A stretch of DNA of 64,000 nt from Takakia lepidozioides (GCA_030704615.1 CM060731.1:32054001-32118000); one strand, 5' to 3'; shown: positions 1-64,000, counted from the first letter of the stretch. The notes: generated by a model from the letters alone, not told the origin. A program made the numbers and translations.

Positions 1-3000
1 TCCCAGGCAAATGAGATACTATCCATAGTAGTCAAATTGGAGAAAAATGTGTGCCATAGACTGACTGATTCGTAAGCCTGCAAGCGGTCAGTTACCCCTT
101 CAGATTACAGGGAACTTGCAAAGCCTGTCTAGCCATTCTAGTGCATGGCTCAGTTTGCTGAGTCTTGTCAGCGACAATGCTATTTACATCATAAAGAGCA
201 ATACCTTCTCCCCAAAGCTTGGCACCAAAAGACTCCAAGTAGCTGTCTCTCATGATCAGCCAGCCAAGCACACTGCCAGAGCACGGAAGGTTGAACTCCA
301 GTAGCCTGTATTCCTAATACCGTCACTATGCCTAATCCATTGCCGAATGCCACAATCTCATCCGCTGCCCAAGAATCATCATCATAGTCAGTCGTAACGT
401 TGGCCACTGTTGTAACTAACACATCCATGCACACAATTGGCCCCTCTACATCTCCCTCGGTGAGACTTGCCCAGGCATGCTCTCCTGACTCCAGCAAGCT
501 CAATTGATGGATATGGCCTTGATTGGTAGCAACATAGAGAGTCCTGGGCCCTGAGAGGCGGAGACATCGCACATACTCGCTATCGCTGTTCCATCGCACA
601 TGCACACACCACCACTAACAGTACTGATTCAATTTTTCAATGTGATCTCATCTCAGAATAAAATTTATGTCTTCCTCAAATTTGTAACCTTTTGCAAGTC
701 AGGTATTTCTGTCTGACCAATCACGGGCAACAAGTTGTGTACAAGCCATTGCCCAAAAATAACAATATCAAACAGCAACTCTGCCATCAATTGCACTAAG
801 CACACTACTAACTAAAACTCGAGACCACCAAATACCACAATTCCTGAGACTGAAGTTCTGGGTGAGTTGGGATGGTTTTAAGATAAAAGTTACTCTGGAT
901 GACATGTAGATGACATGTACTAAACCCTTTGTCATTCAACATTGTAAGTTGATTGAGCTGCTTAAAAATCTATGGGATACATACTTTCTTACATTATTAC
1001 TTTCCAACCTAGTTGTAGACAGAATGTACTAATCCTCCCGGCGGGAAACTAATCCTCCCAGAACCCCACACCCACCAGGGTTTAGGTTATTCCAGCTCGG
1101 CTCAGCTACACTTATTTCCAACAACTGTTATTAAGGCACTTAAAGAGGCAGTTGTCCCCGCATACAAACTCAACAACCCGGTTGACAGGGTTATTGCTTT
1201 TAGTTATATAGCCATGCGTTTACCACAAAATGACATGCTTGGGGATGTGCAGGGGACAGGAGGCTTCCGCCCGTCACTCTGGGCTGCGGGGATAGTTGTA
1301 GATAGAAACCTATTGAAAAATTCCCCTCACTAAAATATGGCAATGCCTTGCTGTTGTGGATCTGCAGTTTTCCACTTTGTATCATGAACTTCTTTGGAAA
1401 GATCTTTCCAGTCCAAGAAACCACAAATTACTTGATCCCACTGTGCAAACCCTGCCCGTAATCAGACGAAAGTGATGAAAGTGACATCATTCTCCATCAG
1501 GCGATTACCTATCCATGGACTTGAAGTCACCCTGACCAAGAACATTTGGCCCTTGAAGAGAGACGGAGAAAACCTCAGTGTTCAGCAGTGTATTCTGTCT
1601 TTGTGAAACCTCTGTCTTCTCTCCATGCCCCCTGACATGCACCTTTGCAGCCAACTGGACTAGTGACTGAACTTTGATGGAGGTATCAGCTCCGGCTGTC
1701 ACAAGTGTTGCAGTTTCCTTGTCATACACACACCGCCAAATTCCACGCCCTCTGCCACATTCACATCATACTTGATAGTAACTATAGATCTTTGTCATCA
1801 AAACAGATCTTTTGCGATTCCCAGTCCACAGCCCTGGTTAAAAGATAATTTTGAGGTTTCTTGGAGCCCTTCATATGTCAGGCGTCCTGGGCTTTCCCTG
1901 CATTTTCTTGTTGTTTAATAGTTCTCTCTCTCGTGGACATTATAAAGTACCATTTCATTTCATTTCATTTCTTATGTCTGTCTTTGTCCTTTGTCTACAG
2001 TGTCATTCTACTGTATTTCATGGGCCTCTCAGCCACCTGTGGACGTAATATATTGTCTCTCGCAGTCTACTTATAACAATTATTTCTTTGTCTTCCTATC
2101 TCTCTCTCTCTCTGTGGAGAGGCTACGGCAAATGAGAAGGGCTATCTAGAGGATATCTGCAAAACCGAACTAAGTGTTTATATCAAGGTTAGTCACACTA
2201 CGGGAGTGAGCCCCTCACAAAGGTAGTGTAATTCCCTATGTTCCGTCCAAACGGGGGGTCTATGGCCACAAGGCTATAGCAAACAAAGTCTTATAACTAC
2301 ATTCTCATCGTCTTTAGGCGACATTAGCTTTACTTTGATGTGGGTTTTCTTCGATAAGAGAAGAGAATTGAGCATACAAAAGACTTACGTGTGACCTGTA
2401 AAATTTGCCAAGGGATAGCCCTCAGGTGTCCACACACGGCATGTACAGTCCTCGCTGGCAGTGATCAGCAGCTAGGCCCCCACCTCAACCCCATCATATA
2501 GCCTCCCATTAGTTGGCTCTACTGTGGATATCACAGTCTGCAAGGTCTCAGGTCAACCAACAAGATACTGATAAACAATGGTGCTCACTTTGTCAGCAAT
2601 GTGGCAGTCCCAGACGCGGCCTCCATGCCCATACAGCACTGGCCCTGCTTGCACACACATGTCCCCTGACCATGGACCTTCATTACAAGTGGGACTTTTT
2701 AAGGAACTGGAACTCCATATACGAACACTGCCATAACCACCAGAGACAGAAAATGCTTTAAAGGTACTGCAGCATACTCCTGGAGAAGGTGTATTCATGG
2801 CCTTTGGAACTAAACCAAGAGGAGGGAGTGGGATGTGAAGACCTAGTGTGTAGAGCTAATAGTACCACATGACAAACGTTGCAGACAATCAAGCATTGAA
2901 TGACACAACCGCGAGGCTCTCAAATAAATTGCTGTGAAGTGAACTACACATTTTTTACCACATATAACAGAAAGTACAAAGTGTAATCATGTTTGAAACC

Positions 3001-5347
3001 CAGCTAAGGTAAAAGATGACTGTGAATAGAGCAAACCTGCGGTCATCAGAAGCTGAAGCAAGGTGGAGTCCATCATCAGACCAAGCCATGCGATGAATGG
3101 AGCCTTCATGCCCCACCAGCTCTTGCAGGGGTTGGGCAGTCTGTACCCATAATAGAGAGTTGTCTCCTTTCCCATCTGCAATCTCAGCCAGCATCCTCTG
3201 ATCTTGCTGCTCTTCCCCTTCACCCCTAGTCTCCAGCTTAGCAAATCCCCTGAGTACCTCAACTGCCACCATGGATGCTTGGCTTCCCAGTTTCCATATA
3301 AGCACCTACAGGAACCATCCCCCAGGTTGATCACATTACACCGTTGTGATCTGTTCATGAGGGTGTAGACACAAACAGCACCTCTTACTCAAGCTAGTTC
3401 TACCTTCTGATGTACCTAGGAAGACACCTATACTGGTGAAGACGCATTTATGAACAGGGATCAAAACTATGATGTGTTGAAGGGTCATGTTCCCCCAAAA
3501 TGCAGCCAAGGGACTAATTCCTAAAGTCATCAGAAGCAGCAGATAGACTGACCTTGTTGAAGATAGTTCCTGCAGCTACCTGCAATGTCTCGATAGAGAC
3601 ACCCCATAGCCTCAGCGAGTACAATAAGCTCCTTTCTGTGGACCAAAGAAAGAATTTGTGTTATATTTTTCCTTAGATTTTCAAAACTTACATGTCCCGG
3701 TAATCAGATGCGACGGAAGACACGAACCCACTTGCAGGATGGTTGACAACGGACAAACCTATGGCTTTTGGACAAAACCTCAAGGGGAGTGGAAGCTATC
3801 TACAGAGAGGGGGAGTATTGCAATTGTGCTATACAGGTGCACTGAAAGCTCTGCTTTTCCATCTCTTTATCCACATGTGTCAGTCTCAACACTCTCCAAA
3901 TACGTTGTCTGTCAGTATATCTCATGTGACAATAAACAGTGTTGTTCAAAAGAATGCCAGACCTTTCTTCCACAGGCTCTCCTCTGGCGCTAGCAGACCT
4001 GTCCACTGTTTAATAATCACTTGCAATTCAAGAGTCATTACAAATTACATACGCCAGGCTCCATTTGCTGCTATGTGCCCAAGGACCAAAAGGACATTAC
4101 TCATCTTATGAACTATGACTGAAGAGTAAAGGCATTATTACTCACCAGAGCATTCAACCCTGTAGATGAACACGCATTGCCGCAAGTCCCATAGTGAAAC
4201 AGAATTGTCGCTCAGACCAACAGCAAGCAATATTCCTCCCTTTTCTCTTTCAGAAAATGCACTTGCCTACTCCCCAAAATGCACATCAAACCAGGTTAAA
4301 TTGAGTGGTCAGAATGTGAGGTACTACAGTGTACAGAAGTTCAGTCAACTGCAAATTGCCACCCACCAGGGCTTTGCAGGGTTGCCGCAATCCAAATTTG
4401 GATTCATGATCCACCAGGGGACAATTTTAAACAACATCCATTTAAAAGCCAGCATTCTGTGGACCCTGTGTGCCAAACCTCCCATATGATGCCATCGTGA
4501 AACATTCCACAGAACCAGTCACCCACAGAGTGCTTATCCCAAGTAATTAAATTTCTGCAAATCCTTAAACCCTAAACCCTATGAACCTCCAGCATTAATC
4601 GGCGGTTTTGTACCTGCAAGAATCTGACGTCAAGAACCCAATGGAACAATCGTGGTAGAGACTGTCTCAACAGAAATTCTGGCAACTTAGCCAAGTCTGC
4701 TTGACAGGTGCTGTGCCGCCAATAGAGTTCAAACACCTTTACCCGCCGCTCTCCATGCACAGCAATGGTTGCTGCTGCTGCCTGCACTGTTGGTTCAGGT
4801 GTCACTTTCAAAGGCCTTACAGAGTGAGGAAGCGCATGAATTCCATACACTCGAACTCCATCGAAAGCATGCACGGAAAGGAGGAGCTTCCCTGTCGCTA
4901 GTTCGTACAGTAGCAATTGCGGCCCAGTTCCTGGAACATTGACGGGAACATGTCAAGTCACAGACAGCCCCATGTGTGTGTGTGTGCATGTGAGGGAGAG
5001 AGAGAGAGAGAGAGACGGAATCTCTTGCAATTTGGAACACACTCGCATGTCAGGACCCGCTGTTGTTCCTGCATTTTTGCTTATGGTTCATACAGTTCAA
5101 TCTACAAGTTCAGCGATCTCTCTTCGCCAGCAGGAAGATTCCTCAGAAAAATTGGCTCTCGCACACTGCTAGAGGTAATTAATACTTCCAGATGATCACA
5201 AATCTACGTGTGAAGAAGATAGCGGGTTACAGCACCTGCAAGCAGGTATGGAAGCGGTGACGAAGAGAGTGAAGGAAGCAAGCAGAGTGCCGACACATCT
5301 CCGAGGTAGGGGCCCTTGTCCAAACTGGTCCGCGTTAACTCCCGCAT
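1..5347 (-). CDS. WDR6: WD40-repeat protein WDR6/Trm734-like (partner of tRNA 2'-O-methyltransferase Trm7/FTSJ1); multi-exon, 3' part runs off the window
   Basis: ATG at 5347 (MRELTRTSLDKGPYLGDVSALC...YLLAG). Spliced exons encode VHAFDGVRVYGI, WVLDVRFL, LAVGLSDNSVSLWD, LYSLRLWG..VAAGTIFN, LVGHEGSIHRMAWSDDG..ASASDDR, LYGHGGRVWDC, ITASEDCTCRVW, WRCVYD..LVTAGADTSIKV and SEYVRCL..LYVATNQG. GT-AG boundaries were found for the exons. Confidence 0.85.
2145..2306 (+). repeat. Dispersed repeat fragment in a WDR6 intron, homologous to 52202-52357
   Basis: Blocks TCTAGAGGATATCTG, ATGGCCACAAGGCTA, GCAAACAA.GTCTTAT and TACATTCTC occur in the same order at both loci. Confidence 0.7.
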
Positions 5348-6468
5348 CGCCCCCACCTCTCTGTCTTTCTCTCCCTCTTCCTTGTTATTCAATTCCCCCC
5401 CCTAATCTCTTAAGTTTCCTGCTGCACGACCAATCTCTCTCTCTCTCTCTCGCTAATTCACCAAGAATGTGCACAGCATCTACACCTTCACTGGGCACCA
5501 ATACACCCGACCAGGATTTAGGGCAAAGGGTGCGTGTATTTCACTTTTGCTTTTTCACAACAAGTAAATAAGAGCGTTTTTGACGATGAAAGGGGGTTAA
5601 TTTTCCCCCTCCTCAAGGGCCTGAACTGTCCTTTAATTGGCTCTCTTCTACAGAAAGAGAGACTTTCCAACATGTTTAAGTCAATGGAAATAATATGGTC
5701 AAAGGAGGTGTTGTGCTGAGTCATGTCTGTGTGACAGTCAACTAAACAACTACAGTACTATCCCCTTCCTTGTCAAGTTTTTGAAGATGTTATCCTGCAC
5801 AATACAATTGGACAACTCTCCTTTGGGCTGTTTTTTGGAGCTGGTTTTGTTTCCTCTCTTGTTTCTTCCGTTTAGTCCCATAAAGCTTTCCGCGGACGTT
5901 ACAAAGCACAATTTCATTTCTCCTATGCCTGCCTTCTACAAATAACAATTGGATTGCAATTGAAAGTTTTCCAATGCAATTCATTTTGATTTGCTGCTGT
6001 ATGGTTTCGAAGTCCCTTTGCTTTACTGGATTGGAGCTGGCAAATTTTTGATAGATATGTTGGCATTTAAAAAACACCGTCAAAGTACCCTTGGAAGAGC
6101 ATAGTGCATAAGAGAAACATATTATATGACATAACATATAACAAAGCAGTAAAGCCATGATAGTATGCTCCATGACATATGCACAGCAAACCCACACTCA
6201 TTAGAAGTCCTAGAAAGAACTTACTCAACTTGCAATAAAATGATGCACAGATTTGGTGTTTAGCAGAGATAGTCAGGGGGAAGCGTGCCAGATGTATCCA
6301 GCTGCACACTTGGTCATCAGGATGCAATACAATACAACAACATCAACAGTGTCCATCAAAGATCTCCAGATTGGGTACGCACCTCAGCCCCAATTCAAAG
6401 TTGGGTCCCAGCAGCTGAGCATTGCCATTGGCAGGTTACGGCGGCACGAGAGAGAGAGAGAGGAAGAC

Positions 6469-9360
6469 TTAACGAATGCGAGTCAAGCAATTGAGAGCAC
6501 TGCCCACCTCCTTGGTCCTAGTTTTGGAAGCCACCTTGGTATCAGGGCTGCCAAAAACTTGCCAGAAGCGCAGTGTCTCATCACCAGCAGCCGATGCCAC
6601 TGTGAACCCATCCGGACTCTACAACACAAGGTGACAAATCAGAGTTTTCATCATTAACATTTTCTGGAGATTGGTACAGATGCACATGAAAGAACACAAT
6701 CATAATCTCAGCAGATAGAATATGATTTGTATTAATTGATGTGAAGTATACACACCTGAGTCAAATGAAGAACCCTTGATGTGTGGCCAGTAAGCTCAGC
6801 CATCTTGACCATGGATGGATATTTCCACAGGCACAGCTGGTTTTGACTGAAACCATGTGAGCTTAAAATTTCTCTTTCATGCTTGCTCCACTGCAAAGCA
6901 CAGACCTGGCAAATGTCCACCTGACTTAGATCGGATATTGGTGCGTTGATAGAATTGCACAAGATACAGGACAAAAAACAAGCGGACAGTGCTGGACAGG
7001 ATAACATGAGACAAAGAGCTAGCATACTTGAGAATTTGTGTCAATACTGTTCAGACATGCCCCGGTGTGTGTGTTCCAGAACTTGATGCACCGATCGGCC
7101 GTGCCACCACCTGATGCCAACAAGTTGCTTTGGAAGGGGCACCATGCCAAGGCTTTCACAGCTGCCTGGTGATCATCTAGGCGGTGAAGATAAGGGCTGG
7201 GTCCACCAGATACTGCTGCAGCTGCATCCCATATGTGTAGCAGGTTGTCATTACCGCCACTTGCCAGTTGCTGCCCTGAGAGCGACCACTTCAGCCCGCA
7301 TACCTCTTGCTCATGGGCAGCCATTGTGCCTACAATATGCTCCCGGATTCTCACTGTTGCATACACCACACAACTTAGAGTGAGCAGTTTGGACTGACAA
7401 GTTTTCTTTCTCATCACACCCACCATTCAGGATAGACTCAAGCTGGTAGCAGTTGATGGAAAATGACGAGATGGAGTGTAACTCACCGTCGTGGTTAAAA
7501 ATCATGCTGTCCCGACCCCCAGTGCTAAGAGTGGGACCGTTCCAGGCAAGACTGCCCACACGTGCAGTGTGACCCTTTAGTGATCTCAACTGCACATGTC
7601 ATCAAGAAGACAGAGTGACTTTTAGCAAAGTGATTCCAGCAACTAGCACAGATAGATGAGTCAAAATTTGTGAGCTCAGTCCGGAAGAGATGTTTACAAA
7701 TGCCATGGATCTACTTGTGCTGTGAATCTCATTGTGAACGAGAGGGCCTGTCTGTCCACTCACCTCGAAAGAAAAATCATGTGAAACCCTTTCTCTCTTG
7801 CATGACCCTATACCACACATCTATTTCAAAGTAACAAGATTTTATACCTGACGCAAGGAGGTGGAGTCCCACAGCTGAACATCAGAGTTGTTCAAACCAG
7901 CAGCAAGGTACTTTCCGTCAGGGATGTTTACAAATGCCATGGATCTACTTGTGCTGTGAATCTCATTGTGAACGAGAGGGCCTGTCTGTCCACTCCCCTC
8001 GAAAGAAAAATCATGTGAAACCCTTTCTCTCTTGCATGACCCTATACCACACATCTATTTCAAAGTAACAAGATTTTATACCTGGCGCAAGGAGGTGGAG
8101 TCCCACAGCTGAACATCAGAGTTGTTCAAACCAACAGCAAGGTACTTTCCGTCAGGGGCCCATGAGACACTGGTCACAGGACCCTCCTCCTCAACTGTGA
8201 GCAACTCCTCTATTGAGCTGGTAGTTGCATCCCACAGGTACACTGTAGAGCCCAGTGCCACTGCCAGGACATTGTTGGCACTCCAATCCAGCAAGTTAAG
8301 GTAGTAGTCATCTAGTAGCTCTGGCGCATCGAGTGTTCTCTCTGCTGCCTGTTTCACACCATTCATGAGTGTGTTACACCACCATCATACAAATAGGAAG
8401 AAAGTAATGGATGACTATGAGACCCTATAGTCCCACTATTTCTGTTCTGCAGCTCATCAGCAGCACAACATTCACAAATAGAGCATACCTGAGGAATGTG
8501 ACGAAACATTTTCCGGGGCTTGGCCTGAGCGGCTGCCACATTTTGAGAGTATAGGAGTTTTCGGTCATTCTCGAATCCTTCTGGTGGGGGAGGTGGCTTG
8601 CTCTTGAAGGCCAGAATGCGACTCTGCTTTTGCCCATCATTGCGCAGCAGGTTTTCAGCCAGCTGCCTCTTGTACTCTTCCTGCCAACAGAAGAGAGGAT
8701 GACTTTTTGCAGATAGGACCCTGTCAATGGCTACAACCAAGAACTTCACAGACATACCAGTAGTATCGGAACTCAAATACGCCTCATAACCATCTACCCT
8801 GAATGGCCAAGCATGTGTAACCATACAAATGAACATACCTTTGAAGGAGAAATAATATTGGAGTTGTTGGAATTCTCCTTGGAAAGCATGTAGTTAGCCA
8901 CTTCAAAATCCATGGCACTGCGATCTGTGATGAAGCGATCACTCTGTACACACAACGGTCACCATGCAGTCAGCCATCATGGGAGTTCAATTGCGACCAC
9001 TGAATTTCTACACTGCATAACCACTCACATTCCGAGTAGTCTCAGCATTCTATGCACGGAAGGTGTACATTACGAGCTGGAACCAACTTTGAACCCAACG
9101 TAGGACTGAGATCCTCAGCAAGTCCCCTACACACTCCCCATATTATGTATGGTTGGACCTGACATAAAAAGCATGTATGATGATGCAAAAATCTATTACA
9201 GAATCCACACGGAAAGAGGACATACCGCTCTGCCAGGAGTCTTGCTCTTTGGAGTCTTTTTTGAGAGAGGCTCGGGGCTGACGTGCTCTCTGAGAGGACA
9301 CCGATCCCATCGACCTCCCTTATTAGAGGACTTGCTTGGCGTCTGGATAACCTTAGCCAT
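6469..9360 (-). CDS. CDC20: APC/C activator CDC20 (Fizzy), 8 coding exons
   Basis: ATG 9360. Exon 8943-8839 has C-box-like DRFITDR and KEN. Also [10 protein letters not shown] (Mad2-interacting-like), [27 protein letters not shown]40 repeats ([43 protein letters not shown]) and a C-terminal IR tail (LTRIR*, TAA 6471-6469). Confidence 0.97.
7690..8157. repeat. 234-bp tandem duplication spanning a CDC20 exon 3' end, donor site and intron
   Basis: 7690-7923 vs 7924-8157, about 3 mismatches by eye. Confidence 0.95.
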
Positions 9361-9764
9361 GTTCTGCATACAACTTAGTAAAACCTTCGCACCTCTTACC
9401 GAAGGTGACAAAAAACCACAAACAAGAATTGCAAATATCCAAACAAACAAACAATCAACGCAACTCAACAATGATTCCAACGAAGCAGAACCAGATTAGA
9501 TTACAAAATTGTATACAAACAATGCAGCCAGACGCGCGAGCCAGTTTGCACAGAAGTCAGTAAATGGGAGAGCTTTAGGGCGGCAATGTAATAGGCAGAA
9601 AAGCCTACACAGCCCAGCTACTCTCCACAGATCAAACGTGAGTCACATGAACGTTTTGCAAGCAAAGCATATCACAGAACAGAATCCATTCCAGATCACC
9701 GAGAGCTTCACAACTCTTTGATGTACTGTAGAGAACGTAGCGCAGCAATTCTTGCGGCAGCTGC

Positions 9765-9818
9765 TTTATACCTCGCGCTGCCCCCCCTCAACGGTCACTC
9801 CGCACCTGAGAAACGGCT
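9765..9818 (-). promoter_or_regulatory. CDC20 core promoter: TATA box plus two MSA-like (AACGG) elements
   Basis: TATAAA on - strand at 9770-9765, CTCAACGGTC 9787-9796, AAACGGCT 9811-9818. MSA/MYB3R sites are established in plant G2/M genes including CDC20. Confidence 0.65.
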
Positions 9819-10839
9819 CTTTTTCTTTTTCGTAAGTTCTGAACTGTCACTTACTACAGTTGTCAAAAACAAGAAAAATTAAGAAACGATATTAATTTAC
9901 TACGGGGAAAAAAAAAATGGTAAAAAAAAGAGCCAAGTTCTGGGTTTAGGGTTAGGAGTTATGAGATCTTGACGTATTGAGCACAGTATGGGAACATATT
10001 CCTTGGCATATCTACGAGATGGGAACAATATGAGAACTTCACACGAATTTAGCAACAGGTAAATCCTAGCCTTAGAATTTGCCTGTCGCCACCTGTCCAG
10101 GTTCCAGGGGCAGAACGTGGCCCCCAGAAACTAACATCCGCATAGCAAATTCATGGGGGTGTAGGCATGTTCTGGCAAAACAGGTGACCGCACCTAGGGC
10201 AAGCACACTCTGACCATGAAATGGCCTGGAAACGAGCAAAACTCCATCAACGTGTTTGGAAATATCTGACCGTAGGGAGTTCCCATCCAAGAAAATAGAA
10301 TTTAGGGAAAATAAAATGCATTTCATATTTTGACACACAACAGGTCCTCAGGACGAATGGTCATCGCTATTTCATCTCAATTGGATGAAACTGGATGATG
10401 CTAGGTGCAAATATGCCGGATTAGGGTTGCAACAAAGATCCTAAGATTCCCAGTGGTTTGCTTTCGATTGCTAATTCGGAATTCCTGACTCGAGTAAGAA
10501 ATGTGAATCTATAAGTAGTGATTTCTATATCTGGCTGCCAAGATGAGGAGTTGTTGTCTCTCCTAATTCAGTGAGGGCTGTATACTCGCAATCATTGGCA
10601 GTGGACAATTGTGATCTCTTCAAGCTCTCCCTGTCAATTTCCGCTTGTTTGGGAATTTGGTTGGGGCTATGCGGCGAGGCTACTTGGTATTGTGAGATCG
10701 GACCATATAAGGGTTATGCAGATTTGTCTGAGCCAACGGTAGCACCGATTGGGGCAGTTTTTCGAAGTGAGGCTGTCGAGGATTGAGTCGGGGGAACTGT
10801 GTGTATGAGCAGTTACAAGAAAATCGCTTGGCATCAGTT

Positions 10840-13800
10840 ATGGGCAAGCAGTGCGGGTTGTGCCAGGAGCGACGAGCAGCTTTGCGGCGCCCTAAGACAT
10901 TGCAACAGGTGCGTGAATTGTTTTTGTGATTCGTTCCGGTTCTTTGAGGGGAAATTAATGAGGGGAAGGTGAAGGGATGTAAGTTAACTCCTGGCGAGAG
11001 ATGACAAGACTTTGTTAACCGCGAAAGAGTAACCGGACTTCTGTGGACCTTGGCTGTCCCACAACCCCTCCCTAGCCAACCTTATGTTTAAAATCACAAG
11101 GGGATGACACCTCAGAAATTGCCGGCTCCCTCGGGTACAGCTGACTGCCATCCTCTTTCACTAGATTATCGCAAGAATGGCTATTACAGATGGGCATACA
11201 TTGCTGTGATCGTTCTGCTGGTCACACGGTAGGACCCGACAGAGAGAAGGGGCTAGTTGTGGAGTGTCTACCCCTTTGCAGTTCAACCCACAAGGCTATC
11301 TTTTTTAAGCATAAGGTGAAAATGCCAGACTGCCCATCTTAGATCTAGCTGCTCTATGTACACAGGTCTGTCGGGATTGTTTCTATCGTGTATTTGAGGA
11401 GGAGATCCACAAGACAATTGTTGATAATAAGCTTTTCAAACCTGGAGAGCGTGTTGCAATAGCAGCCTCTGGTGGTAAAGGTGGGCCTGTCTAACCTTGT
11501 ACTATCAAGTGTCTGTGTTTCTGTTCTTCCATGATTTGAAGGTATCTGATCTGTGAAGAGGACCAGGAGTTTTATAATAGGCCATGTTTTCACAAATGCA
11601 TCTTGAAAACCAGCCATCTCACAAGTTGTTGTTCTATCTGAAGAGTTGTAGTATCTATCAACTGACATGAACACTGTTTCTGTGAAAGAGCCAACTTAAG
11701 TAATCACCATTATAACGATGTGAGCTTGGTGGTCATGGTCTAGACATTCTGTCACCAATGTCTTCTCTTTGCTTATAGAGGACTCAAATGCAGGTTTCAA
11801 GACATCTGGTTCAGGATGTGGCTTCAGGATGACAATTTCGAGGGAAATTCATATTCTTACCTGCAATGTGCATGGAATGCAGATTCAACAGTGCTGGCAC
11901 ATGTGTTAACGGAGCTTAATAGAAGGCATAACTACGGGCTGGATTTGTTCCTACTTTCAATTGACGAGGGAATTACTGGCTACAGGGATGACTCGCTGGA
12001 AACTGTCAAGCGCAATGAAATCCAGGTGCAAATGTTTTAAGATGAATATCTCTCAATACTAGTTTAAGTTCAAATGGAAGGATTCCATGTTGCATGCTAG
12101 GGTTTAAGCTGCAGGCTTTAACAGGGGCAGCTGTGGGGTGCATGAGTGCAGTACGGATTACCATTGGAGGTTGTCTCATACAAGTCACTGTATGGGTGGA
12201 CTATGGACGAGATTGTGCGAGAAATTGGGCGCAAGAATAACTGTACCTTTTGTGGTGTCTTCCGCCGGCAGGTGTGGCTTAGACTCTAACACAAGGGAGG
12301 AATCTAATTAAACTAGTGATTCTTGCTTTGCATACTTTCTCTGTAACATTTGCACTGTCAAAATCGGCACAATGATGAAAGGGAGTCGGTCAGATTTTTA
12401 TCACAAATGACCAGATTTTGGAGTGTCTGGAAGGTTTTGCTTGCTGGACAGAGGGGCAGCAGAATTTGTTCTTGAAATGATGTAGTTTCTTATTATGCAC
12501 CTGAGTATCAGCTTGCAGCCTTTTTCTAAAACTCTGAAGTTGGGTGATTAGGCCTTGGATAGGGGGGCTGCAATGATGCGAGCCGATAAGATGGCAACAG
12601 GCCACAATGCTGACGATGTTGCTGAGACTGTCTTGCTCAATCTCATTCGAGGTGATATAGCGCGGTATTTAGTCCATCCCTTTCATCAATAATGCCCAGG
12701 AGGAGAACTTATCAAATTTGAATATGTCCCCACTACAGTATGGTTAACTGCCAGTCAAGCACCTCTTGTATTTTAATACAAGGTACTAGAGCAGCAGTGC
12801 AGGGATAGACATCGTATTTTGTAGATGATGTCAACGCCAACTCTGAATTCAACACTTAATTTGAGGTAGCCAGATCCTTGGAAATATTTAGGTCGACTAA
12901 TAATATTCCAGGTAAATCGCTCTATTGGAGGTAGTCTTCAGAAGGTAGTGGCCCCCTTCTACGGTTCTCCCACCCTGTCCCTGTCTGTCTGTCTGTCCTT
13001 CTGTCTCATACTGTTTTTATTGTGCAGACTGAGCAGATGCACTGCGATTGTAACAGGAGAGGAGGGGACCCTCCCTCGGTGCAAGCCTTTCAAGTACACA
13101 TATGAGAAGGAGATTGTCATATATCCTCAATTTAGATCTTCATAATTTGAGGGAGAAAGTGGCAGGGACGGTTGATGGGCATGTATGGGGCTCTGGTGGC
13201 CAGGCACACACACATCGCCAATATTCAATCAAGACGAATATGAATGTGGATGTGTATTGTGCTGATTTGCACCTGAAAATGCCTGATTAGTTTCCATGGT
13301 GCGGATAGAGCATCATTATGTCTTTTACTACCTGGAATACAACAGACAATTTTTAGGATGCAAATAACAGCTACGGATTTGTTGAAGTGGGGTTGATGGC
13401 AAGGGGAAGAGGGATGGGTAACTTGTTCTGATCCTGAGGGGATACTTCTCTACAGTCTTGGATACCTTGACTAAGGTTTACGTATGCATATTTCAAGAAG
13501 CTTGACTATTTCTCCACTGAATGTAAGTTCTCTGGACAGCTGTGTAATATTTGAGGCCACTTCATTTTTCAACTTGTGTACGTCAAAACAATTCATTGAT
13601 GGTTTGGTGAGTGAAGGTTTTCTCTACATGCCCATGAGGGACATGTTCTTCATCATTTCCAGACAAGCGACAAGCAATTGGACTATGTTAGGCAAATGCA
13701 AAGGTCTACTTGAAGTTGATGTAGGCTCACTTGGTACTAAAAATTGTTTTAACTGACCAGACAGGTATTCAATACTGTCCTAAAGAAAGATCAGCATCTT

Positions 13801-15131
13801 TGGAGGACTTTCCAGTGCTCTCAAATTTCTGTGTTCCTCTTTGCAGGTATATATTCTCCAAATGCATATCGAGGATTTGCTCGAGAGTTCATCAAAGATC
13901 TCGAGTCCATCAGGTAAGTCAGTGCTGAAATCTTTTAAAGGTTTCCTTCACTCTCCCACAAGTGCTAACTGACATCATGGCTGAGTTTCCCATTATGTCC
14001 AGAACAATATTCAGTATGAGGATACATATAAACATATGCTCAATGTTGTGAGTCTGCATTTTACATTGTAGTCCACATTCACTGTCAAGAGATGCTGTAG
14101 TCAGTGGGCAGTTGTATATGCTAGCTACTGCTGTGACAATGATGTTGGTGGTCTGACACCTAATGATCGTCGGAAGGCTAGGATTGCATACGTTCCTAAC
14201 CACATTTTTATGGATTACACTTCAAATCTATTCTGGAGTTTAGTCTGCACTGAACATGGATGTATGGTTTCCCTCCTCCTTTTCGTTCAGAAACCAAATC
14301 AGTCGATTTCTTCCTTTTGCAGGCCAAGAGCAATTTTGGACATCATAAGGTCGGCTGAAAATTTCAGGATTGCATCCACAGCCAAGATGCCAGAGCAAGG
14401 TACCTGTGAGCGATGTGGCTACATTGCTAGCCAGGTATGACACCTTTTTCTCCACGAGATTCCTATTTTCCTTCTGTAACATTGCTGGTCCTGTGTGGGA
14501 GGGTGGAAGAAAGACTTTATAACGTTACCATGGGGCCCTAATGGGGCTCATGTGAGAGAGAGAAGGGAGAGTCAATTTTGTTGCTTTTACAAGTTGTTTC
14601 TTGAAGCAGCTATCCATTGTGTTTTTCCCTTTCGCTCCATACAGAGCAACTAGCAGGGTGACAGCCGTTGTCACAATTGCAGTCTGGAAGAGGGGACAGG
14701 AGTAGAGGTGATATGAAAAGGATGCTTTCCAGGTGCCAGTTGATCTAAGTGCTGTTGTGCTCCATCAGGTGTTAGCTTTCCACAGCCCTCTTCTCTTAGG
14801 ATTGTGCCTCCGAGGATACAGCAGCCCTCTTCTTTTAGGATTGTGCCTCCGAGGATACATCAAGCGAACATTCACTAAGGACATTGTCTATGTATAAGTC
14901 TGCAGCTCAGTTCTTTCAAGTTTTTATGGTAACAAAGCAATCGTGGGTTTGCAGAAATGGTGTAAGGCATGTGTCCTATTAGATGGACTTAATCGAGGCC
15001 TCCCACGGCTGGGCATTGGCCGCACGCGCAGCACGTCATTGGCAAATGCAAGTAATACTGGCACCAATAGTAGAGACAGGCCTAGAAATAAGCCAATTCG
15101 CCAAACTTCAATGTCATCACTTGATTTCTGA
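10840..15131 (+). CDS. CTU1: Cytoplasmic tRNA 2-thiolation protein 1 (CTU1/Ncs6/ROL5)
   Basis: [15 protein letters not shown]|VCRDCF..., PP-loop VAIAASGGK|[60 protein letters not shown]|[24 protein letters not shown]|KWCKAC...SSLDF*. Confidence 0.97.
13121..13481 (+). other. U12-type AT-AC intron in CTU1
   Basis: 5' ATATCCTC at 13121, branch site CCTTGAC 13465-13471, 3' terminal AC 13480-13481. Removal restores EKEIV-M-YAYFKK (AT|G). Confidence 0.93.
14783..14859. repeat. 39-bp tandem duplication in last CTU1 intron
   Basis: CAGCCCTCTTCT(C/T)TTAGGATTGTGCCTCCGAGGATACA occurs twice. Confidence 0.9.
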
Positions 15132-15757
15132 TTATGTTGCTTGGTTTGATTTCATAACCCCATATTCTTAGGAGTGCTCTGTGGCACTCATAGCGTTCCT
15201 CCAGCCCATGAAAAAGTGGATCTCAGCCAATGTTGCCCATGGCGTCTAAACTTATTAGCATTAGCAATCTAGTTGATTGGAAGCTCTTAGGAGTCCAGTC
15301 CATGTGGGATCTGTTCACCATGGGGAAGGCTCCCTCAAACCTCTGGCCAGATCCAACCACAAGGATGGACAGATCCACATCCAAACAACATAGTAATTCG
15401 TTCACACAGTGACAAAGTTCTAGAGCTCTGTGAACAGAGTGTGTTTTTTCCTGTTTGCTCCTTCTCGGCACGTCGAGCAGCAATGCAGCAGCTTGCCTTA
15501 TTGTCAGGGCTTGCATGTATTCCATGGATTTGCTCCAGTGTTGGGCAGGTATTGATCTGGCACCAAAATCCTGCTGCCACCTGATTTGCCGCCCTTCCTA
15601 CAATTTTATCATTTTCGTGCTCCGAATTGGTAGATGAAACTACACATCTACAAGTTGTCTTAGGTTGGAAATCATGATGAGGGCCCTATTAGCCTTTACA
15701 ATAACTGACCCAATTTTGAAAGTGTGAATACAACATTTCGACGTTAAGGGGGCCAGT

Positions 15758-16598
15758 GAGGGAGGATTGCTATCAAATCTCATCCCCAGTCCAATTTCAT
15801 CCCCTATTAGGAAGGTGGGGAGCGCTCCACATCTCCTGTTCATTCCTCATGCTCCCCACCTTTAGGACCATCTTCCTAAGCATTTTCAATTTGGTTCCCC
15901 TGTTCTCACTTTCCGATCCCTGTCCATAGTGGCACAGGGGAGCGGGGATCGGGAGCAGGGGGAGCAAGCTGCGTTCCATAGGGCAAAAGACTGCTAGTCA
16001 AATCTCATAAGGTGGGGAGCGCTCCACATCTCCAGTTCCCTTCCTCATGCTCTGGGCCACCTATAGGACCATATCCCAATTTTGCTCAACTGTTTCTGAT
16101 TCCCCATCCCTGCTCCCTATAGTTGGACAGGGGAGCAAAAAGGGGACCGGGGACCGGGAATAGCGGAGCAGGCCGCGTTCCATAGGGCGACGAGGGGAGC
16201 GGAGACTGGGGACATGGGAACATGTCGCATTCCATAGGGAGAGCGGGACCAGAAAGGGGAGCAAGGATAAGAGACAGGGATAGGGAATGGGATTGGGAAC
16301 AAAGAGAGGAGCAGGGAAGCGGATATTGGGAACAGGGGAGCGGAGCGGGGATCTTGGACTTAAAACTATTTTGGAGATGAAAAAGTACATTAATTAGTAA
16401 TGATACAATCAATCACTCAATATGTTTCAAATGCCATGAATTGAATCTTAGATATCGTCGCTATAATGCACATCGACTAGCCACCATGCCACCCTCTATT
16501 TCTTGTGAAACCTGTGGTTTATTAGTTGTATTCTACAATACAAGCTCGCAGGTGATAGGGGAGCAGCGGGGATTGGGGATTTGATAGCGCGTCCCCTC
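15758..16598. mobile_element. Non-autonomous DNA transposon (MITE-like) with degenerate TIRs and many GGGGAGC subterminal repeats
   Basis: GAGGG..GCTATCAAATC..CCCC at the left vs GGGG..GATTTGATAGC..CCCTC at the right. Repeated GGGGAGC/GCTCCCC motifs. Internal duplicate AAGGTGGGGAGCGCTCCACATCTCC (~15812, ~16009). No TSD seen. Confidence 0.55.
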
Positions 16599-16648
16599 GG
16601 GGAAGGAGGACTAGAAAAGGGGAGCAAGTATGTGTTTCAATTTTGTTT

Positions 16649-17531
16649 CGATGTTAAGAAGTTGTATGGATGTTAGTTTGTTTCAACTGTGATTTGGAGT
16701 TGATTCATTTCTAAATTCTGATATGTGTGATTTAAATCTATTATAATTGAAGACTAAACGTCATAAATGTATCCTAATTGTGATATAGTGGAAGTTTAGG
16801 CCACAATGATTTTGATGTGACCATGACCAAGACTCCAATTGAGGATTACTAAAAAACCAACCCATCCAATAGGAAGGGTGGAGTGATTTGCAATTGGAGT
16901 TTATCTATTTTGTTTTTAATTGAATGTTTGATGTACAATTGAGAATGAAGTCTGAATGTATGTGTGGTCTATTGTGATCAATCAGACGATTGCTCATTGA
17001 TTTGTATGATTCAATCATTTGACAAGTTGAAAACACTCATCCCATAGCACTTTCTTCATAGTTCTCCCCAACAGCGGCGCCAAATGTTGAATAGCTCATC
17101 AATTGATGGATAATTACAAATTGTCGTAGTGGATCAAGATCGAATGTGGGGAGAACAACAAGGAAGAAGGTTGTCGCTAAGATAAGTAAATTCATGACTG
17201 AATCATACAAATCAATGAGCAATCGCATGATTGATCGCAATAGACCACACATACATTTAGACTTCATTCAATTGTAAAGCAAACATGCAATAATTCATCC
17301 TTCCTATTGGATGGATTGGTTTTTTCTTTTCTCCACTCTAACCACCCTCAATTGCAGTATGATCATAATCACATCAAAACCATCATGGCCTAAACTTCCA
17401 CTGCATCACAGTTGGAATACATTTGCGACATTCAGCCTTCAATTGTTATAGGCTTCAATCACACAGATCAGAACTTCAAAATAAATTAACTCCAAATCAC
17501 AAACTAACATCCATACATCTTCTTAACATCG
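16649..17531. repeat. Long diverged inverted repeat (arms ~16649-17018 and ~17194-17531)
   Basis: For example GATGTTAAGAAG.TGTATGGATGTTAGTTTG vs CAAACTAACATCCATACATCTTCTTAACATC, and ATTGCTCATTGATTTGTATGATTCA vs TGAATCATACAAATCAATGAGCAAT. Confidence 0.85.
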
Positions 17532-20500
17532 GCACAGACTTGAGATACAATATATATGCACATTCAACTAAACACAATTGATATGAGTTTTGAATACGCA
17601 CAGGTATGTGCATTGTCTGTCCGTGTTAGCACGCCTCTAGAATATAAACTCTACCAAAAGACACTGCAAAACATTCGTCAATTCCCATAACATCTTTTAA
17701 ATTTGTGTTTCGAACAACATTAAGAAGTACGTCTGAAATGCTACCTCTAATATTATGTGTAATTCTATCTCTAAAATTGTTGTTGGATCTGTACATATGT
17801 ACATGCGCCAGAGTCCCAAACAGCGGCAATGTAATAAAATGTTTTGTTGGACCTATTGCATGGAGCTACTACCAAAGTTCGATCTCTTAAGGTGGGCAAG
17901 GTTTATCCAAACAAATTTGCTGAATAACAATAATGCGATCAAAAGGAGGAAAGCTTGGCTTAGATTGATCAATTTAGCTTTGTTAGGATCTCAGTTTGAA
18001 TATATAGTGAAGAGTATTTCATTTTGGAAAGGGGCAACATTGTCGCTCGAAGGAGATGTCACTTGAATATGTCACCCATTTACATTGACGTCGGCCTTGA
18101 GCAAGTACATGTATGTCTTCCATGGCCCAAACAGGATTGCCAACTGTGGCCTCCATCCTTCCACAAACATTTTCTCATATCAGACCAGCATTGAACCTTA
18201 GACTTAGTCAGCGGCTACATAAGGATCTATGATGATTGTACATCAATGTTGGTTTGCCACAATGATGCAACATGTTTTCCAAAATGCATTGGTTCTAATG
18301 TCGATAGGATTACGTTGAAGAAAAATAGCTGGTTTTTTTAATGTGTTTCGTAATGGGAAATTGTTACTTTAAGGAGATACTACAGCTCTTCCTACTTCTA
18401 CTGTTGTTTCCTAAGATATGAAAGTGAGGACATAATTCAATGGAGCCTTGGTATCGACGTGATGCTGATAGTATGTCCAAAAATATCTAACTGCCCATAT
18501 TCACACTACCCTATATTGTTACTCGATAACATGGAACTTCTTGGTTTCATTTCCTGGAATAGTGTGATGTTTCACCAATTCAGTAAATTCGATAAGAGCA
18601 TCCCATGAGCTCGAATCTTCCTCCCCATCCGTCGCTCGTTTCAGATCCGTTGAAGTAAATAGGTGGGCTGTCGAGTGATAAACAACCACCATCACTATGT
18701 GACATTGACAAGATTTTGAACATCCCATCCGTGAAGGTTCGGCTTTTCGCGCGAGGTTGAAAGCATTCTGACAAGCCGCTGCATGACTTTTAAGGGTAAG
18801 TACGTTGGAGAGGAAATCGAATGCATCATTTTCCACCCGGATGATGAGAACCGCTCGCCACTTTTCCAGATGAACCTTAATTCTGCTAGAGAGGTGAGCT
18901 CATCCCTTGACAGAATGAAGGTATCACATGAGGGTATTGTCACAAAAGATCTACAACGTCAAATCACGGAACTCTATACGATAATCAGGAAACGGGATGC
19001 AGATATGGTTGCAATGAAGCTTATTATGAGACTTTTTCCAAGAGTTTCCTATTTCTTTTCACCGATGGTATTTCAATTTGGGAAATTGAGAATCAAAGAT
19101 TTGCACAATTGGTGAAGCAACCCGATCCATTGATTGGACAATCAAAGAAAGACTTTAGCTAGTTTCATGTATGTGGCACCTTTCAAATTCCAAATAATGA
19201 TGAACAAATTTAGGTTCACATTTTTGGATTAGCTCTGATGATACTCTCAACGAATGGTGACGCGATCTTCTTTTGAAACAATTGGATTCATATCCTACAA
19301 GATCATGAAATTGCCTTGAAGTTCATCTCAATATTTAATATGGAGCTTGATACTAAATATTCACTCGATCATACTGCAACCTAATTTCTTCAGGAGCTAA
19401 TCCGATTAAAAAACTTTCACAATATGTCCATGTAAGGCATTTTATAAATTGACGACGATGGAGCTCAAAAATTTGGGATCCTAGAAGAAGAGTTTTTTGA
19501 GTTTAAGGACTTCAAGTTGTGCTTAATACATAAGCCTAAGACAACATATTATCTCAGAGTGCAAAATTTCAATTATTCAATAGTTTCCTATCAAATGTCA
19601 AAATTTGAGGTGAAGATGGTTCAATAGTACCACGTGATTCCATTGATTACACCTATTATCCGAGGCAGTTTGAGGCACCTTGAAAATGATAGGAATAAGA
19701 GCAGTGGTGAAGGAAAAAGGCGCAGAAGTTGATTTATTTGCAAGGATGCAAACAACTAAGTGTGGGTGTATATAGAACATCCGAAAATCCTGGGGACTTA
19801 AAATTTGACATTGTGACCATTTTTGCAACATTTGGAGTCCAATAGATACCCCATAGACATATGCCAGTGTGTATAGGGCTGTAGAGGTTACAATTTGTTG
19901 GAACCATCAATAGCGGATTCTCTTTTGATCATGATTTTTGGTAGCATTCTCGAGTAGAAGAATGTCTCCAACTCAGCTGTACGTCTGTATGTCTGGTGTT
20001 AGTGTTGGTTAACAATTTAATATTAAAAAAGTACTTTCACAAGCAAATTTTTTTTAAATTTTTTAAAGGAAACCAAGCTGGGAGCGACACTAGCTCATAA
20101 TTCAGGCCCTTGAGGAGGGGAAAAATAACAAGTGTTGAGCGGGTATGTCAATGAGAACATCAATGAGAACCTACGGACCCGGACTTGTCAACATGAAAGC
20201 CCATTAAAAGCCCGCCGGCCCTGGGTGAGGATATTTAGATTTTTGTTGTCCGGCGGATATGCATAATCTATGCTCATTTTATGCATCGTTTTTGCTCACA
20301 TGACTGGCCCAACTTCTACCAACATGCATATCAATAGTTAAAATCGAAATAAAGTGTGAGCCAAAACATTTAGTATGCCTTCAATATACAAACATACCTC
20401 TGGATTTTCCCAAGAAATAGAAATATGTGGCAAAAGCCGCCATGACGTGTATATTTTGGATAGTATATATATAGTATATATAATCAAGAGAAATCGTCTT

Positions 20501-20574
20501 AAGAAACTGGGTCCAAGCTTTGCACTGAGGTCCTCATTCCTTCCTCATTCTAGTCAATCAGATCACTGGGTCAA

Positions 20575-21579
20575 ATGAGACTTTCTGATGAGAAAATATT
20601 ACTTTGTTTCAAGCATAACATCGCAAAAACAACATATGGGAGCTATGCTGAATTGGACTACTGCAAATGGTTATTGTACGTGGGATATTGGGGTGGGTTG
20701 CGAAGTGCATGTTGTGGTACTAGATCTGTCAAGCACGCACTTGCGGGGCACAATCACAGCTTGGAGTGACAATCTAACCTTCTTGCAGGAGCTGAATCTC
20801 CAGAACAACCATTTGACAGTACATGCTGACTGGCTTTTTTGAAAGGGGGATTGCCGGAGCCCATGGATATAAAATCGTAGATGAGTAGAGTTTGTACGGT
20901 TATACACTTTTTTTCTTCAGTATCTAGAGCGCATGTGCCTTTGGGAGTTCGTAGGAGAAAGCATATGCAACTCATGCCGTCCATTCACTTGTGTCAGGTG
21001 ACATACGAATTGGGCATGTCGGAGCAGCTAGAACTTCTTTGTTGGGAGGCAACAATCTTGTCGGCAAGATTGCTGCTGCTTTGGGCAATTGCACGTCCCT
21101 TCCATCTCTCCTCGTATCCAATAACCATCTTACAGGTGAAACCTATAGACGAGGCCTATTTTCCAAAAATTCAAATTTTTATTAGCAGTGGGAAACCCCA
21201 TTGATCACCGTCTAAGGCCGCCTGCCCATCGACCTATATTGTGACTTCATCTTGTCAACAACAAACCGCTGTGAAAGACTGAATATATGATGATAACAGG
21301 TCTGGTAGAGACCGGCCTTTAACTTCCCAAGTTCTGTCGAGAGTTAGAACTCTTGAGCTCTCGAGTACTGAAAGTGTATAAGTTGATGTAGACCCCGGTA
21401 ATTGTCGTAGGGCAATAATTGAGAGGCCCATAGCCTAGGGGCAAGCCGCCGACTATTCTGTCTGTTATGATCTAGAGGGCATGTTTCTTTTGGAGTTTCA
21501 TTGGGAACAATGTAGTCAAGTGACGTTTTTGTTTTTGTTTTGTTTAGTTTAGTATAGTTTAGTTTAGTTTAGTTTAGTT

Positions 21580-21610
<31 letters not shown>

Positions 21611-22960
21611 CAGGTGGCATACCTGTCTGAGCATGTTGAAGCAGCTGGAGATTCTTGGGTTGGCCAAGTTCAATATATAGGATTTGCTTCTCAGGCAATC
21701 CCACGTCCCTTATGGTGCTAAAGTGCATGTTCCTTTTGCAGTTTGATGATGAAAAATCTAAGTCAACTGACGTAACTATTGATGACCGCAACAGCAACAG
21801 TTTGACTGAATATCTCTCGAGTAGTGAAATGTGTTACAATTGATGGACACATAGAGAATAGGCAAGGGGAACTTGAGATTCTTGATTTCTGTGACAATGC
21901 TATGAGTGGGGCAATGCCTTCACAGCTTAGTGGTGAATTTTAGGGCCTAGGCATATTGAAACAGACTCAACGGCTCTATTCCATCTTGGATGGGAAGACT
22001 TAAGCACTTGCTGTTGGATCATTTAAGTACCGTAATGATTAATCAGTTCGTTCACTGAAACTACTAGACATGCAACCACGTGGCACCTTGGGTTCCCGCT
22101 CATCTTCTTTGCAGGGTTTAGAATGAGTTCTTGGTTCTTGACTCCGACGGGTAGTTGATCCTTTTCTTCTTAGACTAGCCGTGTAGTGCTAGAGAGCTTC
22201 TAGACGCGATGCAGTAGCAATGTAGCAACTATTCTTCTACTGTACTGTAAAGGGACAATCATTTGTATTATGCTTTTCCAACACTTGCAAGTGCTGGATT
22301 TCTCACAAAACAAGTTTCAAGGCGAAATTCCTGACGTGACTAGGTTGGAGGGCTTCAAGCTAATGGACAATTCTTTTGGGGACTAGTTTTTGAGTTTTAC
22401 AATCATGGATTACATGTTAGATTTTCGGTTAAGTCTAAGCAACAGAGGGCACACCCTGTTCTATGAAACCATCTCGGTGGCATTGACATACTTTGGTTTG
22501 TCAGCAAATGCTCTCAATGGAAGCTTTCTTTCTAGTCTGGGCACTTTGGTGGCTATGACATCCTTGAACTTGTGGAACAATGCCTTGCAAGGTGAGATCT
22601 CTCCAAATCTTGCAAATGTCTCACAGCTAGAGATATAGATCTCTCCAGCAATCACCTTACAGGTCAGATTCCAAGAAATTGGGTAGTTTTAAATTTTCTG
22701 GGAACCCTAGATCTCTCTCGAAATAATCTCTCGGGGCCCATTCTCACAGGTTGACAATTTGGTGTGGATACTTATTTCCCAGGAGATTCTGGTCTATGTG
22801 GGAACATCTAATCGAACTTGCTAGAGTTGAATTTGACTGACTGCTCCAGTGCAGAATTTTGAGTTGTCACCAAGAAAACATCGAAAAACCTCATTCACCG
22901 TGGATGTGTCGATACCAGGCTTGTACGGAGGTGGAGTCATTGGTGTTTTTTGGGATAAAG
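20575..22960 (+). pseudogene. Plant LRR receptor-like (RLP/RLK ectodomain) pseudogene
   Basis: LRRNT-like LL.FK..NW...CTW.GV.C..HVVVLDLS, and LRRs NLTFLQELNLQNNHLT, GNNLVGKI...LGNCTSL, LSANALNGS, LWNNALQGEI.PNLANVSQLEI*. Multiple stops and frameshifts; no kinase seen. Confidence 0.8.
21525..21611. repeat. (GTTTA)n microsatellite plus long poly-T
   Basis: Direct reading; ends at a CAG acceptor of the LRR pseudogene. Confidence 0.85.
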
Positions 22961-23784
22961 CCTGGAACTTTGTTTTCCATCCCGACTACCAATTGTAAGC
23001 TGTAACAGGCAGTATGGCATGTTCACTGATGTAGCCTGGTGTGTTTATCCTACGAATGAAAATGATGCTAAATGTGTTTTGAAAGGGGTGAAGGGTGGGT
23101 GATTTTGGTGCTAGTGTCCTTTCATCATATCACTCCTTTGAAGTGAGTCAGCCAGGAATAGCAAGCTTGAAGATTCTCAGAGCAAGGGGGTGAGTGCTTG
23201 AGGAGTATTTCAAGGATGCAGATCTTAGCCTAGAGTCAGTGGCGAAGAGTGTTGAGAGAAAGCAAGTATACTCAGTATCTAGTGTACTCCTTACCGAGCA
23301 GGTTGGGAGGTTAACTTGCCACTTGCCGTGTCGTTGTTTGAGCACTTGCTACATATAGATTGCTTGTAAAAATTATGTCGAGACTGCACAGCCAAAATCA
23401 CATTGCTCATTTTCTTGAGATCTGTCCCAGCCAGCCAGATGACAGGGCAAGAGAGCCCTACTTGCACTCTACATTCAGCCTTAAACACTCCATGTTGCAG
23501 TAGGCTGCAAGCTTAGGAAAATCATGTCAGCATCCAAGGAACACAAACCTACTCCAGCCACTGTTTCTGCCTCCTCGGCCTACTGTGTGCCATGACAAAA
23601 CAATAAGCTGGCAACTAAGGTGGGCGATGCTCATTTTATGCCTCCAACTCTTTCTAACACTCATTTGACATGGCAGATTGAGGGTTTATGATTTTCAGTG
23701 GCAAACGGTGCCAATAACGCACCAGACTGCACTCCTAACTTCAGTAAGGGGAAAGGTGTGTCAGTCGTAGTACACTTCTTTCAC

Positions 23785-24602
23785 CTAATCAGGGGTAGGG
23801 CTGCCCTGGTTGATCTCTGCAAACCGCATGCTGACGCGCATGGAATGTTTCAAGTACTTTTCAGCACATCGCCTCACGCAGGTTTCTTCTTGTTTGTCCA
23901 GACTCTTTCGCCGGAAGTTCTCCACACAGTGACAGAAGCATCTTTCCACCAGTGAATTGTACATCTTCAGGCTGTCCCCCCAAATGACAACCCCCATTTA
24001 TCAACACATTACATAGTACATACAAAACCCTGCCAGGGTTTAAAGCCCCACCGGAGAAATCAAATCCCTCCTTCGCCACAACCGGTAATCGAGTCCACTA
24101 CTTAGTTTCCTTTCCTTCAATAGCTTCAAGGAATCATCCAGAAGAGAGAACGACAGACAGAGAGAAAGATTGAGGTTTAGGTCAGTGACTGAGGGGGGAA
24201 ACGGACGAGTGCCAGTTGTAACATAAAACACACCGAAATGTGAGAGACAAGGCGCCAGACACGTACAACCCAGGTTATCCCTAACACCTGCCAAACACAA
24301 GTAGAACCTACCACAGTCTTAAATAAGACCGCTCTCGTGATCCGCCACATAGTTGGCACTTTCAGAGAGCGGCATTGTACTGAGAGCTAAATTACTAAAG
24401 ACCCACCACAAGCGCACAAACACAGAAACTCGAAAAGGGAAGAATCGGCGACTCACACTACCATTATAAAAGAATTGCTAGCCCGGACGGAAAGCAGGGG
24501 GATCCGGAAAACAAACCTGTCACGGACTTGCAGCTGATCGATCATAGTGGACATGCGTTGCTTGTCCTCTTCCCCGAGCCCCTCCAAATCGGCTGGCTCC
24601 AT
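23785..24602 (-). CDS. TIM9: Mitochondrial intermembrane-space chaperone TIM9 (2 exons, 24602-24517 and 23971-23785, 90 aa)
   Basis: MEPADLEGLGEEDKQRMSTMIDQLQVRDS|LKMYNSLVERCFCHCVENF...EETCVRRCAEKYLKHSMRVSMRF; twin CX3C motif. Confidence 0.95.
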
Positions 24603-25012
24603 CGCTCTCTGTAGCTGCCTGCGCAGAGCCTCGAGGACGCGAGCGGTGAAGGAAGGTGGGAAGAAAGAAGGAGGGGGGACCCCTCCTTTTCTTTTTCTCC
24701 TCCTTCTTTACGATCTAAATTGAGCTATAGGTTTATATTTTGGGCCCCAATCCAACTTCTAATAGCTTGGGCAGAAGGACTATGAGGGTTTGAGCCCAGG
24801 ATTGGATTGCTGGAAGAGGCACTGCAACCCGGGGTAGAGTATATGAGTGACTTTCTGCAGGGCACTGTGCAGATGTGAGCGAAGAAGAAGCTCCGCATCG
24901 ATTGCGCGGGGAAGTGTGTGCAGATGGGCGGGATTGCAAGTGAGGATTGTTGCGGGATCTGGAGAGCAGAGGGGCAAAGAGAGGGATAGAAAGAGGGCGC
25001 AGAGAAGGAGAG
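24603..25012. promoter_or_regulatory. Short head-to-head promoter region shared by TIM9 and TFIIB
   Basis: 410 bp between start codons; site II-like TGGGCC (~24741) and GAGCCCA (~24792). Confidence 0.55.
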
Positions 25013-28000
25013 ATGAACAAGGTGGTGTGTCCAGAGTGTAAGAAGGCGACAGAGGTGGTGGTGGATCATGCTGCAGGGGACATGGTATGTGCGGAGTGCG
25101 GGCTGGTGCTGGAGGCCCACTCAATTGATGAGACTTCAGAGTGGAGAACGTTTTCGGATTCCACCTCCAGCGACCCTGTGCGTGTCGGTGGTCCGTCCAA
25201 CCCTTTGTTGACGGATGGGGGCCTTTCCACCATCATCACGAAGCCCAATGGAGCACAGGGGGATTTCATGTCGTCGCTGGGGCGGTGGCAAAACAGGGGA
25301 TCTAATCCGGATCGCTCGCTGATCATTGCCTTCCGCTCAATTGGGACCATGGCGGATAGGTGAATTATTTTGCTGTGAAGTTTAGGTGGAATCTTGCTGC
25401 AATATCTGCAATTTCTGTGCACTTTAGCCAACAACTTGCGAGGAGATGAGCGAGTATATGAGTTAGGGTTCAGAATAGGGTTTGTCACCTTGGCTAAGAA
25501 ATTGGTTCTACTGCTCACAGAACGGATGCGGTACATGTATGGATTTTGGGTTTCAATTGACCCACATCTTGTTCTGATGTGTTGGGCATTGCAGGCTGGG
25601 ACTGGTCTCTACGATTAAGGTGAGCAGGTCTTTGCAATTTTCCTGCCCACTTGTTGGTCCCATACGGCTGGAGTTACACTTCCCTTGAATGACCAGATGA
25701 AAGTATAGTCTCTGAAAGGCAGCATATGTTATCCAATAGAAAGGGTGGTGCTTATGCGTCCCTCTGCTTTGGTGTGAAGGACCGAGCTAATGAGATCTAC
25801 AAGAAGGTGGAGGATCTCAAGTCTATTCGTGGTCGAAGTCAGGATGCCATCTTGGCCGCCTGCCTCTACATCGCATGCCGCCAGGAGGATAAGCCCCGCA
25901 CTTTTAAAGGTTTCCAACTGTGCTCTCTCTCCCTCTTTCTCTCCCCACCTTTCTGCTCCCATGAATTTGGGTGTGAATCCTATGGCCGCAAGCACTGGCT
26001 GTTGTTGTGTCCCCCACTATCCATCTCCTGTGCAACCTTTGTAGGCCACCAGGGGGTTCCGAAATTGCCTCTACTTAGTTATTCATGAATTCTATTTCCG
26101 CAAATAGTTGAGAGGAGGTGAAAACAGGGACGGACAGGGGCATGTGGGTCAGATATATGCACATTCCACGGAATGGCTTAGTGACAAACGTGCTGGACAG
26201 TATGTGGGGTGAAATTAAGACGGAACTGGTTGGGATGCAGAGATATGCTCAGTTGCGAATGGTGCATCAAAGAAGGAGATTGGACGCGCCACCAAGTTCA
26301 TAGTGAAGCAATTAGAGGAGGAGATGGGGATGTCGATGGAGATGGGAACTATTCATGCTGGTGACTTTTTGGTAAGTCTTCTGTTTAAATTTGTCAATTA
26401 TGGTGGTCATTTTGTAGCTTGCTTCCAGGTGCAGTTCACGGTTCAGTTCAGTACCTTGCCGGTTGGGAATCCTGAGCCCCGGGTAGTGCCTGTGCATTAT
26501 CCTTGGCTTGGAGAGCTCATCTACCTGGTAAAATGACTTAGCAGCATCAAGACAGTAGATTTTCTATATCAGTGCATACCTGTCTCAAGCGAGGTGGTTC
26601 TTGCCAATCCGCGCAAATGAAAAATATGTCAACTCTGTCATCTTGTAACCAGCACCGAAGGTGGCAGCATGGAAACCCACAATGGGAACTAAAAGCTTGA
26701 GCCCAAATGGTGAGAGGATGGCATCAACATTGAGAGCCAGGGGTGACCCTATGCAACAACAGGTCACTAGTACAGATAAAAATGGCAAGAAAGGCTGGAT
26801 TTGTATTGAAACAGGAGCTGCAAACGTGCAAAACATTTGGACCACTTTGTTTATGTCCAACTTTTGTATCAGACAAACCAATGAATGCAGCAAAAAGGAA
26901 GACACCCCTCACAGTTTGGAATAAAATTTCTCTTATCTTCCTTTGCCTGATCGCCAACAAGGCTGTCGGTATTTGATTGCACTGTGTTCATGTCTGGTGT
27001 CTCCTCTCTTCCAGTCACTCTCCTCCTTACTCTGCATACAGCTGTCTCACAATCTCTGAATGGTGCAGAGGCGGTTTTGTTCACATCTTGGCATGGGCAA
27101 TACAGCGGTGAGAGCTGCCACGGAGACAGTGAAGAAATCTGAGATGCTTGATATCCGGTACATTTCCTCATCAGTTAGTCAATATTTTTCTCCATGGCTG
27201 GATTTATAACAAGTCAATCGTGCCTCGAGACCCTTTGGGCCCCAATTAAGATAACCCATGGCACATAGTGTAACGTTTAACTGTATGGTGGAGGAAGAGA
27301 GTCGCTGTACCTTTAGTGTCCTAGAAGAAGACTTTCGGTAATGGCATTATGTGGTCACCCTAAGCTCCAGTTGCAACCCTTTCGACAATAACCAATCTCC
27401 TTGTTACGTCTGGCTGAGTTCTGTATAAGATTAAGATCAAAAGGTTTGGTTTTAAGGCAGAAAATGGCAGGCCATGTTGTTTAGGAAGTTTTATCAGCCT
27501 GTCTGTCAATTTCATAGAGCACTCCCAGATTTTACAGTGTATAGTTCCATGTCAAAAATGTAGGATTTTCTTCAATAGAATTGCTCCTTTGGCCAGCTTT
27601 ACTAAAGATCTTGACTTGTGGAGATCAGGGTTTGAACTTCATACGTTTGACATTGGTTTATACGATTTGGTCTGTGCAGAAAGAGTCCTATATCAGTGGC
27701 AGCTGCAGCGATCTACATGATTTCGCAGCTCTCTGATGACAAGAAGGCTTTGAAAGGTGCCGATACTATCCTTGGTTTGAACATTGCATTGTTCTACACA
27801 TGTCCCATAAACTCTGGGATTGGAGGAAAAAGGGTGAGAGTGCAAGCAGATGTGTTGCATTTGGAGTAGGAATGCTACCTTAAGGAAGTCCTGTAGTGAA
27901 CAAAGTTTGTTTGGCTACTTAGCTTCACATCTGACCAAGGAGATTGGTGGATGACAGATATATCAAGGGTGGCAGGTGTGGCAGAGGTGACCATCAGGAA

Positions 28001-28091
28001 CTCATATAAGGACTTATACCCACATGCTGCAAAGCTTGTACCAGAGTGGTTTGCAAAGGAGGCCGACTTGAAAACGCTTTGTGCCCCGTAG
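25013..28091 (+). CDS. TFIIB: Transcription initiation factor IIB
   Basis: Zn ribbon [16 protein letters not shown]-reader [14 protein letters not shown], cyclin folds ([53 protein letters not shown]); stop TAG 28089-28091. Confidence 0.97.
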
Positions 28092-30194
28092 AGTGGCTCG
28101 TTGACGGTCCCATTCCAAGAGAGGATGTTAGTAATTGCGGAACATCGACAGTGGCAAACAAGTAAGCACGATGTGGATCCTGTTCTGGTGTGGGGAAAGA
28201 AGATAGTTGACATTGGTTCTCAAACTCTCTCTCTGGGCTGATCACTCCATATTCCTTGGTTGCAAGTGGCATATGGCCCTGTAATTCATATTTAAGCTTG
28301 GAGCAGCTTAGTGGTACCATTGGCTCAAGTTCCAAAGCTGCAAGATTTCGTGCCAACCAATAAGGTTTAGACTAGAAAACTTGAGGCATACCCTCCAATT
28401 TCGTAGCCTGCCCTCGTCTTCTGTAACCAAGAAGCTGCTCACATGCGGCTCTTCAATAGGCAGGGTTGCATGAGAAGAAGGGCCCTGCCTTCAACCCAAA
28501 ATCTGGTGGTGGGCTTGATGGATTGTAAGTGTCAAAAAGACAGGAGGTGCAGACAGTGTGACACATGTTACCACACGCTGTGGTTGTGTTACAATGCTGC
28601 GATTCAATGTGTAGATTTCTTGGTATGAGTGTGTAGATCTAGCTAGTACTGTGAGCTTCTAATTGCAAACATCTTGAGGCTTATGTTGTTCTGTTAACCT
28701 TGATAAACCAAGGCGTTCTTTTCAGCTGCATTTTGAAGTCAACACATGGTTGTTTTGCCCCAGCTCGTGTAATTTGATTGTGTAACTTGCTTCAGCAGGA
28801 GGGTCAAAATAGATGCTACCCAAAAAATACTGGTCAATTGAATGTTATATACTACACACCAGAGCTCTTTCAAATCTCTCACAACTTTTGGGTCTGTCTG
28901 TTCTGGTTCCACTTGACATGCGGTTCTTCAAAGGTCACAGCAGTGAAAGTGATTAGGCTATCTGTCCATGATCAAAGGGGAAGAAGAATGCAGTATGTAT
29001 AAACCTTGGACTCTATCCTACAGTTGAAGTCAAATGAGTGACAAGTTTAGCCAGCTTGGAAGGTTTCAAAAAGAACTTGGCCACCGCCCTGCAGCAAGTA
29101 CCCTGAATTCCATGAGAGTTGAACACTCCGTAGGTAACACCATTTGAGATTGAAATGAACGAAATTGAAAATCGATAGGCTGTTCGAAAGTAAAGGAGGC
29201 GGTGTGCACAACTTCCTTGAAATGCGATAGACTTCCAAGAGTCTGCTCACGATCTCACTGTGCCCATTGAAGGAATGTAAAGGACTGTGGCTTCAAGTAG
29301 TAGACAAAGGGAAAATATTCTAGTTGACAAACAGCTTTCCGAGTGAGGAATCGCAATGTGCCTGATGTCAGGCATCTCGGAGTTGTGAATGCAAAAACCG
29401 AAATGATTAGGCCGCGGGCTACAATATGCCTGACGATGCAACTCCTGGGGATGCAAACCCAGGTGGCTCTACACTTGCAGATCCTGGTGAGCTGGGCTCA
29501 TACTACTCAATGCAGCGGAAATGAACTCTTCTACATTTCTATGCTCAATTGCGTCGAGCTTTTGAAAGAGGGTCCGAAAGTCGAGACCTGATACTCTGAT
29601 CAATTCTCACTGGTTATTTGTTGCCGGTCCCTAAGATTTTCACACCTCATGTTTAAAGTTCTGTTCACATCGACGGGAAGGTTTGGCACGATTGTTCTGA
29701 GAGAGAGTTGAGAGAGAGAGAGAGAGGGTCAGGGTGCCATTTTGGCTGCCCGCTTCATGGCTCGCCGCCGCCAGGAGTAGTTGCGTATAAATTGACGATG
29801 AGTCATGTCATTTCATGTCCCTCGAAAGAACTTACCTACTTGAATGCTCACGGCTGTAACACTCAGACGGTGGCCTATGTGGTTGCGTCCGTCCAGCTGC
29901 GTGCAATCCTTGGTCCCTACAAGGGGCTCGGGAGTACCCCAAGCACTTGCCCTCTCTCCGGCCATATATGTGAATCTGCTATAGAACGTATCTTAGTATT
30001 TATCATTGACATTGATGCTAATGGAGATGGAGAAACGGAATGCCATAAGCTGCACGGTATGGTTCCTGAAGAGCAGAGACTTTTTGTCCCTCCCCCTCCC
30101 GTCCATGCACGTTACAACGAGAGTCTCTTTCAACCCCAAGGCACTTCCTTTACAATCCTATTTTGGCATTCCACCACGACTTCACTCACTTTTC

Positions 30195-30911
30195 CAGTGT
30201 TGGGCGGTTCTCTGGATTTGGGTGAAAGAACCGCAGGTTCCGGACCCGGGTATATACCCCTTAACCTCGGGTATTAAAATTTCAAATACCCTGGTCAATA
30301 TTGAACCGGCGGATACCAAAATCTATTTACCGGTGAACTTCACCAAACCAGTGGTTCTCTAATAGCTAGTATCCATAAGAACCTGACCTGCTAGTTGGAA
30401 TGAGAGGGGAGGGTAAGGGTAACTGCACCCGACACATACCCTGGGTATAAGGGCGGTTATCTAAGGTTAGCATGGAAGCCTTGAGGAAGAAGAAGGGTAG
30501 TGAAAATGCTAGAACTGAATGCCAACAGGCCAAGAGTGCAATCTAGAGGAAGTTTAGTGTTAGTTGTGCTAGAAAATGAGCTTAATTATTGACAATTGTG
30601 GCCATCTCATACAAGCACATTTTTTATTTATTCTGTCCATAATAACTTTTGAACTCAGAACCGGGTCATCTCTCGGTTCTCCATACGGTTCTCTACCCAT
30701 ATACCCGAGCACCGGGTTTGGCGGATAATTGCATTAAAGAACCGATATAAAACATACCCGTGTAAATGTAACTCAGAGATATACCCTGCACCGCAGGTTC
30801 TCTAACTGTCCATGTTTTTAAGTACGCAGCCCGGAGGTTCTCTATTTACCTTCCACAAGATAGAACCTACCCTGCAGGTTCTACCCAAAACCAGAGAACC
30901 GCCCAACACTG
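30195..30911. mobile_element. hAT-type non-autonomous element (717 bp)
   Basis: Perfect 21-bp TIR CAGTGTTGGGCGGTTCTCTGG / CCAGAGAACCGCCCAACACTG. 8-bp TSD CACTTTTC (30187-30194, 30912-30919). GAACC/ATACCC subterminal repeats. Confidence 0.93.
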
Positions 30912-31713
30912 CACTTTTCCTTCTCGCATCGAACATCTTCGCCAACCAATTTGTTGCTCAAGCTCAAGACAGTTCTACGGCGAAAGACTGGCATCTGCTT
31001 TATCAAAATATGGACCTCTGCACCTTTCATGAGGTGTCATGCCTAGCTTGTTGGTCCTTGTACAGGGAAGCTTTGCTACCCATTGTACATTTGGTAGTCA
31101 ATACAAATTGTTCAAACAGAAGATGCGAAATCTATGAAACATCAGTCGAAGCTTGTGCTCACATGTGGCACAATCGACAGGTAACCTTCTCCATATAATA
31201 TGTGCAACAAGTGTGCTATGTGACAAGCTTTGGACAAACTTTTACCTACAGTGAGACAATCTGAGACCAGCCAGTGTACCACAAGTGCCCAAAGCAAATG
31301 TCCCTTCCACCAGTCCCACTTTATACCAGTGGAGCCAGATCTTCCTCTCCTTGCCAACTTTGAGGATCAAACACGTACTGCCTTTGGAAGCCATCCCCGA
31401 TCAAAGTTGGTTCAACCCGCACTCCATGCTTTACATGTTGTGACTTCATGGCAGACCCAGTGATGTCAGATTTTTCAGTTGCAAATAGGTCTTCAGGAAA
31501 CTCTAGAGTTGAAGCCAATTTCACGCGAATCAGTGAGCTCCAATCTCTCTACTACTCCCCTTCCTCGTTTGCTACTGGAGGTAAAGGAAAGTATCTTGTG
31601 TACTTTCCTCCAACATCTGTCTCTTCCTCTCTCCCACCGGAGCACATAGTCTCTGGTCATGGGGCAACTCAAAACAAAGCACTAGACATCTTAGTCGACC
31701 CTCTTTGTGCCTC

Positions 31714-34700
31714 CTACAAGTAAAGGGATAGTGATGAAGCTCCAACTGCCACAATGATAAAGAGTAGCACACTTGTCCCCACCCTCAGAGCAGGACTGCT
31801 ATTGGGCAGTGTGGGATAATTCTGAGGATCAGGAAGCACACAATCATCCCCGTTGAAGTAAATACGATGAGGAAAGGCCCACCCATTGCTAAATGTAAAC
31901 GACGGGTCCTTTTTAAATAAAATTTCTGATTGGACATTTCCGTCCCGGCCAGCCTGTATGAGCATGTCATTAAAATACTTGACACCCCAAAAAAGAGCAG
32001 AGTCATCTGCACAACCAAACAGACAACATATGTTAGATGGACTAGGTAATTCACAACTGCGAAAGTTCCGCTCCACCTCACTCTCAAGCTGTCAGTCTCA
32101 GTCTTGCATGGACACTATCAACACACAACAACCACATCAGTAGAAATAGGGCAGTATCAAACCTACGACATGCATTGGGATACCTCACCAATCAAGTTTG
32201 CTATGTTCCATGGCTGTGAATAAAAACACGTAGTAGTCCCCACTTCAGTTGGAGACAGCCTTGCATAGTGAGAACACCCAGACGCCATTTTCCAAACCCC
32301 TACTCTTGAACTAGGTCCAGGATTTTACTATGAAAGGGACCAGTTGTTGACTCCAAATCCGTAAATTGATCATGTCCACCCACATATCTGCAGAGATGAA
32401 ATGAATGAACACTCCTATGATCTGTTTGTAAATGAAATCAGCTTCTGATACTTACTGCTATAAGACCCATAGGGATTTAAAGCCTGGTAGTTGAAGCTGA
32501 AAGCCTCTGTGAAATTACTGAAGTTCGGATGTTGAGCAACCACATTCCATTGTGAGAAATTCCTTGAAAAATCACGATTGGTGATGGTGATCTTCACTCG
32601 CCAGTACTCTTTATAGTTGGTCTTCACATGCCAATGAATTTTTACAGGGCACATATCCTGGGTGCAATAGAGAGTGTCAGGGGTATTTTGAGTGCTATCA
32701 GCTCCAGTGCTTATTGCAGGGATATCAGTATATCGTGTATTCCTGAAAAATCACATATAGCACATTTATAGAGTCAGAAGATTGTACTCATAAGACGTTT
32801 GCCGTAGCCTTTTATAGAGTCAGAAGAGAGAGACAGAGACCTAGAAATTTGGTGAGTGCCCAAGGAAGCCCAAAGCTCACAGGAGTGTTGACCAAAGTGT
32901 GAGTCTCAACAATAGGCCAAGATATTAGTATAAAAAAAGGGTGTCAATTGCTTCCTGATGACAACTGACTCCCAAAGGTGAAATGGCCAAACAATTTTGA
33001 TCTTCAAAACTGATACCTCACACAGAATCACAACCCATTATGCATCATCACTGCGTTGTATGACTAGTACTTCCTGGAGCTCCCATATCCCACAGTGTCC
33101 TAGTGGAATGCTGCTGAAAGTGTTGTTAAGTAGCCCGCGGCATGGACCACATATAAATTCTCAAAGAAGTCTCTTTACAACCTCACACTTCAACCTGACT
33201 ATGAAAAGAAGATGGGCTGACAAATATCACTACCCTAGCATACTACTTGATAACTGATGGGCTTCATCCAACCACATGACATCACTTGTTGTGGCAGACT
33301 CTTGAAGACGGGCCTTTTGATGTTTATCCACAAATCTCCAACAGCAACAGCAGAAGCAGGAAATGTCTATGTTATACAAGAGAAGATCATCGAGGCTGGA
33401 AGTCTTACGGATCCACACAGGTCTGATCGTTGCCATCAGAGGTCGAGAGAACAGTAGAGTTGGATGGACAGGCGCATGCACAATCCGCACAAGGAACAAT
33501 CGTTGAATTGTAGAATGTTGACAAGGATACACAACATGTTGGGGCCTTCTGCGCCAAGTACTGTGAGTAGGTGCACGTTACATTCCATGTCACTGCATGG
33601 ACACAGGCAGAGATGCAAATTTAGATCACCTTTACCAGCCTCCTCTTCTACAATGCAAATTACAGCCATGGTGTGGCAATTGACAACTCTTCATCTCATA
33701 ACATATAAAATAATGTCGCACCCAAACTTTCTATATGCAACAGCAGGTGGCACACAGTATTTGATCTGAGGGCATGGCAAACTGATACCGTTTCCACAAA
33801 CTCATTACAATTGAGCACATAGAAAGCACGATGAATCCAGGCAGAAAACGGATAAGTGGGAACGTCCTTCAGTAAAACTAGACTACGACCCCAAAACCCT
33901 GACTATATTTAGGCGAGGGACAGGAACGCACTTAAGGCTTCAGTGAATCTTCTCTTGTCTGTTGAAGGGAACAAGCTCGATTTCACTTTTGTTGCGGGAC
34001 CGCAGGTGTACCCAGGCCCTGGTGTTTGTAGGGTAAAGTTCTTTGGAAGGACGACGGTGGTATTGGTAGTCCCCGACTGTCCGACCGTTATTTGAAAAGC
34101 AGATAATGCAGTCAATGGATCTTGGGCGTAAGCCGATATCACCCCGCCTCTACAGCAGTTTGCAACTTGTTGATTGTAAGCAACACCTGGTAGCAGGTCA
34201 ATAACGGTAGGCTTAGGAGAACAGCAGTGAGGCAAAGGGCTGGTGTGGAAAGCAGAGCAATCGCCCTGTTGCGTAGTTTGTGCACCAACCATGCTCCAGA
34301 CAATCTCTTTTTTAGCCCAGGTCCAGCCTAACCGCCAGCCAGGAGCTGTGATGTGGCGGTATTGCTGCCAGTTGAACATTGTAACCTGAGCCTGCACAGA
34401 CGATACCAACCATTGCTCGGGATTATGATAGCCGAACTGCCAGGGTGCATCCGCCCCAACCAGCTCACGAGAAGGACACAGAACGACTCCTTGCGGAGCC
34501 AGAGGAGGAAATGTAGATATTCAGCATCTATCGACCTACCTACCGCTGGAAGGTAACACCGTCCAACTGACTAGGTGAACGATCACCAAAAAGCCAAACT
34601 TTGGACCATGAGAATGTTTCCTGCTCGCTCTCACTCAGCAGCCCCAGCAAAAGTGACACTAGAGACTCACCACCTTCAGGTTCGTCACGTCACGCAGTCA

Positions 34701-35202
34701 GAGTAATGAAAAGATTGCGCACACAAGTTTCCCACTTGGCGAATTTCTTGTCGTCTTCAGATATGTGCACATGTCTGGAAGTGGAGGAAGAGCTCATCTA
34801 CTCTAAGAATTGACATCAAAACCACCCAACATGAGAGTCGTTGGAATGAAAGAACATCGATCCATACCACGTAGCCATCGCCTGTCCATTGAATGACGTC
34901 CCATTTGATTGTAATGTTGCCGTTTGGATCCAAAGGATCGAACGCGTCTGCGCACAAGTCAGTCGGCAGGTTTAAAACGGACAGATCCTTTAGAGGTACA
35001 TTTGCCCATCAGTGCAAAACCGACAAAGCTCAAAAGGCAACACTCTTCCCAAGCGTACCCACAAACCAAACGCAATCCACCTCGCCAAGCCATCACCACG
35101 ACAGCCTCCAAAACCATTACAATCTCCAGCCTCACCTGCTTTCCGAAGCGCATAAAAGAGGACCACTGCCACTGCACAGCAATTCAAACACCAGGACTTC
35201 AT
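31714..35202 (-). CDS. COBL: COBRA-like GPI-anchored protein
   Basis: Signal peptide MKSWCLNCCAVAVVLFYALRKA|DAFDPLDPNGNITIKWDV, QYRHITAPGWRLGWTWAKKE, CCVS motif (TCCVSLSTFYN), MCPVKIHWHVKTNYKEYWRVK, GWAFPHRIYFNGDDC, hydrophobic GPI-type tail. Confidence 0.95.
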
Positions 35203-36756
35203 CGCGATGTTTCCACACACCCCTCCCGCCTTGCAAGTTTTTGTCACATTTCAAGGCAAACCAGAACTTTTCTTGAACATGGGGACGTGGCACTCTGCAA
35301 CAGCCTCACTCCTCCTCAGTCCCCAATCGCGCAACAGCCATCACCGCGACCAGCCAACCAAGTGGAGCCAGACTGGGAAAATCAGCGGCTCAGAACTAAG
35401 CATACATGAGATTCTAAGCTTCCTCTAAGCAATGGTAAGCACAATCAACTCTCTCCACAGGATCTACGGAACAATGCCCATCAAAACCACAACAACACAG
35501 GACCACCCCCTTCCAACTTTCCCCTGCAAACCTCGAGTAAACGATGCAAGCAAAACCCACAAGCTTTCCCTCACAACCCTCCTTTTCCTCTCCCCTACGA
35601 GACTAATAAAAGCGGAACACCCACCCCACTCCACTCCACTCCACTCCACCATAGATCTACAAGGCCAGCGACCAACAAGTAGTTGTGGGAGAATCCCTCG
35701 ATGCGAGACCAGACAACAACAGCAGCTAGCTGCTCTTGCGGCTGCCGGTAACTGCTTCAGGTCTCCACGTGTATTCCTCTCATTGACGGATGCCTGAAGG
35801 GATTTAGTAGCTGTCTAAGCAGGCACCAAACACGTCTGGGCGCTGCGGGATTAGCGCCCCTAATCTCCCATCCCCCGCCCACTTTAGCAAAGGGACTAAG
35901 CTACTCAACGTCTGCAGGTGCCCAGTTTGGGTGTCCTGTTCAGTGTGATCAAAGCTGCAGTAATGCTCCCACGTAATGCTGATGATGACGCTTATGATGG
36001 GCTCAGGTTCCCTCCTCTGCCATGTTCTTTTTACTCGGTTATACTAATTATCAATTATTATGTCGTGGGCCCATAGCAATTGGTGCCAAAGATTTCTAGA
36101 GGGGTGAATGGAAAGGTGTTCATGGAACCACCTCCTCTCATTTTGAAGGTGCCATTCCCTCCTGGGGGCGCTTGCTTCGGGGCGTTTGGGAGTGCCCATG
36201 GAACTCTAAGCCTCAACTGCTTTTAACGTACTTGTTTGAGGAATTTAAGATCTTCCTTAATCCACTGAGAGGATTCTCTTTGAAAGGAAACAACATGTAA
36301 CTTAAGATCTTTGAGTACTTCGACTGCCTCATCTCTTGGATGCATTGCTTGGATGCTCTTTTAGCAGGGAGTGTGGGAGGTTGACCTGGAGCGCCTGCAA
36401 GTGAGTGTGGGCCCTTTGGTCATTGACTCCTGAGGCAGGGCACTAATAATGTGAAGTGGGTCCTGCAGCAACTAACTAATTGAGCGCTGCCTAAATGCGC
36501 ACTACAAACACATCACCATCATTGCGCTCTCCTTCCTCGAATCTCTGCCCCAAACGCGCTCATCAGATCACCGTCTTCTTCCTCCCTCCCTCCCTCCATC
36601 CATGCAGCGCACATCAATCCAACAAGATTCCGGTGGAGTTGGGCTGTTTGATTCATCAGTCTTCACAGTTCACTAGTTTGAAGTTTGAACAACATTTTGG
36701 TTTTTCTTCTTTTGTGTCTAGGGATGTCATACACTTGTTGGATGTAATTTTCTCCG

Positions 36757-37212
36757 AACATTTTGTGGGTCGAAGGGGACGGGGAAAACAAGCATCCAAA
36801 TCACAAATGTGATGCGGAATTTGCGACGGGGATGGCATGATGGTAAGTATATATATTCAAATTCTGCAAACATTTTGCAGGTCGAGGGACGGAAAACAAG
36901 CATCCACATCAACGATGCGTGTGGGATTTGCGATGCGGACGATGCCGATGGCATGATGATAAGTATATGTATGCAAATTCTGCAAACATTTTGCGGGTCA
37001 AAGGACGGAAAACAAGCATCCAAATATGGAGGCGGGCGGGATTTGGCCCTTGATGGTTATTTTTTCCATCTTATGTATCTCCTTCCAATGAATAAACTTC
37101 CAGGGCCTCTGTACCCTGTTCTGGTTTTTTTTTTTTAAAATTTAAAAACCGCCAGCAAAACCCTCAAATTAGAAAGGGCCGATGATGCCGATGGCATGAT
37201 GATAAGTATATG
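36757..37212. repeat. Degenerate ~112-116 bp tandem repeat (about 2.4 units plus a partial copy at 37178-37212)
   Basis: AACATTTTG..GGTC..GGACGG..AAACAAGCATCCA at 36757, 36869 and 36985; GATGGCATGATG.TAAGTATAT three times. Confidence 0.8.
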
Positions 37213-38620
37213 CATTGCAAAGCAAGGAGGTGGGGGGACAGCAAAGCAGGAGTGTGGGCTGGCAATAGTCTGGCACTTTGCTTGTGTGTTACTGTAGTGT
37301 TGATGCCTCTTGTCCTTGCCCAAGTTTAACAATACTGTGGATGAATGTCTATATTAGAAGATTGTCCAAGAGCTGGCTGGCAACAGCTAAAGCTATGTGA
37401 ACGACTCAAATTTTCTTTTTCAAGCCGCACCCACCGACCAAGAAACCCAAATGCTGTATCATGTAGGTATGTGACGAAAAGGGATTTGAAAATTGGGTTG
37501 AATAAGGGGCCCAGGTTTGAAGGGGGGTGTGACTCAGGATTAGAGAGTCCCAATTTTCAGGGCCCCAAAAAAAAATGCAAACCCTAACATAATAAATTAA
37601 TAGAAGTAGAGGTAATGATGAATAAGCCTCCTAGTGTGAAGTTGGTCTATTTAGAGAAGAGAATATGACATATGACCCAGAAGAAGGGAGCAAATGCGCA
37701 TCCAAAATGCTTCATCTTGAGTTCGATTGTTTGCGATCCGGATATCTTTCTTCAATTAGCGTAGGGATAATTGTACTGAAAAATTATCTGCACCCAACAT
37801 TGTCGTCCATAATAATTTTTGTGAACAAGATGCCATTTTTTTTTAAAGATGCCATTCTGAATTAATTTGAGTAACAGGGCCTCTGTCCCCTTTCTTTAAA
37901 AATTTTAAATAAAAAAGAAAAAGAAAAGATGCCATTGTATCACCAACTCATGCATGTACATAACAACTGTACAGCCTGCTCTCTCTCTCATGACTTGGGG
38001 AAGACTTTTCAACAAAGAGCGAAAAGTTGGGTTCATGAGTCATGATAGAGTGCAGTGCTTTGACCATGCACCCAAGTGTGACAGTCCCTGACTCCAGTAT
38101 GTACAGTACAGTATGTTGGTTGCTCCCTTTTGGAAGCTTCGGTGTGGCAGAGTGATGCAGATGTGAGCAGTGCCAGCCCTTCTCAGGGACACTCCAAATC
38201 CTGCCTTTCCAAGCACCTCCCTTGTTGCAATCCTTGCCTCCTGCCTGTTGTTTGCATTGTCAGGAAGATGGACCAACGTTTGGAGCAAGTCAGTACACCA
38301 TCAGCTTAAATCTACTTGTCTTGCAAAACCACTCTTCTAAAAAAATAAAAAAATAAAAATAAAACTTACTAAAATAAGAAATATCACTTTGTGACACCCC
38401 CAGTGGTTTGGGGCTCGAATCCTGTTACCTTGCCCTGTCTGCTGGCCGGTTGGTCTGTAAAAGGGCCGGAATTGTACAGGAAAAGGAAAAAGAAAAGAAG
38501 TGTGTTGTTAATTATAGAACACTATGAATATAGAACACTATGAATACAGAAAAATGAAAAAATCCCTGAACCTACCCATGGAGCCCTACTATCAGCATCA
38601 GTACAAGGGTTGGGGGGGGG

Positions 38621-38681
38621 AGGGTGTCCCAGATTTGAACCCGAAACCACCCAATTGTGCTCTATCCCACTGAGCTACCCT
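38621..38681 (-). mobile_element. tRNA-like/SINE head remnant
   Basis: A-box TAGCTCAGTGG, D-arm GCTC..GAGC, B-box GGTTCAAATC, AGGGT..ACCCT ends; anticodon arm too short for a real tRNA. Confidence 0.5.
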
Positions 38682-39947
38682 AAAACCTAGTTGTTGGTGC
38701 TTAAGGAAAAAGGGAAATTGAACTGAAAAAATTGGTGCTCCTGGATGAGAATTGGCTGATGGTGGATGAAGGTTGACATTATTGGGTCCATCCATCACAA
38801 TCGGCTCTACTGATAAAAATTGGTTCTCTTGGATGACATTCGGTCGTTGCCAACTTGCCAGGCGAAAGATCAGGTTTAGCCTAACAAGCCAAATGGACCG
38901 GCTAAACGCTGTTTTGAGTTTAGCCAGAGCAGTCGACGTGGCCAGCTTCTGCTTGGCTGGAAGGCTCACACGCCGCTCTCGCTGGTATCCTACTAAGTTA
39001 TACGCCTCCCTACGATGTCACCAGTTGATCTCTTTGTCTTCGTCTTCGTCTTGTCTTGGCTGGAGAACTGTGAGGGGATTCTCAGATTTTTAGTTAAGCA
39101 GGTGAAGGAGAGGCGGAGGGACAAGACAGAAGTGAAATAAGAGTCGTAGAAGGAGAAAACAAGTCTCCAAACCCAGGCACGAGACTAGACAATGCTCAGT
39201 ACTTTCAAAAGAACCAGAACAGAGAGGACTATCACTAGAATCAGAGCATCCAAGAAATGCTTGTGCAAGCAGGATTCTATGCATTGGAAAATTTTCCAGA
39301 GAAAGAAACCACTAATGTTTGGCAGGCCTGTCCTTCCTCCATACATCCTGTCAAATCAGGTTCTTTCAAGTTAACCAGAGATCTGTCTCTTTCTCTTGTT
39401 GTTTAAAAGAGAAAGAGATAGATGGCATAAACGTGGAGTATCCAATTTGGGCAGCGAAGAAGCGAGAGCGGGAGCGAATCATCCACGACCATTATATATT
39501 CCCCTGGGTCGAATTGCAGCCTAGCAAGAGGGATAGAAAGAAACCAGGAGAGGTGTTGCGGGGTGAGAGGATTGGTTGCCCCCGATGAGATCAGATCAAT
39601 CACATGGATTGCAATGACCTGGAATTTTGGAACCTGGAGATTACCTCTGGCCAGTAGCTCACCCGAAACCAGAGAAGCCAATGCTAGAAAGCCCGTCTCC
39701 CAAATGCGAGCCAAATGAAAGAGACCCATTGCGTCCTCCTCTCACAATGTAATTAAGGGGCCTGATTTGTGAGAGTCGCTCCCAGGTGTCTCCCTAACTT
39801 TATAAATAAATAAATAGAAAGAATAATAAAAATAAAAGTTAGTGTAACGGCTTAAGATAAATATATTTAACTCATTACACTAATTAGAAAGTATTATCAT
39901 GAAAGGAATTGAGAATTTTCAGCTATCGTTGAATTCATTTTGGTTTG

Positions 39948-40122
39948 GGCCGTCGGATATGGTGAGATCCGATTGAACCGTCAATCCTCCCAACTAGTGC
40001 GGATTGAGGTATTCCTTGGTTTGGACCGTCGGATAGGGTTGAGTTCAATCGAACCGTCGATTCTTCCACTCCCACCTCGTGCGGATGGAGGTGCTCGCGT
40101 TGGGAGTTGGAGTTATATAGCT
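39948..40122 (+). promoter_or_regulatory. Putative promoter of the AP2-like gene: four CCGTC(G/A) motifs and a TATA-like box
   Basis: GCCGTCGGAT, AACCGTCAAT, GACCGTCGGAT and AACCGTCGAT, then TTATATAG at ~40114. Confidence 0.45.
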
Positions 40123-40785
40123 ACAACTCGAGCATTGAAGCTTCGTGGAGCTCTGAGGTCTCTCTGAGGCCGAAGGCGTTGAGAGGGGCGCTGTTGTGAA
40201 GAAACCTAACAGTTCATGATTGCAAAGTGGGTATGACCCTGAGAGTACATAGCAGGAGAGAAGAAAAGATTGACAGACCCTCCGCCCATCGTCTCGCTGC
40301 ATTTCTTTTTTCCAGCTATAGTGAGCAGGAGAAGAAGGACAGACTATCTTCTCACTGCCTCTCCTTGACTTTTCCAGATACAGAATGATTCCCTCTTTTG
40401 ATCATGTAATATACTAGTTAGTTAACTGTTATCCTGAAACTGTGCAATTTGTATTTTATTTGGTTGCTGTTTTGAGCCGCTGAAACATCTGTGTGTAATT
40501 AGTGTGTTTTAGGAAGTTATTGCAGGCTGTGGCTGTGGTGGATGTCGTTAGAGGATGGCAGTTGTTTTCTGCTTCTTCTTCTAAGTGGCTCAGTACTATT
40601 GTCGGCATTAGGTTGTTCTTCTTAGACAAACCATGAAATTAGTGAATATTGTTAAGGTTATTTGCTGCAGGTGTTTATAAGCTACTTGGGAGGGTTAGCT
40701 TCTTCCTGTAAGCTGGATTGTGTTAAAAACCATGGTTTCTTTGATACACCTAGTGTTGGTTTTCGTGCAGAATCCAAATTACAAG

Positions 40786-43063
40786 ATGTCCAACACACAT
40801 CACGGGGGATCAGGGCTGAAGCTAGAAATGGACATACCACAGGCCACGTCAGCTTCCAATGGAAATGCTTGTAACATTCGTGCACCAGCCTATGATGATC
40901 CAGTTGCCTGTGTCAATACTCGAAGTAGTACCTACGACTACGTGCAAGTGAAGGATGAGAAGACTGATTTTTCCCTTTCAAGATATGCCAGTCCGCCTCG
41001 GGTTCAAGGTCGCGAAGTAAAGAAGGCAACTGACTTCAAGGGGGTGTTCAGGTGGTGCACAATATAGTAGCTGCTATGCTACTATTGATTGCAAGTCCTG
41101 TGCAGCACAAGCAAGTTTCAAGATCTCAACAACTTGAATTTGGTAATTCTGCTTAATCAATTAAATGGGATATTTTGTTCTGATCCGTCATCTTTGATGC
41201 AGTCGTTATAATGGAAAGGAAAGACTTTTCGTGGCCTACTATAATCCGTTGGACCGGCCTACTTTCACGGCCTGCTATAATCCGAAAAGGGGAGATATCT
41301 TGCTAGGTAACGTTTCATGACCAACATCTAGCATTGAGGACAGTCCTAATCTAATCTCAATTTAACCAACATGAATTTGAAGTTGAAGTAGTTTCTTCGA
41401 TGCACATTAGAACTCCCACAGAACTTCAATGTACCAGTTGACATAGTCAGAATATCATTTATCTCGTTCATCCTCAGAGCTCTCAATATTTAGATCTACG
41501 AGATATTCAAAGAAACTCATGGATTCAAGTACAATCCATCACAAGTAGAGATATACCCTTTATAGAGCTCTCAAAACTAAAGGAAACAAATCCATAAGTT
41601 GTAAAGATGCACGCTTACTTACATCAGCTGAAGTTGCTTGGATGTTTTTTTGTCTCTGTAGGGGAGTTTGAAACGGAAGAAGAAGCTGCTGATGCCTATA
41701 ATCTCATGACGTTGAGGCATAAGGGAAGGCTGGACAAACAGATTGATACGGAACTCTACCCTGTATGCCCTCTCCAACGCAAACTATAGTTACTGGAGTA
41801 CTGGAGCCCATATAATTTCCATTTACTCGAAACTTGAATGGCATTGAGGTTAAATTTAAGCCTTGCTGTTTCTTGCTAACGGTTACACTTGGTTTCTAAC
41901 TTTCGTAGGTCACAAAGTATGAACAGGACATGGCAAAGTGGAGTGGGCGACACATCATGGACCTCATCTGTCATTTGAGGAACAGGTACAAATTAGCTAT
42001 TATGATTTCAAGTCTTCCTTTCCAAGTAGTGGGTTGCTGAATTATTCATACAAATGAACAAGAACTCACTATTCTTCTGCAAGGTGATGAGACTTAAATG
42101 TCAAACCTTGCATGAGTGAGGCATGAGTAATTGAGTGTCAAGTTCATAGAGTGATACTCAAATGATCCAAACATGCGTTAAACAATTGGTTGAATTTGTT
42201 TTTGCACGATTAACAGGATCAGGTGCTCGCCTGATGGGAAGATGCGGAACTTCTGGCATGTACAAGCGTAAGTCAATATCTGGTGACACATCCCACATTG
42301 GGATTTCTTGTCATGTTAGCAAAACATGCTGCATGTCTTTAAACATGTTTGCTGCAGATCTGCTGTTAAATGTCTAGGAAATTATAATGAATGCACAAAG
42401 ATATGTTATGAAAGTAAAGGTCATTGCAACTATCCTGGATGAAGGCGGACACCAGCCAGAGCTATTCTCAATCTCTGTACCTGCCTCCTGCTGCAAGGTG
42501 GAGTTGGCTGTTCGATTCGAAACAGTGTCTCTAGTTAAATTACAAACAATTACTGATCCGCTGATCTTGAAGTCTATTACAATGCAGGCGTGCCGCGAAG
42601 AAGGGGATAAGATGGGGAACCGAAGTCACTTCCACTGACAAAGATGGAAAAAGGATCAGAGCTGGGAAAAGTGTAACATTCGGTAAGCATTATACGTACA
42701 TGGGTAATGATGGGTTTAAAAAAGTCATGATGTCAAGTCCTCTAATTGATGCTGCCATTAATATGGCTTCTCCAGAAGTAACAGTGAGGATCAGTTAAAG
42801 ACTGATGTGTCTTCCTTGCATGATTCGTGCGAGCATTTGCAGACAGTTTGTAGTACCAACATTGACTCTTTGATCTATGGAATTTCTTGGCAGATAATGC
42901 TGAAGAGGCAGCAAAGTATGCTGACAAAGTAGCATGCGAGGCTGACGGCTTTGATGCTGTGACAAATTTTGCTCCGAGTACGTACTTCCCAAATATGCCA
43001 GCAGACTATTGGCCAGCTCCCTTCAAGAGCCCCAGGACTGGTTTGTCATTCAAGAGGGGGTAA
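40786..43063 (+). CDS. Highly divergent double-AP2 (ANT/WRI-lineage-like) transcription factor, 7 exons, ~287 aa
   Basis: Exons 40786-41051, 41203-41306, 41662-41762, 41909-41985, 42217-42267, 42588-42682 and 42894-43063 splice (all GT-AG) into an open 864-nt frame: ...DFKGVFS|RYNGKERLFVAYY...DILL|GEFETEEEAADAYNLMTLRHKG...LYP|VTKYEQDMAKW...LICHLRNR|IRCSPDGKMRNFWHVQA|RAAKKGIRWG...VTF|DNAEEAAKYADKVACEADGFDAVTNFAPSTY. The 3' end is uncertain (possible donor at 43041). Confidence 0.8.
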
Positions 43064-43190
43064 CAAAACCCCCTTTCTGAGCCATGGAGGCATTACAGGG
43101 GCAGAGCCCCAGCCCCAAGGCAGAGAGACAGATTCCGGGATTTGAACCCCAGACCACATGCCAATACACCTTACCACCGGGCCACAGCCC
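43050..43190 (-). mobile_element. tRNA-derived SINE-like element
   Basis: A-box TGGCCCGGTGG (43184-43174), B-box GGTTCAAATCC (43148-43138), GC hairpins GGGGCAGAGCCCC and AGGGGGT-N6-ACCCCCT. Confidence 0.55.
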
Positions 43191-43946
43191 TGTTGTGTAC
43201 AATTACAAATTTTTGTCTTTTGTTGCCCACATATTTCATACACAGTATCATGACCATCAGATCATCATGTATGTTATGTATTACATGTCTTTTTTCAATG
43301 ATTGTGTATGTTATTATTTACATTCTTGTCGCAGGAATTCAGACTATCTTTATCACAAATTGTCATACATTTTCATCTTTCTTCAGACATATTTATCCAC
43401 ATAGTATTTCATGCATAATATGTCAGATTGTTGCTGCTTGTTTTTAAGGGAATTTTTCACATTTGTTTAATATAAATTAAAGGCATTTATTTTTTTGAAA
43501 AAAAGAAAAACACTTTGTTGCAGTGTGAAAGCTTGATACTATTGCATTTTTACCATAAATTTTCACATATTTTTTTTGACTTCATTTGACATCATTTATA
43601 TACAATTCACTCTCAGGGACTACTAAGTTAGGGGACAACTATTTGAGCTTAGTTGAGCTCAAGTATTGTCGGGTACCATTATCGCGGTTTTCAATAATTG
43701 TTTCAAGACATTGAAATAATGCTGCTATGCTCGTAAAATGGCAAATTAGAAAAATACAGATATATTCATAGGGATAAATTATCCTGATCTACGATCTTAG
43801 GGTCATGAGTGTCCTTGGTCCTGCTTAACAATTCCAGGATTTGTTTTTTAAATTTAATAAACAGGGAACAGAGGCCCAGGAAGCTTTAGTTGGAATTATT
43901 TTAGGGGAAAACATCTAGGAAATTACTCAATATGATTTGTACTTAC

Positions 43947-44617
43947 CAGCGTTGGTATGGTATCTGGTATGGTATCTGGGTTTCGCCAGGCATCAACCCG
44001 GGTCTCTCCGAACCTAACCTACTGTTCTCTATTCCATGTAAACATTTGTCCCAAACCCTAACAGGCGGCGGATCTCCTTTCACCGTCCCCTACCAGAGCT
44101 CGACTCGTTGCTGGAGGTCTGTTGGGGTATCATGGGTTAAGATGCACATATAGACATTATGGATGCAGGGTTTCATGTGTTTATGAGCGTCTCTTTATGA
44201 TCTTCATTTGCAAGACACTATGGATACAATTGATTCAGTGTATAATTGTATGGGGGGTTGGGATCCTATGAGATGAGGAGGTTTCCTTGTGGTTTTCTTG
44301 AATATTCAAATGGCTATTTAAATAGTTCAGATGGCCATTTCAATATTGAATTTGAATTTGAATTTGAATTCCAGTACCATTTTTATTCTATTATTTTTTA
44401 ATACCATATCCGAGTTCATATTTCTAGGTTATTAACATTCAGATATCATTGCTCATATCCGGATTGATTTTTTTCAAAAACCACTATGTGCATACCAGAT
44501 GCATACTTTAAAAAATCAGGGGCTGCGTTATTGGAAAACCTACCTGCCTTAAGAAATTCAGCACGGCATACCAGGGCCCTTCTGGTATTTCCAATTCAAG
44601 ATACCAGACCAACACTG
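43947..44617. mobile_element. hAT-type non-autonomous element (671 bp)
   Basis: TIR CAGCGTTGGTATGGTATC / GATACCAGACCAACACTG; 8-bp TSD GTACTTAC (43939-43946, 44618-44625). Confidence 0.9.
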
Positions 44618-45251
44618 GTACTTACCATCTCCCTTTTATTGTATTTTTAAGCCAAAAAACGTGGGACCCCCAAAACCCGAAAGGCCCTCCGGGTCTGAGT
44701 CTGGAGGGTCGAAGAGCCCGGCCCGTTGATCACAGGTATGAACGCCGGGTCCAACTCACCCATGTCTCTTTCGATCCACGTGTCTATTTTTCCCGGGTGT
44801 ATAAACTATAAACCTTGATACCCGGACGCTGGTCGAGACCCGCCAGATAATGATAGAAACCGCAAGATACATTTCAGATATTTTAATATTCATCATTTTG
44901 TTATATTGAATTACCTCCGTGTTGGTAGTTTTAGGAATTTTTTGGTATCCCCAATACATACATTAATAATACAAAGGGCCAAAAAGTATGGAGCGTCGGT
45001 TTACTCTATCTAGTGCGAGGGCCGTCGATCTGGGGTCAAGTCCGTCGATCTCCTGCGGGTGGCTCAAGTCCTCGGGGGCAAGGAATGTGCGGTGCCAACA
45101 CAAAAGCGCAGAGTGCGAGCGCGCGCGTGTGTGAAGGTACTTACGTGCGTGTGCTGCCGACTGTGCGTGCACATCGTCTGTGGCAGGGCTGCACCTGCAG
45201 TCTGGGACCGTCCTCCGCGTTTCTCCACACACACTAGGACTACAAGGCGTG

Positions 45252-46135
45252 ATGCGGATGATCTGGTGGGATACCTGGAGGGGTCGGAGGGTCTTCCCTG
45301 CAGATGTGGTGTTCGCGGGGCCACCTCTCTCCAAGGGGGTGGAAAGGTAGCTCACCTATTAACCGAGTCATAGTTGGTGATCCAAATAAGATTGACTTTT
45401 GCGATGATGTTTCACAATATGCATTGCAATTTGAGTTTGCTTTCGTCTTTAGAATCTACAATCTTATATTGTTCTACTCTTCTCTATGATCTTTAATGCA
45501 GGCAATTCAACGGAAAGGAAAACGTCTTTGTCGCCAACTATTTCCATCCAGAACGAAAGGGACGAATCTTCCTAGGTAAGATGTGCACTAAGTGACCGGC
45601 ATGAGCATCTTATAGCATTAACGCTCATTATGTAATGAGCTCGAAAGCAACTTTGATGCCCCACTACATGAGTGCCAAGCTGTCCAGAACCTTTTCCTCA
45701 GAAAACTCAGACAAACACAGCATTAAGCTTCCGCTAGCTCCTGTAACTTCTGCTAACTCTACAGGCCAGCTCGCTGACTGATCCCTTTCCTTGTCATTCA
45801 GCTGCTTGTTCACTGCAACCCATCCCACATGTTAGGTACGTGCTCTTACCTGTACATTTATGTTGTACAGGGGAGTTTCCAACGGAAGAAAAAGCAGCTG
45901 ATGCTTACAACCTTATGTCTCTGCTGAATAAGGGGAGGCTGGACTTCGATATTGACACGGGACTCTATCCTGTATGTCCTCTGGATCTCAGTATTTAGCT
46001 ACCGTGTAGCACTATTCCAGTTGCGACTTAAGGCCATATCATTGTTCTGAAAACAAGGAAATGTGCACTACTCATCCGGTGGGAAATGTAAAGCCTTGAT
46101 ACTGGGTATTTCGATTTTGTAGGTCACAACCTACC
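45252..46135 (+). pseudogene. Truncated tandem paralog of the divergent AP2 gene (first AP2 repeat only)
   Basis: Exons ending 45346 (..SKGVER|), 45502-45575 (QFNGKENVFVANYFHPERKGRIFL|), 45871-45971 (GEFPTEEKAADAYNLMSLLNKGRLDFDIDTGLYP|) and from 46123 (VTTY). Same phases as copy 1, then abuts copia sequence. Start codon uncertain. Confidence 0.75.
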
Positions 46136-49100
46136 AAAGTAGAAGCATTTCTTCCTTGTGCAGAATATTGAAGAGCACTTGTCGCTGTACATTTCAGGTA
46201 CTGCTTGCCAATGTACTGGTCCCGGATTTGCGGAATGCTGAGACACTACCCCCACTGCAAACGCTAAATCAGGACGTGGTATAGACCATGGCATAGGTCA
46301 AAGAACCAACAGCTTGTTGATATGGTACATGACGCATGGCTTCCACTTCGTCAGATGTGTGAGGTGCTTGATCTTTGGAAAGTTTCAGATTGACCTCCAA
46401 AGGTGAAGCCACAGGTTTGCAATGAGTCATACCAAAGTGCTCAAGCTTAGCCTTGACATAATGAGCCTGAGTTAGGATCACCGAACCAGCTTGACGATCA
46501 CGAAGAACTTGTATGCCCAACAAGTAATGAACAGCTCCATGATCGGTCATCTCAAAGGCAGTCTGTAATTCACTCTTGGTACGAAGCATAAGTGAGACAT
46601 TGTCGCAAACCAAAATTGCATCATCCACATATAACGCAAGTATTAGAAATGAACCAGAATGTCATTACAATATGCTCCTATGCGATGAAAGCCCACTTGG
46701 AGAAGGTAAGAGTCAATCCTCTCGTACCATGCACGCGGAGCTTGTTTAAGTCCATATAGACTTCGAAGGAGACGACAGACTTGATGTTCATGGCCTGCCT
46801 TGACGAAGCCTTCTGGTTTACACATGTAGATCTCCTCTTTGAGGTGGCCATGTAAGAATGCCGTCTTGACATCTAGTTGGTCAACCTCCCAATTGTGAAT
46901 AGCCGCCAGTGCCAAAAGAACTCGAATGGATGTGATCTTGACCACAGGAGAAAATGTATCTATGTAGTCAAGACCTGCAACTTGAGAGTACCCTTTGGCT
47001 ACAAGTCGAGCTTTATAACACTCTACCGTGCCATCAAGATTCAACTTAAGTTTAAAAACCCACTTGCAGTTCACCGGCTTACGGCCCTCGGGTAGATCAA
47101 CTAACGCCCAAGTATCGTTCTTCATTAAGGACTGAAACTCAGAAGCAATGGCAGCTTGCCAATGTGGAGCATCATGCCTTGTGTGAGCTTCATGATAAGT
47201 CAAGGGTTCAGTCATCATACTAGACTTAGATGGACGCTCGTGAAAATGAAGATATTTGGGATTAGGTTTGAGTCTACGACCAAATCTGGTAACTTGTGGT
47301 TGAGTACCAAATGTAAAACCAAAGAGTGCAGGGAAAGGAGGACCAATGGTAGTTGGAAGTGCATTTGGGACAGAGGGCTGAAGCTCAGCAATAGGTAGTG
47401 TGTCATCAAAGAATAACGGATTATTATATGACATACGACGCTGTAATGGAGGCTCTGTAAGAGAGGAAGATCCAGCAGGATAGGTGGAGGCATTAGTGAG
47501 TGGTGGAGTATGTGGTAAAGCCACAAGCACAATAGGTGTGGCACATGGGGTGGAGGTGGAGGTGGAGGTGGAGGTGGTGCAAGTGGTACAACAGGTACAA
47601 CAGGTGGGAGGGGATGTAACGGTACAGAAATGTTCCCCACTGTTATAGTAGCCTGCTCCGGATCTGGAAGAGAAGAAGCTGACTCCCACTGAAGAGGCCC
47701 ATCGGATGTAAGAGAAGGTAGGTCTTCGTGGAAAACAACATCACGACTGATAACTATCTGTGGAGTTTGAAGATCAAATAGTCTGTATTCCTTAACGTCA
47801 GTGTGATAGCCTACAAATCGACACTTGCCACTTTTTGCATCTAACTTCTTCTTTTTCTCCTTGGGAATATAAGCATAGGCAATGCAACCAAAAATGCGTA
47901 AATGCGTAACATTGGGTTTGCGGCCTGTCCATATCTCTTCAGGAGCCCTATCGGCTACAACCTTGGTAATTAGTCTATTATGCAAATAGTTAGCAGTAGT
48001 AATAGCCTCACCCCAAATATTATTGGGCATACATGCTGCTTTCAACATACTCCTAGCTGACTCCACTAGAGTTCTACTTCTACGCTCAGCTACCCCATTT
48101 TGTTCAGATGTATAAGGAATTGTAAGCTGAAGTTTAATCCCATGTTGAGTTCAGTATAATTGAAAAGCTTTAGAAACAAACTCGGAGCCATTGTCACTCC
48201 GTAGGACTTTAAGTTGATGTTTAGTTTGATTTTTTGACATAACTTTGAAAGACTTAAAGTTGTGTAGGACTTCAGATTTTGCTTTTAGAAGGACAAGAAC
48301 ACAGTATCTTCTGTAATCATCGATGAAAGTAAGAAAGTATCTGGCTCCTCCACGAGATATGGTCTGCATCAGGCCACATACATCCGAATGGACAAGGGCC
48401 AAAAGTTCTGTTGTTCTGCTGCCCTCCTTTGGAAATTTGTGTCGTTGTTGTTTACCAAAGAGGCAGCCTTCACATAATTTTAATGGGTGCAATGGTATGT
48501 TGGTGAGTCCATCAACTACATGAAGCTTCTACATGAGCCGCAATTTCTCTAGGTTGGCATGACCATATCTATGATGCCAAATGGCTGAGTTGTTCAAACT
48601 TCTATTGGACACAGTCAAGGCCGCACATGGAGGTTCAAGTAACTTTTGTATGCTGCTTATAATCTCGGGGCCTGATGTGCCAACTTTATATAGACAATCG
48701 TGGGAAACCTCATTCAAGATGATCATTTGTCCACCAAAGCCCTCCAAGATGACTTGTTCCTTAGTGAAGGTGACTTTGTAACCGGCAACGACTACGCGAC
48801 TCACTGAGATTAAATTCTAACACAACGCTGGGACATGATATACGACTTGTATAAGCTTCACGTCGCCAGTCAAAAGTCTGATGGCAACATCTCCTTTGCC
48901 ATGGATTAAGTGGTGGGAATTGTCACCGAGGTAGACACTATCTTGCGGTGTGATATGTGCATAAGTCAAAAACCAATGTCTATGAGAAGTCATGTGATCA
49001 GTAGCTCCAGAATCCAAGAGCCAGTCAATGGAAATCTCCTTAACGGCAAACCCTCGAGATAACATAAATATCCTATGTTCTCGGGCGGCCTGTCCAGACT

Positions 49101-50090
49101 GAACTTTGGACGCCTTCTCGTCTGCTAGTAGCTTTCGGCACTCTTTTTTAATGTGCCCCCATCTTATGACAATAATGCCAGGTCCTTTCCTCCTCTTTCC
49201 ATATGGTGTATAGATTGAGGGTTGACTGAGAATGGGTGTGTTAATACCACTCCTCTAACCTTGGTTGACAGGATAATTATTTGATCCTCTTGGAGATCCA
49301 GTTATCTGCCTCTTCTGGTTTGGCTTCCTACCAGCCCAGAATGCCGTGACTCCATCTGTTGCAGATAAGTCATCATTCTTCCTTCTACGAATGTCGACAG
49401 TCAATAATGTGGCTGCAACATCTTGAAGGGATAATCCAAGTTGATTACTTAAGGTCATAATTATGGGCTCGTATGATTGAGGAAGACTACTTAAGAGTGT
49501 CTCTACGTTGTCTTCATATGAATATGTGACCCCCACTGACCCTAGTTGTTCTAAGAGGAGAGTAAATTCATGAATATGAATTTTAATGTCACTCCCTTCT
49601 CTCAAACTGTAATTGACATATTGCTTTCTAAGATGACACTTATTTATCATGTCATTTGTGTGATATACTCTTTGTAAAGCTACCCAATTCCCATTTGCTG
49701 TAAGTGAAGAGGTCGCATGACCGAGACAAGTGTTTTTAACACTATCTATGATTATCAATTGGGCTGTCCTATCTCTATCTTCCCAATGGGCGATGGAACC
49801 TACATTCTTTTTTTAAAAGATAGGATAATCTAATCTTCCAGGTTTGATAGTTAGAACCATCTAATTTCTCTACGGTTCTTTGATCAGACGAGGAGGATGC
49901 CATTGTGGCGCTGATTAGGATTTACTCTTCCTATAGAATTTTAGGACCCTATGTTTTTTGAAGACATTATACATTTTCTATGGTTCAAAAAACTCAATAG
50001 AATGTTAAGGTCAATTTGAAACAAGGAGTCCCATCCCATCGGATCGTTCTATATTATCTATAGAGGCCTGATACCATGTTAATATCTACA
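46130..50090 (-). mobile_element. Decayed Ty1/copia LTR retrotransposon, 3'-truncated
   Basis: PBS TGGTATCAGGCC (50076-50065) beside an LTR edge at 50077; gag; protease WLLDSGATDHM; integrase WHHRYGH..CEGC, LRSDNGSEF; RT YKARLVAKGYSQ, LDVKTAFLHG, LYGLKQAPRAW. Stops and frameshifts; RNaseH and 3' LTR missing. 5' LTR extends right of 50077, end not located. Confidence 0.93.
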
Positions 50091-53000
50091 TTCTATATAT
50101 GAGTAAACATACAAGTGAGAGAGAGAGAGTTGAGACAGAATAGAAGCGTTGTATTACAGTCTCTGAACATACCTTTACATCTCTTGAAAAGTGTCTCTAG
50201 TCTACAAGATATGAAAGGTTACTTACTACTTGACTTACTAATCTACAAACCCTTTAACAATTTGCTTCTGCGCGAGTTGGGGCACAGAAGGGAACAGAGA
50301 AGTGGGGAGAGAAACAGAAAGACACATTTAAGGGACCTGAGGAGTACCTTGGACCTGAAGTCCTCTTGAAAATTTGCACGGCTCGGTGAAGCATACACCC
50401 TATTTGTCACCTGCCATCATCCTCCCTCCTGTGTTGCTTAGGGTCTTTTAAATCACAACAATTCAACCTCAGATCCAACCTGGCAGTCCTGTCTCTTTGG
50501 AATCTGGGAGAGATGTAGTCACCTTGTATATGGGAGTCAAGGATGCATTAGAAGCCTTAGGATGGCTTTGCAGGCCTTCCCAACTACAGAACCACAAGAT
50601 GTATATAAGCTGTTCTTGATCCATCTACATAGTCAATTTTACCACACAGAACTATGGCTATCATATTAAAGCTCCCCTACAGGCGCCTAGTGATGTCGGA
50701 GGCATGTCTACTAGTCCTTGAGCTGGCATCTACTTCCAGAAGAAACCTACTGACACAAAAAAGTACCATATTACAGAACATAGGGAACAGGCATACCTAC
50801 AGATGGCCACAGTGAGTGAGAAGGTTGTGTGGCAAATGAGATTAAGGTAGAAGGAGCGCCACCAATCCACTTGCCCTGAACTGTGCCCTATAACCTTGCC
50901 AAGCTGCACCAAAGACACATTTTCATGTCATGCGCGGCTCCATTCTTCGCTCAGAATTGGAAATTCTGAAGTCAGCAACCCATTCCCTCCTTCCTGTCTC
51001 CCCAACATATCCAGAGCATTCTGTATGGGTCCTAAGCAACCTACATGTACAATCTGTTCAGTAGTAAAACCCCTACCGACTTCCTGCGAACAAGACGAGT
51101 GCAGCAACACCACAACAAATGTAGTGAAACCCACCTCCGGCGCCCACCTGCGTACGAAGAAAGGCTGTCCTGTAGGATCCTGTGACTGAGATGACCCTCT
51201 CTCCCCATACTGCTGGTTCTCAACATCCACAAACCCCATTAACCCACAGGTCTATAATTTGTCCTCTTCGAGCAATTTACAAGACCATCTCTTAAGCGTC
51301 ACCACCGGCTTCTTTAAGTGGTGCAACCACGAGTGTAGACTAAATTATGCCACACAGCAGTCGGCTAAGATACTACAAGGATCAGAACTTCAATACTGGT
51401 GATTCCACTTTATTGTGAGATAGAGTCCAAATGGTACCATTGCAATCGTACAGAGCAGTTTATCATGAAGTGCCAATTCAGGGACCTCATCCTGAATTCA
51501 TTTCCTGGGATTGGCACTCAAATCTGGGTTAGTTGATGTACCTTGATCTCAGTTTCACATGTCTCAGAAGTGATTTCGTTATTGGTGAACGGTATTGTCA
51601 AGGGGAGGAATGTGCCCCCGACTTCACAACGATGTTAGTTATAAGGAACCACACACTCCACCATTCCTTTAGAAATGCCTACCATTCTCACACTCCAATA
51701 CAAGTTCATACTACTGCTAAAGCAACAGACTATTGCAGGTCTCTTTCATGTTGCATATTTTGTCAGCACCATGTGAAAAATGGCTTGCTTGGGTAAGATG
51801 TCAGGGGTACATGGCCAAACAGACGGGTCTTTGCCAGTCCTCAGACGAGGAATTTAATAGAACAGCTGTGATAAGGAAGCACCCACCGGGAGGCGCACAA
51901 AGCCTGATCATTCAACACCCCCCCTCAGGCTAAGCTTGCCCACTCTACAGCTCTCTACAGAAAGGGAGAGTGCAATTGCCCATTCTGTGGGCAACCAGAA
52001 GACAATATTCATTTTCTGATTCATTGTCCCGGGTTCTCTCACCACAGAGACGCTCTCCTCAAATCTATCAAGGGAATTGTGCCTGTACCTCTGTTACCAA
52101 CTTTGAAAGTCTCGAGGCTGAGCCAAAAGCCCAGGCCCTTTTGGAGCCTAGTTATTGGGCAAACCACACATAGCAGATCTTGATGCTTGTGTGAAGGGGT
52201 TTCTAGAGGATATCTGGAAAACCCGGGTCAATTGTTTATTCGAAGGTAAGTCTTACTACCGACGTCAGCCCCTGTGTTTGTCCCTTTGTGTTCCGCTCTG
52301 GGCGCGGGGTCAATGGCCACAAGGCTACGGCAAACAACGTCTTATGAGTACATTCTCTTATCTCCTCGCTCTTTTGTAAGCTTTTTCCATTTTCTAACTG
52401 ATATGAGACGAAGTCACTGAGCAACCTGACACATACACATAAATGCTTCCACCTCTTTTCAGGTTACCCCTAGAAATGTCCTGTACAATTCGTTAGGATC
52501 CAGGAGTGAAGAAAACGGACTTAACCAAGGATTCTTTCCCTTCCCTAACATCTCACAGGAACTTACAGACTATTCCTCCCCCTCCTCACTGTCCTGTTTT
52601 CTGTTTCTTTGTAAGTGCCCTACGGCCACTTTGGCTGAGTTTTCACACTCTGGGGGGTAAAACACACCGAACTGGGCAGATACCCCATGGAGCCTATGCC
52701 CAAGTGTTCACAGAAAATGGTCAATTGAAAGATCTCTTTATTCACCCTTCTTGCACAACAGTGTGATTGACACAGCAACCACAGCCAAATGTGCATGTAG
52801 AGGGCTACAGGCACAATATCACTGTCAACTTTTATGATTGTGTCAAATGAAAGATCATTGGGCATGGGTCATCCAAAACTTCTATATCCTGGTGCTGTAA
52901 AATCCTACCATTTGCTCCTGGAGGATAAAGAGACTACGCATTTGGAATGTATCACAACCTGAATTGACAGGAAAAGGTCTATTTTCTGTCTCATCTCCAC

Positions 53001-53648
53001 CCCCCCAAGTTCCGCGCAGCTTTAATTCAGTGATGTGTCAAAAGATGATGTTGGACGACGAAATCAACTCCATATGCGAGGCTTCAGCTGTTTGTGTTGT
53101 CGAGATCCCCTGTACAGCAATTCACCATAGCAATTTTATGGTCAATGCCCCTTGCATCAAACCAAAGCAACCCTATCATGCAACAGACTCTACCTGCCCA
53201 CTAGCCTACTAAATGGGTAAACTTGACATGGGAGTAGATTAACGTATATGTGACCTTGTGACCCCTCGAGCGCCTATGTTTGTTTGACCCGCAGCAGATT
53301 GCTTCAGGTAGGGTAGTGCATTGGATTCATTTGGAGAGAAGGGGTCTCTCCTCCTTAAGAATATGCATTCCCTGCAGCTCCTATGGAGTGATGATCTCTG
53401 AATGGTGACAATCAGATCCCCTGGTGGATGCAGCCTCTCCACTCAGCCTTCGCGTGAAGTGACCGATGAAGCTGTGAATGAAGGATATGACATGCTCAAC
53501 GGCATGCCAATCCTGAAAGTATACACAAGGCGATCAAAGCCTGCACGCAAAGAAACGGACCCATTAATGCAGAATTGCAGGATGTCTAGGAGAATACCTA
53601 GAAGACAAGACAATTCGCATGCAAAAGGCTGGCTTGCAGCTGGGCACC

Positions 53649-56600
53649 TGTGAGCTGACCAACCAAGAAAACCAATGTAAAGTGGACAAGTTCCTCAAGC
53701 TAGTGACATTCACATTTGTGCTGGGCAAGAGCCATGGGAAACTTAGAAGAAGACTGCCAGGGATTTCGTTGTCTATAAGTGGAGTGTGAACGTGTGAACT
53801 CAAGATGGCCTCCGTGAAGAATTTCGCAGACAGTATATTGATGATCAATGAGACTGGAATACAAGGCCTCTGGAGAGCAAGCCATATATACAGAGGTGGC
53901 ACGGCCTCGGGCACCGCCGAGTCTAATAAATGTAACATGGCTCATTAGCTAGAAGATAACTGCCAACTACCCCTAAGTAATTACTACAGCCTGCAGCTAC
54001 ATCGATGCAATCGGTGATCCATGTGAAATGTCTTTAAAGATAGCCTGATCATTCAACACCCCCCCTCAGGCTAAGCTTGCCCACTCTACAGCTCTCTACA
54101 GATGATTAACTACAAACTGTTCAGATTCAAAGCACTGAGAGCTTCAGCAGTAGTAAGTCTTCTCTTATGTGCTGGCCACTCCACGAAATAACTGCGATTT
54201 GGGCCGAATGTCAAGCAGAAATGTACAGCCCGACAAAAATTTCCAAGAGCTCTTGGGTTAGTCGACTTCATCCTTTTCAAGAATTTTGGTCAGACTGCAA
54301 ACTTCGAGATCATTCCTGAATTTAGAATGCTTGATTTTTCCAAGAGGCTTGGTGAATATGTCAGCTAATTGTTCCTCGGTTGGTATATGTACAAGGCCAA
54401 TCTCTTTGCTCTCAACTTTTTCACGTATATATAGTGGTAATGCACCTCTATATGTTTAGTGCGCGCATGAAAAACAGGGTTTTGAGCAATCTTCATACTA
54501 CTCTGGTTATCACAGAAAAGAGTAGTAGCTTCATGACTTACAATTCCAAGCTCTCCTGTAAGAAATCTCAACCACGCAGTTTCTTTCACCCCTTCTGTTA
54601 AAGCTCGATACTCACCCTCCGTGCTTGATGGGTTGTTTCTTCGAGCACCAAGTCACTGCCGACTCTCCCAGGCGAAAGACATATCCAGTAGTTGAATGTC
54701 TTCTATCGTGATCTCCTGCCCAATCTGCATCAGTGTAACCGTGAAGAGTGATACCGGTGCCTTGACGAAAACATAGACCATAATCTGCAGTACCCTTAAT
54801 GTACCTGAAAATTTTCTTCACTGCATCAAGATGAGCTTGTTGCGGGTTGGACATGAAGCGGCTAACCACACCTTTGACTCGTTCCCTTTCTCGATAAAGC
54901 CTTCAGGATGAGACATGTACACTTCTTCAGTTAGATCTCCACTCAAGAATGCCGTTTTCACATCCATGTGAAAAATAGACCACCCATTTTGGGCAGCGAT
55001 TGCAATTACTGTGCGGATTGTTGACCACTTCACCACTGGAGCAAAATTATCTTCAAAGTCAATGCCAGCTCTTTGTTCATAACCTCGAGCAACCAGTCGG
55101 GCTTTCAGTTTTTCTGGGGTCAACGTTGAACACCCATTTTGGTGAAATTGGTCTCCGTCATTTTGGAAGATCCACGAGTTCCCATGTTTTGTTGCGAGTT
55201 ATCGATTCCAACTCCTGTTGCATTGCCATTTGCCATCCAGGAATATTGGAAGCCTCTTCAAAAGATGTTGGTTCGAAGGGTACCTCCATAATGTTAACGT
55301 AGTCGCGAAACCAAGCAGGTATCTTTTCGATCCGCTCAGACTTTCTTGGTTCTTGGCCAGCAACCAGTGTAGGAGGATCTTCTAATTGAACAGACATGTC
55401 CTGCGAAGCTGTCTGTGAAGACTCTTCACTTTCAGTCATTGAGGGACCCATGGGCACGTCGTTATTGCATGGAGGAGTCTCAGGTGATACTGGTAGTAAG
55501 TCATCGGTAGGAGAAAAAATGGATTCCTCAGGTTCAATGAACTCCCTTTTAATCACTGGGTCAGTTGGTGACTCTTCAAAATGCACATCTCTGCTTATCA
55601 CAATGCGACGAGAAGAAGGATTATAGAGCCGATAGTCTTTGGTTGAGGAATCATATCCAACCATAACGCATTCAATTGATTTAGAATCAAGCTTTCCTCT
55701 TTCCTCAAGTGCCACATGAACATGAGCACTGCAGCCAAATATGCGTATGTTGCTTAAATCAGGTTTGATATTTGAGAATTTCTCATAAGGTGTCATACCT
55801 GAATTAGCTCTCGTTGGGCAACGGTTGAGAAGATAAGCCGCAGTTTTGACTGCTTCAGACCACAAGAACTTTGGTACCTCTCTTTCAAGTACCAAACTGC
55901 GAGCACACTCGAGCAAAGTGCGATTTTTCCTCTCTGCCACGCCGTTCTGTTGTGGCGTTCGTGGTTGTGTAAGTTGGCGTTGAATTCCATGTTTGTGGCA
56001 GTATTCAATGAATGCTTGAGAGAGGAACTCTCCACCTCGATCTGTTCGAAGACATTTAATACGTTCCCAGTAGCATTCTCAATCATCTCCTTAAAGATTT
56101 GGAATTTCTTTAACGCCTCACTTTTCTATTTGAGGAAGTACACCCACGTCATTCGGCTGTAGTCATCAGTCACGGCCATGAAATACTTAGATCCAGAAAG
56201 AGAAGGAGTAGAAATGGGTCCCCATTGATCAATGTTGAGACTGGCGTGGAAATCTTTCCCGATGTTGTTTGCCTTTCAGACATCCGATGCAGGTTTCAGA
56301 CAAGAGAGGCAATCTTGGCATTCCAACTACCTTATCTTTGTTTGACAGAAAATGAAGACTCTGATAATTCAAGTGACCAAGTCGATTATGCCATAACCTA
56401 GCCCCACTAATGTCTTCTACAGGATTAGCTTCCATGATAGGGACGGCTTTGGACTCAACACATTTAGTAACGAGCCTGTATAAACTATTGGATCGGTCTC
56501 GTACACCGGGTGCAACAATCGCATGAGGTCTATGTCTGTCTACGATCAAACATTTTCTAGCCCCGAATGAAGCTAAGTGACCTTTGTCTGCCAAAGCACC

Positions 56601-57305
56601 AACAGAGATGATATTTTTCTTTAGACCTGGCACATACAGAACATCTGTAATCATCTTTATTGATCCATTTACACTCTTGAACTAAGCATGACATTTGCCC
56701 TCAACATGATGAAGGTGGCCTCCTGCTGATCGTACACTAGAAGATATCCGTGACTTCTCCATATTATGCAAGAGATTTGGATTACCACTCACATGCTTAC
56801 TAGCACCAGAGTCCATATACCATTCTCCATCTTCGACATCTGCAGCAAGTGCTTCGTTCTCTACTTCCAGTGTAGCCATCGCAGCCTCCAGAAGTTCGGC
56901 GGTGGTCTCCGATGTGTCACTTTCTTCAGATGGTTCTGGTCCATTTTCCTCTTCCTCGATAGCATTGACTTGTCGGCTTCTTGCCTTCAAGATCTCATCG
57001 TAAGGAACAGCACAATTTTTCGCCCAGTGGCCAAACTTGCCACATCGATTGCAGTTCATCAATCGTTTTCTGTCGAAGTTGTATCTAGACCCGCCGCCAG
57101 GCTTTCGCTGTCCTTCTGACCGTTTGTAGTTTTGGGCAAATCTCTAAAACTTCACCCACAAAGCTTCTTCGTCCTTCTTCTTGTTCTTGAGCTCTCTCCT
57201 GCTCTCTTCATGCAACAGTTTTGCTGTTAGTTCTTCTAGAGTAGGTAGATCCCTTTGACTCAACACCGACTGGACATAGTCATAACTCTCCCGGAGAGCG
57301 TTCCC
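53649..57305 (-). mobile_element. Second decayed Ty1/copia element, 5'-truncated, with PPT and 3' LTR
   Basis: gag Zn knuckle CNRCGKFGHWAKNC; WYMDSGASKH; WHNRLGH..CIGC; AERKNRTL; [19 protein letters not shown]; internal RT deletion ~54870; RNaseH YTDADWAG, CDNQS, HARTKHIEVHYH. PPT TGAGGGGGGG followed by LTR start TGTTGAATG at 54058; left LTR end approximate. Confidence 0.9.
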
Positions 57306-57844
57306 CCTTTCTGCAGCTATCCCCTCAAAAACTGAGTCAAACGTATCTATTTGACAAAGATAAGACCAATTAGGCTCTAAATCATTTAAATTAAATCAAA
57401 AGGGTTTTTTTTAATTTAAAAAAATTAAAGTTACAAATTGAGTGATCCCAGCTGGAGCCTTTCTTCAAGCCCGTAGACTATGTGGAAACCTGCTGCAGTG
57501 CACGGAAGTATGAGTGCCTCGACCACTCTGTAATGGTGCCTGGTTTTGTGGCAGATCTACCCTCTGATCCTTGTGCCTGTCGCAACCATGTCCAACCACT
57601 CTTCCGACCCACCTAGAATAATCACATGTGCAGGCTATGACTCAATTCGCCATTACTCGGTGGCATCTCTATCTTCCTTCGGGCAACTTGCTGGTTCCTC
57701 ACACAACTGTATCGCTGCCCGCAAACCCATGCTAGACACCAAGTGTGAATTGGCTGTCTATGCACAAAGTGTATGCCACAAAGTAGCCGCTTGCATAAAC
57801 TGAATAAGGCCTGCGTGAGATAGTCGTCTTTATTTTTCATTGTT

Positions 57845-58040
57845 CTTAGCCGCTTGTAGCCTGATTTGCTCATCATCTGAGAAAAACTCCACAACCTCAT
57901 TAGCCAGTTCTTCATCATCAATGCCTGAAGAATCATAGGCCTTCATGTGGAGGCTGGGGTTGTCCAAAACATAGTTGGCAAATCCTGGCACATAAGTAAT
58001 CTCTTCCCCCGATTTAAATCGCAATGTTACATAGAACTTT
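57845..58040 (-). pseudogene. NAF1: NAF1-like (H/ACA RNP assembly factor) gene fragment
   Basis: FYVTLRFKSGEEI.YVPGFANYVLDNPSLHMKAYDSSGIDDEELANEVVEFFSDDE resembles the conserved NAF1 block (K-G-Y-D-A-S..DEE...EFSDDE), by recall. Confidence 0.6.
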
Positions 58041-58493
58041 GTTTTCTTGCGGGAATCCAGGGGTGCAATAAGCTGTTGGCTGGCTGCCGCCTTGTTAAAC
58101 GGCCCACCTGCGTAACTCAGAACCTGCCCATGCTCTCATACACAAGCTTGCATAACCCTAGCAAGCTACAATGCCATCTTAGAGCAAACTGAGTTGCAGC
58201 AGAAATAGTATCCGTGCCGCAACGATCCTCAAGCTCGGCCTGACCTGGTTCTCCATTTCAAAACACTATTTTGTATCGACAGGAACAACCTCCAGGGAGT
58301 TCGCCAAGCTGGAGGGAATCTCTTAAACTATTCCCCCAAGACCAAGAAAATGCAACGTTGCTGCTGGGCGGTCGCAGCCCGCCGCTTCACTAATCGACCA
58401 ACTCCAGAATGTTGCCACGGCCTGCTTTGCTTCTGCATCGGCATATACATCTATATACAATTTATTTATTTTTATATCGGTGACTTTGGCAGC

Positions 58494-58610
58494 TCCCAGA
58501 AAGTCCACAATTTGGTGCTCATTGATGGGCAGCGAGAAGAGATATATCTGCTCCAGACTAGACTTGATCTTCCCGTCCTCAACCAACCTCTCGAGCTAGA
58601 GGGCAATGGA
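58494..58610 (-). pseudogene. RPS2: 40S ribosomal protein S2 (uS5) gene fragment
   Basis: [31 protein letters not shown] matches the uS5 N-terminal conserved block (RLVK.GKI.SLE.IYL.SLPIKE.QI.D). Confidence 0.8.
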
Positions 58611-59142
58611 TGTACCACAGGGTAGGCCGTGGCAAAGCTAACAGCAGATCACCACCTGGTCACTATTGGATACTTTAGCATACACCAAATCCAACTATGG
58701 GACTGATCAGGAATGTCGGAAAATAGACTGTGGTAGCTACCTGTGGCCATCAACACTCCTACTTTGTCGTGTCACCTTCTCTTGTAATACGAATTGACAC
58801 AATACGAGACTTTGCAAGCAATTGCTCACGGCAAAATGGAAACTTGCCTTGCCTTGCCTATGCCCATGTCAGTATCGTGTTTATCCGCCGGCTCACAGTG
58901 CGATGTGGCATGGTAGACCTGCATCCTCTCATGGCCATCCTCTCTGCGTCCTTGCCAAGCTGACCCATAAGCACGACAACCGCTTCTCATTCGGCCTTCA
59001 CTACTCGCACACCATACATATGTTCAGAATGAGTTTGAATTCCTATTGACACCACCAACCAAAACCAGGAGCCCTCCTCTGATCGCTATGATTCCCATGA
59101 CCATCTATATACCCAGAAACCAGAGATGATCGAAACCTGCAT

Positions 59143-59480
59143 GTTTTTTTTTTTTTTTTTTAAGCTTTTCAAACTAAGCACTATTTACAATCATACAAGT
59201 ATTAACCCTCAACTCCTACCTTGCATTCACAAGTAAGAGATCATCTCTCTCAAGTGATATGAAAACTAAACTCACACTGTCTGATGACACAAAAACACGA
59301 AATACAACAGAATCACTCGTTAAAATAAGAGTCGAGCCAGGGGCACCCCAAGCTATGGGGACTCCACCCCACAACATCCTACTCTCCCTCCATAAGTACA
59401 CTCATATGCTAAGCAACGAGAGAGCTCGGTAGTGCAGGCTCAACTCGAGAGAGATGAGCCGCATTACCGACGAGCTCGTG
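59143..59480 (-). mobile_element. Possible 3' end of a non-LTR retroposon with poly(A) tail
   Basis: The - strand ends in a long A run at 59161-59143 after a GT-rich UTR-like stretch; no TSD identified. Confidence 0.3.
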
Positions 59481-59938
59481 AAGATAAGATGGTTTAGGTG
59501 TCAAGCTAAACTTAATACCTGACTTAACACTTGAACAAATTCCAAGTGTTAAATATAAATAACTAGATTTATTCTAGCTAGTTTCACACTGTGTTTATTT
59601 AACTTGACATATACCGGAGTACGTTGGCAAGATCGACAGTCATCTGTCGAATATTTGTTTTATTTTGAATCTGTATTTCGACAAATAATTTGAAATTCTT
59701 AAATTATTCGCATGGCAATACTAGGTAATTTAATATTATTCGACTTGGATGAAATAATGTTTATTTTCATCAGCAGTTTTCATTCATTCAAGGATTTAGA
59801 TGAGTTTGCCGTCGATGTTTTCTTGATTTTCCTGGTTTACACGATCTTATAATCTTGTATCGTGTGTAGGTGTTTCTCAGGTTCTGGGAGCATGCAAATG
59901 ATTCATGAGTGAGATGTTGTTTAGGTACCTAGTTTACA

Positions 59939-61757
59939 ATGGCTTTTGAAAAGAAACGGCAGAAGTTATTGACAGGTCTCTTTCAACCTATTACAAAAGA
60001 CGAGCGTGAGGTTCTACTGCAACATGAGATTGAACTGTTCAATGCCCGGGCAATGGAAGCTGAGAAAGAGAAGCCTGAAGTCATGGTGAAGAAATGACAT
60101 GTTGGACGACCGAGAAAATTCATTGCAACATTACAAGCAGACCTACCTATCAAGCAAGAGCAAAATGAAGAACATTCAAAGGAGGGGTCAAAGTTGAAGA
60201 AGCGAGGAGAATACACCAACTGGTTTCAGCCACATTTGTGGCCTCCTATCTTGGCTGCAATCAAGAAATACCGTGGTAATAAGTCTGATGCCTTACATTT
60301 CTTAAAGACTGCTTACAAAAAGTCTGGCTGTCCTAGCGTCTATGAAAAGCTTGGTAGAACCACTCTCTATGACTGGTTTACAACAACAGGAGAACTGAAA
60401 TCCAATTACATTCATGAAGTAGAGTTGGGTACAACAATTCAGAACAAAAAGCAAAATATGCCAGCACTTGAAGATTACCCTGATCTTAGGGACTATCTTG
60501 TTGCCATGCTCCAAAAGATGAGAGCTGTTGGGCAACCACTAGCAACATCCACTGTACAACCTATACTTCACGGTATGGTTGAATCAATAGCTCCGGATGT
60601 GCTCCGAGACACACGTGGTGGCTTTAGAATCACACGCAAATGGACACGCCAATTTATGAAGAATTATATGAATTGGACATTTAGAGTTGGAACTACCGCT
60701 GTTAGCAAACTTCCAACGGATTGGATGGAGCAAAGGCGATTCATGGCTTACCGCAGTGCCTATCTAGCAAAAACATACAATATTCCTCCTTCTCTAATTG
60801 TAAATAGCGACCAAACAGGGATTCGTTTGGTATCTACAGCAGGGGAACGCACATGGGAGAGTAAGGGCACCAAACACATCCACGTGTTGGGTATAGAAGA
60901 CAAGAGACAAGTTACTGTAGTGGTATCTTCAATTGCAGACGGAATTCTACTTCCTCTTTAAGTGGTTTTTACAGGAACTACACAGCGGACATTACCACCA
61001 AACAACCGAGGGAGAGCAAAGTGCATGGCAGATAGGTGGGATCTTACATACAGTGAGAACCATTGGTCTAATCTACAAACCACACAACAATTTGTGCAGA
61101 AAATTATGGTGGCCTATCTCGAAAACCAAATTCTGCAATTGGGGCTATAAAAGCAGCAAAAAATGGTGTGGTTAATAGACTGCTGGTCAATTCACAAAAG
61201 CAAAGAGTTTTTGGACTAGATGAAAGAAAAACATTCAAACATTCTGGTAATTTTTGTACTAGCTAATTGTACGAGTGCATTGCAACCAGCTGATGTGATT
61301 CTACAACGTCCGCTGAAACATGCATTCAAAATGGCATTCAACACTTGGACCACAGAGAAAATTAAGGTGGCAGAGATCCAAGTGTGGATTTCAAAAAGAG
61401 TAATCTGAAACCTCGCATTTGTGAGTGGCTACATCATGCATGGACAGAAGTGAAAGCAATGAGGCCTATGATTGTGAAAGGATGGGAGAAAATAAGACTT
61501 ACAAGGGCTTGGGAGATTGAGTTTCAGCTTGCTGCCATGGAGGCAAATACAACAACTGCATGTTTACAGCAGTACCCGATATTGAAGAAACCACAGAAAT
61601 CGATGTGGAATTTGACCCGACAGATGAAACTTCAACGATCATGGAGCATTGTCTGCAAAAAACACCAGTTACAACTTCAGATACAACCTAACAACCGTCA
61701 AGTACAAGTGTTGGAAGATCGAAGCTACGAGACTTAGCCAGAAAACGTAAGACATAG
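59939..61757 (+). mobile_element. pogo/Tc1-mariner-type DDE_1 transposase pseudogene
   Basis: GRPRK, YTNWFQPHLW, catalytic-like IVNSDQTG, WLIDCWSIHK, LQPADVILQRPLK; several in-frame stops; TIRs not found. Confidence 0.8.
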
Positions 61758-62339
61758 ATAAATTACATGTATGAAGACAGACAATAAACAACAACACACA
61801 TATACTCTTATTGGTGGATTAGAGCTCCAAGGTATTGTCTCTTCTTGAAGGCCATCAGATATTCCATTTCATTTCCTTTTCTGCCTACTAGAAGCATTCG
61901 TGTCTTTTCTGAATCGACCGGGTGTCCGCCAACCACTCCGGGAACCATTTGGCAGTAAGCGGGACTACTAGAAAGTCGAAACGGACAATGTGGGCCCACG
62001 GGGGCATTTCAGACGGCGGACAGAAGTCTCCGGAGTTGTAGTAAAAATTCGGGCTATTTAATTAATTACATAAATACATAAAATTTGAAAAAGCAGAAAT
62101 TACAAGTGGTTCTAATTACTGCACATGGGACTAGAAATTTTCATTCCTAATTCGATTAATGGAATAAAAATATTTATTCATTAAATTGAATATGTAGTCG
62201 ACTCAACGACTCCATGAACCACTGCGCATTGATTGCACCCATGTTTCGGGGGCACATTTGCTGACGTGTGTTTCACAAGAACAGGCAAGCAAAATCTGGC
62301 CTTGGGGGAATAGATATTTTAATATGTACTGCCTCCACC

Positions 62340-63990
62340 TGGAAGTGACATAGAAGGTCCATGGTGACATCGTGAAAGCTGGAGTTGTAGGGTTTGTCAT
62401 TCTGAACACCGCCCTGGTGGACATGTATGCCGAATGCGGGAGCATTGAAGATGCAAAAGTAGTGTTTGACTGTGGCGAGATGTGGTGTGGTGGAGTGCGA
62501 TGATCGCATTGGCAGCAAGGCAAGGATGGTTATCATTACCACCATAAACATAAAACTGAAAGACTGTGTTTCTCATGAGGCCCTGGTTGGGAACCTGTTG
62601 CCTGGTAAAAGGGGGCAGCACGGGGGCATGATGCGTGCAGAGGCAGTGATAGCTGAAGGAGCAGGATAGAGTGTGGGTCCATATTCATCCAAGAGGTAAG
62701 CTCCAGATTACCTATGCAGGTTCCCTGTGAAGGATAGCTACAAGAAACCTCCATGGGTAGATGGTCAGCTGGAAGCGGCAGCTGTAGCGGCACAGTTGAT
62801 AAAATCAGGCATCTCAACCATGACCACAGCTTCTGGAAGAGGATCAAGAGAGGGAGTCCACAATGCCTCTTCTGGCACTTATGGGCATGTGAAGATGCTT
62901 TATGAGGCAGGCAGACTGAAAGAGGCTCTACAGACTTTAAACCAAGGAGGCATACTAGCAGATGTAGATACGTATGTGTGTCTCTTGCATAAGTGCATCA
63001 AGATGAAAGGCCTGGAAGCTGGAAAGCAGGTGCACAATCACATTGTCCAAAGTGGATTCACGCCGAATGTTTTTCTACTCAACAACCTTGTCAACATGTA
63101 TGTTAAGGGGAGCATCATGGATGATTTCACGTTTGTATGTGTTTGCAATGCGTGTGCAAGCTTAGAAAAGGGGAATTTAAGAGGTCCATGGTGACATCGG
63201 TCAAAGCTGGAATTGCACCAGATACACTGCCCTGACCTGGACATGTATGCCAAATATGGATGCATTGAGGATGCAAAGGGAGTTTTCGACACTATGGCTG
63301 AACGAGATGTGGTGTCGTGGAGTGTGATGCTTGCAGGGTATGCACAACAGGGACGTGGGATGGAGGCTTTGGAGACCTATGATCAAATGATGGGGGAAGG
63401 GGTGAAGCCCGGCCACATCATGTTTGTGTGCATTTGTAATGCTTGTGCAAGCCTGGCATGCCCTGGACAAGGGCAAAGAGGTGCATGTCATCAAAGCTGG
63501 AATTGTACCAAATGTCATTCTGAACACTGCCTTGGCAGCTCTGGAAAGGGGGAAAGATGTCCATGGTGACATCTTCAGAACTGGAATTGTACCAAATGTC
63601 ATCTGAACCATACCCTGGTGGACATGTATGCAAAATGTGGGTGCATCAAGCCCTGGACAAGGGCAAAGAGGTGCATGGGGTATCATCAAAGCTGGAGTTG
63701 TACCAAATATTATTATGAACACTGCCCTGGTAGATCTGGAAAATGGGAAAGAGGTCCATGGCAACATCTTCAAAGCTGGAATTGTACCAAGGTGAATGCC
63801 TGTCAGATTACCAGATGCAAAGAGGTGCATGGTTGCATCGCCAAAGGTAACAGCTGCAGTGGCACAGTTGATAAAATCAGGCACCTCAACCATGACCACA
63901 GCTTCTGCTGGAAGAGGATCAAGAGAGGGAGTCCACAATGCCTCTTCTGGCAGAAACCTCTGGTGTTTTTGAATGCCTAGGGCAATTGTC
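62340..63990 (+). pseudogene. PLS-class PPR pseudogene with internal partial duplications
   Basis: LVDMYAECGSIEDA, GKQVHNHIVQSG..NVFLLNNLVNMY, MYAKYGCIEDAKGVFDTMAERDVVSWSVMLAGYAQQGRG.EAL; frameshifts; 62778-62876 repeated at ~63852-63951. Confidence 0.85.
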
Positions 63991-64000
63991 TTCTTCTTTG

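Follow-up and report, generated by a model that had tools for sequence, protein, structure and literature searches.

A diverged double-AP2-like gene in Takakia lepidozioides with an ANT/WRI-type exon layout and a predicted rewritten DNA-reading surface

Gene model and immediate surroundings

The window analyzed here is a stretch of 64,000 nucleotides from Takakia lepidozioides (GCA_030704615.1 CM060731.1:32054001-32118000), in which a sequence-only reading, made without database searches, had singled out an intact but cryptic gene with two AP2-like repeats. A script verified the proposed model, which comprises seven exons on the plus strand between positions 40786 and 43063 (Table 1). All six introns carry GT-AG borders (6/6), their phases are 2, 1, 0, 2, 2 and 1, and the codons split by introns read S, G, R, A and D. 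The coding sequence sums to 864 nt, that is 287 codons followed by TAA, with no in-frame stop in any exon, which bears out the uninterrupted seven-exon frame of about 287 aa that had been claimed. The motifs named in the same reading (FKG/FWH, DAYN/KYAD, IRCSPDG and AVTNF..Y) could all be read directly from the translation, as FKGV, FWHV and AVTNF...Y where the flanking residues are included.

Base composition differs between the coding and intervening parts of the gene, with a GC content of 48.5% in exons and 37.8% in introns and a T content of 22% and 32%, respectively. This is the usual contrast in plants between GC-richer exons and T-rich introns. In addition, every intron contains between 1 and 11 stops per frame in all three frames. 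Because of the GC contrast, the T-rich introns and the stops in all intron frames, the intact frame is not a lucky thread through noncoding DNA.

Outside the repeats the protein offers little. The N-terminal region of about 80 aa encoded by exon 1 holds no known domain (Pfam), the protein as a whole amounts to little beyond the domain pair, without long flanking regions, and neither an activation domain nor a nuclear localisation signal is recognisable in its 287 aa. Within exon 2, a 15-nt sequence occurs twice at a distance of 36 nt, with 14/15 positions identical, as located by direct reading and by alignment with a partial copy of the gene further downstream. In that alignment, exon 2 carries about 11 extra residues and, since the 15-nt repeats border this extra stretch, the expansion looks like an internal duplication.

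Table 1. Features at the locus, with positions counted from the first letter of the window; canonical lengths are those of ANT/WRI genes, with the difference shown by the AP2-like gene in brackets
Feature	Position	Strand	Length (nt)	Canonical length (nt)	Content
COBRA-family gene, large exon	33909-34409	-			PF04833, E 1.9e-60; upstream neighbour of the AP2-like gene
Exon 1	40786-41051	+	266		ATG, N-terminal region of ~80 aa, start of repeat 1 (FKGVF); GT donor, phase 2
Exon 2	41203-41306	+	104	83 + 9 = 92 (+12)	beta-strand part of repeat 1; ILL at the end, then one base of a split Gly codon (phase 1)
Expansion inside exon 2	41234-41284	+			15-nt repeats
Exon 3	41662-41762	+	101	89 (+12)	repeat 1 helix (EEEAADAYNL...), closing with ...LYP in phase 0
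Exon 4	41909-41985	+	77	74 (+3)	linker helices (..KYE.., ..LICHLRN(R)); phase 2
Exon 5	42217-42267	+	51	51 (0)	loop of the linker, then the opening strand of repeat 2 (IRCSPDG...FWHVQ); flanked by phase 2 introns
Exon 6	42588-42682	+	95	77 (+18)	beta-strand part of repeat 2; G.RW and ..TF retained; ends in phase 1
Exon 7	42894-43063	+	170		helix of repeat 2 (EEAAKYAD...DAVTNF..STY), then a 25-aa tail and TAA
Exon 2'	45502-45575	+	74		acceptor and donor phases as in exon 2; ..RKGRIFL(G) retained
Exon 3'	45871-45971	+	101		25/33 aa identical to exon 3 (76%); first intron bases conserved too
Exon 4' start	46123-46140	+			first six codons (VT.Y.Q); likeness ends there
Copia-type retrotransposon	46269-49800	-			gag, SH3-like, RVT_2; just beyond exon 4'

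For the Copia-type retrotransposon downstream, self-comparison revealed no LTR pair; no Rfam family was detected between 38 and 47 kb. Capture of the gene by a transposon was considered and rejected, as the flanking inverted repeat consists only of a 22-nt, 77% AT-rich pair, which we take as chance. Directly behind the stop codon lies an element of about 70 nt (43065-43133). It reaches contig depths of up to 130 and occurs at the ends of unrelated contigs, which identifies it as a dispersed repeat; its minus strand holds a tRNA T-arm-like GGTTCAAATCC, with no call from either ARAGORN or Rfam.

Exon layout and AP2 ancestry

In canonical ANT/WRI genes, introns lie at GVT(R) in phase 2, at NFP in phase 0 and at LR(R) in phase 2, followed by a 51-nt exon and by an intron at GT[FY](x) in phase 1, and the exons of the domain pair measure 83, 9, 89, 74, 51 and 77 nt. 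These sizes match the residue numbering of WRI1 codon for codon and reproduce the six positions and phases noted in the sequence-only reading; we found no paper that gives all sizes of the series. The exons of the Takakia gene differ from the series by multiples of three in every case (Table 1). Complementarily, HMMER alignments, which are blind to introns, placed the Gly codon split by intron 2 opposite WRI1 G102 and the codon split by intron 6 opposite WRI1 N199 (residue numbers from PMC9401623, with the PDB chain offset fixed at 55).

Published gene structures allow the junction next to the VYL motif to be compared more closely. A rice trace of the 9-nt VYL micro-exon, AG/TCTATTTGG/GT, corresponds to phase 1 on both sides (PMC6681275), and 'VYLG (phase 1)' is stated in PMC8831610. 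In AtWRI4, VYL is reported to form the 3' end of exon 2 (PMC6681275), and the Takakia gene likewise carries its VYL-equivalent, ILL, fused within exon 2 at the 3' end, in agreement with the claim that the VYL micro-exon is not separate here. Repeat 2 is reported to have a widespread micro-exon at its upstream border, in a moss as well (PMC7714060), which fits the 51-nt exon 5. Overall, the layout is that of the ANT lineage, judged by the papers for the VYL/G junction and by the canonical sizes given above for the other positions. The six ANT/WRI-type intron phases and the 51-nt exon that had been claimed were thus confirmed as 2, 1, 0, 2, 2 and 1, with phase 1 of the VYL/G junction taken from the papers.

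Similarity searches were run with single exons as queries, using HMMER and, for solved structures, a PDB set of 177,635 distinct sequences. Exon 7 matched one structure only, Arabidopsis WRI1 (7WQ5; E 0.022, per-sequence p ~1e-7), and aligned with residues 202-234 (chain 147-179), which cover the helix of repeat 2 and the AVTNF..Y tail. Exon 3 also returned a single match, again WRI1 (E 9, per-sequence p ~5e-5), in an alignment that fits the helix of either WRI1 repeat, and WRI1 was listed once more for a profile built from exon 3 and exon 3'. Because the hypothesis of an AP2/WRI-like protein had been fixed beforehand, the per-sequence probabilities are meaningful, while the database-wide E-value of exon 3 is not. 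In the same line, the ten best language-model neighbours of exon 7 (Atlas) were all AP2 (PF00847) clusters with a score of 0.84, which we treat as a lead only.

The other searches were silent. Scanned singly against Pfam, none of the exons matched AP2 (PF00847). Exons 2, 4 and 6 and a profile of exon 2 matched no AP2 structure in the PDB set, and the Atlas search with exon 6 gave no usable match. Matches of the sheet and linker-exon queries to p97/Cdc48 N-domains (E ~0.1) were set aside as chance. By these comparisons, two AP2 repeats can be recognised, in the right order, by their helix halves, whereas neither the sheet halves nor the linker loop can. The claim of two AP2-like repeats therefore held for the helix halves, where exons 3 and 7 match WRI1, but found no detectable match for the beta-sheet halves, and AP2 ancestry appears supported but faint.

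Purifying selection on repeat 1 and the search for relatives

A translated self-search uncovered a diverged partial copy of the gene on the same strand, some 4.5 kb further downstream, which comprises exons 2' and 3' plus the beginning of exon 4' (Table 1). Gene and copy share, in both place and phase, the donor of exon 2, both boundaries of exon 3 and the acceptor of exon 4, while their introns align no better than shuffled sequence. As the boundaries are shared although the introns are saturated, the copy provides independent support for the exon boundaries of the gene. Exon 4' shows no similarity to exon 4 beyond its first six codons, and a search of the window recovered no exon 1', 5', 6' or 7' downstream and no other AP2-like pieces.

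Comparison of gene and copy over the 56 aligned codons of exons 2 and 3 gave a dN of 0.22 and a dS of 1.11 (omega ~0.2), a measure that covers repeat 1 codons only and is taken against a copy that is itself truncated. Changes were found at 21/36 synonymous and 25/132 nonsynonymous sites (Fisher p 1e-5). Exon 2 alone, which encodes the sheet of repeat 1, yielded a dN of 0.29 and a dS of 1.7 (dN/dS ~0.17). Repeat 1 is under purifying selection, and the family has been selected. A copy that had been a pseudogene since the duplication would by itself exceed the total nonsynonymous change observed, so both copies were constrained for most of their history.

A second estimate came from the intactness of the gene itself. 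In its exons, 112 single changes would create a stop. With these stops, the 24 bases at splice sites and a modest rate of indels taken together, a neutrally evolving gene would have a 5% probability of staying intact at no more than 0.02-0.03 substitutions per site. A pseudogene that died long ago is excluded, whereas a very recent silencing is only improbable. The view that the gene is not a drifting pseudogene was thereby upheld on two counts, the dN/dS of about 0.2 against the copy and the limit of 0.02-0.03 substitutions per site for neutral survival.

We also looked for relatives in public collections. A HMMER scan of 1.84 billion protein representatives with exon 7 returned no relative, nor the AP2-like gene itself; its five matches were bacterial surface proteins whose repeats add up weak matches, and were rejected as spurious. 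A word-based search with exon 1 found no words shared with any protein of comparable length, and two metagenome scans, one using the exon 3 profile and the other exon 7, yielded pattern matches, of which 0 were confirmed. To judge from these searches, no annotated plant protein closely resembles exon 7, and the version belonging to this genome is missing from the collections searched; the protein and metagenome blanks are silent on paralogues within the Takakia genome itself. Similarly, none of the public runs is listed as containing the locus, and the contigs of two small runs from the same species touch only the ~70-nt repeat behind the stop codon, not the gene.

Predicted recognition surface, placement and competing readings

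To compare residues, we read the gene manually against the WRI1 contacts listed in PMC9401623, using the exon borders as anchors. Helix 1 keeps the equivalents of E107 and Y114, with D115 changed to Asn. The linker keeps the equivalent of Y135, which kinks the first linker helix of WRI1, as well as L151 (as Ile), L154, R155 and R156, with L151-R156 located in the second linker helix (PMC9401623); in exon 4 these correspond to the Y of ..KYE.. and to ..LICHLRN(R), respectively. In repeat 2, D209, G217, AVTNF, Y229 and the Trp of G.RW are kept. Since the kept residues E107, Y114, Y135, L151, L154, R155, R156, D209 and Y229 pack the helices and the linker in WRI1, the product would be expected to form two AP2 domains, each a sheet of three strands packed against a single helix, connected by a two-helix linker.

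The residues that read DNA show a different pattern. Replaced in repeat 1 are the base readers H72, E79, W83 and Q98 and also Y100 of VYL, and in repeat 2 the base readers H175, E181 and R183 and also Y208 and Y215. The SSGFSRG loop is replaced as well, including R163, which bridges to D105 in WRI1, and R169, which contacts the minor groove, has become Trp (PMC9401623). Of the conserved Arg/Trp/Glu contacts that the AP2/ERF superfamily carries on its sheet, nothing is left but the repeat 2 Trp, within G.RW, and one basic residue at R67/R73. Loops are 4-6 residues longer than in WRI1, and identity over the domain pair is roughly a quarter by residue-by-residue reading. The sheet exons carry net charges of +3, +2 and +6, with exon 2 at +3 and the strongly basic exon 6 at +6, and the helix exon is acidic (-5). 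In the AP2 subfamily, a conserved linker of ~25 aa separates the two tandem repeats, and its SSGFSRG loop has been called deeply conserved (PMC6361745). Of this linker, the earlier reading had proposed a rewriting; this proved right for the loop, which is gone, but not for the positions of Y135, L151, L154, R155 and R156, which are retained.

Taken at face value, the altered equivalents of H72, E79, W83, Q98, R169, H175, E181 and R183, together with the longer loops, suggest that the DNA-reading surface has been replaced. Because the sheet exons are net basic and the sheet of repeat 1 is constrained (~0.17), nucleic-acid binding seems likeliest to persist, and the protein may act as a small (287 aa) nuclear regulator. 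Its target and half-site geometry would then be predicted to be unlike AW-box or ANT sites.

Placing the gene among known AP2 groups gave a mixed picture. With WRI1 (7WQ5, basalANT/WRI), the sole solved structure matched by exons 7 and 3, it has in common a short pre-domain region, introns at the G102 and N199 codons (both phase 1) and, as predicted from the kept residues, two AP2 repeats with a two-helix linker. It differs from WRI1 in carrying ILL for VYL (IFL in the downstream copy), in all 7/7 base-reading positions (H72, E79, W83, Q98, H175, E181 and R183) as well as at R169 and R163, and in lacking the SSGFSRG loop and the long C-terminal region; the residues that mark the WRI clade are thus not present. 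With euANT genes (ANT/PLT/BBM and the moss APB genes), it seems to share the exon layout including the 51-nt exon, the double AP2 arrangement and the AVTNF motif of repeat 2, yet it lacks their long pre-domain region (~80 aa here), and exons 1-2 contain 0/4 of the euANT1-4 motifs NSC[KR][KR]EGQ[TS]R, WLGFSLS, PKLEDFLG and TFGQR (PMC6361745), so that the euANT signature is absent. With euAP2 genes (APETALA2/TOE), it seems to share a double AP2 and a linker, and the loop of repeat 1 in the downstream copy, at 24 codons, falls between euAP2 (20) and ANT (30), whereas the 26-, 31- and 45-nt micro-exons of that type (PMC7714060) are absent here.

Relative to euAP2, the ANT lineage has 10 aa inserted in repeat 1 and 1 aa in repeat 2. 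By our own count, the repeat 1 strand exon holds 34 full codons in the gene and 24 in the copy, against 30 in ANT and 20 in euAP2, a comparison of the ANT-type insertion that is blurred by indels, as the extra length of repeat 1 stems from the internal duplication and repeat 2 contains further indels. Because the residue-level tests for WRI and euANT failed and the length of the ANT insertion is muddied in this way, we would class the gene as a strongly divergent AP2-subfamily variant without assigning it to a named clade. Membership of an already described clade, which would have spoken against the sequence-only reading, was accordingly not observed for either WRI or euANT. Its suggestion of a fast-evolving, lineage-specific offshoot survived in part, in line with ANT/WRI-type descent, replaced base readers and no close relative among 1.84 billion representatives, while the idea of a candidate undescribed system did not: the gene is no new kind of system but a fast-evolved variant of the known AP2 family.

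Considering the sequence evidence as a whole, we think it reasonably probable that the locus holds a very diverged double-AP2 gene of ANT/WRI-layout descent that is maintained by selection and encodes a predicted regulator with a rewritten DNA-reading surface. Such a regulator probably has a new target. The most likely mechanism would be that of a small predicted DNA-binding regulator with altered geometry between its repeats, and a non-binding decoy is the main rival to it. According to this rival, which we regard as unlikely, the AP2 scaffold remains functional but has lost DNA binding, and the protein acts as a decoy or dominant-negative partner of ANT/WRI-type factors or as an RNA binder. 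The replacement of all WRI1 base readers along with the R169 equivalent and the salt-bridge partner R163 would suit such a protein, as would the fact that its best-kept parts, the helices and linker helices, face away from DNA and that it is barely more than the domain pair. However, a net basic charge persists in the beta-sheet exons, the repeat 1 sheet is constrained as expected for a working binding surface (dN 0.29, dS 1.7), and no partner is known.

Less likely again is a very recently silenced or never-transcribed relic, that is an intact-looking copy sitting in transposon-bordered DNA. Here, the intact frame, start, stop and 12/12 splice dinucleotides weigh against the points in its favour, namely the repeat element adjoining the stop codon, the truncation of the tandem copy beside the Copia element and the contigs of two small same-species runs that touch only the post-stop repeat. 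Neutral survival would extend to at most 0.02-0.03 substitutions per site, compared to a dS of ~1.1 to the nearest copy. Absence of the annotated protein from the public collections searched also fits a relic, but may merely reflect that the genome is missing there. Finally, a gene unrelated to AP2, with a chance likeness of an Ala/Glu-rich helix to WRI1 and an unrelated or wrong gene model, would agree with the blank Pfam scan for each exon, the weak PDB E-values (0.022 and 9) and the unmatched beta-sheet exons, but is very improbable given that two separate exons select the same single protein among 177,635 in the correct order, that the alignments set two introns at canonical codons and phases, that the 51-nt exon is located where the AP2 family has one, that wherever exon sizes depart from the canonical layout they do so by a multiple of three and that the ten best Atlas neighbours of exon 7 are all AP2.

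Returning to the reading of a selected, diverged double-AP2 regulator, a broader version of it is conceivable, although we advance it only tentatively: the gene and its tandem copy may belong to a hidden, lineage-specific radiation of the AP2 family, in which skeleton and scaffold are selected and the DNA-reading residues and the loop have been re-invented. If true, the double-AP2 fold would have been naturally re-engineered for new DNA (or RNA) targets, unseen by standard HMM censuses. Pfam-based surveys of plant transcription factors would probably miss such a gene or dismiss it as decaying. Should the gene be expressed and its product bind DNA, it would show how far a recognition surface can change while scaffold and gene structure persist, and an early-diverging land plant would gain a regulator specific to its lineage. 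The gene would also offer a defined test case of the way in which the linker loop and the residues of the sheet determine which half-sites ANT/WRI-type factors choose and at what spacing.

Several repeats elsewhere in the window were recorded along the way. A large imperfect palindrome of about 0.9 kb occupies 16631-17549, where the sequence aligns with its own reverse complement at 68% across 1010 columns. A tandem duplication at 7680-8157 has a unit of 234 nt (244-nt copies with a 10-nt overlap) and is 97.5% identical, and a tandem array at 36750-37045 has a period of 116 nt, 2.4 copies and 79% matches. Finally, two identical 61-nt direct repeats (51901-51961 and 54042-54102), 2.1 kb apart, sit in a second region with a Copia-type SH3-like ORF (55158-55940, minus strand).
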